Below are positions 1 to 40,186 of a stretch of DNA of 40,186 bases, one piece after another. The DNA is taken from positions 1 to 40,186 of IMG/VR virus record IMGVR_UViG_3300043173_000130; one strand, written 5' to 3'. Made by a program: the position numbers and the translations under genes. The DNA is from a virus (taxonomy: Duplodnaviria > Caudoviricetes). Every line of letters begins with the position of its first letter. Positions within the stretch are counted from its first letter, which is position 1. The notes beneath the pieces are model-generated. The model was given only the letters and a program-made list of their open reading frames with translations, did no database searches and had not been told where the DNA came from.

Positions 1-37
1 CTTCACTGGTGCCAGTGACCGGTAGATGAAAGTCCTT

Positions 38-192
38 GGGGCGGGCCGGTGGCCCGGCCCCCTGCTCCGCCAAAACGACGCCCTGTACGCCCTCGTGAGC
101 GTTTTAAATGGGGTACCCTTGGGGGTAGGTAGGGGGTAAAAAGTGACTACTGGACGGGCGTACAGTAAAAACCCTTTAAAAACAAGGGGTTA
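38..192. repeat. Cluster of nested inverted repeats, G-tracts and an IHF-like site downstream of the left-arm genes
   Basis: GC hairpin 38-61; aaaacg 72-77 / cgtttt 100-105; ctgtacgccc 83-92 / gggcgtacag 156-165; aaacaaggggtta 180-192 matches WATCAANNNNTTR with 1 mismatch. Confidence 0.55.
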
Positions 193-293
193 GGCTGGCT
201 GAAAGCGCAACGGGGCCAGCGAGCTCCGCACATAGGCGCCGAGTGGGTGACTGAAGCCCGGCTCGGCTACTCCCGCTAACTTGGAGCATTCTG

Positions 294-677
294 TTAGCCT
301 TGGTCCACGTAGCCCTTGCCACGCGGAACCCCGCTATCAGGGTTCATGTATTTGTTCATGCCATCCACACTATCCAGAGCTTCCCTGGCCTCATCCAGCC
401 CATACTTTTCAGCGTGCTGCTGCGCCAGTACGTCACCCGTAGCTCCTGGTCCCGTGGTTACTTCAACCTGCGCCCCCAGTTCGTACTCAATTAGCTTTTC
501 CAGGAAATGCTTGGCCTTGCGCAAGTCTTCCAGCCCATTCTTTTCCTTCCAGCGCAGCACGTACTTGAATATTTGTGCTTCCATGTAGGGCATTTTGTGC
601 ATCAGTACGAAATCCCAATGCTCTATGGGGAAACCTTTGTAGTGGGAGTCCCCCACTTGGCGTTCATTTGCTGTCAT
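294..677 (-). CDS. DUF3310 (T7 gp1.7 nucleotide kinase-like) protein
   Basis: QVGDSHYK..IEHWDF..IFKYVLRWKEKNGLEDLRKAKHFL is the DUF3310 signature; RBS CGAGGTGAA; ATGA overlap with the upstream gene. Confidence 0.85.
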   Translation of the reverse strand: MTANERQVGDSHYKGFPIEHWDFVLMHKMPYMEAQIFKYVLRWKEKNGLEDLRKAKHFLEKLIEYELGAQVEVTTGPGATGDVLAQQHAEKYGLDEAREALDSVDGMNKYMNPDSGVPRGKGYVDQG

Positions 678-1663
678 TTTTCACCTCGTCTATGTAACCA
701 ACTCACACAAGCATAGCGCCAGTCAGGGGCGTCTATGCGGTCGGCCCATACCTGGGCACCCTTGATATCCTTAAACTTGTACGCTTTGAGTGCTTGCCAC
801 ATAGGGTATGCTACACCAGACAAAAAAGGATAGCTAGTGAGTTCACCATGCGGTGTTTCTAGCCAGTCACACAGCGCATGGTAGAAGTCTAGGTGGTCAC
901 CTGTAAACAACTCAGGCCCTGGCATTATTTCTTTAGTCAGTGTGTATAGGTTGTTCTCATCATTGGGGAAGTTGCTGTACACCTCTTCAAACCGTGGCAT
1001 ATCGGGGTAGACGTGGAAATTGTTGCTGAACTGGGTGTATCTGCCCACGTCCATGTTGAGTGCGCAGGCTATATACTCCTGCATGAAGCTCATGTGGACT
1101 ACGTTTGCCCCGTAGCACCCCCAGATGGCGTCGTTGCTTCGGCAACACACAGTAAGGTCAAGTTCTGCTTCTGTATTACGGTGGGTGATGCTGATGTATG
1201 CGTGGGTGTTGCAGGGAATGTCCTTGCCCCCATTGTGGTCAAAGGCGGGGTTCCACATCGTTAGAACGGCCCGCCTGCTGTCTGGGTCTTTACGTAGCTG
1301 GTTTATCACAGCGTTAAGTTGGTCGTAACCAAACTCATGTCGCCAGCGATATCCGTAGGCCCCCTGTAAGAACCTGCCGTCATCGCTGTATTCGTACATA
1401 CGCTTCACTATGTTGCCCACGTACTCAACGTCGTTGCGCCCCGCCAGCATCCACAGGGCTTCAAAGAAGTGAAAGAAAGGGTTGGCGTCCCTTACAGAGT
1501 CGAATAGTACACGCTCCCTAGGATTGTGATAAACATTAACCACGGGACCAGGAGCCACAATAACCGGACCATTACGACTTTCTTGCATTTCGCCATCAAT
1601 TTTAAGATGCCATAAGCCATCCGGATAATTATCATTTACGTTGCGTCTAGATATCACGTGCAT
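674..1663 (-). CDS. Thymidylate synthase superfamily protein, probable dUMP hydroxymethylase
   Basis: SRNG, ANPFFHFFEALWMLAG, GAYGYRWR, DPDSRRAV, catalytic DIPCN, RSND..WG..GAN (Asn points to dUMP rather than dCMP), NNFHVY; adjacent to hmU kinase-like gene. Confidence 0.88.
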   Translation of the reverse strand: MHVISRRNVNDNYPDGLWHLKIDGEMQESRNGPVIVAPGPVVNVYHNPRERVLFDSVRDANPFFHFFEALWMLAGRNDVEYVGNIVKRMYEYSDDGRFLQGAYGYRWRHEFGYDQLNAVINQLRKDPDSRRAVLTMWNPAFDHNGGKDIPCNTHAYISITHRNTEAELDLTVCCRSNDAIWGCYGANVVHMSFMQEYIACALNMDVGRYTQFSNNFHVYPDMPRFEEVYSNFPNDENNLYTLTKEIMPGPELFTGDHLDFYHALCDWLETPHGELTSYPFLSGVAYPMWQALKAYKFKDIKGAQVWADRIDAPDWRYACVSWLHRRGEK

Positions 1664-1835
1664 CAGGTGTCACCTCGTCAATAAACTCCAGCCCGTGATC
1701 TTCTGCAAACACCTCCGCATCTTCTATACAACCGAAGACCTGTATCCAGGTGGGCGGCTCCCCCGGCACGTTCAGATTAGCAGTTACCCTGCCATCATCA
1801 AACTGTGTTCTTACTGTAAGGGTGCCTTCAGCCAC
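1647..1835 (-). CDS. Small acidic hypothetical protein (62 aa from GTG 1835)
   Basis: Fills the gap between neighbours and overlaps both; the track start at 1865 is probably too long. Confidence 0.6.
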   Translation of the reverse strand: MAEGTLTVRTQFDDGRVTANLNVPGEPPTWIQVFGCIEDAEVFAEDHGLEFIDEVTPDARDI

Positions 1836-2679
1836 TTCGGTACCTCTGCTTCGGTTTGCCCTCACCTAAGTAGGTGCGGTCGTATTTATCGAATTCGCAC
1901 AAGCAGTTTTGGAAGTCTTGCATATCTATTCCAGGCATCGGGTTAAGCCTGTCGCGTATGCGCCCCCACATAGCCAGGGCCACCCCCATAAAAGAACCCC
2001 TGGTGACGCCTGTCGAGCCTACCAGACGCTTTAATCCCCGCATACTACCAGGGCCAGGGGCACACCATGTGAGGTGGTCAGCGGCGTCCTGTAGCGGGTG
2101 TCCAGGCGTGTTCTTGAGGTCCGCAATAATCTGTGCTGCTAGGAAATCACCGAGTCCTTTCACGTTTGTTAGCCTGCTGTGGTAGTCTGCCAGTGTAACA
2201 TAACATGGCGTTCTTAGCACGCGGTCTTTATAGACGTCGTTCACCACACGGTAGACATAGTCTATCTTATCCATCTTAACGCCGCAGGTGGTGATAAGAT
2301 ACGCCCCGTTGAAGCACTTTTCCCCACGGGCACGCCGATCCTTAGACACACGGCACATATCATCTAAGTCCCAGCTTATAAAGGGCTGGAGTTCAACTAG
2401 GTGGTCGGGTAGGTTGAACATTCGGGCTAGAGTCATAGCCGCAGTGAGGTTCGAGTGGGTAGCGTTTTCGTTCCGCCAGTTACGGGCAACCCACTTCGTT
2501 ACTTTATCATTTTCCCTATGTACGTTGCAAAATCTATAGCTCTGCAAGATGGTATCACTGGTCCATGGGGGTTGCACCCCGTTCATACGCTTGGCGTAGA
2601 TACTGTACCGCTCGTTAATCCAATGAATTAACCTTCCTTCTACCATCTGCATAGGCTCTTTTCCATTGTATGCGTACAT
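1828..2679 (-). CDS. 5-hmdU DNA kinase-like protein (aGPT-Pplase1, helical glycosylase-like fold)
   Basis: WINERYSI..PWTSDTILQSYRFCNVHRENDKVT, FNGAYLI, GLGDFLAAQIIADL, PGPGSMRGL, QNCLCEFDKY; true start may be ATG 2652. Confidence 0.85.
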   Translation of the reverse strand: MYAYNGKEPMQMVEGRLIHWINERYSIYAKRMNGVQPPWTSDTILQSYRFCNVHRENDKVTKWVARNWRNENATHSNLTAAMTLARMFNLPDHLVELQPFISWDLDDMCRVSKDRRARGEKCFNGAYLITTCGVKMDKIDYVYRVVNDVYKDRVLRTPCYVTLADYHSRLTNVKGLGDFLAAQIIADLKNTPGHPLQDAADHLTWCAPGPGSMRGLKRLVGSTGVTRGSFMGVALAMWGRIRDRLNPMPGIDMQDFQNCLCEFDKYDRTYLGEGKPKQRYRSG

Positions 2680-3403
2680 CAGTTCGCTCCTTACCGCCCC
2701 AAGCGGTCTTCGTACGTTTTTTCACCAGGGTTACATACTCTGGGAACGCAGTGGCTAGCTCACGTGCCGCCCGCGCCTGCTCGTCCATAGTACGGTACTG
2801 GCTACACCCTCCATCGGTGTTGCTACCCACTTGGTCGTGTACCCAATCACTGAGGAGCAGGTTGCCATAGCCCGCAGTCAGCAAGCTAAGGCTCACGTAG
2901 AAGTCTTCCATCAGGTGCATGGCGTCAAAGCGTATGTCATGCAAGCGCAGCACAGTGACATCATAGGCCAGCACACGTAGAGTCCTGGTGTTGCGGTAAA
3001 ATTCGTTGGGCAGCCTGTTCCCGCCCTCCCTGGTACAGACGCCAACGTGAGCGTGAAACTCTAGGTGGGTACGGATGGCGTCAAGCATCATATCCACAAC
3101 GGTGTTGTTCGCTGGTTGAAACTTGGTACGGTCATCAAACCTGCGCTCAAAGAAGGTAAGGTCGTCATCCAGCATCAACAGATACTGGCCGGGACAGTTA
3201 TCAACTATCCACTGACGCGTGTTGCCGATGCCGTTCACTGGGCACTTCAGTATTTGTGCCCCGCTGCCTGAGCAACGGGTCATGTATTCGGGCCACTCGT
3301 CGGATGGCACCACTACTGAGGCGTTCCGCCGCCAAGAAAATGGAAGATTCTCAAGCGTAATCTGACGCGTAGCTCTACCAGAGCTAGGAATATAGATGTG
3401 CAT
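2615..3403 (-). CDS. GT-A glycosyltransferase of the TAGT/GREB1/JGT (base J glucosyltransferase-related) family
   Basis: IYIPSSGR, GIGNTRQWI, LMLDDDL (DxD), EDFYVSLSLL..G, NTDGGCS; RBS CGAGGTGAA. Confidence 0.82.
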   Translation of the reverse strand: MHIYIPSSGRATRQITLENLPFSWRRNASVVVPSDEWPEYMTRCSGSGAQILKCPVNGIGNTRQWIVDNCPGQYLLMLDDDLTFFERRFDDRTKFQPANNTVVDMMLDAIRTHLEFHAHVGVCTREGGNRLPNEFYRNTRTLRVLAYDVTVLRLHDIRFDAMHLMEDFYVSLSLLTAGYGNLLLSDWVHDQVGSNTDGGCSQYRTMDEQARAARELATAFPEYVTLVKKRTKTAWGGKERTDVRIQWKRAYADGRRKVNSLD

Positions 3404-3422
3404 TATTCACCTCGTAAAGATC

Positions 3423-3447
3423 GGGGGCGGGTCGATGGCCCGCCCCC
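3423..3447 (-). terminator. GC-rich hairpin after the 3459-3938 gene, probably a leaky terminator
   Basis: gggggcgggtc-gat-ggcccgccccc; only a short U-tract on the minus strand; near copy at 38-61. Confidence 0.5.
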
Positions 3448-3458
3448 TAGCGGAAAGA

Positions 3459-3938
3459 TCACGCGCTAGCGCGGGAGCCCTCGCCTTCTTTCGGCTTCTT
3501 TGCGGCGGCGGCGTCAGCCTTTGCCTTCTTATCCGCTGCGGCAGCCTCTTTCTTTGCGGCAGCCAGCTTCGCTTTCTCGGCCTTGGCAGCTTCTTTGGCT
3601 ACTTTCTTTTCCGCCTTGGCCTTCTGCTCGGCTTCGTACGCGGCCTTCATCTCCGGGGTCTCGTTCACGGCAATGAAGCCATGCTCGCTATCCCACTTGA
3701 GGTCTGCGTAGGTTGGTCCGCCCTCCTGGGCGATGGCTTGGGCAACCGTCATGCCATTACGGTACTTGAACCGGTCGTAGCTCTTGCTGCCCTTACGCTT
3801 CGGGTTGCTGTCCACGCGCAACGTAATCACACCTTCCGATGGAAACAGGGGGCTGCCCCGCTGCTTCATTTTCTTTTCGCCATCCTGGGCTTTATCATCC
3901 TTGGGTGGGTTGCTTCGGGTACCTTTCTCATCGGCCAT
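3459..3938 (-). CDS. Putative DNA-binding protein: NPKRxGSKS-type small domain plus histone H1-like Ala/Lys tail
   Basis: NPKRKGSKSYDRF..GMTVAQAI..ADLKWD..GFI followed by AKAEKK/AAAKK repeats; strong RBS AAGGAG and own promoter. Confidence 0.75.
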   Translation of the reverse strand: MADEKGTRSNPPKDDKAQDGEKKMKQRGSPLFPSEGVITLRVDSNPKRKGSKSYDRFKYRNGMTVAQAIAQEGGPTYADLKWDSEHGFIAVNETPEMKAAYEAEQKAKAEKKVAKEAAKAEKAKLAAAKKEAAAADKKAKADAAAAKKPKEGEGSRASA

Positions 3939-3971
3939 GTTATTGGCTCCTTTCTGTTGAGTGAGTGTTAG

Positions 3972-4014
3972 TGCCCTTGCATACTAGCACTTGTCGTTGT
4001 CATTTGCAAGGGCA
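3972..4014 (-). promoter_or_regulatory. Sigma70-like promoter inside a 10-bp inverted repeat
   Basis: TTGCAA (4009-4004), 17 bp, TAGTAT (3986-3981) with TG extension; IR tgcccttgca 3972-3981 / tgcaagggca 4005-4014. Confidence 0.7.
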
Positions 4015-4226
4015 GGTGTCCAATCTTTGTTTATTCTCCAGACCTCCGGTCTTTTTCTACAGCTAGGCTTGAACTCTTTTCTTGCTAGGCGTTGGCATTC
4101 CCTACACGCCCCCGTGCTGACAAACCGCTCAGGCGAATGGCTGTGCTTACAGGATTGCCCGATGTAGATAGACCTACCCTGCGCCTGGGCACGTTCACGG
4201 GCAGCATTGTTACTCGGAGCGGTAAT
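3984..4226 (-). CDS. Unannotated 80-aa zinc-finger protein lacking a canonical start (ATT start or frameshift)
   Basis: Manual translation ITAPSNNAARERAQAQGRSIYIGQSCKHSHSPERFVSTGACRECQRLARK...; resembles the phage C-K-H-x-H...R...G-x-C-x-E-C Zn module. Confidence 0.55.
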   Translation of the reverse strand: MTAPSNNAARERAQAQGRSIYIGQSCKHSHSPERFVSTGACRECQRLARKEFKPSCRKRPEVWRINKDWTPALANDNDKC

Positions 4227-5682
4227 TTCGTAACCCCACTAGGAACTTCTCCTGAGTCGCTTCTTTATCGTACAGCGTAGCCACCACTACTTCATCCAAC
4301 GTATTTTCTGCGATAATACGATGGAGAATAACTGTTTGTGCAGTATTCCCTTGGCGATGTACGCGCTGAATTGTTTGTAGGTAATGCTCAAGGTTCCACG
4401 TGATACCGTACATAATGATATGGCGGCACGAATCCTGTAACCCATCAATACCGTGCCCCATCGACGCAGGGTGTCCAATGAGCAATGGCAAGTCTCCCGC
4501 CGCGAAAGCCCGTATGTACTGGTCTGATTTCTTCGCACTGGTACCTCCTCCTATGGCCGGGGCATCAAACTTTTCCTGTAGCCGCTGGCGATCATGGTCA
4601 AACTCGTAGATTAACAGGGCGGGTTGTCCCTGTAACTGCTCCACTAGGTCCACCGTGGCGTCTATCTTGGCGTCGTGTACTATATGAACCTCGCGCTGTG
4701 GGCGGTATTCAACTTCTGCACCATAGATGGCACCGTTGGCGATTTGCCTACACTTGACGCCCGCCGCCGCCGCGTTCCCCGCAGTTATGGGGGTATCTGC
4801 GATAAGGCTAAAGAAGTGGTTTTCAATCTCCTTATACATCCGCATGGCATCTTTCGGCAACTGTACCTTGATGTCATCAGTAATAAGTTCGGGCAGTTCC
4901 AACCAGTCGCTGCCCTTTATACGGAGGACATACGGGTCAATTGCATCTTGAATTTCCTCAAGTGCGGATTCTTTCGGTGTCCAGGTATACCCGCCATATC
5001 CAGAAGAGTAAAAGAATTTATTCCGGTAGCCTGTGATGTATCGACCGAGGGATAATCCCTCGTCCAGAATGTAAATCTGGCCAAATAGATCCATAAGCCC
5101 ATTTGGTGCAATCGTCCCGGTGAGGATGTACCGCCTCTTGAAATACCCAAGATGTCGTCGTAAACACTTGGAACGTATGCTTTGCCCGTTCTTGAATTTC
5201 GTGCTTTCATCAACGCACAGTACGTCGCAATCGAGTATGCGGAGGTTTTGGTCATCAGTGTGATATCCACGTTGCTTGCGCCTATAGTTAAGAAGCCACG
5301 GTACGGCTTCAGGGTTTATAAGGTGGATGTCTGCATCAACGTGCAGCGCCTCTTCCTTATTAGGGCCATGGATAATGTTTACCGTCAGGCCCGCAAAATT
5401 CGCCCACTTCTGTACCTCCCTGGGCCAAACTGAGTAGCAGACTCTCAGCGGTGCAATCACCAGCAACTTTTTGTTGATACCTGAGCTCTTCAGGAGTTTC
5501 AAAGCCGAAAGCACTGTAGATGTCTTCCCTAGGCCGGGATCCATAAGAAGGCCCGCACAAGCCTGGGTGAGCATAACGCGGACCCCCTCCTCTTGATAGC
5601 CGTGCGGATTCCATACAGGCTTGGGTAAACTGTATTGCGCAGTCTGCGTCGTCAAAGGTTTCACAGATTTGTTGTCGCTCAT
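4210..5682 (-). CDS. SNF2-family (SF2) helicase
   Basis: PHGYQ, DPGLGKT (Walker A), VDES (Walker B), LTGT, HPASMGHGIDGLQ, QRVHRQG. Confidence 0.93.
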   Translation of the reverse strand: MSDNKSVKPLTTQTAQYSLPKPVWNPHGYQEEGVRVMLTQACAGLLMDPGLGKTSTVLSALKLLKSSGINKKLLVIAPLRVCYSVWPREVQKWANFAGLTVNIIHGPNKEEALHVDADIHLINPEAVPWLLNYRRKQRGYHTDDQNLRILDCDVLCVDESTKFKNGQSIRSKCLRRHLGYFKRRYILTGTIAPNGLMDLFGQIYILDEGLSLGRYITGYRNKFFYSSGYGGYTWTPKESALEEIQDAIDPYVLRIKGSDWLELPELITDDIKVQLPKDAMRMYKEIENHFFSLIADTPITAGNAAAAGVKCRQIANGAIYGAEVEYRPQREVHIVHDAKIDATVDLVEQLQGQPALLIYEFDHDRQRLQEKFDAPAIGGGTSAKKSDQYIRAFAAGDLPLLIGHPASMGHGIDGLQDSCRHIIMYGITWNLEHYLQTIQRVHRQGNTAQTVILHRIIAENTLDEVVVATLYDKEATQEKFLVGLRNYRSE

Positions 5683-5893
5683 GTAGTTGCCTATGAAGTT
5701 CTGCTTGGCCTGGATAAATTTTCGCGCCTAGCTTTTTAAACTCTACCCATATTATACCACCGACTGCCAGAACTACAAGCCTGTCGGGGCGGTTTTTTGC
5801 TCCCATTACATTCATCTTTATGGCTATACAGCCGATGGCGGTAGCCAGCTTGACGTATTGCTTTTCTATGTCTTTTTCTAGCCGAAATTGCAT
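5360..5893 (-). CDS. VRR-NUC domain nuclease
   Basis: LEKDIEK, PDRLV, WVEFK..Q motifs in the first ~95 aa; C-terminal extension overlaps the helicase. Confidence 0.85.
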   Translation of the reverse strand: MQFRLEKDIEKQYVKLATAIGCIAIKMNVMGAKNRPDRLVVLAVGGIIWVEFKKLGAKIYPGQAELHRQLHERQQICETFDDADCAIQFTQACMESARLSRGGGPRYAHPGLCGPSYGSRPREDIYSAFGFETPEELRYQQKVAGDCTAESLLLSLAQGGTEVGEFCGPDGKHYPWP

Positions 5894-6522
5894 GGCCCGC
5901 CCTCACTTTTACGATAGTCACAGTATTTGCACATCCAACCTGGTCGTGGAGCGCACTCAGTGTCTACGTTCATCATGGTTACACGGTCATCCCATCGCTT
6001 GCGCACAGTAGGAATATGGCTACGGTCTAGAAATACAGGCTTACCCCAAGACCCCGGCTTTTCGTCCAGGTAGTAGCACCGCCCTTCAACACGCTCAACG
6101 TCTTGGTAGTGGCACAGGGTCGCCAAGCAGTAAAGCTCAAGCTGTTCCTGGTGATTGTTGTACCGCTTGCCTGATTTATAGTCTACCACCTGGGCCGTGG
6201 TATTATCTACCACCAGCACGTCCAGTATGGCAATAAGATCACGTTCTGCTTCTTCAATGGGCTGCCAGTCGGGGTCCAGCCACAGCTTTATTTCACGCTC
6301 TCCCCTCTCTAGATGCTCCAGATGAGGCTGGTGGGGGCGTATCCACTCGGGCATGGTTAGCTGCTCCCCGCCCAGGTGCTCTTCAAGTTCCTTGTGCATA
6401 TGCACCCCCCGATAAGCGGCAGGGTGTTTCTCTACAGTGACTTCCACCTTGTCGTCGTAGCGATACTTTTTCTTCGCCGGGCACTGTTCGTAGGTGCCTA
6501 GCTTGCTGTAGCTCCAACTCAT
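5878..6522 (-). CDS. PD-(D/E)XK (RecB/Cas4-like) exonuclease with 4-Cys cluster
   Basis: SWSYSKL..EQCP, GVHMH, LDVL, VDYKSG, QLELY, CKYCDY..C. Confidence 0.9.
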   Translation of the reverse strand: MSWSYSKLGTYEQCPAKKKYRYDDKVEVTVEKHPAAYRGVHMHKELEEHLGGEQLTMPEWIRPHQPHLEHLERGEREIKLWLDPDWQPIEEAERDLIAILDVLVVDNTTAQVVDYKSGKRYNNHQEQLELYCLATLCHYQDVERVEGRCYYLDEKPGSWGKPVFLDRSHIPTVRKRWDDRVTMMNVDTECAPRPGWMCKYCDYRKSEGGPCNFG

Positions 6523-6863
6523 TGCAGTGCCTCGCTTAACTTTTTCGCTTCTGTTTGCCCGGTGATATACTCGACATCTACCACGTCACCAGTTTTAAGT
6601 TCATCCCAATGTTTAATGATGTAGGTGTGGGCATGGGGGAGGGTAGTCGCCCCACCGGGCCATTCGTAAGGGTCGCAAGTGGCAAACCCTGACCCGCCTG
6701 CAAGGGGAGTCATCAACACGTACTCGCCCTGTCCATCGGGGTCTGGGCCATAGCCCGACCGAGACAGCAGGTAACGCTCCCCCTCACAGCTAGGCTTGAG
6801 GCGTATACACAGGACAGGCATGAAAGTGGCGGCGTCACGGATTTCTAGTATTTTTACTTCCAT
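6519..6863 (-). CDS. Hypothetical phage protein
   Basis: Stop/start overlaps with both neighbours. Confidence 0.75.
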   Translation of the reverse strand: MEVKILEIRDAATFMPVLCIRLKPSCEGERYLLSRSGYGPDPDGQGEYVLMTPLAGGSGFATCDPYEWPGGATTLPHAHTYIIKHWDELKTGDVVDVEYITGQTEAKKLSEALQ

Positions 6864-8641
6864 TAGTTACATTCCTTCAAGTCAAACCAGTTGGGGCCAA
6901 CGAAACCCTCGCTGGCAAAGGGGCAATCAAAGCGGGGGGCATCCATAATGTTTTCTAGCAGGCGCATATCAGTACGCCAGTCTTCTTCTGGCGCACTAAT
7001 GTTTATCTCATCATGTACCGTGGCTAGGAATATAGTAGAGTCTCGCTTTAGGTTATCCCACTCTATTACGGACTGCTTGGTCTGGTCGGCTGCGCTTCCT
7101 TGGATGAGGTAGTTAAGGAGTTTGTACTCAAAGCTACGCATTCTTCCTTTAATGAGTTTAGACGGCTCAGTGTAATATACACGTCCACCCCAGGTACGAA
7201 TAGGTTTTCCGGCATGGCCTCGCCGTTTAGTTGCTTTACTGAGGGCTGCAATACCGGGGAACGCACGGAAGTACGCGTCCAGTGTCCGTGCGGCGACAGG
7301 TATATCAACACCAAGCCCACTAGCAAGACCAGGAATGCCAGAGCCGTATATAATACGAAACGCCACAATTTTGACGGCCTTGCGTGCCAGTTGAAGTCTA
7401 GACTGTGCATAGATAATCTCCATTGCTAGGGCGTGTGGGTCAAGGCTTGGGTTTTTGATGTATGCTTGGAGCAGCACACCATCTTCGTAGTGCGCAGCTA
7501 TGCGGATTTCCTGGCTGCTAAAGTCCCGCTTGAGCCATACGTGCCCCTCTTCGGGCAGCAGGTACTGTCGGCATAGAGGAAGCGGCGGCAGGCCCTCAGG
7601 AATTACCTGCTCAAACTCGTTGCTTATATTCATCAAGTAAGGGCGCGACCCTGACAGCCTACCCGTGCGAGTACCTACAGAACCACCACCTAGATCAGTA
7701 CGTACCTGATTCCACGTAGTGTGCAGTCGGCTATCACTCCCAGAGTCCTGTTGCCAGGGTCGCATAAACGTCTGTAGACAGGTGGCTAGGGCACCCCGGT
7801 ACCGTAGTAGATGTACGGTCTGGGGGCAGTTGACAGCCGCCTGGAGGTTATCCTTGCTGGTGCTGCGCCGCCCGGTGGGGGTACGCACCCACTCACCGAT
7901 AAGGCCAGCAGTTTCAAGAGCATCAGCCATCTGCGTAGGGTTGGACCAATCTGTGCCAGTTCCCACCTTTATATCCAGGGCAAGGTCGCTCGCTCGCAAG
8001 GCATCCTCGTATATTACTAGGTCTACTTCTAACCGCTCCGTATTACACCGCACACCCTTCTTTTCACTGCGGTGCAGGATGGGCATGAGCTTCTGTTCTC
8101 GCCTGTAGGCGGGTTCCATAAGCTGTGCCACTATCTGTGGATACAGCTCCTGGTGTAGCGCGTAGGTCATGTCGACATCCTGGCGGGCGTACTTACTGAC
8201 TAGGGGCACCGGGGCCTCGCAGATAAACCTGCCCCATTCCTTGTTATTCCCGCCCGGTACATTCGCACGTATCCAAAGCTCAAGCTCATCGCGCTCTGCT
8301 AAGTCCCAGCCTAGTATCTTGGCTGCGTTGGGCTTCAGCTTTAGGTTCGTGCTGTAGGGGTCGTACAGGAATATGCTGTACATGGTGTCGTGTATGCGCA
8401 GTGGGTCGGGCATGGGGAGGTCAAACCAGTGGCAAGCGACAGCCATGTCAAACTTGGCGTGGTGACAAAGGATAGGCTCATCACTGCTAAATATAGCAGC
8501 AACTCTGAATTTCATTTCTTCCCAATTAGTGACGTACTGGCTGTTCTTGTCATTATATTTCAGCGCCACGCCTACCGGCCGAGGAGGCCGGTAGGACGTG
8601 TTACCATCAATGGCTTCAGTCTCGAAGTCAATAGTCCACAT
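6863..8641 (-). CDS. Family A DNA polymerase with 3'-5' exonuclease domain
   Basis: IDFET (ExoI), HHAKFD, YARQD, TRTGRLS, DFSSQEIR (motif A), K..AF.IIYGSG (motif B), NYLIQGSAAD, VHDE (motif C). Confidence 0.96.
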   Translation of the reverse strand: MWTIDFETEAIDGNTSYRPPRPVGVALKYNDKNSQYVTNWEEMKFRVAAIFSSDEPILCHHAKFDMAVACHWFDLPMPDPLRIHDTMYSIFLYDPYSTNLKLKPNAAKILGWDLAERDELELWIRANVPGGNNKEWGRFICEAPVPLVSKYARQDVDMTYALHQELYPQIVAQLMEPAYRREQKLMPILHRSEKKGVRCNTERLEVDLVIYEDALRASDLALDIKVGTGTDWSNPTQMADALETAGLIGEWVRTPTGRRSTSKDNLQAAVNCPQTVHLLRYRGALATCLQTFMRPWQQDSGSDSRLHTTWNQVRTDLGGGSVGTRTGRLSGSRPYLMNISNEFEQVIPEGLPPLPLCRQYLLPEEGHVWLKRDFSSQEIRIAAHYEDGVLLQAYIKNPSLDPHALAMEIIYAQSRLQLARKAVKIVAFRIIYGSGIPGLASGLGVDIPVAARTLDAYFRAFPGIAALSKATKRRGHAGKPIRTWGGRVYYTEPSKLIKGRMRSFEYKLLNYLIQGSAADQTKQSVIEWDNLKRDSTIFLATVHDEINISAPEEDWRTDMRLLENIMDAPRFDCPFASEGFVGPNWFDLKECN

Positions 8642-9048
8642 TACGGAAGCAACTTGTTGAGTTGTACCTGTAAGTGGATGGCGTCACGCATGGTAAGCGA
8701 CACCTTTCTACCCGACGCCACCATAAAGCTGATGCTTAGTTCCATTTCTGCCCTAGTGCGCCGGGTCTTGCCTGTACCGTTGGATGCAGTGCCGTCTTTT
8801 TTCCACAGGGCGCTTATCCGTGCCTGTGCTTCTACATCCTTGCAGTTAGCCTTCAGCTTGTACGTCCTGGGCCGACTCTTTTCGCTTTCCAGCAAGCCAG
8901 CGCGGTCCAATATAGAAGTGGCGTTGCCCGCTTTTTTCAGGTCAATGCGCAGTTTCTTGCCGTACCGTTTGTGAAAATCTTGGGTGGTGAAAGAGGTGGC
9001 TGGCCCTGTGGCCCGGAATATTTTGTAGACTTCTATTATGTAGCTCAT
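8641..9048 (-). CDS. Basic hypothetical protein, possible winged-helix DNA-binding domain
   Basis: FTTQDF..ATSILDRAGLLE..RPRTYKL pattern; RBS AGGAGG. Confidence 0.65.
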   Translation of the reverse strand: MSYIIEVYKIFRATGPATSFTTQDFHKRYGKKLRIDLKKAGNATSILDRAGLLESEKSRPRTYKLKANCKDVEAQARISALWKKDGTASNGTGKTRRTRAEMELSISFMVASGRKVSLTMRDAIHLQVQLNKLLP

Positions 9049-9095
9049 CGCTACCTCCTAGTCCTAGCTATTAGAACCGCATATGCGGTATAAGT

Positions 9096-9129
9096 ATTGT
9101 ACGGGGGTCACGTATCAATGCAACCCCCG
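9096..9129 (-). promoter_or_regulatory. Sigma70-like promoter with inverted repeat, upstream of the polymerase operon
   Basis: TTGCAT, 16 bp, TACAAT; cggggg 9102-9107 / cccccg 9124-9129; palindrome accgcatatgcggt 9076-9089 just downstream. Confidence 0.6.
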
Positions 9130-9138
9130 CACGCTACT

Positions 9139-9948
9139 TCAGTACTTGTCGCTGTCGGCTGGTGCCTCCCCCTCTTCAGCCTTGGCATCGTAGGGTGCCA
9201 GCAGAGCAGGGAGTACCGCCTGCCGCTTGGCATCCAGCGCCCCCAAGAGTTCTGTCGGCATGGGTGCCACGAAATTAAAACTGACCTCAAGCTGCCACTT
9301 TGTATGAGGTTTTACACTGATGTTGGCCGCGACCGCCCACGGTGGCCGCTTGTACTTCGCTCCCACCATGTTTACGAAGTTCCCCCAGTTGCGCACGCTG
9401 GTCACCGGGATCTTTGCCAGGGCTATTTCTGCCCCTTGTATACTCCCCGGTGTCATTTCCTTGTTGTACGGTATCAGGGCCAACCGGCGTATTTCCTTGC
9501 ACGCCTTTCCTTTGCTCCCAGGGCGGGACTTATCGCTACCCCACTCGTTCTGCTTACACCCCTTGCAGGCGTCGTTTTCCGGGTGGGTTACGTTTTCGTG
9601 GGGGGACATCACAGGAGCTTTCCCTTCCAGCGCCAGCCCGATAGCAAAGCAGTCCGGGCTGTCAATGTTGTCCGGGTCCCAAGCTCCCTTGTACAACCGA
9701 TTCTCAAAGGCGCTGGCAACAATGATACAGTCCATGTTGTTGTCAGGTACCTCGTTTCCCTCGTAGCTGAGTATGCCACTACGGAAACTCAGGATGCCCA
9801 CGCTGGGCCGTTCCACTGCGGCCACATCCTTGGCCTCTTGCATCATCTTGGCTTCCCAATCTACCAAGGCTGTGCCCTCGGGGGCACTGTCCTGCTCTTC
9901 CAGCTCGTCTTCGCTGTACTTTTCATCAGTATTTTGCTTTTTAGCCAT
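9139..9948 (-). CDS. Putative ssDNA-binding/annealing protein
   Basis: PDCF, CxxCxxNEWGS, GKACKEIRRLA motifs; acidic termini; position upstream of the polymerase. Confidence 0.65.
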   Translation of the reverse strand: MAKKQNTDEKYSEDELEEQDSAPEGTALVDWEAKMMQEAKDVAAVERPSVGILSFRSGILSYEGNEVPDNNMDCIIVASAFENRLYKGAWDPDNIDSPDCFAIGLALEGKAPVMSPHENVTHPENDACKGCKQNEWGSDKSRPGSKGKACKEIRRLALIPYNKEMTPGSIQGAEIALAKIPVTSVRNWGNFVNMVGAKYKRPPWAVAANISVKPHTKWQLEVSFNFVAPMPTELLGALDAKRQAVLPALLAPYDAKAEEGEAPADSDKY

Positions 9949-9962
9949 AGTCCTAGTCCTTG

Positions 9963-10340
9963 CTATTTGTGCTTAGTGACGCTTAGACTTTCAACAGGGT
10001 AAGCGCCGACCCCTGGTATTTGTTCACCTGCGTCCCACCGCTCCTTGACTGCAACGGTGCCCAGACGTTTGTGCAATAACTCCCACGCCTTATTCTCGTA
10101 GATGTAAGCGTATATCTCATCCCAGTCATCAGCCTGTGGCTCGTCCTTTACCACACGCTCAAAGTTGTGGGTTGCTCCACCTATGACGGGTACGTCTTGG
10201 TCACACAATTCCTGGAGTATTTCTTCCTTGTATTTGTTTTCAATTTTCTTGGTAGACTCGGCTACCTTTTCTTGGTCTAGTCGCAGCTTGCGCGTCGTTT
10301 GATACATATCGCACAGCTTGCTTAATTCACTTAGTTCCAT
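9963..10340 (-). CDS. Phage replication-module protein (coiled coil plus DWD..Y..I motif)
   Basis: RBS CGAGGTGAA; DWDEIYAYIYENKAWELLHKRL..IPGV. Confidence 0.75.
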   Translation of the reverse strand: MELSELSKLCDMYQTTRKLRLDQEKVAESTKKIENKYKEEILQELCDQDVPVIGGATHNFERVVKDEPQADDWDEIYAYIYENKAWELLHKRLGTVAVKERWDAGEQIPGVGAYPVESLSVTKHK

Positions 10341-10372
10341 GTTTCACCTCGTATGTGCTGGCGCACCCCCAT

Positions 10373-10401
10373 AGTATATGCGTGAACTTAGTCCACTGCA
10401 A
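10373..10401 (-). promoter_or_regulatory. Sigma70-like promoter
   Basis: TTGCAG, 17 bp, TATACT. Confidence 0.6.
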
Positions 10402-10609
10402 CCGGAATATCCTCAGGGGATGCGGCCAGTATAGCTTCAACATTTTCCCAAATTTGTTCAGCCATCACTTTTTTGTTGCTGAGAAGATCTGGGTTTGCAT
10501 ACATTCCAGATGCGACGTGCGCCGCCAGAAAATGTTTGTATTTGATGCCAATACACTGCTCATCTGCAGGAACTGGATGTACTTGATACTCTCCAACTTC
10601 TTTACCCAC
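10388..10609 (-). CDS. Hypothetical protein
   Basis: GTG start with RBS GAGGAGG. Confidence 0.7.
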   Translation of the reverse strand: MGKEVGEYQVHPVPADEQCIGIKYKHFLAAHVASGMYANPDLLSNKKVMAEQIWENVEAILAASPEDIPVAVD

Positions 10610-10620
10610 TTCTCCTCCTC

Positions 10621-10836
10621 TTAATGAATTGGTTGTCGCAAGAGGTAGCCTAGCTCCACGCCTTCATCAGCTTGCTCTTTGGTGAGGTCACCTAGCGGGA
10701 AACTGTTGCACACCTTTCCGCTATACACCTCTTTCTTTTCGAGGTTCCAAGACAGGTACTCATCCAGCGTATGGCCGTCACGCGTTAAACACTTGTCCCA
10801 GTATTCATCCATCACTTGTGTGTATGACTTGCTCAT
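10621..10836 (-). CDS. Hypothetical protein
   Basis: RBS CCGAGGTG; operon packing. Confidence 0.7.
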   Translation of the reverse strand: MSKSYTQVMDEYWDKCLTRDGHTLDEYLSWNLEKKEVYSGKVCNSFPLGDLTKEQADEGVELGYLLRQPIH

Positions 10837-11089
10837 TAAACACCTCGGTCAATGCTTTGTCTAGCTCGATGTAGCTCAATATATGAGCTATATCAGGCTG
10901 GGATTCGCCTAAAGCTATAGAACGCAAGCGGGCGCGGTCTAGGCGAACGCTGGTGCCCGTGCGTAGTAGAGATAGATTAGAGACTATTCGTCCCATTTGA
11001 TTGGCGGTAACTGCCAGGGGCCGGTCTTTGACCCGGCTGATGGCAGCCACAAGCCCGTAGGCGGCTTCATACATAGGGGTATAGGGCAT
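10805..11089 (-). CDS. Hypothetical protein, possibly from a leaderless mRNA
   Basis: ATG about 6 nt downstream of a -10 box (TTGCAC, 16 bp, TAGCAT at 11123-11096). Confidence 0.65.
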   Translation of the reverse strand: MPYTPMYEAAYGLVAAISRVKDRPLAVTANQMGRIVSNLSLLRTGTSVRLDRARLRSIALGESQPDIAHILSYIELDKALTEVFNEQVIHTSDG

Positions 11090-11141
11090 GGTGCCATGCT
11101 ACCATTGTCGGTAGTCAGTGCAAGCGTGGTTTTGTGAACAT

Positions 11142-11236
11142 AAAAAACGAATCCCCATTGGGATGGTCCTAGCGCCGCCTAGTTGGGGTCAGCGTGCCAG
11201 TGTACCGTAGGATTCGGTAACTGAGTTACCAGCTAC
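11142..11236 (-). ncRNA. Candidate small RNA (~95 nt)
   Basis: Near-consensus promoter TTGCAA, 17 bp, TATAAT (11270-11242); internal hairpin ggtaac-tca-gttacc; ends in a short hairpin plus U6; no convincing ORF. Confidence 0.5.
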
Positions 11237-11276
11237 AGGGTATTATACCGGAGACTTGGGTCAATTGCAACCCCTG

Positions 11277-11355
11277 AAAACAAAGCCCCCGATAAGGGGG
11301 CTCGTCCAGGACCGAGGTGAACGTATCCCTAGTGACACCGGAAGCGGGGCACATG
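11277..11355 (-). ncRNA. Candidate small RNA (~78 nt) with anti-RBS seed UUCACCUCGGUC
   Basis: Promoter TTGCCT, 18 bp, TATAGT with TG extension (11390-11361); terminator agccccc/gggggct plus U-tract (11302-11277). Confidence 0.5.
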
Positions 11356-11360
11356 GGGTC

Positions 11361-11406
11361 ACTATACCACAGACCGCTTGTCTGAGGCAAGCGGTTACGT
11401 TATACT
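11361..11406. promoter_or_regulatory. Overlapping divergent promoters sharing an operator-like palindrome
   Basis: Plus: TTGTCT 11378, 17 bp, TATACT 11401; minus: TTGCCT, 18 bp, TATAGT; IR accgcttg 11373-11380 / caagcggt 11388-11395. Confidence 0.65.
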
Positions 11407-11432
11407 ATTTAACTTACTAGCGAGGTGGCGGC

Positions 11433-13541
11433 GTGGATAAAGACGATACCCCTGACTCACCCCCTGAGTCAGAAAAACCTAAACTAAGATTCAGCACCGT
11501 CCCTTCTGACGGCAAGCTACCCAACCACTTCAATCACGCACAAGAGTATCTCGCCAAGCGAGGTATTGATCAGGCGTTGTGTGATAAGCTAGGCTTTAAG
11601 ATCATGCCAGCAGCGCAGTGGTTCACTGAGACCTACCCTGGTAGTAAGAGCAAAGATGTACGTATCTCTATTGTATTCCCACATCTTAACTATAAAGGAG
11701 AGGATACAGGATGGAACAGCGTAAAATTCATCCGCACACGCACGCAGGGGGCGACATTCGTACAGGACTCACGGCCGACGCGGAGCAGCAAGAAGGGGGA
11801 GTTGATACACGCCTACTTATGTCCGCTGAAGAATTGGCGCAATTTGCAGAAGGGTCAGAGGATATATATCTGCGAATCTGTAATCAAAGCAGTGAATGTC
11901 GCACTATTAGGATTCCACGCAGTTGGTTTGAACGGGGTAGCAGCATTTGCCTCTGCAAAGAAGGGTGTGGACCTACTAACCGAGATTAAAGACCTGCCCT
12001 GGCAGCGGTTAGAACTTCAACCTGTCATTATGTATGACAGCGACCACGAAAAGTACGACATAACCCGCGCCTACGAAACCCTCGCCAACAAGTTAGTCAA
12101 CCTTTGTAAGTCCCCCCTCCCCGTCTACCTCCCCCTACAGAAGCGTGAAGATGGTGAAGACTGGGGCTTTGACGATGCCCGACACCAATTAGGTGACAAA
12201 TGGGCACTTGAATTCCTTTCTGGCGAGGGTGGGGTAATCCCACTAGACCCTATACGACAGGCTCTACACGACACTAACGATATGTTTATCGTTGTTAGGG
12301 GCGTAAGCGCGATTGTAGAACTCAAGACTGGCAACATTATGACAGAGTCCAAGTTTAGGACAGTCAACTATGCCAACAAAATTGAGTGGACTGATGACGG
12401 TAAGGCGATACAAATCGCTAAGAGTTGGCTACAGTGGAAAGATAGGCACGAGTGTGAAGGCATAGAGTATATGCCGGGTGGCGGACAAATCCACAATGAC
12501 TCCTATAATGCTTGGAAAGGCATGGGTACTGAGCCTGTAAAGGGGGATGTTACTCCGTGGCTAGACATTATCAACAATAATATACGCTCAGAGAAAGAGC
12601 GTAAGTACCTAATTCAATGGTGTGCATATCCTGTGCAGAACCTGGGGGCAAAGTTGCACACTTCAGTTGTGCTGGTGGGTGTTCAAGGCATAGGTAAATC
12701 ACTACTTGCCAGGTCACTGGGCATGGTATACGGGAATAATAATTATAAAGAAGTGGATAGAGGGGATATAACTGGCTCATTTAACGCATTCTGGACCCAG
12801 AGTCAGCTAGTTGTAGTGGAGGAAATGCGGGGGGAACATAAAACCGCAGACAAAGCCTTCATGGGTAGATTGAAAAAGATAATCACTAGTGACCAATATA
12901 TAGTGAAGAAGAAACATGTTCAAGAATATAATATCACAAACCACGTTAATTTCCTCTTTACAACCAACGACGCAGACTCATTTTCCTTCGAAGGAGATGA
13001 CCGACGCTTCTTTGTGGCTCATTTTGAGCCTGTTGTGGATTACTACCGCGATACTGGCTACTGGAATCGCTTCGTGGCGTGGCTTAATGGCGATGGTGTT
13101 GCTGCCCTGCATCATTATCTGCTTAATGTGGACATGGAAGGCTTTGATCCTGGTGAGCCTGCACCTGAAACAGAATATAAAAAGGTGATGGAAGAGGCTG
13201 CGTACAGTGGTCCCGAGGCATGGATTAACTTGTTGCTTAGTGACGCTCGTGAAATGCTAGGTAGTGAACGCGCCCTGTGGAAAAGCCGTGAACTAGCAGA
13301 GGTGTACTACGAGGGGGATGTCCATAGCGGCCCCGCAGCCGCCAAAGCATTCAGCAACTATATGCTCAACCGTGGGTTTGTGATGGCAAACACTAACACG
13401 AACATCGGTAATCGTAAGATGGGAAAGGCTAAATACTGGATAGTACAGGACCGTGATAACCCGCTGTGGCACGATCATGGGTACTGCGTGGTACACCTCT
13501 TAGAGCATTTGGCTGAGCTTGCTCCTGATTCTAAGTATTAA
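11433..13541 (+). CDS. Primase-helicase (N-terminal TOPRIM-like domain; C-terminal DUF5906/D5-like SF3 helicase)
   Basis: YICESVIKA and VIMYDSD (TOPRIM); GVQGIGKS (Walker A), LVVVEE (Walker B), FTTN, DDRRF. Confidence 0.9.
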   Translation: MDKDDTPDSPPESEKPKLRFSTVPSDGKLPNHFNHAQEYLAKRGIDQALCDKLGFKIMPAAQWFTETYPGSKSKDVRISIVFPHLNYKGEDTGWNSVKFIRTRTQGATFVQDSRPTRSSKKGELIHAYLCPLKNWRNLQKGQRIYICESVIKAVNVALLGFHAVGLNGVAAFASAKKGVDLLTEIKDLPWQRLELQPVIMYDSDHEKYDITRAYETLANKLVNLCKSPLPVYLPLQKREDGEDWGFDDARHQLGDKWALEFLSGEGGVIPLDPIRQALHDTNDMFIVVRGVSAIVELKTGNIMTESKFRTVNYANKIEWTDDGKAIQIAKSWLQWKDRHECEGIEYMPGGGQIHNDSYNAWKGMGTEPVKGDVTPWLDIINNNIRSEKERKYLIQWCAYPVQNLGAKLHTSVVLVGVQGIGKSLLARSLGMVYGNNNYKEVDRGDITGSFNAFWTQSQLVVVEEMRGEHKTADKAFMGRLKKIITSDQYIVKKKHVQEYNITNHVNFLFTTNDADSFSFEGDDRRFFVAHFEPVVDYYRDTGYWNRFVAWLNGDGVAALHHYLLNVDMEGFDPGEPAPETEYKKVMEEAAYSGPEAWINLLLSDAREMLGSERALWKSRELAEVYYEGDVHSGPAAAKAFSNYMLNRGFVMANTNTNIGNRKMGKAKYWIVQDRDNPLWHDHGYCVVHLLEHLAELAPDSKY

Positions 13542-13571
13542 GATTCACCGTCGACTGCGACCTATATAGGC

Positions 13572-13602
13572 AAAAAAGAACCCCTGTCAAGTCAAGGGGT
13601 TC
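13572..13602 (-). terminator. Intrinsic terminator between convergent genes
   Basis: gaacccct 13578-13585 / aggggttc 13595-13602; A6 on the plus strand (U-tract on minus). Confidence 0.75.
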
Positions 13603-13653
13603 AGGGGTGGTGGGCGTTTGCGTCTTCTTATTCTGCGTATGTACGCTACGCTC

Positions 13654-13842
13654 TTATCCTAACCTCACACTGGTGTGCTCTTCACCGCAGTGCGGGCACA
13701 GGTACGTTAGCTCATCTTCCCCTTGCATACCCTCTTCAATATTTAACACCTTAACTGACTGTTCACGTATAAGTTCACGCCTGCACGGTTGGTACAGGCG
13801 AATGGGGTTGATACTCTTCCAATATTGGTTAGGGTTAATCAC
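13654..13842 (-). CDS. Small zinc-ribbon protein
   Basis: YLCPHCGEEH plus an upstream Cys; overlaps the upstream gene. Confidence 0.65.
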   Translation of the reverse strand: MINPNQYWKSINPIRLYQPCRRELIREQSVKVLNIEEGMQGEDELTYLCPHCGEEHTSVRLG

Positions 13843-14260
13843 GCGCTTTGGCCCTGGCTTCGTTAGCTGACCGTCGGGCAGCCTTGGCCTGATGGCATTG
13901 CTGACCCACGCTGTACGCGCCCTTATGATTGGAGATGGGGCCGTACCAGCAGGTCACCGTGGTGGGGTCATACAAGCGCACTAGTCGCATACAATCCTCA
14001 TCCAACAGCGCCCTAGTTTCAGCGGCGCTTTGCCCTTCAATACTGTTGGGGGCGATGTCCTTCATGTAGTGCCGGAAGTAGCCCTGTAGGTGACAGCAGC
14101 GCCCGCTGTGATAAAGCGCCAGCGCGATAGCCTTGCGTTGACGCTCATCCATGTGGGCGTACAATTCGTCCACCTTGGCCTGGATTTTGGGGTAGTTGGT
14201 TGATCGCCCGTTGTGAGCCATGTAGTACGTGATGTACTTGTGAGATGTCATTTTGGACAT
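13835..14260 (-). CDS. Hypothetical early protein
   Basis: Start moved to ATG 14260, downstream of the promoter and conserved leader. Confidence 0.7.
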   Translation of the reverse strand: MSKMTSHKYITYYMAHNGRSTNYPKIQAKVDELYAHMDERQRKAIALALYHSGRCCHLQGYFRHYMKDIAPNSIEGQSAAETRALLDEDCMRLVRLYDPTTVTCWYGPISNHKGAYSVGQQCHQAKAARRSANEARAKARD

Positions 14261-14297
14261 AACCTTTGACCTATGTGATGGCATTAGTGCCAAGGGT

Positions 14298-14326
14298 AGT
14301 ATGCGCTTGATCGCTATGAACTACAA
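14298..14326 (-). promoter_or_regulatory. Sigma70-like early promoter with GATC in the spacer
   Basis: TTGTAG, 17 bp, CATACT; GATCnnGCGCATACT shared with the 14809 promoter. Confidence 0.6.
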
Positions 14327-14351
14327 GGGGCCGTCCGTGGCCCCAGGTAGG

Positions 14352-14663
14352 TCAGTGCCAGGGACTCGCTTCGTGGTGGTCCACATCAGCCTGTATGTTG
14401 GCCCCCATTTCATCCCAGTCGTTGCCGTAGTCCTTTTGCAGCAAGGCAAATCCAGCTTGCCGTCCCAATACGTAGGACTCAACGCACAGGGCGCACAGCC
14501 CCATGTCTTCAGTATCAGCAATGTGTAGTTCGTACACGTTACCGATGCTAGTCTGTGTGTCCACAACCTGTATGGTTGAAGGGACTTCATGCAGCATCTT
14601 CAGGACCCTTTGTGCGCCCTGTGCTGCCTCTTCAGTCACCAATGTAGTTAGATGTTTCATCAT
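14352..14663 (-). CDS. Hypothetical early protein (103 aa)
   Basis: ATG 14663 with RBS GAGGA; the track start at 14861 runs through the regulatory region. Confidence 0.65.
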   Translation of the reverse strand: MMKHLTTLVTEEAAQGAQRVLKMLHEVPSTIQVVDTQTSIGNVYELHIADTEDMGLCALCVESYVLGRQAGFALLQKDYGNDWDEMGANIQADVDHHEASPWH

Positions 14664-14808
14664 GTCGTCCTCGTTACGGCTGCATTGCCGCACCCCTATG
14701 GTACCGCTGACCGTTGGTCCAGGCAAGCTGGGTGCGGTCACAGGGTGGGCTGACCACCCTGGTTGCCCTGCGCCTATATACAATGCCAGAACTAGGTGCC
14801 CTGACCGC

Positions 14809-14837
14809 TTGCAAGTCGTGGTGATCGGGCGCATACT
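14809..14837 (+). promoter_or_regulatory. Sigma70-like early promoter
   Basis: TTGCAA, 17 bp, CATACT; preceded by GACCGC as at 11372. Confidence 0.65.
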
Positions 14838-14875
14838 TAACCCTGGCAACAACGCCAACATAGGAAATCAGGAAA

Positions 14876-15172
14876 ATGACACACACTGAACTTAATGACC
14901 TACTTAGCCCCATACTTGATGATGTGGGTTTGCAGAACGTGCTTGATTCCGTTGCCGCCTACTGCGCTACCGCAGCCACCGGCCACGAAGAACAGGCAAT
15001 TGAGGAAATGGCAACTGGGAACAATGACGTAGCCCAAAGCTGTGACACCTACGCTGAAGACTGGCATGAGTGCGGTCGGGCAGTTAGCTTGGCTAGCGAT
15101 GAACCAATGGTTGTTGAAAACAGCCGGGGCTACGCGAACTTGTATAAGCTGAACATGGAGGAAGGGAAATGA
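14876..15172 (+). CDS. Acidic hypothetical early protein
   Basis: RBS AGGA; very D/E-rich. Confidence 0.75.
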   Translation: MTHTELNDLLSPILDDVGLQNVLDSVAAYCATAATGHEEQAIEEMATGNNDVAQSCDTYAEDWHECGRAVSLASDEPMVVENSRGYANLYKLNMEEGK

Positions 15173-15870
15173 CTATCGAAGAACGTGAAAACTTACTGCG
15201 CAAGATTCGGGCCTGCTACGCCAGGGCCGATGAAAGCCGCAACGAAAATGAGCATGAACGGGCCACAGCCCTGCGCCAAGCGAACGCAATGGTTGAAAAG
15301 TTTGCGGTGACTGCCGCAGAATTGGACAGCGATGAGCTTGGCCCAATGGGACAGAATGACGTGCCGGTGGGCATGACCATTTGGAAGCAAAGCCTGTACT
15401 TTGTCCTTGGCCCCCTGTACGGGTGCGAAGTGTTGTGGAACAGGCGCGGCACCATGTACGTCATGGGGCGGCAGTCCTACCGCAACGTGGTTGAGGATAT
15501 GGCTGGCTACGTGATAACCAGCATTGAGCGTGAAGCCAAGGCACAAGCCCGCGGGGACAAGACTTACCTCAACGGTTTTCGCAAGTGGGCTGTTGAAGGC
15601 GTGCGGGCCAATGTAAATGATATACTGCAAGCCCGCAAGGACGCCGCCGCCACCCTGGGAACGGGGTCCAAGGCGCTGGTGTTGGTTGACCACTTTAAGG
15701 GCCAGCTTGAAGACGCCAGCAAGTACATGAATGACACTCACCGTGTGTCCACCGGCAAGGCGCGGGCCATGCCACGAGGTGGAATGGAAGGCTACGAAGC
15801 TGGCCGGGGCATTGGCCTGAACGACCAAATGGGTACCACACGTGTGAAGCCAGCGGGGGTGCTGAAATGA
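15169..15870 (+). CDS. DUF2786 domain protein
   Basis: LLRKIRAC.ARA....NEHERATALRQANAMVEKF N-terminus; YLNGF and GYEAG motifs. Confidence 0.85.
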   Translation: MTIEERENLLRKIRACYARADESRNENEHERATALRQANAMVEKFAVTAAELDSDELGPMGQNDVPVGMTIWKQSLYFVLGPLYGCEVLWNRRGTMYVMGRQSYRNVVEDMAGYVITSIEREAKAQARGDKTYLNGFRKWAVEGVRANVNDILQARKDAAATLGTGSKALVLVDHFKGQLEDASKYMNDTHRVSTGKARAMPRGGMEGYEAGRGIGLNDQMGTTRVKPAGVLK

Positions 15871-16085
15871 GCAGGTTTACAGCGACAACTAGGCCAGCCG
15901 ACTTACTGTTTGGCGATGACCGTGTGAGGGCCATCAACAGCGACCGCTGTGTGCCTGAACCTATTGGCTGCGGTGGCTACGCGCATTTTGAAGAAATGAC
16001 TGAAGTGGAGCTCAAGGAGTATCCTATCAGCGGCTTGTGTGTGAAGTGCCAGCGTAACTTCTTTGGAGGTGGCTATGAATATTAA
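15867..16085 (+). CDS. Small Cys-containing phage protein
   Basis: C....GCG...EYPISGLCVKCQRNFFG; ATGA coupling. Confidence 0.75.
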   Translation: MSRFTATTRPADLLFGDDRVRAINSDRCVPEPIGCGGYAHFEEMTEVELKEYPISGLCVKCQRNFFGGGYEY

Positions 16086-16494
16086 AGACACAAAGCGATT
16101 CATACTGGCTGGGAATGCGACTATTACGGTGAAGTCCCTGGCTACAGAACGCAGGTACACTTTCAAGATTACGCGCACCAAGTTTGACGATAATGCGTAT
16201 TTCATAGCCCTGCTTGGGGGGCCTGACAACAACGTGGACTATCGGTACATGGGCATGATGTACGCCACCGCTGATGATCCCTGGTACTGTCGGCTAACCG
16301 CTAAGTCCCCTGTGGGGGCAGCGACGACTGCATGGCAGGCATGGAACTGGTTCATGCGTGGCGTTGACTACGGCTACGGTTTGGAAGCCTGCGACTGGTG
16401 GCATGAAGGTGCCTGCGGCGCGTGTGGCCGGAAACTCACCGTGCCTGAAAGTATTGACATGGGGCTGGGACCAGTCTGTGCAGGGCGTGTGTGA
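16075..16494 (+). CDS. DUF6011 domain protein
   Basis: FILAGNATITV..RYTFKI..L.GPDN..Y.YMG; HEGACGACGRKLTVPESI..GLGPVCA; RBS GGAGGT. Confidence 0.85.
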   Translation: MNIKDTKRFILAGNATITVKSLATERRYTFKITRTKFDDNAYFIALLGGPDNNVDYRYMGMMYATADDPWYCRLTAKSPVGAATTAWQAWNWFMRGVDYGYGLEACDWWHEGACGACGRKLTVPESIDMGLGPVCAGRV

Positions 16495-16571
16495 TGTACA
16501 TACCTGTAGAACTTGTGATTATCCTAGCCGTGATATTCATTGTTTTGGCATTGTGTGGGAGTCCTAAATGA
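16494..16571 (+). CDS. 25-aa single-TM peptide (not in ORF track)
   Basis: MYIPVELVIILAVIFIVLALCGSPK; TGATG and ATGA overlaps. Confidence 0.55.
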   Translation: MYIPVELVIILAVIFIVLALCGSPK

Positions 16572-16747
16572 CTAAATTCTGGATTGTTATCTTAGGGGTT
16601 GCGTGTATCGTCTTATGGTCGCTGGGGGCCGGGGCGCATTATCATGATGGTGGGCGAATAGGGTCGACGTATGGTATTTGGATTGGCGAAGTGTATCACA
16701 TCTGTACTTATGTGACGCCTATTCAGGTACACTGCGTACCGGGCTGA
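16568..16747 (+). CDS. 59-aa protein with N-terminal TM/signal segment (not in ORF track)
   Basis: MTKFWIVILGVACIVLWSLGAGAHYHDGG...HICTYVTPIQVHCVPG; ATGA coupling. Confidence 0.55.
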   Translation: MTKFWIVILGVACIVLWSLGAGAHYHDGGRIGSTYGIWIGEVYHICTYVTPIQVHCVPG

Positions 16748-16993
16748 ATACCCCCTGTTTTTTGTGCGATGCAGCACGTTTTGGTGACTAGGGCGGCGTG
16801 GGTACACTCGCAAGTGTACCCACGCTTGGCTGAATACCCCCGCAAAGCTAGGTCCCACGCGACTGGGTACACAGGGTATTCTGGGTATTCTTAAAACAAA
16901 ATATTGATAACACAGTAAATACGTCCTAATCATCACTATATGCTGTATATAAATAAACTGTTTCGCAAGTGTACCCAATACCCACGAATACCC
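16742..16993. other. Putative replication origin: inverted GGGTA iterons flanking an AT-rich core, plus a 13-bp hairpin
   Basis: GGGTA at 16865/16874/16883; TACCC at 16972/16979/16989; AT-rich 16891-16962; hairpin 16796-16825; direct repeats ggctgaataccccc and tcgcaagtgtaccca. Confidence 0.6.
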
Positions 16994-17114
16994 ACCCCCT
17001 TGTGACTGCCCCCCATATACCGGGGATTTGGGGACGACCAGCGACATAACTTAGTGCGTTTGATTTCCGTGAGCATAGACGACTGTCGTCCTACTCTTCC
17101 CCCCTGAGACGGAT

Positions 17115-17168
17115 GATCAGGATCAAGATCGGGATCACGATCCTGATCGTCTTCAGGATCGTGATCGA
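17115..17168. repeat. Tandem GATCnn hexamer array (8 GATC in 9 units)
   Basis: GATC at 17115, 17121, 17127, 17133, 17139, 17145, 17157, 17163. Confidence 0.9.
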
Positions 17169-17235
17169 CGTATTACTATATGATGACAATCCCTTCGTCG
17201 GGACGACGCGCCAGCGGCGCGACGACCCGTTGAGC

Positions 17236-17400
17236 GAGCGCAGCGAGCGAGGCGCGCAATATGGCGCGCACCTTTCGCCCGGTAAGGGCGCACGAGCGAC
17301 AGCGAGTATGTGCGCAATATTGCGCACACCTTGTCACTTCTGTTGTTGCTTTTTTGCGAACATATGTGAGCACATTGACGCCGTGCCGAGCGAAGCGAGG
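17236..17400. repeat. Two ~38-bp direct repeats with palindromic cores, plus GAGCG(A/C)AGCGAG motifs
   Basis: Units 17236-17273 and 17294-17332; perfect 20-bp palindrome tgtgcgcaatattgcgcaca 17309-17328; ccgagcgaagcgagg 17386-17400. Confidence 0.75.
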
Positions 17401-17423
17401 CCCAGGCGAAAAAAATTTTAGAG

Positions 17424-17470
17424 TACTGTATAAATGCACAGTTGTACCAGATGCTGGATTGTGGTTTAAT
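17424..17470 (+). promoter_or_regulatory. LexA (SOS) box abutting the -35 of a sigma70 promoter
   Basis: TACTGTATAAATGCACAGTT (CTGT-N8-ACAG) 17424-17443; TTGTAC, 17 bp, TTTAAT. Confidence 0.7.
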
Positions 17471-17510
17471 GTTTATGGGCGCTGATGCCCAACACATAGG
17501 AAGCAAGAAA

Positions 17511-17774
17511 ATGGCACAAGCCAAGAAAGCACCGAAGCCGGAGTACTTGACGCTTGACAAGGGCAAGCCGTACAACCCGCGCACGGACCATACCGACAAG
17601 GGGTGGGCCAGCCTGAAGCGGTGCATAGAACAGGGCTACACCTACGCTGCCCTGCGAAGCAAGAAGGATACGCCGATTACCGGCAACAACCACAATCACC
17701 AGTTTGCCGCGTACTGCGTGCGCCGGCATTGGGTGAAGGTGACAACCACGGCCCCGGCGAACGCCAAGGGCTAA
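17511..17774 (+). CDS. Small basic protein (87 aa), probably SOS-regulated
   Basis: ATG 17511 after an AGGA-containing leader; GC3-rich codons; followed by hairpin gggcgca-agga-tgcgccc. Confidence 0.75.
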   Translation: MAQAKKAPKPEYLTLDKGKPYNPRTDHTDKGWASLKRCIEQGYTYAALRSKKDTPITGNNHNHQFAAYCVRRHWVKVTTTAPANAKG

Positions 17775-18095
17775 CAGGAGGGGAAGGGCGCAAGGATGCG
17801 CCCAAACCCCGCCCCCCTGCCGATGTAGACTATCCGCGGTTGGTAGTTGAGTAGTTTATGAAACCACCAACACGTGAGCGCCGCCGGGCGCAACACCCAC
17901 GAGCGTTAAGCGAGTACGTTGCTCCTTCCTTTCCGCGGTTCAGTTGGCACGTTGGTTGGCGAGGCCCTTGTACCCCCGGAGGGGGATGCACTAGGCCCCC
18001 CGGGGGGGTACTCCCCCCAAAACTTTCCCTGCGCAGATACAGGAGCACAGGACATGGAGATGATATTCCTGATAATCGGTGATGTGTACCAGGGC

Positions 18096-18192
18096 TTGCA
18101 TTCGTACAACCCTACGTGCTAGTATCATGCGCATGCTCATGAGCACAAACTATGCACGAGGAGGTCAGGAGCTACCCCCAGCTCCTGACCTC
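18096..18192 (+). promoter_or_regulatory. Promoter of the morphogenesis operon with palindromes and a 13-bp hairpin in the leader
   Basis: TTGCAT, 18 bp, TAGTAT with TG extension; catgcgcatg 18126-18135; tgctcatgagca 18134-18145; gaggtcaggagct-accccc-agctcctgacctc 18161-18192. Confidence 0.6.
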
Positions 18193-18348
18193 TACGCATA
18201 TGACTGACATTACCCAAGCTACCTTTCGGTCAAACCGCCCAAGCTCCGTACGAAGCAATAAGGCGAATAACAAGACACCGCCTCCCCAGATTCGAGATAA
18301 CCGCAGACCTCCAAGACCAGATCCCAGAGGCAGGAGACCACTATCCCC

Positions 18349-18744
18349 ATGAAAATGGAATACAAAAAGATGGACTATAAGAAGGGGTCAAGGCATGATG
18401 ACGTCAGCAATGCGTACTCGGCGTGTGCTACGTGCTACCACTCCAAGGACCGAACTGGAACGTTATGCTGCACGCACCCCGACAAGTCTAAACTCAAGGT
18501 CTACTGCATGGCGAACAATGGAAGCGAGGAGCACTCCAGGGATATGTGCGACTCAACGAATTTCCAGGTAGATGCGAAGGAGTGGTGCGCGAGCTACAAG
18601 GCTGCGGACGCCCCCGAAGCTCCCGAGTACGAGAATATGTACGAGGCCATGGAATCGGCCTACGAGCAGCATTCACCGACTCCGCACGCTGAGTACGGGA
18701 CTGGAGGAACTGCGAGCGGTACGGGCGCTGGCGGAGCTAGCTAG
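18349..18744 (+). CDS. Cys-rich hypothetical protein, possibly HiPIP-like metal binding
   Basis: CATCYH...CC...V...EWCASY; RBS AGGAG; coupled to TerS. Confidence 0.6.
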   Translation: MKMEYKKMDYKKGSRHDDVSNAYSACATCYHSKDRTGTLCCTHPDKSKLKVYCMANNGSEEHSRDMCDSTNFQVDAKEWCASYKAADAPEAPEYENMYEAMESAYEQHSPTPHAEYGTGGTASGTGAGGAS

Positions 18745-19118
18745 TGCCAGATACCACGACCAAGATAGAGTACCTCACTGAAGAGGAACTATTAGCCAGT
18801 GACGAGCAAGCATTGGCCCGTATCTCCGACGCTCCCAAGAACGTACTGCAATTCACCAGAAGCACAAAGGTTACGCGACAAGAAGTTGTCAATGCGTTTA
18901 CGAACGCATTCCAGATGATTGGGGGTGTTGACCGGTTGGCGCTGTGGGCAGACCAAAACCCGAGTGAGTTCTACAGATTGTACGGGAAACTTCTCCCGCC
19001 CTCCAACGCTGATATCTTGGACGGCAACCGTGAGTTTATTGTGCGCCACATCCTCCCCCGGCCACAGATTACAGATGCGCAGCACACAGCCATAGAAGGG
19101 GAGTTTACAGAACAATGA
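18744..19118 (+). CDS. terS: Probable terminase small subunit
   Basis: AFQMIGGVDRLALWADQNPSEFYRLYGKLLP and IEGEF tail, typical of TerS-like genes upstream of TerL. Confidence 0.65.
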   Translation: MPDTTTKIEYLTEEELLASDEQALARISDAPKNVLQFTRSTKVTRQEVVNAFTNAFQMIGGVDRLALWADQNPSEFYRLYGKLLPPSNADILDGNREFIVRHILPRPQITDAQHTAIEGEFTEQ

Positions 19119-19327
19119 ATGAAAAGAGCGCCCTACGAAAAGCGATAGAAGCGGCAATCGCGGCTGTGGGCAAAATTGCGAACAAGGACGCCACGGTACA
19201 GGGGATGCAATATGAGGATAGTCCTAAGCGACCACTGCACCCGAAGAAAAAGAAAGATAAGTCCATGTCTGAATACGGGTACACCCGTGAGCACAAAAAG
19301 GCAATGGAAGATGCCGGGGTGTTGTAG
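19115..19327 (+). CDS. Small basic hypothetical protein
   Basis: Overlaps both neighbours. Confidence 0.7.
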   Translation: MNEKSALRKAIEAAIAAVGKIANKDATVQGMQYEDSPKRPLHPKKKKDKSMSEYGYTREHKKAMEDAGVL

Positions 19328-20646
19328 TGCCCGAAGTAACGGTAGCGTATGACCCCCGCCCTATTTTCATGCCGTTCCACACGCGGACTCAGCGGTGGGC
19401 AGTCGTGGTGGCGCATAGACGATGTGGTAAGACTGTTGCCACCATTAACGATATCGTAAGCCACGCGCTATATACGGAAAAGAAAAGAGCAAGGTTTGGT
19501 TATATCGCCCCTTACTATAGCCAAGCAAAACAGATTGCCTGGGACTACCTCGTTGAGTATACGAAAGAAATCGCCACCAAGGTCTCAATATCCAGCCTTT
19601 CCGTTGACCTATTCAACGGTGCGAGAATTACCCTCTACGGTGCCGATAATCCCGATGCTTTCCGCGGGTTGTATTTTGACGGTGTGGTTATCGACGAGTA
19701 CGGCGATTGCCGCCCCAACCTGTGGACGGAGATTATCCGGCCCGCTCTGGCAGATAGACGTGGCTGGGCCACGTTCATTGGCACGCCCAACGGTCTGAAC
19801 CACTTTTACGATATCTGGAATTTTGCCCTGGCCCACCCCGATAGGTGGTACACGGAAGCACTGCCTCAGAGCAAGACCAACATTCTCGACGCGGACGAAG
19901 TCGAAGAAATGCGGTCAATGATGGATGAAGATGAATTTGACCAAGAGATCGAATGTAGCTTTATGGCAGCTACTCGTGGAGCCTATTATTCACGGGAACT
20001 CAAGAATGCTGTTATTGGCTCTTATCCTGTGGATCCCAGTCGGCCTTGTCATTATGTGTTTGATCTCGGTTATACTGATAGCACGGCTATTTGGCGCTGG
20101 CAAGAGTACCCCGACGCCATTGAACTCAGCTTGAGTTATGAACAAGATTCCCGGCCTATTCAGTATTACATTGACTGGCTGCACTCTCAGCGGACAGCCG
20201 GTATTACGCCTGGAGAGGTGTGGCTGCCCCATGACGCGCTCGCCAAAACACTCCAGACTGGTAGAAGTATTGTCGAGCAGTTCCTCTCGGGTGGGATTCG
20301 GCCTAAAGTTGTCGCGAAACTTGATTTGCTGGACGGAATACAAGCGGCAAGGCAGATTTTCCCAAAGCTAGCATTTGACGCGGAAGGATGTAAGGATGGC
20401 CTACTCGCATTGCGTTCGTACAAGCGCACTTGGAATCCAGACCGCAATGAATACAGCGCCAAGCCATTACATGACTGGTCTAGCAATTTTGCTGACTCTT
20501 TCCGCTATTTCGCATTAGTTGCTGGACTTGAAGATCCAAGTAAAACTGCTTTAATCCCGGCACAGCCTTTTGCTCGTCCTTTATACGGGTTTACATTAGA
20601 TGAGGCTTGGGAGTGTGGGCCGTCGGGAAGGGACTCCTGGCACTAA
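19327..20646 (+). CDS. terL: Terminase large subunit
   Basis: AHRRCGKT (Walker A), VVIDEY (Walker B), IGTPNG, FDLG, HDWSSNFADSFRY. Confidence 0.95.
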   Translation: MPEVTVAYDPRPIFMPFHTRTQRWAVVVAHRRCGKTVATINDIVSHALYTEKKRARFGYIAPYYSQAKQIAWDYLVEYTKEIATKVSISSLSVDLFNGARITLYGADNPDAFRGLYFDGVVIDEYGDCRPNLWTEIIRPALADRRGWATFIGTPNGLNHFYDIWNFALAHPDRWYTEALPQSKTNILDADEVEEMRSMMDEDEFDQEIECSFMAATRGAYYSRELKNAVIGSYPVDPSRPCHYVFDLGYTDSTAIWRWQEYPDAIELSLSYEQDSRPIQYYIDWLHSQRTAGITPGEVWLPHDALAKTLQTGRSIVEQFLSGGIRPKVVAKLDLLDGIQAARQIFPKLAFDAEGCKDGLLALRSYKRTWNPDRNEYSAKPLHDWSSNFADSFRYFALVAGLEDPSKTALIPAQPFARPLYGFTLDEAWECGPSGRDSWH

Positions 20647-21182
20647 TGGCTAGTTCATTTAAAAACCTCATTAGACCTTCAGGTCTTTGGGCGGCGGAGC
20701 TTACGGGCAGATTAAAAACATTAGAGGACATTGTTGACCTCCGCCAAGGGCGCTTAGGTGCGCTAGTTTTTGGTTCATCAAATCAATCGATAGCGAACAG
20801 CAGCAATACGATTCTCGATGGTTGGGACACGGTCGTCTACGATGACCTGGGATTTTTCAATGAGTTCGAGCCGGATATTTTTACAATTCCTGTTACGGAT
20901 CCCGTTATTGAGCGCGTGCAGTTGTATTTTCAATATAGCTGGCAACCGGATGCGAGTGGTCGGCGTACTTGGTTTCTGGAGCAGACCGATAGCGGCGGTG
21001 TACGCGGTGGTATCGCGAGTAACGGTATGCAGCCCCAAGCGGCTGTGTCGCTCGCCGATCAAGCGTATTCGATGCCCATTGAGTGCGTACCGGGCGACTA
21101 TTTCAGGATAATCGCGTCACAGGACAGCGGGGATGCACTGCTTCTTTCACTGTTGGGCTTTGGAATAACGGTTGCAAAATGA
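20646..21182 (+). CDS. Beta-rich protein with C1q/TNF-like fibre-tip appearance
   Basis: TAATG coupling; NQSIAN..WDTVVYDD.GFF..FTIP..GDYFRI...QDSG pattern. Confidence 0.65.
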   Translation: MASSFKNLIRPSGLWAAELTGRLKTLEDIVDLRQGRLGALVFGSSNQSIANSSNTILDGWDTVVYDDLGFFNEFEPDIFTIPVTDPVIERVQLYFQYSWQPDASGRRTWFLEQTDSGGVRGGIASNGMQPQAAVSLADQAYSMPIECVPGDYFRIIASQDSGDALLLSLLGFGITVAK

Positions 21183-21203
21183 TTAGGTATTTAGGGAGCT
21201 AAA

Positions 21204-23252
21204 ATGGCTACTGACTCGAAAACAGAACAGACCCTGGGTGCCAGCGATAACAGGACCAACAATGACGCTGGCGAAGCGAAGTTAGGGGCTGAATTTGGCA
21301 GACCCAAATATGATTTTGAGTACTGGAAAGACCAGATTTCTATTGCGCAAAAAGCAGTAGAGAAATTCCACGAGCGTGGGCGCAAAACTCTTCGCCGTTA
21401 TGTCGACGAACGGGAAGCTAACGACGAGCAGTCCAGAAAGTATAACCTTTTCTGGGCGAATACGGGCGTGCTTATGTCCGCCCTTTACGCGAATCCACCG
21501 AGTCCTACCGTTAAGCGCACATGGGACGATTATACCGACGATATTGGCCGGGTGGCTGCTGAAATCCTGGAGCGTTTGCTTAACCAGGGTCTACAGCGCC
21601 CCCGTGGTGATATGGACGCCGCGTTTTCTTACGCCATGGAAGACCGGCTTGTACCGGGACTCGGACAAGTCTGGATTAGGTACAATGTAGAGACTAAAGA
21701 ACAGACGGTGCCCGGTACTACGATAAAGTACGAGCAAATCATTAACGAAGAGGCGGTAACGGACTGGATTTACTGGGAAGATTTTCTATGGTCCCCTTGC
21801 CGTGTGTGGGAAGAGTGCCGGTGGGTGGGTCGTCTTGCGCACATGACCAAGGAAGCGGCGAAAAAGAGATTTGGGGCTAAAGCGGAGCTCTTATCGTACA
21901 CGGACAAGTTCGAAAATGTCGACCGCGTGGGTGCGCAGCGCGTAACTCCGGAAATACGCCCCGAAGCCACTGCTGACGTCTGGGAAATCTGGAGTAAGAC
22001 GAATAAAATGGTCTATTGGGTTGCCACAACCGATATTGAGCGCCTTTTGGACAAAAAAGAAGACCCAATGGAGATTGATGGCTTTTTTCCATGCCCGAAG
22101 CCTCTCATGGGCACGCATACGACGTCGAACCTCTGCCCCCGCCCTGATTACTACATGGTCAAGGATCAGTATGAAGAAGTTGATACTCTTAATTCCCGGA
22201 TCGGGTGGCTCACAAAGGCTTGTAAGGCTGCCGGCATCTATGATAAAACAGCGGAAGGTATTCAACGCCTATTTGAACAAGGTACTGAAAATAGCCTCAT
22301 TCCAGTCGACAACTGGGCCATGTTTGCAGAGAAAGGTGGCGTCAGCGGCCAGATTGACTGGATCCCGATCGAGCAAATCGTAGCTACCATTACGTCTCTC
22401 AAGGAGTACAGGCAGGACTGTGTGTCCCAGATTTACGAGTTAACCGGCATATCTGACATTATGCGGGGCGCAACGAATGCGAGAGAGACCCTGGGGGCAC
22501 AGCAGCTGAAGGCTCAGTACGGCAGTGTCAGACTCCAGTATCTCCAGGGTAAAACCGCTGAGTTTGTCACAGAGGCAATGCGGATCAAAGCTGACATTAT
22601 CAGCAAGCACTGGCAGCCTGAGACTATCATTGAGAAGTCACTTATCTTGCAAACTCCTAAGGTGGACCACCAGAAGGTGCAGCCAGCGGTTGAAATGCTG
22701 AAGAACACGGATATTCGAAATATCCGTTTGGAGGTAGAAAGTGACAGTATGTCCATACCGGATTATGCGCTTGAACGCTCTAGTCGTATGGAGTACGTCA
22801 CAGCAATGGGTCAGCTTATCTCCCAAAGCTGGCAGGCAATTCAGGCCGAGCCTAGGTTCGCGCCGCTTGTACTACAGACCCTCCAATGGGCTGCTGCCGG
22901 ATTCAAGAATGCCCGAACGATGGAAGGGGTGCTCGACCAAGCGGTAGAGGAGACCCAGAAGGCTGTGGCGGAGAAAATGAACCAGCCGCCCCCGCCTGAC
23001 CCAGAGATAGAGAAGATGCAAATGGAGATGCAGATGAAGCGGGAGGAGTCTCAGGCTAAGTTGCAGGCCAAGCAGATGGAAGGTCGTATTAAGGCAATGG
23101 AAGCGAAACTTGGTATGGAACAAGATCGGCAGCAACACAGCCAGGAAATGGCTCAGGACGAGGAGCGCCATATACAGGAAATGGACCAGACCCGGCAGCG
23201 TGGGGCAGTGGATAGGGAGGTGAGACGTGCGACGGCGTTACGTTCAACGTAA
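21204..23252 (+). CDS. Portal (head-tail connector) protein
   Basis: 682 aa after TerL; NLFWAN, GFFPCPKPL, IYELTGISDIMRG, ETLGAQQLK; Gln-rich coiled C-terminus. Confidence 0.9.
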   Translation: MATDSKTEQTLGASDNRTNNDAGEAKLGAEFGRPKYDFEYWKDQISIAQKAVEKFHERGRKTLRRYVDEREANDEQSRKYNLFWANTGVLMSALYANPPSPTVKRTWDDYTDDIGRVAAEILERLLNQGLQRPRGDMDAAFSYAMEDRLVPGLGQVWIRYNVETKEQTVPGTTIKYEQIINEEAVTDWIYWEDFLWSPCRVWEECRWVGRLAHMTKEAAKKRFGAKAELLSYTDKFENVDRVGAQRVTPEIRPEATADVWEIWSKTNKMVYWVATTDIERLLDKKEDPMEIDGFFPCPKPLMGTHTTSNLCPRPDYYMVKDQYEEVDTLNSRIGWLTKACKAAGIYDKTAEGIQRLFEQGTENSLIPVDNWAMFAEKGGVSGQIDWIPIEQIVATITSLKEYRQDCVSQIYELTGISDIMRGATNARETLGAQQLKAQYGSVRLQYLQGKTAEFVTEAMRIKADIISKHWQPETIIEKSLILQTPKVDHQKVQPAVEMLKNTDIRNIRLEVESDSMSIPDYALERSSRMEYVTAMGQLISQSWQAIQAEPRFAPLVLQTLQWAAAGFKNARTMEGVLDQAVEETQKAVAEKMNQPPPPDPEIEKMQMEMQMKREESQAKLQAKQMEGRIKAMEAKLGMEQDRQQHSQEMAQDEERHIQEMDQTRQRGAVDREVRRATALRST

Positions 23253-23553
23253 ACAAGAGGACGGTACCTTTAAGTTAGAGGAGGTAGACGTCAACCACTT
23301 TGTACCCCGTAGGAACTTGTCCGACACCGATGCACTTATCAGTGATAGACACTACGACGGGATGCGTGCGACGGACGGCACTGATATTTCCTCACGTGCG
23401 AAGCACCGTGATTATATGCGAAGGAATTCTCTCACAACGGCTGACGATTTTACCGACCATTGGAAGACGTACCACCGAAAAGAAGAACTTAAAGACAATA
23501 AGCAACGTCGTGAAACTATAGAACGAACAATAGCGAGGTTAGACCCACCATGA
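23227..23553 (+). CDS. Hypothetical phage protein between portal and scaffold
   Basis: DGTDISSRAKHRDYMRRN motif; RBS GGAGGT. Confidence 0.8.
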   Translation: MRRRYVQRKQEDGTFKLEEVDVNHFVPRRNLSDTDALISDRHYDGMRATDGTDISSRAKHRDYMRRNSLTTADDFTDHWKTYHRKEELKDNKQRRETIERTIARLDPP

Positions 23554-24680
23554 GTGAGCAAAGTTTAAAAGAGTCATTGGAGGCCGCATTCGATGGAGAT
23601 ACTGAATCTGTTGATAGAGGTGCTGTGGAAGAGGCCGCTGGCGTGGTTGAAGAAACAGTGGCAGAGAATGAAGGCAGCACTGAAGAGACCGAAACTGCGT
23701 CTGCGGGAGAATCCTTACCAGATGAAGGGGACACCAGTACCGTCGATTCAGGAGCAGAAGAAGAATCACGAGAAGGCGATGAAGGCGCCGGTGCAGAAGG
23801 TAGAGCCGAGGGCGAAGAAGAGCCAGAAAAAGAAGAAAAAGCTGAGTTAGCTGCTCCCTATGGCTGGAAGCCAGCTATGCGGGAGAAGTACTGGGGTGAA
23901 CTTCCTGACGAGGTAAAGGCTGAGGTAATACGCCGTGAGGTGGACATTGCCAAGGGAATGGAAATAGCCAAAGGTGCTCGTGACCTGGAAAAGGAGTTTA
24001 ATTCTAGAGTAGCTCCTTATGCGGCTGAAATTGCCAGCCGAGGCGTGCAGCCGATGGACGCCTTTGAAAACTACTTGGCGACCGCCCACAACCTGCGCCA
24101 CGCGAACGCTCCTGAGAAGGCCGCTCTTATAGCTGGAATCATCCAGCAGTATGGTGTGGATGTGGAGCAGTTGGATGGCATTCTTACAAAGCAGATTCAA
24201 GGTGCTCCTGCTTCTGGTGAGGGTAATCCCGACGTAGTTGCGGCCATCAACAAGGCTCTGGCTCCTGTCAATCAATTCATGAGCAGCTATCAGAATCAGC
24301 AGGTTACTCAAGCTGAGACTCAGCAGACTACTATAAACGATGAGATAGCTGCGTTTAAGGGAAAACCTGAAAACGAATTTTACATGGATGTAAAAGAAGA
24401 CATGGCAAATTTGTTGGAAGCTGCTGCAATGCGGTCGCAAAATATGACTTTACAAGAGGCATACGACCGTGCTATATTATTGCACAGTGACATAGCACAG
24501 ATCGTCTCAGAGCGCAGGCTGCAAAGCGAAGCGCGCAAGAAAGACGAGGCGGCTAAAGCGGCGAAAGCGAAGAGTGTGGGAGTTGTCAGTACGTCACCGG
24601 ATCCCGGGCGTGAGGCAACAAAGTCCACATCACTCCGCGGAGCCTTGGAAGCCTCCTTTGATGCTAACGCCATGGACTAG
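23550..24680 (+). CDS. Capsid scaffolding protein
   Basis: Acidic N-terminus, helical core, repeated SL..LEA.FD termini; directly upstream of the capsid gene. Confidence 0.8.
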   Translation: MSEQSLKESLEAAFDGDTESVDRGAVEEAAGVVEETVAENEGSTEETETASAGESLPDEGDTSTVDSGAEEESREGDEGAGAEGRAEGEEEPEKEEKAELAAPYGWKPAMREKYWGELPDEVKAEVIRREVDIAKGMEIAKGARDLEKEFNSRVAPYAAEIASRGVQPMDAFENYLATAHNLRHANAPEKAALIAGIIQQYGVDVEQLDGILTKQIQGAPASGEGNPDVVAAINKALAPVNQFMSSYQNQQVTQAETQQTTINDEIAAFKGKPENEFYMDVKEDMANLLEAAAMRSQNMTLQEAYDRAILLHSDIAQIVSERRLQSEARKKDEAAKAAKAKSVGVVSTSPDPGREATKSTSLRGALEASFDANAMD

Positions 24681-24776
24681 TCTCCCGCTTGGGGAGTCTC
24701 TACAGCAAGGGGTTCACAGCCCAGCCCAGTAGAGGAAAACCGAGTAGGTATCCATCCATTTATTGGGAGACTTAAC

Positions 24777-25754
24777 GTGGCATTTCCAAACGTATCCGAT
24801 ATCATCGCGACGACCATTGAGAGTCGTACGCGGCAAATCGCGGATAACGTCACCAAGAACAACGCGCTGCTCAAGCGCCTCGAAGACCGGGGCAATGTGA
24901 AGCCGTTTGGTGGCGGATCCATCATTTACCAAGAACTGAGCTTCGCCGAGAACTCCAATGCGGGGTGGTACAGCGGCTACGATCTCCTGCCCGTGGCAGC
25001 GCAGGACGTCATCAGCGCGGCCGAGTACAACATCCGGCAGCTCGCAACTCCGGTGGTCATGTCCGGTCTGGAAATGCTCCAGAATAATGGCCGCGAGCGC
25101 ATGATTGACCTGATGGAAGGTCGATTGAGCGTGGCTGAGTCCACAATGGTGAACCAGCTTTCCGAAGGCGTGTATTCCGACGGCACCGGCGACGGTGGCA
25201 AACAGTTGGAAGGTCTGGACCTCGCGGTCCTCGAGAGCGGTGTGGGCACTTACGGTGGTATCGACCCCGGCTCCTTCGCTTTCTGGTCTTCGGGCAAGTT
25301 CGATTCGGCTGTGGTCAACAGTGGCAACCTCACGGCAGCCAACATCCAGAATCTCATGAACTTCGCATGGGCCAGTCTCGTCCGCGGTAGTGACCGCCCC
25401 GACCTGATTCCCATGGATTCTGGTTTCTGGAATATGTACATCGCCAGTCTGCAAAGCCTCCAGCGTTTCGCCGGCACCGAAGTCGGCAAGCTGGGCTTCC
25501 CGACCATCAAGTACATGGATGCCGACTGCGTCCTGGACGGTGGTATCGGCGGGTTCGCTCCGACGGACACGGCGTGGATGCTCAACACCAAGTACATCTT
25601 CCTGCGCCCGCACAGGGACCGGAATATGGTGGCCTTGATGCCGAGCAAGCGGTATGCCATCAACCAGGACGCTGAAGTGCAGATCCTGGGCTGGGCTGGA
25701 AATCTGACCTGCTCGGGTCGTCAATTTCAGGGTCGCCTCTTCGACCTGACTTAA
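24777..25754 (+). CDS. Major capsid protein
   Basis: SDIIATTIESR..IADNVTKNNALL N-terminus, NQDA.V...WAGNLT C-terminus; strong codon bias; followed by terminator. Confidence 0.92.
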   Translation: MAFPNVSDIIATTIESRTRQIADNVTKNNALLKRLEDRGNVKPFGGGSIIYQELSFAENSNAGWYSGYDLLPVAAQDVISAAEYNIRQLATPVVMSGLEMLQNNGRERMIDLMEGRLSVAESTMVNQLSEGVYSDGTGDGGKQLEGLDLAVLESGVGTYGGIDPGSFAFWSSGKFDSAVVNSGNLTAANIQNLMNFAWASLVRGSDRPDLIPMDSGFWNMYIASLQSLQRFAGTEVGKLGFPTIKYMDADCVLDGGIGGFAPTDTAWMLNTKYIFLRPHRDRNMVALMPSKRYAINQDAEVQILGWAGNLTCSGRQFQGRLFDLT

Positions 25755-25774
25755 TCCAGGTGGTGGGTTGCTTC

Positions 25775-25804
25775 GGGTAGGGGTTCGCCCCTACCCACTT
25801 TTTT
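25775..25804 (+). terminator. Intrinsic terminator after the capsid gene
   Basis: gggtagggg-ttcg-cccctaccc followed by T6. Confidence 0.9.
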
Positions 25805-25817
25805 CAGGAGAAAACTT

Positions 25818-26324
25818 ATGGCTTATAAATTAGCCAATCATCAAGCAGGCTTCCCCGCTCTGGATGACGTTCGCACTACTGCGGGAGTGCCCCCTGGCAC
25901 TATCGTTCCAGTTATGGACTACGACCAGACCATCCCCAGGGGTGGTGAGGCTATTTACCTTGAGGCAGAGGGCGCGGCTATCGTTGTCGGGTCACTGGTG
26001 GAAGTTGACCATCTCGCTGGGTCTATTTTAGCTCCGGCAACGGGGGGCGTAGGCTCGGTTGCAGTGTCTCTCAACATCGTTCCGGACGAGTCATTCGCAT
26101 GGTTCCTGATTACGGGAATTGCGGCGATCAAAGCTCCAAACGCAGCGACCCCCGGCGCAGCAGTCTTTTCGCTGGCGGCGGTGCCCGGTAGTGTGGACGA
26201 CGCTGCGGTGAATGGTGAGCAGATTCTGAATGCGGAGTTCAACACCACTACAGGTACTCCGGCGACAGGTCTGGCCGAAGTCGAAATCAACCGCCCGTTC
26301 CATCAGGGACGTACGGACGTCTAA
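25818..26324 (+). CDS. Capsid decoration/cement protein
   Basis: Position after the capsid gene; GEAIYL, AWFLITG, GSVDDA, INRPF; RBS AGGAG. Confidence 0.7.
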   Translation: MAYKLANHQAGFPALDDVRTTAGVPPGTIVPVMDYDQTIPRGGEAIYLEAEGAAIVVGSLVEVDHLAGSILAPATGGVGSVAVSLNIVPDESFAWFLITGIAAIKAPNAATPGAAVFSLAAVPGSVDDAAVNGEQILNAEFNTTTGTPATGLAEVEINRPFHQGRTDV

Positions 26325-26352
26325 GGGTTAGCCCCTTTAGTGAGGTAAGACT

Positions 26353-26712
26353 ATGGCAGCAACAGGAAAAGCAGGGTCAATTCATGACTCTGCGACTAGT
26401 CAGGCTACGGGAGCTTTGTGCAACGGAATCGGCATTGGTACGAATGCCGTGTACGACAGAGTAGATGTTGGCAATACCCCTCCCGACACAGGGGTTCAGG
26501 GTTTTGTTGATGGGGATCAACCTGCGGCAAATCGTATAGGAGCGGGGGCCGCCCCTATACTTGAGGATGTAGTGGAGGATGCCGACATCAAGTTCCACAA
26601 AGCCGACAATGAGTTGGCTGATGGGGCACAGGATGGTGCGACAGGGTTCTACAACCATACCGGCCAGACTATCAAGGTCGGCCAGTATGCGTGGCTTGTT
26701 GAGAACGCCTAA
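26353..26712 (+). CDS. Virion structural protein (hypothetical)
   Basis: RBS GAGGT; Gly/Ala/Asp-rich. Confidence 0.7.
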   Translation: MAATGKAGSIHDSATSQATGALCNGIGIGTNAVYDRVDVGNTPPDTGVQGFVDGDQPAANRIGAGAAPILEDVVEDADIKFHKADNELADGAQDGATGFYNHTGQTIKVGQYAWLVENA

Positions 26713-27134
26713 TGGCATTAGGCATCCTTGCGTCGATGTTCGGAGGTGGTATTGCCGAGCCGATAAAAGCGGTCGGCAATATCATCGACGACCTCTTCAC
26801 GAGTGATGAGGAACGCCTTGATAAGAAGGCAGTTCTTCTACGAATCGCTCAAAGGCCCGGATTCGTCCAAGCCGAAATCAACAAGGTTGAAGCCGCGCAC
26901 CGAAGCATATGGGTTGCGGGCTGGAGGCCGTTCATTGGGTGGGTCTGCGGAGCCGCTCTTGCTTGGAACTACATTGTCCACCCTCTCGCTGTCTGGCTTC
27001 TTCTAGCTTTTGGAGACGGCACAGTTCTTGCTCCTCCGCAACTTTCACTTGGAGCGTTGATGCCTGTCGTACTTGGGCTTCTAGGTTTGGGGACTTTACG
27101 TACTGTTGAGAAGTCCTTGGGCAAGGCCAAGTAG
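26712..27134 (+). CDS. 3TM holin (GTA-type, DUF3154)
   Basis: TSDEER, EINKVEA, VAGWRPFIGWVCG, LLGLGTLRTVEK. Confidence 0.88.
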   Translation: MALGILASMFGGGIAEPIKAVGNIIDDLFTSDEERLDKKAVLLRIAQRPGFVQAEINKVEAAHRSIWVAGWRPFIGWVCGAALAWNYIVHPLAVWLLLAFGDGTVLAPPQLSLGALMPVVLGLLGLGTLRTVEKSLGKAK

Positions 27135-27143
27135 GAGATTCAA

Positions 27144-27257
27144 ATGAAAGAACTCTGGGAAAAGAAACCTGTTCGTTACGGCGTCTATGTGGCGGCGGCT
27201 ATCGCTGTCCTTATAGTCGTGGCGCAGCTCAACGACTGGTTGAGACCTTTCGGTTGA
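27144..27257 (+). CDS. 37-aa single-TM peptide (not in ORF track)
   Basis: RBS AGGAG; MKELWEKKPVRYGVYVAAAIAVLIVVAQLNDWLRPFG; TTGA overlap with next gene. Confidence 0.65.
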   Translation: MKELWEKKPVRYGVYVAAAIAVLIVVAQLNDWLRPFG

Positions 27258-27523
27258 AAACCACCATTACAGCCATCATCGGCCTGCTCGTCATAATGGG
27301 TGGCGTGTATGGGGCTAAGGTAACGCTCGACTCGGAGCACAAACTCCTCATCGCTCAGTCTGCGAAGGCACTTCAGTCAGGAGTTTCAGCGAATCAGTTG
27401 CAGATGATGCAATGGGAATACAAAGACATTATCGCCCGAGAGCAGGCTGGTAAGTCTCTCCCTGCTGATGCTGCTCGCAAGATTGTGCTCGAGTCACGCA
27501 TTGCAGAGCTGGCTAAAAAGTGA
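27254..27523 (+). CDS. Membrane-anchored coiled-coil protein, possibly lysis-related
   Basis: N-terminal TM followed by helical segment. Confidence 0.65.
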   Translation: MKTTITAIIGLLVIMGGVYGAKVTLDSEHKLLIAQSAKALQSGVSANQLQMMQWEYKDIIAREQAGKSLPADAARKIVLESRIAELAKK

Positions 27524-27524
27524 T

Positions 27525-27854
27525 ATGTCGGACATTTGGCTGTTCCATGATCGTTTCCTGACCGACGAAGGCATCAGCGAAGGCTCGGACAGGTTCAGCT
27601 CGCTAACCGATGTTTCTGGTATTCCTCCAGGTGGTGGCGCTGCGAAAAACTTGCTGATTCTCGAATCCCGCGACTGGTGGCGCTTTACTTCTGCTGAATT
27701 CGGCCCACCGGGTCAGTGGACTCTGGAGAGCATGGAGCCTATTGATGGACGGGCCATCTACATCCTGCGCCGCAACGACCACAACCCCATTGTGAACAGT
27801 CCCGAGCAAGCTCGTATGGATTTGTTGCTTACCACCCAGGACGAGTGGGGCTAG
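27525..27854 (+). CDS. Hypothetical protein
   Basis: ATG right after the previous stop. Confidence 0.65.
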   Translation: MSDIWLFHDRFLTDEGISEGSDRFSSLTDVSGIPPGGGAAKNLLILESRDWWRFTSAEFGPPGQWTLESMEPIDGRAIYILRRNDHNPIVNSPEQARMDLLLTTQDEWG

Positions 27855-27857
27855 GTA

Positions 27858-28574
27858 ATGTCGCTCGCCTTTGTCAGCTCGCACACCAACGGTGGCGTTG
27901 ATCTCACCGTAATAGCAGTCACCAGCATCCCCGCAGGCACTGACCGCCTCTATATAGCCACCGTCGGCACCAAGTCCGGCGGCGCTACGGTGGATAGCGT
28001 GGTCGGCGGCTCGCTCACCTGGAATCTCGTCAAGACCCAGTGCGGCGGGCGCAACCAGACCCGGATTACCACCTACTACGCTATCGGCTCGCCTGGCTCG
28101 TTTACCTGCACTTTCACTATGAGTGCCGAATCACAGGGCATCGCCGCCATAGTTGATGTCTACGACGGTGCTGATACAACCGCGTCCATCATCAACGGAG
28201 CAGGCGAGAATACCATCGGTCCGAATGACACAGGCTGCTCCGCTGGCTCGGACAACGGTTCACCTAACGTGCAGTTCACCGTTAGCACCCCGTCTACTTC
28301 GTTCGGCTACACGGTCAGCAACACTCGCAACAAGACCCTGACGCTCGATGGCGAATACACGCTGCGCGGAGCCGCGGTCGGAGGCTCCGGCGGCGGGCAG
28401 TCTAGAGTGGATGGTGCGGAGAACCCCACGCCCTCAGCCAGCGAATCTGCTGATCACTCTTGCGGCTCGACGGACTGGTGCATCCTCGGCATGGAGATTG
28501 TTGAGGCCAGTGCTGTTGCTGCTCCGTTCTTGCCCTTTTATCCGAAACGACCAAATGTACTTCTGAGGATGTAA
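27858..28574 (+). CDS. Beta-rich virion appendage/fibre-tip protein
   Basis: Ser/Thr/Gly-rich beta pattern; short basic C-terminal tag PFYPKRPNVLLRM. Confidence 0.7.
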   Translation: MSLAFVSSHTNGGVDLTVIAVTSIPAGTDRLYIATVGTKSGGATVDSVVGGSLTWNLVKTQCGGRNQTRITTYYAIGSPGSFTCTFTMSAESQGIAAIVDVYDGADTTASIINGAGENTIGPNDTGCSAGSDNGSPNVQFTVSTPSTSFGYTVSNTRNKTLTLDGEYTLRGAAVGGSGGGQSRVDGAENPTPSASESADHSCGSTDWCILGMEIVEASAVAAPFLPFYPKRPNVLLRM

Positions 28575-28576
28575 CG

Positions 28577-29020
28577 ATGGGTAGAATAGTTTACCAAGAT
28601 GTCGATTTAGTGCTCGTCTCAGATGCCTCACAGGACATCTGGTCAGTACAGGCTCACGCCAACCACCCCATTATCCTGCACGGGTTTGAGTTGACTAGCT
28701 CGGCAATAGTCGCAGATATGATTGAAATTAATCTGCACCGTATCACAGCGGTGGGGAGTGGGGGTGCTTCCTCTACTACCGAGGAACTTGCTGATGAGGA
28801 ATTTAGTGCGCACACCGCCACCGTAGTCTTCGAACTAACCACTCCAGGGACCAACGGTGGTAATTTGATGCGGTGGCAGTGGGAACAACTTGGCCCCGTC
28901 GGTCATGTATTCACTCCAGAAATGCGGCCAAAGGCAAAAGTTGGCGAGGGCTTTGCTTTGGGTATGTTCACGGCGGCGACGCCAACCCTTGCTGGCTGGC
29001 TTTGCTGGGAAGAACTGTAG
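28577..29020 (+). CDS. Virion appendage protein
   Basis: Beta-sandwich-like; ends in WEE motif; structural operon. Confidence 0.7.
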   Translation: MGRIVYQDVDLVLVSDASQDIWSVQAHANHPIILHGFELTSSAIVADMIEINLHRITAVGSGGASSTTEELADEEFSAHTATVVFELTTPGTNGGNLMRWQWEQLGPVGHVFTPEMRPKAKVGEGFALGMFTAATPTLAGWLCWEEL

Positions 29021-29031
29021 AGGAAACTTAA

Positions 29032-29451
29032 ATGGCATCTTACAACAAGTTTGAGACGTTCGTCGGCGACCTGGGGTTGAAGGTACACGAACTTAACGCT
29101 GATTTGCTCAAGGTTTATGCGAGCAATCTTTTACCGGATGCGGCGGCTGATTCCATCAAGACGGATTTGGCCGAAATCACGGCGCAAAACGGGTACCCCT
29201 CGGGAGGTTCTGACGTTCAGAATACTTTCTCTGAGGCGGGCGGCACCGGCACGTTGGTTGGACTCGACGTAACGTGGACTGCCTCCGCTGGCGGTTTCGG
29301 CCCTCTGCAGTATGTTATTCTCTACAACGATACTCCAGCAGGACCGGTCGACCCACTCATCTCTTGGTGGGATCATGGTAGCTCTGTATCCATTAACGAG
29401 GGCGAGTCCTTTACAGTGGACTTTGGAGCCAACATCTTTACAATAGTTTAA
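29032..29451 (+). CDS. Fibre/filament subunit-like protein
   Basis: YNKF..EIT..NGYPSGG..DVTWTASAG.FGPLQYVILYNDT..LISWWD.G..GESFTVDF; recalled as a family usually paired with GSY-repeat proteins. Confidence 0.7.
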   Translation: MASYNKFETFVGDLGLKVHELNADLLKVYASNLLPDAAADSIKTDLAEITAQNGYPSGGSDVQNTFSEAGGTGTLVGLDVTWTASAGGFGPLQYVILYNDTPAGPVDPLISWWDHGSSVSINEGESFTVDFGANIFTIV

Positions 29452-29464
29452 AAGGAGAAAAAAG

Positions 29465-29734
29465 ATGGCAAGGCCAGCAAGTGTGGAACGTGCGCCTATT
29501 GAGGTGCGCGCGAAGCAGAAAATCAAAGAGTCTGAGCTTGAGGCTCGCTATACGGACTCGATCAAAAACAACAAGTCTTTGCAGGCTTGTTGTCGGGACG
29601 TTGGCGAGAGTACCGTTGCGCTCTTCAAAACCCACGAAGATGCGAAAGGTCCCGACCTCATGATCATCGAGTGCGACGTCTGCCACCGTAAGCAGTATCG
29701 CGCAGCAGTCGGCCCGGGTCGCGTCGGGGCTTAG
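29465..29734 (+). CDS. Small Cys-containing hypothetical protein
   Basis: RBS AAGGAG; ACCR...ECDVCHR. Confidence 0.7.
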   Translation: MARPASVERAPIEVRAKQKIKESELEARYTDSIKNNKSLQACCRDVGESTVALFKTHEDAKGPDLMIIECDVCHRKQYRAAVGPGRVGA

Positions 29735-29743
29735 TAACTAGGT

Positions 29744-31423
29744 GTGGATGGCTTTATCGGCGGAGTCTATAGAAGGCTCCGCCACCCTTCTACATACCAC
29801 CTCAGGAGGCTGTTTACAGCCTTCTTGCTCGCTCCTGCGGCTATTGTTATTGGAGCAGAGGGTGGGTCATACGCGCACACAGGAACCGCAGCTAGCACTG
29901 AGCACCACTCTCTTATTAACGCGGAAGGTGGCACGTACTCGGTTAGTGGAACGGACGCTAACACTGAGCACCACTCCCTTATTGACGCGGAAGGTGGCAC
30001 GTATGTCATCTCAGGAACAGACGCTAGCCTTGAGCATCACTCTCTTGTCGGAGCTGATGGTGGCTCATACGCCATCACAGGGACGGACGCTAATACTGAG
30101 CATCACTCGGTTATTGACGCCGCTGGTGGCTCGTATGCTATCACGGGTACAGACGCCAGCCTTGAACACCATTCGGCTCTCGATGCTGCGGGCGGTTCGT
30201 ACGCAGTTACCGGCACAGCGGCTGATCTCTTACACCAAGCCCTTGTCGGAGCTGACGGAGGTTCGTATACAATTACTGGCGCTGATGCTGGGACGGCTAT
30301 CAGCGTACTCATATCGGCAGATGGCGGCTCTTACGCCATCACTGGAACCGCAGCTAGCCTCGAACATCACTCCCTTATCAGCGCAGTTGGTGGTACGTAC
30401 TCAGTATCAGGAACTGACGCCAACCTTGAACACCACAGAGTTATCTCTGCGGTTGGCGGCACGTATGCCATCACTGGCACAGATGCGAGCCTTGAGCACC
30501 ACAGTCTCATCGATGCCGCAGGTGGCACGTATGCGATCACCGGCACTGACGCCAACACCGAACATAACAGTATCCTTGGCGCAGATAGTGGGTCGTATGC
30601 AATCAGCGGTACCGACATCCTTACGGCTGTCAGCGTACTCATATCGGCAGATGGCGGCTCGTACACTGTTACCGGCACGGCTGCGGCCCTTAGACACAAT
30701 CGGGTTATCGGCGCAGATGGCGGTTCGTACTCAGTCACTGGCACCGCAGCCAACACCGAACATCACTCCGTACTTGGCGCAGACGGTGGCTCGTACTCCG
30801 TTACTGGTACCGCAGCCAATCTGGAGCATCACCTTGTTCTTGCAGCCGCAGGTGGCGCGTACTCAATCACTGGTACGGCTGCTAACACTGAGCACCACTC
30901 AGTTCTTAGTGCTGCTGGCGGCACGTATGCGATTACTGGTACAGACGCCGACCTTACAGTTAGCTTTGAAGATACCATATCGGCGGAGGGTGGGTCTTAC
31001 GTTATCTCTGGTACAGCCGCTGACCTCATTGCCACGGGAGGCGTGGGGGACAACATCCACTTGGCTGGCACGCTGGTCACTGGAGAAGGTGTTGTGGGTA
31101 CAGAAGTGCTATTCGTCCCGTCCAGTCCTTTGCCCGCAGATGTTGTGTATATTGCGGGCAGCGCGCATACTAACGCAGGACTACTCTACGTTGTCATCGA
31201 GGATGGCTTAATGGATCGCGTGTTTATTCGAGGAATAGCGCATAGGCCAGACGGAGTGAGGATAATAGAGAATACCTTGGCCGGTGACCATGTCATTGGT
31301 GGATGGCAGGTGACAAACCTGGGAGCTCAAAATGTCGAATACGATGTAGTTCCCCTAACCTTCTTTAATTGGGGTAGGGCTATTGATCCAGATAGTAAGA
31401 TGCGCACTACCGCTCTCATCTGA
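29744..31423 (+). CDS. Repetitive fibre protein with 18 tandem ~22-aa repeats
   Basis: Consensus LIxAxGGSYxITGTxAxLEHHS at 29846-31042 (66-nt period). Confidence 0.85.
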   Translation: MDGFIGGVYRRLRHPSTYHLRRLFTAFLLAPAAIVIGAEGGSYAHTGTAASTEHHSLINAEGGTYSVSGTDANTEHHSLIDAEGGTYVISGTDASLEHHSLVGADGGSYAITGTDANTEHHSVIDAAGGSYAITGTDASLEHHSALDAAGGSYAVTGTAADLLHQALVGADGGSYTITGADAGTAISVLISADGGSYAITGTAASLEHHSLISAVGGTYSVSGTDANLEHHRVISAVGGTYAITGTDASLEHHSLIDAAGGTYAITGTDANTEHNSILGADSGSYAISGTDILTAVSVLISADGGSYTVTGTAAALRHNRVIGADGGSYSVTGTAANTEHHSVLGADGGSYSVTGTAANLEHHLVLAAAGGAYSITGTAANTEHHSVLSAAGGTYAITGTDADLTVSFEDTISAEGGSYVISGTAADLIATGGVGDNIHLAGTLVTGEGVVGTEVLFVPSSPLPADVVYIAGSAHTNAGLLYVVIEDGLMDRVFIRGIAHRPDGVRIIENTLAGDHVIGGWQVTNLGAQNVEYDVVPLTFFNWGRAIDPDSKMRTTALI

Positions 31424-31767
31424 TGGCTAGCAAGATACTTGAAGGCATCGCACGTGACGGGGGCGGCCTGATGCACATTTTAGAGGAAGACTCGTGCGAC
31501 ACTTTCATCAACGGTATTCCTGTGACTAATTTAGGAGTGGTCTGCGTTGATAGTATCGCTGCCATTACACACAATTCAAGAGGACTTCCTTTTGTAGCCG
31601 ACGTACTGGCTATTGAATTTGATTCGCCAGTACTCCATTTAAATGGCTGGCCTCTTACAGCGGCAGGTCGGATTGCTGTTGGCGCAGGGCCAGTTACTCA
31701 ACAAACTAACACCATCCCGTTAAACTCTAACGGTGAAGTTGCCATTACAGAGTTAAGCCCCACCTAA
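31423..31767 (+). CDS. Small fibre-associated protein similar to the C-terminus of the repeat protein
   Basis: GIARDGGG vs GIAHRPDG and GIPVTNLG vs GWQVTNLG; TGATG coupling. Confidence 0.7.
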   Translation: MASKILEGIARDGGGLMHILEEDSCDTFINGIPVTNLGVVCVDSIAAITHNSRGLPFVADVLAIEFDSPVLHLNGWPLTAAGRIAVGAGPVTQQTNTIPLNSNGEVAITELSPT

Positions 31768-31785
31768 ACCTAAGAGGATAATAAA

Positions 31786-32430
31786 ATGAGCGCACCCGCC
31801 AATGTGATGGATACCCGGTTTGTCGATGAGCCAAGTGCTACGAGCTCACAGATGTGGCGTTACGACGACCGACTGTTTGTAGTCTTCAGGTCACAGGTCG
31901 TGTTTGACCAGAACGCCAGCAACGAGGCAAAGCGGCCCATCTACAAGGACCAAGAGTGGATTACCATCCAGGCCCCCGGCAATAAGCTGAGCAAGGTTGA
32001 CCGCCCTATTCGGGATCTTGACCTCAAGCGATTCGCCAGCCGGTATGACCTATTCAAGAGAGGCAAAACCGAGCAACAGGTAGGCACCCCCTTGAAACTG
32101 CTGCCGTGGATGCCGGAAGCAAGGGTTGAGGAGTATCAGCACTTCAAGATTCACACCGTGGAGCAGCTTGCCACGGCAGCCGATGCCATTGGGCAGAATT
32201 TCATGGGCTTCCAAACGGATAAGCAGAAGGCGCAGGACTACCTTGACGCCGCCAACCGAGGAGTCAACGCCCAAGAGCTGGAGGACAAGCTCTCCAGTCG
32301 TGACGAGGAAATTGAGCTCCTGAAAAAGCAGGTGGCGCTGATGATGTCGGGGCAGCCAGGGCCGCCCGAAGAGCCTGCACCTGAGATGGTGGAGGAGCCT
32401 AAGTCAGTGGGTATTGACGAAGAAGCCTAA
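31786..32430 (+). CDS. Hypothetical phage protein with coiled-coil C-terminus
   Basis: RPIYKD.EWITI..PG, GTPL..LPW, IHTVEQLA motifs; RBS GAGGA. Confidence 0.8.
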   Translation: MSAPANVMDTRFVDEPSATSSQMWRYDDRLFVVFRSQVVFDQNASNEAKRPIYKDQEWITIQAPGNKLSKVDRPIRDLDLKRFASRYDLFKRGKTEQQVGTPLKLLPWMPEARVEEYQHFKIHTVEQLATAADAIGQNFMGFQTDKQKAQDYLDAANRGVNAQELEDKLSSRDEEIELLKKQVALMMSGQPGPPEEPAPEMVEEPKSVGIDEEA

Positions 32431-32433
32431 CCC

Positions 32434-32778
32434 ATGATTATCCGTAAACTTAAACGGGGAGTGAGGCTAAAGGGGCTGTCCACTGAGATGTTATTTGCTG
32501 ACTCTGTAGTGGAGAGGGCCTATGAAGAGTCTGGCGCTACTGAATTGGTGATCACATCTGGTGTTGACGGCACGCATAGTGCGAATAGTCTCCACTATAA
32601 AGGCTGTGCTATTGATTATCGCCGTTGGAGTTTGCGAGAGTATGATTCTGATGGTGAACTACTTTATGATAACGCTCCTGAGGTGTCCGCTAAAATCAAG
32701 AGTCGGTTGCGGGGTCAGTTTGATGTAGTGTTGGAGAAGACTCACCTGCACGTTGAGTTTGACCCTAAGGAGGCATAA
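32434..32778 (+). CDS. Endolysin, peptidase M15-type Zn peptidase
   Basis: VITSG.DG.H..NSLHYKGCAID and HLHVEFD (H, D, H Zn ligands). Confidence 0.85.
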   Translation: MIIRKLKRGVRLKGLSTEMLFADSVVERAYEESGATELVITSGVDGTHSANSLHYKGCAIDYRRWSLREYDSDGELLYDNAPEVSAKIKSRLRGQFDVVLEKTHLHVEFDPKEA

Positions 32779-33525
32779 GTGGCTTTTCAAATAACACGGG
32801 ATGAGTCGTTACTGGATGTGGTCAATCGTACGTTGGCTGCGGTGGGATTTCCTAGCGTAACGGACGCGGTAGGTTCAAACGACCCCGCTGTGCAGCAGAT
32901 GGTACAATCTGTAAATCAGGCAGGTACTGACTTGCTCGGTATGCACGACTGGCAGCAGATGCTCACCACGTTTTCTACAACCATTCAAGAAGAGTTTCCA
33001 GGTCAGAGTAGCATACTTGTGGATCTGCCTGAGGACTTCTTTGCCTTTAAGGATCAGAGTCAATGGAATGTATCACAACAGCTCCCTATGATTGGCCCCG
33101 TTCTGTCGCAGGATTGGCAGCGCGTTACCGTGCGGACAGCCGACTTTGTTACGAGGTTGCTCTGGCGAATAAAGGGCGGCAAGTGGGAGATAAAGTCCCC
33201 ACCAGTCGAAGAACAGACCATTACGATGGAGTACATCAGCCAGGGCTGGGTAACAGACGCCGATACAGCTGACCTGTTCAAGAACCGCGCCACCAAGAAC
33301 GGTGATGTTTTGTTGTTAGACAATTACCTGACCTATTACTTAGCGAAAGCTAAGTGGTTAGAGGTCAAGGGGTTTGACAGCGCCGCTGCTATGCGTGATT
33401 TCAACGTAGCTTTTGGACAACGATTCACAGTGGACCAGGGTGCCCCCGTGTTGTCGCTTATCAACCGCACGGGCTACCGTTACCTGGACTACTGGAACAT
33501 ACCTGACACAAACTATGGAGTATAG
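32779..33525 (+). CDS. Tail tubular protein A / head-tail adaptor
   Basis: SLLDVVN, DWQQM, DLPEDF, EYIS..W, KGFD, NIPDTNYG; podovirus gene order. Confidence 0.75.
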   Translation: MAFQITRDESLLDVVNRTLAAVGFPSVTDAVGSNDPAVQQMVQSVNQAGTDLLGMHDWQQMLTTFSTTIQEEFPGQSSILVDLPEDFFAFKDQSQWNVSQQLPMIGPVLSQDWQRVTVRTADFVTRLLWRIKGGKWEIKSPPVEEQTITMEYISQGWVTDADTADLFKNRATKNGDVLLLDNYLTYYLAKAKWLEVKGFDSAAAMRDFNVAFGQRFTVDQGAPVLSLINRTGYRYLDYWNIPDTNYGV

Positions 33526-33694
33526 TCCTGAAGAGTTAGCTAGAAAGTTCCATGAAACTTACGAAAGACTCGCACCGGATTATGGTTACGTGACACGTCT
33601 TGATACACAGGCATTTGATACAGATTCTGCCAATGGTCGGTTGATGATTGCTGTTTGTAAGGAAATTTTATATGCCTCTTCAACCACTAGCTAG
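33515..33694 (+). CDS. Small phage protein (59 aa) inserted between tail genes
   Basis: ELARKFHETYERLAPDYGYVTR...RLMIAVCKEIL; overlaps both neighbours. Confidence 0.7.
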   Translation: MEYSPEELARKFHETYERLAPDYGYVTRLDTQAFDTDSANGRLMIAVCKEILYASSTTS

Positions 33695-35303
33695 AAGTGC
33701 CAGGACCATAAGGTCTGGGCAGACTAATCTACAGCAACGGATTACGTCTGGCGCACCTATTCGTGGGCTTACTTCTCAAAAGTCTATTGCTGAGATGGAC
33801 TATCAGGACGCTGTTCGGCTTGACAACTTCATCGTAAAGCCTTTTGGGGTTGAGTTACGGCACGGCTACATTCTTCATCAGAATACTTTTGAATTTCGTA
33901 TTAACACCATTATTCCCTATCAAGCACGGGTACCGGCTGATGATCGTCTGTTTGGCGTTACCTATGAAGGAATTTATGACATAACTTCTCGTCAGGATAA
34001 CGCTGTCAAGCCTACTCCTGACGTTACGTTCGCCACACAGACTCTTGATGTAACAGATCTATGGTCGTGGATTCCTTTCTCCAATCTTGGTGAAAACTTT
34101 GTTTGTGCAGTAAGTGACCTCAACGGTTATTTCACGTATGATGCGACTGGTGGTTGGATAAGTCGTAACGCAGGTATGAGTGGCCCCGTAGGTTTCGACC
34201 CCCTTGATCTTGACTACATCATGTCGTGGAAACGTAGACTGTGGTTTGTGCCGCAGTCTGGTACAAAGGCTTACTATCTACCTGTCAATCAGGTTGTAGG
34301 TGTAGTAGAAGAATTTGATTTTGGCCCGTATATGCGCCAGGGCGGTTCTATAAAGCAGTTAGTGTCCTGGACTCGCGACGGCGGTGACGGCATTGATGAC
34401 TTCTTAATAGTGTTAGGGTCTCAGGGCGATGTAATTGTCTACCAGGGCACCGACCCTGCAAATGCCGACACCTTCGCAATGGTCGGTATTTGGGATCTTG
34501 GCAGTCTGCCCCTTGGGAGGCGGCTTGCTATTAAGTCTGGTGGTGATGTCAAGGTACTGTGTGAGGTGGGCCTCATTGACCTCAGCACACTGTTCCAGGG
34601 TGCGATAAACCTTGCATCAAAAGATTCATTGGGCTACCCAATCCAGACTGCTATCTCTAGTGTTGTTAATCGCACACTAAATACTGGACAGTGGGAGGTT
34701 CACTATTTTTCACCAGAAGAACTGTTTGTAGTTAAAGAACCGATCACTGTATTACTCACTGAGTCAAAAATGTGGGCAGCTAACGTACACTCTCGGGCTT
34801 GGGGTAACTTAAATGACCTTCCCCAGCAAACTCTGGGTATGTTTCAAGATCAGCTGTACGGCTCTGATTCTGTGGGTAACGTGTACCAGTTACTGACTGG
34901 CAACGTAGATAATTTAGATTTTGAAGGCTTCTCCAGTGAAATTACTGGTAGAATACAGACTGGCTTTTACAACTTCGGGACGGCTAAATTAAAGAAGTTC
35001 CATGTTATACAGCCTACGTTTCAATCCCTAGTTGCTCCTGCTCTTCAGGTACAGATGTACACGGAGTTTAATTTTGATGCCCTTTCAGGTTCGCCAGGGT
35101 TTGGCGCACCGACACAAGGTGCTCAATGGGATATTGATAAATGGGACATAGCAGTCTGGGCAGGGCTAGCGAACACGTTTCAAGTATGGGCAGGCGTACA
35201 GGGCATCGGATTCTTTGGTTCACTGGCTATGAATGTACGCGGCGTAGGTGGTACGATCTTTACGCATTGGTCCCTTGCTTTTGAGGAAGGGGGCTTCGTG
35301 TGA
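33672..35303 (+). CDS. Tail tubular protein B / DNA stabilisation protein (beta-propeller nozzle)
   Basis: API.GL, LDNF, WKRRLWF, WTRDGGDGIDD, VIVYQGTDP, WDIDKWD; ATG 33672 with RBS AAGGA. Confidence 0.8.
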   Translation: MPLQPLARSARTIRSGQTNLQQRITSGAPIRGLTSQKSIAEMDYQDAVRLDNFIVKPFGVELRHGYILHQNTFEFRINTIIPYQARVPADDRLFGVTYEGIYDITSRQDNAVKPTPDVTFATQTLDVTDLWSWIPFSNLGENFVCAVSDLNGYFTYDATGGWISRNAGMSGPVGFDPLDLDYIMSWKRRLWFVPQSGTKAYYLPVNQVVGVVEEFDFGPYMRQGGSIKQLVSWTRDGGDGIDDFLIVLGSQGDVIVYQGTDPANADTFAMVGIWDLGSLPLGRRLAIKSGGDVKVLCEVGLIDLSTLFQGAINLASKDSLGYPIQTAISSVVNRTLNTGQWEVHYFSPEELFVVKEPITVLLTESKMWAANVHSRAWGNLNDLPQQTLGMFQDQLYGSDSVGNVYQLLTGNVDNLDFEGFSSEITGRIQTGFYNFGTAKLKKFHVIQPTFQSLVAPALQVQMYTEFNFDALSGSPGFGAPTQGAQWDIDKWDIAVWAGLANTFQVWAGVQGIGFFGSLAMNVRGVGGTIFTHWSLAFEEGGFV

Positions 35304-35755
35304 TTGTTACTAGCGGCAGACATTTCATGCACAAGTGGCTCAATGAGCGTGTCACCGTGTCATTCTCTGCCGATTTTCGGGCTATAGGATGGACAGAGCG
35401 CGGTATGCTGAAGGCTGTGGTGGGGTATACTGACGTTCATGGTAAGACCGCGCAAATCCACGTTGCCGCGGAAGGAAAATACTGGATGCGTCGTGAGTTT
35501 CTATGGTTTACTTTTTATTATCCTTTTGTCCAGCTTAATCTTACTTGGCTAATCGGAATAGTGAATGCCAACAACGCCACTGCCGTGAAAATGGACACTA
35601 ACATAGGCTTTGAAGAGTTTGCACGTATACCCGACGGCTATGCTGACGGGGAAGATCTTATTATGCTGCGCCTACATCGTGATTCATCGCGTGTGCAGAA
35701 GTGGCTCAGCTTAGGAGAACGTTATGGGAAAAGCATCGCCGCCGCCTCCGCCTGA
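35300..35755 (+). CDS. GNAT-fold protein preceding the ejection proteins
   Basis: YPFVQL..N..AVKM...IGFEE..RI; position analogous to T7 gp13. Confidence 0.8.
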   Translation: MIVTSGRHFMHKWLNERVTVSFSADFRAIGWTERGMLKAVVGYTDVHGKTAQIHVAAEGKYWMRREFLWFTFYYPFVQLNLTWLIGIVNANNATAVKMDTNIGFEEFARIPDGYADGEDLIMLRLHRDSSRVQKWLSLGERYGKSIAAASA

Positions 35756-36839
35756 CTATAAGGGTGCTGCTGAAGCGCAGGCAGAGTCTTCGCAAGAGGC
35801 TGCTAATCAACAGATGTACTATAACCGACCGGAGCAAGTTACTCCGTTTGGTAGTCAGCTGTGGAGCTACGGCACCACTACAGATCCCACTAGCGGTAAG
35901 GAGTATACCACCTCCAAACAGACAACCACGGTAGCGCCAGAAGCGCAGCGTGCCCTGAATGCCCAGCTGAATATTCAGAGTGGCCGCAGCGAGTTTGCTC
36001 AAGATATGCTGGGCCGCGTTGAAGAAGGGACAAAGGAAGCCTTTGATTTCGATCAGTACGGCCAGTATCAAGGTTTGCAAGGCACCCGTGACCCGCAGGC
36101 ACCGGGGGCCTATCGGGACGAAGCTTTCACTAATATGCAGAACATGGCCTCCCCTCAGCGTGCCCAAGACCGCGCTCGTGTGGAGACGCAGCTTGCGAAC
36201 CAAGGCATCGTGCAGGGCAGCGAGGCATACAGAAATGCGATGCGTCAGCTTAGTGACCAGGAGTCCAGGCAGGAGATGGGTTTCATGACCCAGGCTGGGG
36301 CTGAGGGGCAGCGTGTACAGCAGATGCAGGGTGCAGAGCAGGGCATGGATGTGACAGGTGCCAGCTATGCGAATAACCTGCGCCAGATGCAAATTGCCGA
36401 AGGGTTACAGGAGAGAAATCTGCCGCTTAATGAGTTGAATGCTTTGTTGACTGGACAGCAGGTTTCGATGCCGCAGATGCCTGGGTTTAAGGAAGCTGGC
36501 AGGGCTGCTGACACGCAGTATCTGGGTGCTGCCCAGATGCAGGGTGAGTACGAGATGGATATTTTCAATGCAGAACAGGCCAGCAAAGATGCTCTTATGT
36601 CTGGGGCTATGAATATGGGCAGCATGGCAATGATGTGCGACCTGCGTGTTAAGCGTAACCTGGAGCACGTAGGCTACTACGACGACGGTATCCCGCAGTA
36701 CGCCTTCCAGTATATCTGGTCTGACGACTGGTACTTCGGCCCGATTGCTCAGGAAGTTGAGCAAGTGCGTCCAGACCTGGTCGGTGAGGTCGATGGTATT
36801 AAATTCGTGAACATGAGAGGACTTGGCTATGCCCATTGA
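35724..36839 (+). CDS. Internal virion/ejection protein with C-terminal peptidase S74-like domain
   Basis: MGKASPPPPPDY, NRPEQVTPFG, LANQGI..GSEAY; CDLRVKRN...GPIAQEV. Confidence 0.8.
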   Translation: MGKASPPPPPDYKGAAEAQAESSQEAANQQMYYNRPEQVTPFGSQLWSYGTTTDPTSGKEYTTSKQTTTVAPEAQRALNAQLNIQSGRSEFAQDMLGRVEEGTKEAFDFDQYGQYQGLQGTRDPQAPGAYRDEAFTNMQNMASPQRAQDRARVETQLANQGIVQGSEAYRNAMRQLSDQESRQEMGFMTQAGAEGQRVQQMQGAEQGMDVTGASYANNLRQMQIAEGLQERNLPLNELNALLTGQQVSMPQMPGFKEAGRAADTQYLGAAQMQGEYEMDIFNAEQASKDALMSGAMNMGSMAMMCDLRVKRNLEHVGYYDDGIPQYAFQYIWSDDWYFGPIAQEVEQVRPDLVGEVDGIKFVNMRGLGYAH

Positions 36840-37434
36840 TCCACGTACAGGACAACCGCTGCCTTATCCGGCCGGACCACCCGGAGCACAGATGCCCTAT
36901 TCTCCTCCTGGACCTCCTGTGGGAGCTCCTAATCCGCAAGCACAGATGGCCGCTGCGATGCGGGGTCAACAGCCCCAGCGGACACCCCCTGGACTCCCCC
37001 AGCGTCCTCAAAGTGGTTTGGGGCTAGCAGGGCAGGGTCCAGCTATCAACGCTGGGATAGCTCCTCAGCAGCAGCAGCAGCTACGTCCTGCGGACATGGC
37101 TATCATGGCTGGCGGGTTGCCCAGCGAGGAGCGTTTTCAGCAGGGAGCACGGGCAGGTGAACTTGCTGACAGTATGCGAGAATCAGCACTGGAACCCATT
37201 CGCGGTAAGATGGTGGGTAACATCTATGTACCTGCAAGTATCACCGAGGGCGGGGCCAAGCTGATACAAGCGTATGTCATACGCCAGAAGGAGAAAGAGC
37301 AGAAAACTGAGCGTGCTGGAGCAAGAAAGGAACAAGCCGGACTGTTGGCTGAATGGTTGAAGTCTCAAGATGGAGGTCCCTCTGGGACAGACCGGGCTAT
37401 GATTTCACCTGTGGCTGGCAATCCTGGGAGGTAG
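36829..37434 (+). CDS. Pro/Gln-rich internal virion protein
   Basis: ATG 36829 with RBS GAGGA; low complexity; G.MVGNIYVP motif. Confidence 0.7.
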   Translation: MPIDPRTGQPLPYPAGPPGAQMPYSPPGPPVGAPNPQAQMAAAMRGQQPQRTPPGLPQRPQSGLGLAGQGPAINAGIAPQQQQQLRPADMAIMAGGLPSEERFQQGARAGELADSMRESALEPIRGKMVGNIYVPASITEGGAKLIQAYVIRQKEKEQKTERAGARKEQAGLLAEWLKSQDGGPSGTDRAMISPVAGNPGR

Positions 37435-37436
37435 CT

Positions 37437-38519
37437 GTGGCTGAGTCTAACAATCCTTATGGGTTAAGCCAAAGCGAATTGAAGCAGATTGACGCTATGG
37501 CTGCGGCGGCTGCCAAGCCGAACCTAAGCTACACGGCGTTGTCTCTGTCTGGTATACCCGGAACTCAGAACGTTGGTACACAGCTACAGGCTCAAGAGAC
37601 TCGTGTACGTGGGGGCCAGCTGAACTCACTAACCAATGCTATGAATGCTAGAGCAGCTCGCCGTGAAAATGCCGCCACTGCCACCTCCCTGGCTGGTACG
37701 AAGGCATCAGCCCTGGTAGGGGCAGCGGGAGCTAAGGCTAAAGCTACCTTGTCCGCATCAGAGCTCGCTAATACGCGGAAGATAGCTGCTGAAGCTATAA
37801 AGGAAAAGAACAGAAATGCACGCGCTGCTGCAAGAGAAAATATGCGTGTATCTGAACAAGCAAAAATGGATGAAAGAGCAGCAGAAAGGGAACGCGGCAG
37901 AAAATTCGCGTACAGGCAGAAGTTTACGCCCAGAGCCGTTCCTCCCTCCATTCAAACAGACCTGGATGCTCAGGTTCAGCAGGTAATGGCTTACGAGCGA
38001 GGCGTTAAGGCGTGGAAACCAGAGTTTGCTTCTGGTCTCACTATGGTGGGCAAGGGCATGAACTGGATAGCCAACAATGCCTCCATGATTTCTCAACAGT
38101 TTCCGGAGATGCGTGAGCAGGCTGAGTGGTGGCGCGACTACGGGTACGACCTCGTGTTAGAAGCTCGCCACTCCAAGTTTGGCTCTGCTTTCACAGCTAA
38201 CGAAGAGCGGATGTGGAATCAGGTCAGTGTAAGCGAGGGTATGCCTGCCGCAGACCTCATTAAAGCTCTTAAGAAGCGTGGGAAAATTGCCAAAGATTCT
38301 TTTGAGCGGCAAGCCCGCACTGCTGCTCAGTCCAGCTTTAATCCGGAGGCTATCAAACAGATTGCTGGTCCAGACTACGAGTGGACTGATTCTAGTGCCT
38401 TGTGGGAGATGCCCCCGTACTTAGAGCCGGAGGAAGAGGCTACTTTAGCTACGGAAATGAGCGAAGATGAAGAGGCAGAATTTGAAAGGCTAAAGGCTAA
38501 ATATCCAGATGGCTCTTAG
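37437..38519 (+). CDS. Internal virion (ejection) protein
   Basis: GTG 37437 with RBS GGAGGT; Ala-rich helical; RH..FGSAFT..E motif. Confidence 0.75.
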   Translation: MAESNNPYGLSQSELKQIDAMAAAAAKPNLSYTALSLSGIPGTQNVGTQLQAQETRVRGGQLNSLTNAMNARAARRENAATATSLAGTKASALVGAAGAKAKATLSASELANTRKIAAEAIKEKNRNARAAARENMRVSEQAKMDERAAERERGRKFAYRQKFTPRAVPPSIQTDLDAQVQQVMAYERGVKAWKPEFASGLTMVGKGMNWIANNASMISQQFPEMREQAEWWRDYGYDLVLEARHSKFGSAFTANEERMWNQVSVSEGMPAADLIKALKKRGKIAKDSFERQARTAAQSSFNPEAIKQIAGPDYEWTDSSALWEMPPYLEPEEEATLATEMSEDEEAEFERLKAKYPDGS

Positions 38520-40186
38520 TGAGGAACAACGCACGCTACTTCGTAAGCTGAAGTTACGCGAGCTTCAAGAGCGGGAAGCTGCTGAGAATGCCCTGCCCGA
38601 TCCCATGTCTGCAGAGGGGCTGGCCCTGCAAGGGTCCAGCACCAGCCCAGAAGAAGCGCGGGCCATAGCATCCCCTGGCCCGCCCAGCGATGTCCCCACG
38701 CTCCCTGGTGAGGAGGAGCCTCCCTCACGACTGCCGCAGCATATTGGTCGGCGAGCAATGCCTCGGGTTATGAATGAGCTAATGGAAGAGCGTGGTATGG
38801 ACTACGGCGACCGCGCTGACGCTATGCTGGGCGCTGGTCCTATGGCGCTGTATCAGGGAGCCAAGCAAATCACTGGTTTAGGTGACCAAGCAGAGAATGA
38901 ACAGTCCATACGTGACTGGCGTAATCTGGCTAGAGGCGCAAGCATGGGCGAGGGCCGTGGGTTTATCAATGCTGGTACGATGGGAAGAATTGCTAGTGAC
39001 CTTGGCACGCTGGCCCTCCCTATGGGTGCTGCTGAGCAAGCTGCTGGTAAGGTCGCCGCTCGCGTACTGCCACAGTCAGTGGCAAAAACCACTGCTGCCT
39101 CGGGTGTCGGGGCTACTGAAATGGCGGCGCAGCCTGTCTTGGGCGATGAGTCACGTCTAACGAATGCAGCCATAGGTGCCGTCCTCCCTGGTGCGATGAG
39201 TGCAACTACGCAGGCTGGTCGTAGAGCCACCACTGGTATGTTTGACACCAGTGCTCCCGCCGCACGTCTGGAAATGGACTCCGGCATTACGCCTACTCTT
39301 GGGCAGTCTATTGAGGGAGGCATACCCGCTAAGATTATTAAGAATATCGAGGACTATACTGAAGGTATAATCCCAGGAGTTGCTGGTGGGCGTAAGCGGG
39401 CTAGACAAGAGCTCTTTGACGCCATTGGCATGGACGCCTCACCCAAAAACTTGACTAGCATTGGCAATGAACATCGGGTAGGTAGCCCTGAGTACTTTAA
39501 CACCTTACGAGATCAGTTTGACGACGCCTATGGTAAGCTCCTTAATGATGTTGAGCTTGAAGCTCCAGGCATTATATCTTTAATTGATGAAGCTTTGGAA
39601 TCAGCAGGTACAGAGTTTGATGCACCTTTACGGGCACGGCTAAGGAAATCGTTGCTTGAGGGTATTCCAGAAGAAGGTGTGGGCATGGTGACTGGACGCC
39701 AGCTTAAGAAACTAATGTCTGATGCTAGCGAAGGAGTGAGTAAGGCTACTCTGGGTGGTGATGCCGGTAAGAATAGGTCGGCCATCGCCATGTACAATTC
39801 GGTGCGTGATAATCTTGCTGACCTCTTAGAAAGGCGGGCTGGACCAGAAAAATCGGCTGCTCTGCGCCAACTTGATGCTGCCTATGCGGAACGGCAGGTA
39901 CTGGAAGAAACTGCTGGCAACGTATTCCAGACCACCCCTGGCGAGCTTACTGCTGAAGCTCTAGCTGCAACAGTACGTTCTCGCAGTACCCCATCCATGA
40001 TGGCTAATCAAACTGGTACTGCATCGCAGTTATCAGCAGATGCTACTAACGTAATGCGCCCTGCTAGAGAAAGTATGTGGGTTCGTACTCTGGGTGGTCT
40101 TGGCTTGGGTGCTGGAGTCTACTCTAGCCCTGCCCTTACCGCAGCAGTCGCCCTGCCTCTTGCCGGTATCACGGGTGTTGGGTCTA
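38509..40186 (+). CDS. Large internal virion/ejection protein, truncated by the window end (not in ORF track)
   Basis: MALSEEQRTLLRKLKLRELQERE...; frame spot-checked as open to the end (...LGGLGLGAGVYSSPALTAAVALPLAGITGVGS); Ala/Gly-rich. Confidence 0.8.
   Translation, partial: MALSEEQRTLLRKLKLRELQEREAAENALPDPMSAEGLALQGSSTSPEEARAIASPGPPSDVPTLPGEEEPPSRLPQHIGRRAMPRVMNELMEERGMDYGDRADAMLGAGPMALYQGAKQITGLGDQAENEQSIRDWRNLARGASMGEGRGFINAGTMGRIASDLGTLALPMGAAEQAAGKVAARVLPQSVAKTTAASGVGATEMAAQPVLGDESRLTNAAIGAVLPGAMSATTQAGRRATTGMFDTSAPAARLEMDSGITPTLGQSIEGGIPAKIIKNIEDYTEGIIPGVAGGRKRARQELFDAIGMDASPKNLTSIGNEHRVGSPEYFNTLRDQFDDAYGKLLNDVELEAPGIISLIDEALESAGTEFDAPLRARLRKSLLEGIPEEGVGMVTGRQLKKLMSDASEGVSKATLGGDAGKNRSAIAMYNSVRDNLADLLERRAGPEKSAALRQLDAAYAERQVLEETAGNVFQTTPGELTAEALAATVRSRSTPSMMANQTGTASQLSADATNVMRPARESMWVRTLGGLGLGAGVYSSPALTAAVALPLAGITGVGS

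Follow-up and report, generated by a model that had tools for sequence, protein, structure and literature searches.

A thymidylate-synthase-linked phage cassette predicted to glycosylate 5-hydroxymethyluracil in DNA, with a sugar transferase in the place of the DNA kinase

A tailed phage of the Caudoviricetes (IMG/VR record IMGVR_UViG_3300043173_000130; the 40,186-nucleotide stretch analysed is referred to as the window) carries a compact cassette that is predicted to place a base-J-type glycosyl-5-hydroxymethyluracil (hmU) in its DNA. The probability of this core reading, each reaction of which is deduced from the genes, is put at roughly 0.7, and a "phage base J" is thus the best supported of the outcomes offered by the original prediction. 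A thymidylate synthase (TS) homologue likely makes hydroxymethyl-dUMP, which the phage polymerase likely incorporates as a partial or full substitute for thymine. A TAGT-family glycosyltransferase (GT) then likely attaches a sugar directly to the hmU hydroxyl. With no DNA kinase gene found in the genome, no phosphorylation step is expected. A host NDP-sugar is the probable donor, as no gene for sugar synthesis was seen, and the product is predicted to block host nucleases. The remaining large protein, aGPT-Pplase1 (hereafter Pplase1), would work alongside on bases of the 5-CH2-X type, most likely by converting hmU left uncapped to ordinary T. It retains the cysteine with which its paralogue would attack C6 so that the C5-methylene substituent leaves. 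The scheme as a whole, with incorporation, direct glycosylation, and a parallel Pplase1, is considered slightly better than an even bet. No experimental report of a base-J-like glycosyl-hmU in a phage was found in the literature; Iyer 2013 may have predicted this kinase-less class of cassettes.

The genome is closed by an overlapping contig at about 41,952 bp, the closing stretch contributing 1,766 bp beyond the window. All cassette genes lie on the minus strand as five ORFs whose neighbours overlap by 65, 8, 17, and 4 nt (Table 1), and the five overlapping genes first described are borne out, except for the kinase assignment of one of them. The small ORF has a GAGG site 7 nt upstream of its start, while an alternative GTG at 1865 would yield 72 residues. 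Its homologues (65–90% identical) occupy the same position in close relatives and are confined to the window's clade; no Pfam or PHROG family matched. The basic protein upstream (E 2e-9 to JL001 gp18) often accompanies the cassette, preceding it in many GT-type loci (uncounted), and its Atlas matches are hypothetical proteins only, at scores of 0.83 or less. No tRNA was found. Three marine-sediment sequencing data sets contain 0.89–0.91 of the window's words and may number its source among them, and no RNA data set was listed for the window in the sequencing-run search. Among 6-mer palindromes, T-free ones occur at 0.34 of expectation and T-containing ones at 0.57–0.77, so the latter are still avoided, which tells against the main reading; the contrast was dropped as a modification signal because it is not seen in the M6 segment.

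Table 1. Coordinates of the cassette genes and of the gene directly upstream, as positions in the window.
Feature	Coordinates	Strand	Family or remark
TAGT-family GT-A glycosyltransferase, 262 aa	2615..3403	-	PF20691, 66.9 bits
aGPT-Pplase1 (PF18723 'HMUDK_hel'), 283 aa	1828..2679	-	PF18723, 140.8 bits
Small ORF, 62 aa	1647..1835	-	GTG 1835 start
Thymidylate-synthase homologue, likely dUMP hydroxymethylase	674..1663	-	M6/PaMx11/JL001 type
DUF3310 protein	294..677	-	PF11753
Basic Lys/Ala-rich protein, 159 aa, directly upstream of cassette	3459..3938	-	JL001 gp18 homologue

By tblastn, the TS homologue is 43% identical over its full length to M6 gp58, PaMx11 gp51, and JL001 gp24; in alignment, it is 44–46% identical to the enzymes of these three phages and 32% identical to SP10 gp188. 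It harbors the motifs C151, R175-S176-x-D178, N187, and H217-x-Y219, and it scores far below the NCBIfam ThyA cut-offs. Asn187 sits where specificity for dUMP is set, in agreement with the dUMP-type asparagine reported at the outset; the CMP hydroxymethylase MilA carries an aspartate there. Its TS fold, catalytic C151, dUMP-selecting N187, and placement in the M6/SP10 clade make it a likely dUMP hydroxymethylase; no direct test of hydroxymethylase activity in M6 gp58 was found in the literature. The DUF3310 protein is homologous to M6 gp61 and JL001 gp26 and matches phrog_236 ("nucleotide kinase", E 4e-18), making it a possible nucleotide kinase for hm-dUMP.

The GT matches PF20691 (TAGT) at E 3e-18 and phrog_842 at E 6e-50. 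Residues D79, D81, and D167 are invariant across 122 rows, the DxD and ED motifs are present, and the model (pLDDT 95.5) adopts a GT-A fold matching RmlT/TarS/TarP at E about 1e-7. These are the features of a TAGT/GT-A DNA glycosyltransferase, predicted to act on the 5-hydroxymethyl group in DNA; PDB sequence searches with the GT and with Pplase1 gave no match. Alternatively, the TS homologue could make 5-hydroxy-dUMP or plain dTMP, with the sugar going to another acceptor. The named member of PHROG 842 adds a second sugar to glucosyl-hmC, and neither an HD nucleotidase nor a dCMP deaminase was found in the genome, so that T substitution may be partial. TS homologues with other products are known, for example those making 5-hydroxy-dC for arabinosylation (PMC13326640). 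However, the phages to whose TS the full-length identity given above refers are hmU hypermodifiers, kinase-type sister cassettes use a TS of this clade as well, and Asn187 excludes the dCMP-type aspartate, making this alternative improbable.

Pplase1 had been described as an hmU DNA kinase on the premise that its family is one of established kinases. That premise is contradicted by Lee 2022 (PMC8989533), where the proven hmU DNA kinases, such as M6 gp54, are P-loop proteins. The Walker A motif is found in 0 of 112 Pplase1 rows and in 19 of 19 kinase rows. Pplase1 covers positions 7–275 of the 281 in PF18723 (cut-off 25) and is 30–35% identical to M6 gp55, PaMx11 gp50, and JL001 gp19. Its all-helical model (pLDDT 94.6) lacks a Walker A and has a helix-hairpin-helix, glycosylase-like fold. 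The best structural match is 8z2m, the amino acid:DNA transferase (AADT) gp46, at Z 10.1 (rmsd 4.6 over 220 aa), a score below the value of about 13 under which the tool advises caution with helical folds; of the 23 best VIA rows, 21 are gp46 or DNA glycosylase entries and two are DUF2419 entries. Foldseek with the model returned nothing below E 1e-3, and hhalign against AADT profiles was not significant (E 0.58 and 0.31). Cys261 is conserved in 112 of 112 family rows; for gp46, Cys247 has been proposed as the catalytic residue. Weak HMM matches pair E-V-E-H-T-L-C of PaMx11 gp50 and JL001 gp19 with the AADT motif E-v-E-t-v-L-C. Where the AADT has its metal ligand, Glu243, Pplase1 has Gln257, with Gln in 111 of 112 rows. 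A proposed correlation of Glu or Gln at this position with kinase or GT was discarded, as both types include proteins with Gln, and Glu is found in JL001, a GT phage.

Pplase1 is a helix-hairpin-helix paralogue of the amino acid:DNA transferases and most probably not a kinase. The Pfam name "HMUDK_hel" likely derives from the SP10 kinase fusion; the kinase domain of SP10 gp186 is active without the C-terminal helical domain, and the glycinyl product is still made when gp55 is omitted in vitro (Lee 2022, PMC8989533). That Pplase1 nevertheless phosphorylates hmU, with the GT then building a sugar-phosphate diester or adding another mark, is very unlikely. The Pfam name, the phosphate-plus-sugar T of SP-15, YerA41, and Carin-5, and locus L105, where a true kinase adjoins a GT-B, would speak for it; the missing P-loop and Walker A speak against it, as does the fact that the proven kinases belong to another family, one missing from this genome.

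A P-loop hmU kinase (PF18748, gp54/gp49-like) had no match in the window record, and in a kinase HMM scan of the window and closing stretch no match had an E below 0.75. Likewise, no AADT was found in the window or in the closing stretch (PF18724, no match at E up to 1), so that the absence of an amino acid:DNA transferase noted originally holds over the closed genome. A clean-seed AADT HMM gave no significant match for Pplase1 and matched no TAGT locus. Both enzymes of the M6/ViI-type pathway, in which a kinase and an AADT act via 5-PmdU, are therefore missing. TET/JBP Pfam domains had no match in the 51 window ORFs or the four closing-stretch ORFs. The phospho-hmU and sugar-phosphate-hmU products also entertained at first have no enzyme in this genome, and a sugar-phosphate diester is unsupported here.

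Comparison across loci locates the substitution. In 63 non-redundant Pplase1 clusters from 80 loci, TAGT is present in 34, the kinase in 17, and both in none; directly upstream of Pplase1 stands TAGT in 32 of the 34 and the kinase in 13 of the 17. A TAGT survey yielded 53 non-redundant clusters among the best 80 of 376 confirmed loci, with this TS type in 53/53, Pplase1 in 50/53, and the kinase in 0/53. Over whole records (the kinase and AADT scans leaving out L050), the kinase is found in none of 40 TAGT-bearing records, namely 37 viral contigs (24 at least 90% complete) and three GenBank genomes, and in all three untrained controls (M6, PaMx11, and SP10); TAGT is found in 0 of 20 kinase records. 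The sensitivity of such absences is limited, as PF20691 missed the divergent TAGT of L059. A T4-beta-GT-like GT-B occupies six further clusters, mostly in the same slot, and L105 is the single kinase locus with a GT-B. On a quick tree (106 rows, two short rows left out, GT rows over-sampled), the kinase label requires at least 8 changes on starred branches; the swap is thus recurrent. Since TAGT and the kinase are never found together in these clusters and mostly stand in the same place upstream of Pplase1, the sugar transferase replaces the kinase and not, as first proposed, the amine transferase.

Pplase1 itself is optional and independent of cap type. It is present in M6, PaMx11, ViI, PhiW-14, and SP10; G036 (complete) and MW202897 have GT and TS without it, and MW202655 has AADT and kinase without it. 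These patterns bear on a possible relay in which the sugar, like the phosphate, merely activates hmU, and the Pplase1 cysteine displaces it with an amine or hydride, leaving no glycoside in the packaged base. The interchange of GT and kinase directly upstream of Pplase1 and the presence of Pplase1 in nearly all TAGT clusters of the survey fit such a relay. Clade-2 AADT is missing from the locus in 13 of 17 kinase clusters (clean-seed HMM), PF18724 is missing in 7 of 9 kinase-bearing viral records, and SP10, a glutamyl-T maker whose kinase is fused to Pplase1, lacks a clade-2 AADT; SP10 and the kinase clusters favor Pplase1 as a transferase. However, genomes with GT and TS alone exist, and the second GTs, radical SAM, or FkbM enzymes beside the GT in L004, L076, L059, and L026 make little sense if the sugar is a leaving group; a glycosyl ether is also a poorer leaving group than phosphate. 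Moreover, the Fig. S20 legend has GlyT with kinase given by gp46, not gp50. The relay is accordingly judged unlikely, and the Pplase1-free genomes and sugar-tailoring neighbors suggest that the sugar is the end product.

With glycosyl-hmU as the preferred end product, several roles may be considered for Pplase1. Conversion of hmU to T is the foremost, if tentative, candidate. The DNA of SP10, PhiW-14, M6, and ViI finally contains T and no hmU, and this conversion is an orphan step of these phages; its changing partners make Pplase1 a testable candidate for it. In the passages of Lee 2018 (PMC5889632) and Lee 2022 (PMC8989533) covered here, lysates with gp55 or gp160 are not described as converting hmU to T. 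Pplase1 is without a reductant-binding domain, which counts against this role. Stripping of marks at the fork and displacement of the sugar by another group are each rather less likely, and a non-catalytic reader or some other function less likely still.

An eraser or reader role would leave glycosyl-hmU as the final mark, with Pplase1 removing bulky template marks at replication or tethering primase/polymerase to modified DNA. Among long homologues, 17 of 20 are fused to primase, helicase, or PolA (polymerase) domains, and the cysteine motif is kept in 18 of 18 complete domains of this clade. The base-flipping helix-hairpin-helix fold and the independence of cap type are consistent with it, as is the dispensability of the homologue gp55 for synthesis in vitro (PMC8989533). 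On the other hand, modified phages without Pplase1 exist, the fusion proteins are partly interrelated (up to 78% identity), and no viral locus was found for the Pplase1–primase fusion, which may belong with the others to cellular or other mobile elements. No fusion of Pplase1 to a GT or to a P-loop hmU kinase occurs among the 20 long matches; SP10 gp186 was not returned either, which makes this weak evidence. The eraser or reader is, overall, a minority view. A broader proposal, also held tentatively, is that a widespread group of ~40-kb phages makes base J or another glycosyl-hmU with two enzymes, with kinase, GT-A, and GT-B as interchangeable caps and Pplase1 as a cysteine-based hmU-to-T writer or a cap eraser working at the fork with primase and polymerase.

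The cassette leads one to expect a base-J-like mark in prokaryotes, within a phage group that is common, and two cultured phages, PhiJL001 and LuckyBarnes, open this mark to measurement. A misleading Pfam label that turned an orphan transferase paralogue into a "kinase" is corrected, and the leftover hmU-to-thymine question in hypermodifying phages is narrowed to a single protein, amenable to testing, and a single cysteine. A phage GT specific for hmU, if confirmed, might also serve as a reagent for labelling this base in DNA.

M6 and PaMx11 carry the TS homologue, Pplase1, and DUF3310 in the same order as here, and M6, PaMx11, ViI, PhiW-14, and SP10 change the 5-hydroxymethyl group after replication, as proposed here (PMC5889632 and PMC8989533). 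In contrast to M6-type phages, the present genome has a GT-A in the kinase slot and no P-loop 5-HMUDK, clade-2 AADT, or PLP, radical SAM, or FAD tailoring enzymes, and no HD or dCMP deaminase was found. In kinetoplastid base J (JBP1/2 and JGT), hmU in DNA is glycosylated by a GT-A enzyme, as predicted here, and JGT is reported as a structural match of phage GT-A enzymes by Pyle et al. (bioRxiv 10.1101/2023.12.21.572611). However, a TS homologue acting on the nucleotide, rather than a dioxygenase, would here supply hmU, and the role of the mark would be defensive rather than regulatory. T-even glucosyl-hmC and phage TET-associated GTs share a pre-replicative hydroxymethyl pyrimidine, a post-replicative GT, and the TAGT/PHROG 842 family (Burke 2021, PMC8256090; bioRxiv 10.1101/2023.12.21.572611), whereas the acceptor here is predicted to be uracil (Asn187), not cytosine, and the partner is aGPT-Pplase1. 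SP-15, YerA41, and Carin-5 have a glycosylated T-coding base in their DNA (PMC12686479, PMC9023294), as predicted here. Theirs involves, as found or proposed, a pentyl linker, phosphate, and an oligosaccharide of ~1 kDa, encoded by multi-gene sugar blocks in 145–222 kb genomes, in contrast to one GT in a 42-kb genome. The closest parallels are PhiJL001 (AY576273: gp19, gp22, gp24) and Brevibacterium phage LuckyBarnes (NC_047851: gp38-41), the latter with two GTs; their whole records show no kinase or AADT over cut-off, and no DNA chemistry was found for either in the literature. Both share the triad of Pplase1, TAGT, and TS. The LuckyBarnes genome announcement calls its TS a dCMP hydroxymethylase, yet gp41 has an asparagine in the motif WGWSGINSF.

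A glycosyltransferase substitutes for the 5-hydroxymethyluracil (hmU) DNA kinase in loci encoding Pplase1, the clade 1 aGPT-Pplase (PF18723, 'HMUDK_hel'). The best 80 loci of 531 confirmed Pplase1 stretches form 63 clusters at 90% identity, of which 34 carry a TAGT glycosyltransferase (GT-A, PF20691), 17 the P-loop kinase (PF18748), none both, and 12 neither (Fisher p 5e-8 for the exclusion, uncorrected for kinship). Nine of these 12 encode a thymidylate synthase homologue (TS), accompanied by GT-B in six, by a divergent TAGT in one, and by no assigned cap enzyme (one predicted to act on the hmU hydroxyl) in two. Judging from one member tested, the Atlas puts the six GT-Bs among T4 beta-glucosyltransferase-like clusters. 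The best 80 loci of 376 confirmed TAGT stretches, like the Pplase1 sample skewed to the window's relatives, form 53 clusters with TS in 53, Pplase1 in 50, and the kinase in none. Whole-record searches find the kinase in 0/40 TAGT-bearing records and 12/12 kinase controls (nine from the training set), and TAGT in 0/20 kinase records.

One exception to the one-cap pattern is contig L105, where a kinase adjoins a GT-B (13046-14610, the GT-B gene being overlapped by the P-loop kinase gene); it is a better candidate than the window for the sugar-phosphate or double mark originally envisaged. A quick tree built from 106 Pplase1 proteins requires at least eight changes of the kinase label on starred branches, and its GT/kinase sister pairs include L144/L028, L158/L091, and the phages JL001/PaMx11. 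Fifteen prophage-like or MAG loci are of the same types (TAGT 3, kinase 4, GT-B 1, Pplase1 alone 7). GT-Bs of a family unmatched in Pfam and PHROG, T4-beta-GT-like in the Atlas (one member tested), sit in or near the cap slot at L046:383-1345, L048:9021-9977, L060:104-1057, L075:8911-10029, and L045:11606-12538.

The five overlapping cassette genes first described are present, on the minus strand, with overlaps of 65, 8, 17, and 4 nt.

Genes of the window cassette
Feature	Position	Strand	Evidence
TAGT glycosyltransferase	2615-3403	-	family scans
PF18723 protein	1828-2679	-	family scans
Small ORF, 62 aa	from GTG 1835	-	
Thymidylate synthase family	674-1663	-	family scans
DUF3310	294-677	-	family scans

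Lying at the end of a leftward replication arm (SNF2 helicase, nucleases, PolA), the cassette belongs to a phage whose other genes include those for terminase, portal, and capsid. Completeness of the record is 97%, and contig L007 (99.97-100% identity) joins its ends into a circle of ~41,952 bp via 1,766 bp coding for a tail-collar protein, a 168-aa protein, and the end of another that is 601 aa long. Searches of the record found no match for the kinase, the clade 2 amino acid:DNA transferase (AADT, PF18724), or clade 3, and home-built HMMs for the kinase, AADT, HD, and dCMP deaminase were blank over the window and closing stretch, bearing out the lack of an AADT first noted. A GNAT acetyltransferase (35300-35755, phrog_4470) inside the tail/ejection-protein cluster is probably structural and outside the cassette. 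PolA (6863-8641) matches DpoZ-type polymerases below cut-off (150 vs 500 bits), and PurZ had no match among ORFs scanned. Opposite-strand ORFs at 17176-17485, in a gene-poor stretch ahead of the packaging genes, share an identical peptide, which suggests an inverted repeat or palindrome. Genome-wide, 6-bp palindromes are strongly avoided, T-free ones most (0.34 of expectation), as is GATC (0.54).

Pplase1 itself, originally taken for the kinase, is not one: it lacks Walker A (0/112 family rows vs 19/19 kinase rows), its predicted structure is entirely helical, and it matches gp55 of the T-hypermodifying phage M6 and PaMx11 gp50, not gp54/gp49. Family scans place M6 gp55 in PF18723 and gp54 in PF18748; SP10 gp186 fuses both, from which the Pfam name likely derives. 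Lee 2022 (PMC8989533) describes the hmU DNA kinases as P-loop proteins, M6 gp54 among them, and reports that the gp186 kinase domain works alone and that lysates without gp55 still form the glycinyl product. Table 3 of Lee 2018 (PMC5889632) exchanges the M6 gp51/gp55 clade labels relative to Pfam and Lee 2022. RefSeq calls proven kinases 'terminase small subunit' (L006:11686-12249, L005:6393-6962, L172:14383-16296). Compared with 48,161 chains, the Pplase1 model matches the AADT gp46 best in structure (Z 10.1, rmsd 4.6, 220 residues), and HhH glycosylases next; Foldseek alone gave the model no match below E 0.001.

Cys261 is invariant in the Pplase1 family and aligns weakly, via PaMx11 gp50 and JL001 gp19, with catalytic Cys247 of gp46; a nearby residue is Gln where AADT has Glu. 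Pplase1 occurs with either cap and is absent from some loci of either. The lack of a clade 2 AADT in SP10 and in 13/17 kinase clusters speaks for a transferase role. SP10-like cassettes of kinase, Pplase1, and TS with no such AADT in the locus are L028, L067, L069, L073, L077, L079, L088, L091, L097, L102, and L106. In 17 of 20 long Pplase1 homologues a primase, helicase, or PolA domain is fused on and the Cys motif retained, which speaks for action at the replication fork. Partners in P0242-P0258, with that motif intact, are Prim-Pol, RepB primase, AAA_25 or SF3 helicase, Toprim, or PolA. Pplase1 also occurs alone, without a neighbouring TS, on large contigs or MAGs (L078, L080, L082, L104, L184, L185, L187, L188, L189, L193), beside a nucleoside hydrolase in L082 and a weak DruA match in L104. 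Conversion of leftover hmU to T is a described step for which the literature, in the portions available, names no enzyme; that Pplase1 performs it is our favoured, tentative reading (probability about 0.3).

TS would likely make hm-dUMP, because it has Cys151, Asn187, and 43% full-length identity to the M6, PaMx11, and JL001 enzymes; DUF3310 may phosphorylate the mononucleotide, as its PHROG label suggests. The cassette GT has a GT-A fold with intact acidic motifs. Direct glycosylation of hmU in DNA by this enzyme would be the simplest reading, because three unrelated enzymes occupy one slot and share solely a hydroxyl acceptor. A sugar end product is supported by genomes with GT and TS but no Pplase1, and by sugar-tailoring genes beside the cassette in relatives. 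The initial proposal is judged right about the sugar and wrong about the kinase. The tailoring loci (L059:8107-9946, L061:8039-9987, L026:14824-16345, L023:13388-16184) hold radical SAM/SPASM by a GT or unassigned ORF, TAGT with FkbM methyltransferase, and GT1 with HAD/APH and cytidylyltransferase. Substitution may be partial in this phage, because neither HD nor dCMP deaminase turned up there; HD occurs in only 25/53 TAGT clusters.

Iyer reportedly defined TAGT and the aGPT-Pplases in 2013, and that work may already have predicted DNA of base-J type in phages. The TAGT model gives JL001 gp22 181 bits. Literature searches yielded no account of glycosyl-hmU in any phage, or of activity for aGPT-Pplase clade 1, in the available portions of Lee 2018, PMC11472151 (gp46 structure), Burke 2021, PMC13229309, PMC11946847, PMC10201439, PMC6588365, PMC8306868, PMC12686479, PMC9023294, and PMC13326640. 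T4 beta-GT can glucosylate hmU, according to PMC4111573. The window cassette is real and widespread, and would be a variant of thymidine hypermodification in minimal form. GT-A genes with ThyS were already noted in metaviromes by the Pyle preprint (bioRxiv 10.1101/2023.12.21.572611), which, as far as its available portion goes, does not include the present analysis of their partners.

What the first reader, a model, noticed from the sequence alone, without database searches (positions are those of the whole stretch)
11277..11355. Candidate sRNA complementary to the phage's own unusual RBS (CGAGGUGAA)
A promoter-terminator unit with no convincing ORF would produce an RNA containing 5'-CGUUCACCUCGGUC-3' (11323-11310). 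Five left-arm genes share the RBS CGAGGUG: DUF3310 (680-688), hydroxymethylase (1670-1677), glycosyltransferase (3406-3414), the 10340 gene (10343-10351) and the 10836 gene (10841-10850). Complementarity is 8-10 nt and uses G where the 16S anti-SD has C, so pairing would favour phage over host mRNAs. Inference: a trans-acting anti-SD RNA that coordinately shuts down DNA-modification and replication genes.
Basis: partly seen in the sequence, partly recalled or inferred. Interest (0 to 1): 0.72.

Follow-up and report, generated by a model that had tools for sequence, protein, structure and literature searches.

The report
Conserved phage anti-ribosome-site small RNA
A group of uncultured marine-sediment phages keeps, back-to-back with its primase gene, a 78-base three-hairpin unit that is likely a small RNA gene, and its unchanging loop mirrors the ribosome-binding site of the primase and a few other early genes, so it likely damps their translation, although neither the transcript nor any target has been shown.

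Summary
The element is real. A promoter–RNA–terminator unit at 11354→11277 (minus strand) is conserved 77–79 nt upstream of the primase gene in 9 distinct sequences from phages with 47–100% primase identity. Hairpin 2 covaries (3 of 5 pairs change on both sides) around an invariant UCACCUC loop. Hairpin 1 keeps a CUUCC loop. Rfam has no match.

Seven of 9 sequences carry the ordinary anti-Shine-Dalgarno C, and seed flanks do not track each phage's own ribosome-binding sites (RBS; permutation p 0.15 and 0.94). The DUF3310 and thymidylate-synthase sites are not conserved. GAGGUG is kept at the primase (9 of 9), a DUF7307/Gp157-like gene (8 of 8) and the glycosyltransferase (5 of 5). It is absent from the first two genes in RNA-less relatives (0 of 74, 0 of 35), but this is one clade.

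Sister phages have, at the same place, an apparent CopA/tap-like cis-antisense RNA over a primase-coupled leader peptide.

Best reading (about 50%): a trans-acting anti-SD repressor of the phage's own early and replication genes. No expression or target data exist. The scan noted similar phage anti-SD RNAs on other DNA, none similar in sequence.

The parts
11277..11354 (-). Predicted small RNA, 78 nt (75-79 nt in relatives), three hairpins
   Evidence: predicted +1 is an A 6 nt after the -10 box in 9 of 10 element copies listed (8 nt in L004)
11331..11352 (-). Hairpin 1, loop with invariant GCUUCC (CUUCC at 11344-11340); possible second anti-SD/anti-GGA seed, partner unknown
   Evidence: U-A to C-G change in L003/L011
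11308..11329 (-). Hairpin 2, covarying stem, loop with invariant UCACCUC (11320-11314), the anti-Shine-Dalgarno seed
   Evidence: 43 of 45 cells paired, 3 of 5 pairs with two-sided changes; first six seed bases unpaired with probability 0.88-1.0
11277..11307 (-). Intrinsic terminator hairpin (core 11303-11283) with G-U-rich basal extension and U tail; UUCG loop in L003, L011, L013
11361..11390 (-). Promoter of the RNA: -35 TTGCCT (11390-11385), extended -10 TG.TATAGT (11369-11361)
   Evidence: conserved with TG and 17-18 nt spacing in the 8 sequences where one search placed the primase start correctly, and in L015
11378..11406 (+). Divergent primase promoter TTGTCT-17-TATACT; its -35 lies back-to-back with that of the RNA promoter inside a palindrome (11373-11395)
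   Evidence: (found in 7 of 8 clade members, not called in L003)
11421..11427 (+). Primase RBS CGAGGTG, candidate target; GAGGTG in 9 of 9 clade sequences
11433..13541 (+). Primase-helicase gene (702 aa; PHROG DNA primase, DUF5906/VapE-like)
10343..10351 (-). RBS of the 125-aa DUF7307/Gp157-like gene (9963-10340), candidate target; GAGGTGA in 8 of 8 orthologues
3406..3414 (-). RBS of the TAGT-family glycosyltransferase (2615-3403), candidate target; GAGGTGA in 5 of 5 orthologues
10841..10850 (-). RBS of the 71-aa gene, 10-nt match in the window only; the L006 counterpart lacks GAGGTG
1670..1677 (-). RBS of the thymidylate-synthase-like gene; match not conserved (0 of 3 orthologues)
680..688 (-). 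RBS of the DUF3310 gene; match not conserved (0 of 2 orthologues)

Best explanation
This conserved unit is likely a phage small-RNA gene whose exposed anti-Shine-Dalgarno loop would pair in trans with the GAGGUG ribosome-binding sites of the phage's primase and a few other early genes and would thereby lower their translation. Shown in sequence: a conserved promoter, three hairpins and a terminator; a covarying stem around an invariant UCACCUC loop; a promoter back-to-back with the primase promoter; GAGGUG(A) kept at the primase, DUF7307-like and glycosyltransferase genes. Inferred: host RNA polymerase makes the RNA early; a 6-10 bp loop contact, perhaps helped by Hfq, competes with 30S binding; the two overlapping promoters compete, so the unit would act as an RNA brake or switch on replication (slow lysis, carrier state or superinfection control). 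Inferred further: it is the stand-alone counterpart of the cis-antisense RNA that covers a primase-coupled leader peptide in the sister clade. The role of the CUUCC loop is not explained; a second, GGAAG/GGAGG-reading seed is the simplest guess.
For: Unit present in 14 of 14 printed loci with at least 47% primase identity, +1 at 77-79 nt from the primase start. RNA 61-69% identical to the window in distant members against 45-54% for the left flank. Hairpin 2: 9 two-sided changes, 0 of 500 shuffles as high, slid controls at most 2. Minus-strand folds have more pairs than plus-strand folds in 9 of 9 sequences and more G-U pairs in 8 of 9. GAGGTG at primase 9 of 9 against 0 of 74 RNA-less relatives; at the 125-aa gene 8 of 8 against 0 of 35. 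GAGGTG-plus-start density near primase 2.9-4.7 per 10 kb in 5 clade loci against a maximum of 2.58 (mean 0.59) in 78 distant loci. In the window 7 of 21 early and 1 of 23 late genes use it (Fisher p 0.016). With opening energies included, the 125-aa gene ranks 2 of 44, 2 of 27 and 1 of 27, and primase 8 of 44, 3 of 27 and 2 of 27. In the sister clade by primase tree (87/83 support), 6 of 8 loci examined have a minus-strand unit at the same place that overlaps the SD of a 13-26-codon leader ending at or next to the primase start. Loop-displayed anti-SD seeds repress in trans in AbcR1/2 (PMC8844928, passages).
Against: No transcript or target data. Conserved pairing is only 6-7 nt and is the ordinary SD core, so conserved GAGGUG may just mark strongly translated genes in this clade's host. 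Other orthologues also keep their own SD types. All with-RNA sequences form one clade, so the k-of-n contrasts are a single evolutionary comparison, and starts in distant loci were picked automatically, some wrongly. No own-against-other matching of seed flanks: permutation p 0.15 (length) and 0.94 (energy) over 7 genomes; G001's sites fit the window RNA better than its own. Predicted net energies are modest (-7 to -12 kcal/mol), and the ranking largely restates the SD match. No conserved two-site target for both loops was found. The covariance model does not detect the sister-clade RNAs, so homology with them is positional only.
Confidence: 0.5

Rival explanations
1. The RNA is real but aimed at the host: a broad anti-SD RNA that mimics the 16S tail and represses host mRNAs with strong SD sites (host take-over), or one or a few host defence or metabolic mRNAs. 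The phage RBS matches would be incidental.
For: Seven of 9 sequences carry UCACCUCC, the canonical anti-SD core (16S tail recalled). Both loops are invariant while phage RBS flanks do not covary, which fits an external, slowly changing partner. Two distinct anti-SD seeds with many targets is the AbcR1/2 pattern. Genes beside the RNA look leaderless and would escape it (94-aa gene in the window; 2OG-Fe(II) oxygenase in L007 and L015).
Against: The phage's own primase and first early genes carry the best-matching RBS and would be hit first. A phage using the RNA against the host would be expected to avoid GAGGUG, yet this clade has more of it near primase than any of 78 distant loci. The host is unknown, so no host target could be tested.
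Confidence: 0.2
2. The loops bind something other than mRNA start sites: the GGA-motif loops of host CsrB/RsmY/RsmZ-type RNAs (a sponge that frees CsrA/RsmA), or a host or phage protein.
For: Both loops contain UCC in most members and are invariant on variable stems. The CUUCC loop has no conserved phage target. Its complement resembles Rsm GGA hairpin motifs (recalled, not tested).
Against: In the window and L006 the second loop lacks the extra C. The exact fit of UCACCUC to the conserved GAGGUGA sites would be a coincidence. No host or protein evidence.
Confidence: 0.15
3. The hairpins work as single-stranded DNA, as a replication origin or primase-loading site next to the primase gene.
For: Fixed position next to a primase-helicase gene; covarying stems would also form in DNA.
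Against: The structured part starts exactly at the predicted +1 and ends at a U-tailed terminator. G-U pairs are frequent and UUCG loops occur on the minus strand. No iterons were found. DNA folding was not computed.
Confidence: 0.07
4. The motif is a plus-strand RBS for a translated micro-ORF, or part of a primase leader with cis-antisense control as in the sister clade.
For: GGAGGTGA on the plus strand is a perfect SD. A GTG lies 10-12 nt after it in 7 of 8 sequences. Sister phages do have an SD-led leader ORF here.
Against: ORFs from that GTG are 7 to 25 codons, differ in frame and sequence, are absent in L003 and never reach the primase start; the GTG is explained by the hairpin 1 stem. 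No plus-strand promoter was found to the left of the unit in 7 of 8 clade members (one weak call in L003), and the primase has its own promoter 18-20 nt before its start.
Confidence: 0.05

Closest known systems
AbcR1/AbcR2 (alpha-r15) sRNAs of rhizobia (PMC8844928; passages read)
   Same: Trans-acting RNA with two different pyrimidine-rich anti-SD seeds, one in a hairpin loop, predicted to block ribosome-binding sites.
   Different: AbcR1/2 are 114-121 nt chromosomal RNAs with seeds CUCCUCCC and UUCCCCUC, bind Hfq and target transport mRNAs. This RNA is 75-79 nt, phage-encoded, has seeds CUUCC and UCACCUC, and gives no Rfam match.
Cuckoo / alpha-r14 RNAs (PMC4615179; passages read)
   Same: Adjacent hairpins with freely covarying stems and conserved anti-SD-like loops.
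   Different: Cuckoo hairpins all repeat CCUCCUCCC; here the two loops differ and neither has that motif.
c4 RNA of phages P1/P7 and CI RNA of P4 (PMC12197685 passage; PMC4825925 passage)
   Same: Phage RNA with pairing sequences in loops that shuts off the phage's own genes; P4 CI blocks expression of the replication genes.
   Different: CI is processed out of the transcript it controls and pairs with sites on both sides of it. This RNA has its own promoter and terminator, is divergent from its candidate target, has no flanking duplicated target pair and no Rfam C4-type hit.
CopA/CopT/tap/repA of IncFII plasmid R1 (PMC12361487; passages read)
   Same: Small RNA transcribed opposite to a replication gene, next to its start. 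The sister-clade loci match this plan closely (leader ORF coupled to primase).
   Different: In the window clade the RNA does not overlap the predicted primase mRNA and there is no conserved leader peptide, so any control must be in trans through 6-10 nt.

Membership tests
Any Rfam family | Match to a covariance model | tested here: not met
   window 10300-11700, E up to 5: two chance hits elsewhere; L022, L023, L012, L013: none on the element
Stand-alone bacterial/phage small RNA gene | Own conserved promoter and intrinsic terminator, no conserved ORF | tested here: met
Stand-alone bacterial/phage small RNA gene | Structure supported by covariation | tested here: met
   hairpin 2; terminator two-sided changes; hairpin 1 aligned poorly but folds in 9 of 9
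Stand-alone bacterial/phage small RNA gene | Transcript detected | not testable with these tools
   only DNA-type contig runs were listed
Trans-acting anti-SD sRNA (functional class) | Unpaired conserved anti-SD seed | tested here: met
Trans-acting anti-SD sRNA (functional class) | Seed and target change together | tested here: not met
   p 0.15 and 0.94; the core itself does not vary, so only flanks could be tested
Trans-acting anti-SD sRNA (functional class) | Seed-dependent repression of a target | not testable with these tools
   needs reporters or pull-down
AbcR1/2 (alpha-r15) | Seeds CUCCUCCC and UUCCCCUC, length about 115-120 nt | tested here: not met
Cuckoo (alpha-r14) | CCUCCUCCC in every hairpin loop | tested here: not met
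c4 / P4 CI RNA | Lies within the controlled transcript, with complementary sites up- and downstream | tested here: not met
   own promoter and terminator, divergent orientation; no conserved two-site target
CopA/tap-type cis-antisense control | RNA overlaps the leader of the replication-gene mRNA; coupled leader peptide | tested here: not met
   window clade; the sequence pattern is met in sister loci L038, L041, L042, L044 and more loosely L035, L093

The most novel reading that the evidence does not exclude
A plasmid-style cis-antisense replication control was turned into a trans-acting RNA repressor when the primase promoter moved to the other side of the RNA gene. The phage then sorted its genes into an RNA regulon by SD type alone: GAGGUG early and replication genes are repressed, while GGAG late genes and leaderless genes escape. 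Overlapping promoters make this a protein-free RNA switch for latency or timing.
Probability: 0.2. Interest if true: 0.8.

Novelty: new variant of a known kind. Interest (0 to 1): 0.52.

Why it matters
Trans-acting RNAs by which tailed phages control their own replication genes are little known. The parts of a 2025 review that I read (parts 1-2 of 6 plus a term search) list mostly cis-antisense RNAs or host-directed ones. This is an uncatalogued, covariation-supported RNA family with small, cloneable parts and named candidate targets, so it can be tested in a laboratory strain without the host. The two sister architectures (cis with leader peptide, stand-alone with divergent promoter) offer a natural case for studying how cis-antisense and trans-acting RNAs interconvert. 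Interest is limited by the lack of expression or target data, by the failed seed-target covariation test, by the narrow range (one clade), and because anti-SD loop RNAs are a known kind.

Tried and rejected
Rfam: no match. blastn of 10300-11700 against GenBank phages: no match. Sequencing runs: 8 listed, no RNA holder listed; laid contigs only showed the window type, the L006-type variant and a minor further variant, with no listed change at 11295-11336.

Wider family searches: pattern scans of viral contigs gave 3 and 6 hits, of which 2 each were known members; the rest were chance (L021 has no -10 box; L114-L117 scored at most 13.3 bits). A genome scan gave 1 chance hit (L113, 10 bits). These patterns do not match the window-type variant, so absence is not shown. 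The model found nothing above 13.3 bits in the 82 distant loci among 88 sources; several of these hold little sequence upstream of the primase. A primase search of genome contigs found no relative.

Own-against-other seed matching: not significant. A two-site target for both loops: none conserved. Plus-strand micro-ORF: rejected. A plus-strand CsrB/RsmZ-like GGA decoy: considered, rejected because promoter, terminator and G-U pairs point to the minus strand. The automatic orthologue table was swamped by shadow ORFs and was filtered to a hand-curated gene list. RNAalifold on the model alignment misplaced hairpin 1. The 94-aa neighbour gave no usable family.

Paper searches that found no description of this RNA in their listings. 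The library lacks most subscription journals, and supplements (for example the table of 38 uncharacterised phage sRNAs in PMC12197685) were not read.

Full report
Setting. The window is a 40,186-base virus record estimated 97% complete. Public runs that hold it are labelled marine sediment metagenome. The left arm, on the minus strand, carries DUF3310, a thymidylate-synthase-like gene, a 5-hmdU DNA kinase helical-domain protein, a TAGT glycosyltransferase, helicase, nucleases and DNA polymerase. A primase-helicase starts at 11433 on the plus strand, and terminase, portal and capsid genes follow. The best GenBank phage matches to the primase are 28-29% identical.

Observation. A minus-strand promoter (11390-11361) and terminator (11303-11283) enclose 78 nt that contain CGUUCACCUCGGUC. 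Five left-arm genes have 8-10 nt complementary RBS, and the primase RBS (11421-11427) is a sixth, with 7 nt. CGAGGTG is not enriched in the window overall (8 against 4.9 expected; 11 of 100 shuffles). The window RNA alone folds no better than shuffles (z -1.0).

Conservation. A primase alignment fetched 3 viral and 14 metagenome loci. Of 15 printed, the 14 with at least 47% primase identity all carry the unit; L018 (27%, 126 nt upstream) does not. After removing duplicates there are 9 distinct RNA sequences. The predicted +1 is an A 6 nt after an extended -10 box in 9 of 10 copies listed and lies 77-79 nt before the primase start. Distant members are 61-69% identical to the window RNA against 45-54% for the left flank. 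The downstream neighbour varies (a leftward promoter in most, a convergent 2OG-Fe(II) oxygenase gene in L007 and L015), so the unit is not a leader of the left operon.

Structure and strand. Each sequence folds into three hairpins. On the plain MAFFT alignment, hairpin 2 has 43 of 45 cells paired and 3 of 5 pairs with two-sided changes (9 cells; 0 of 500 shuffles; slid controls at most 2). These controls do not correct for relatedness, and there are about four independent changes. The loop UCACCUC and the hairpin 1 motif GCUUCC are invariant. The first six seed bases are unpaired with probability 0.88-1.0. Minus-strand folds have more pairs in 9 of 9 and more G-U pairs in 8 of 9 sequences, although the minimum energy favours the minus strand in only 5 of 9. 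Three terminators have UUCG loops. Plus-strand ORFs after the SD-like motif vary from 7 to 25 codons and are not conserved. I put the chance that this is a real RNA gene at about 0.9.

The G said to give phage specificity is present in 2 of 9 sequences and is base-paired there; 7 of 9 have the canonical anti-SD C (the 16S tail is recalled, and one search shows only part of it). Matching each RNA to its own phage's GAGGUG sites is no better than matching it to another's (7 genomes, all 5040 permutations: p 0.15 for match length, 0.94 for duplex energy). The DUF3310 and thymidylate-synthase sites are private to the window (0 of 2 and 0 of 3 orthologues).

What supports self-targeting. GAGGUG is kept at the primase in 9 of 9 sequences, at the 125-aa DUF7307/Gp157-like gene in 8 of 8, at the glycosyltransferase in 5 of 5, at a 73-aa gene in 3 of 4 and at a 36-37-aa first gene of the left operon in 4 of 5. 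Among 78 distant loci without the RNA, 0 of 74 with a displayed upstream region have it at the primase (three had no start and one no upstream; starts were automatic), and 0 of 35 at the 125-aa orthologue. In the window 7 of 21 early and 1 of 23 late genes use it (p 0.016). In an accessibility-corrected pairing scan the 125-aa gene and primase rank near the top in all three near-complete genomes; the glycosyltransferase ranks 7 of 44, 1 of 27 and 8 of 27. All this is circumstantial: it is one clade, the match is the plain SD core, and other genes also conserve their SD.

Sister architecture. In a primase tree the clade is monophyletic (100/100) and groups, at 87/83, with 8 loci of 33-36% identity. 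Six of these 8 (L035, L038, L041, L042, L044, L093) have a minus-strand -10 box placing an RNA start 46-54 nt before the primase start. In L038, L041, L042 and L044 that start lies 1-3 nt before the start codon of a 13-17-codon SD-led ORF whose stop overlaps or abuts the primase start, so the RNA's 5' end covers that SD. In L041, L042 and L044 a plus-strand promoter lies 133-143 nt upstream. My automatic promoter-terminator filter found only 2 of them; the others were read by hand. L037 and L040 lack the pattern. This is the plan of plasmid R1 CopA/tap/repA (PMC12361487, passages). In the window clade the primase promoter sits instead on the far side of the RNA promoter, back-to-back, 18-20 nt before the start (7 of 8), so the RNA cannot act in cis on that mRNA. 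The model does not recognise the sister RNAs. The correspondence is positional, and its direction is not established.

Mechanism. The most likely reading (0.5) is an early, host-polymerase-made RNA that pairs through its hairpin 2 loop with the short leaders of primase and the first early genes and lowers their translation, with promoter competition adding a transcriptional layer. Rivals: host-directed anti-SD RNA (0.2), sponge or protein ligand (0.15), DNA origin element (0.07), plus-strand micro-ORF (0.05). The CUUCC loop has no identified partner.

Comparison with what is known. It works like the loop-seeded anti-SD RNAs AbcR1/2 and cuckoo (PMC8844928, PMC4615179; passages) and, in purpose, like P1 c4 and P4 CI (PMC12197685, PMC4825925; passages). 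It fails the defining features of each and has no Rfam match. A short RNA upstream of the PAK_P3 primase/helicase gene has been seen experimentally but is a 5'UTR-derived species (10.1101/2023.10.13.562163, passages). My reading was written down before the scan's notes on other phage anti-SD RNAs were shown. Those notes are unchecked, and none was similar in sequence.

Verdict. New variant of a known kind; interest 0.52.

Noticed in passing
L041:5795-5944, L044:5801-5941, L042:5814-5947, L038:1340-1469, L035:5770-5936, L093:5800-5968: Sister phages (33-36% primase identity) have an apparent CopA/tap-like control: plus-strand promoter, hairpin, SD-led 13-26-codon leader ORF ending at or next to the primase start, and a convergent promoter whose RNA starts at the leader's SD.
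   Followed up: partly
window 11140-11236 (minus strand): A second promoter-terminator unit (TTGCAA-17-TATAAT at 11270-11242) gives a ~97-nt structured RNA candidate (z -2.0). It is 96 of 97 identical in L006, with the single change making a G-U pair on the minus strand, and was not found in other loci.
   Followed up: partly
window 10805-11089 (minus strand): A 94-aa ORF appears leaderless (ATG 6 nt after a -10 box) and has orthologues in L006 and G001; no family found. It would escape an anti-SD RNA.
   Followed up: partly
L007:9305-9865 and L015:3919-4479 (plus strand): A 2OG-Fe(II) oxygenase gene, apparently leaderless (ATG 6 nt after TATACT), is inserted convergently against the RNA's terminator.
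   Followed up: no
L025:730-960 (Stenotrophomonas phage AXL3), L026:2350-2590 (PW916), L027:2790-2970: Primase leaders of these distant phages hold a long closed hairpin with an internal CCUCCUCAGC-type motif and a complementary GCUGAGGAG further downstream (clear in L025 and L026), reminiscent of c4/CI-type control; no Rfam hit. Two of these phages are cultured and so testable.
   Followed up: no
window 11373-11395: The back-to-back -35 boxes form a palindrome (up to 24 of 30 symmetric positions in L012, 14 of 30 in others) that might also be an operator.
   Followed up: partly
window 294-3403: DNA-modification cluster: thymidylate-synthase-like, 5-hmdU DNA kinase helical domain (PF18723), TET-associated glycosyltransferase (PF20691) and DUF3310, in a phage with P22-like head genes.
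   Followed up: no
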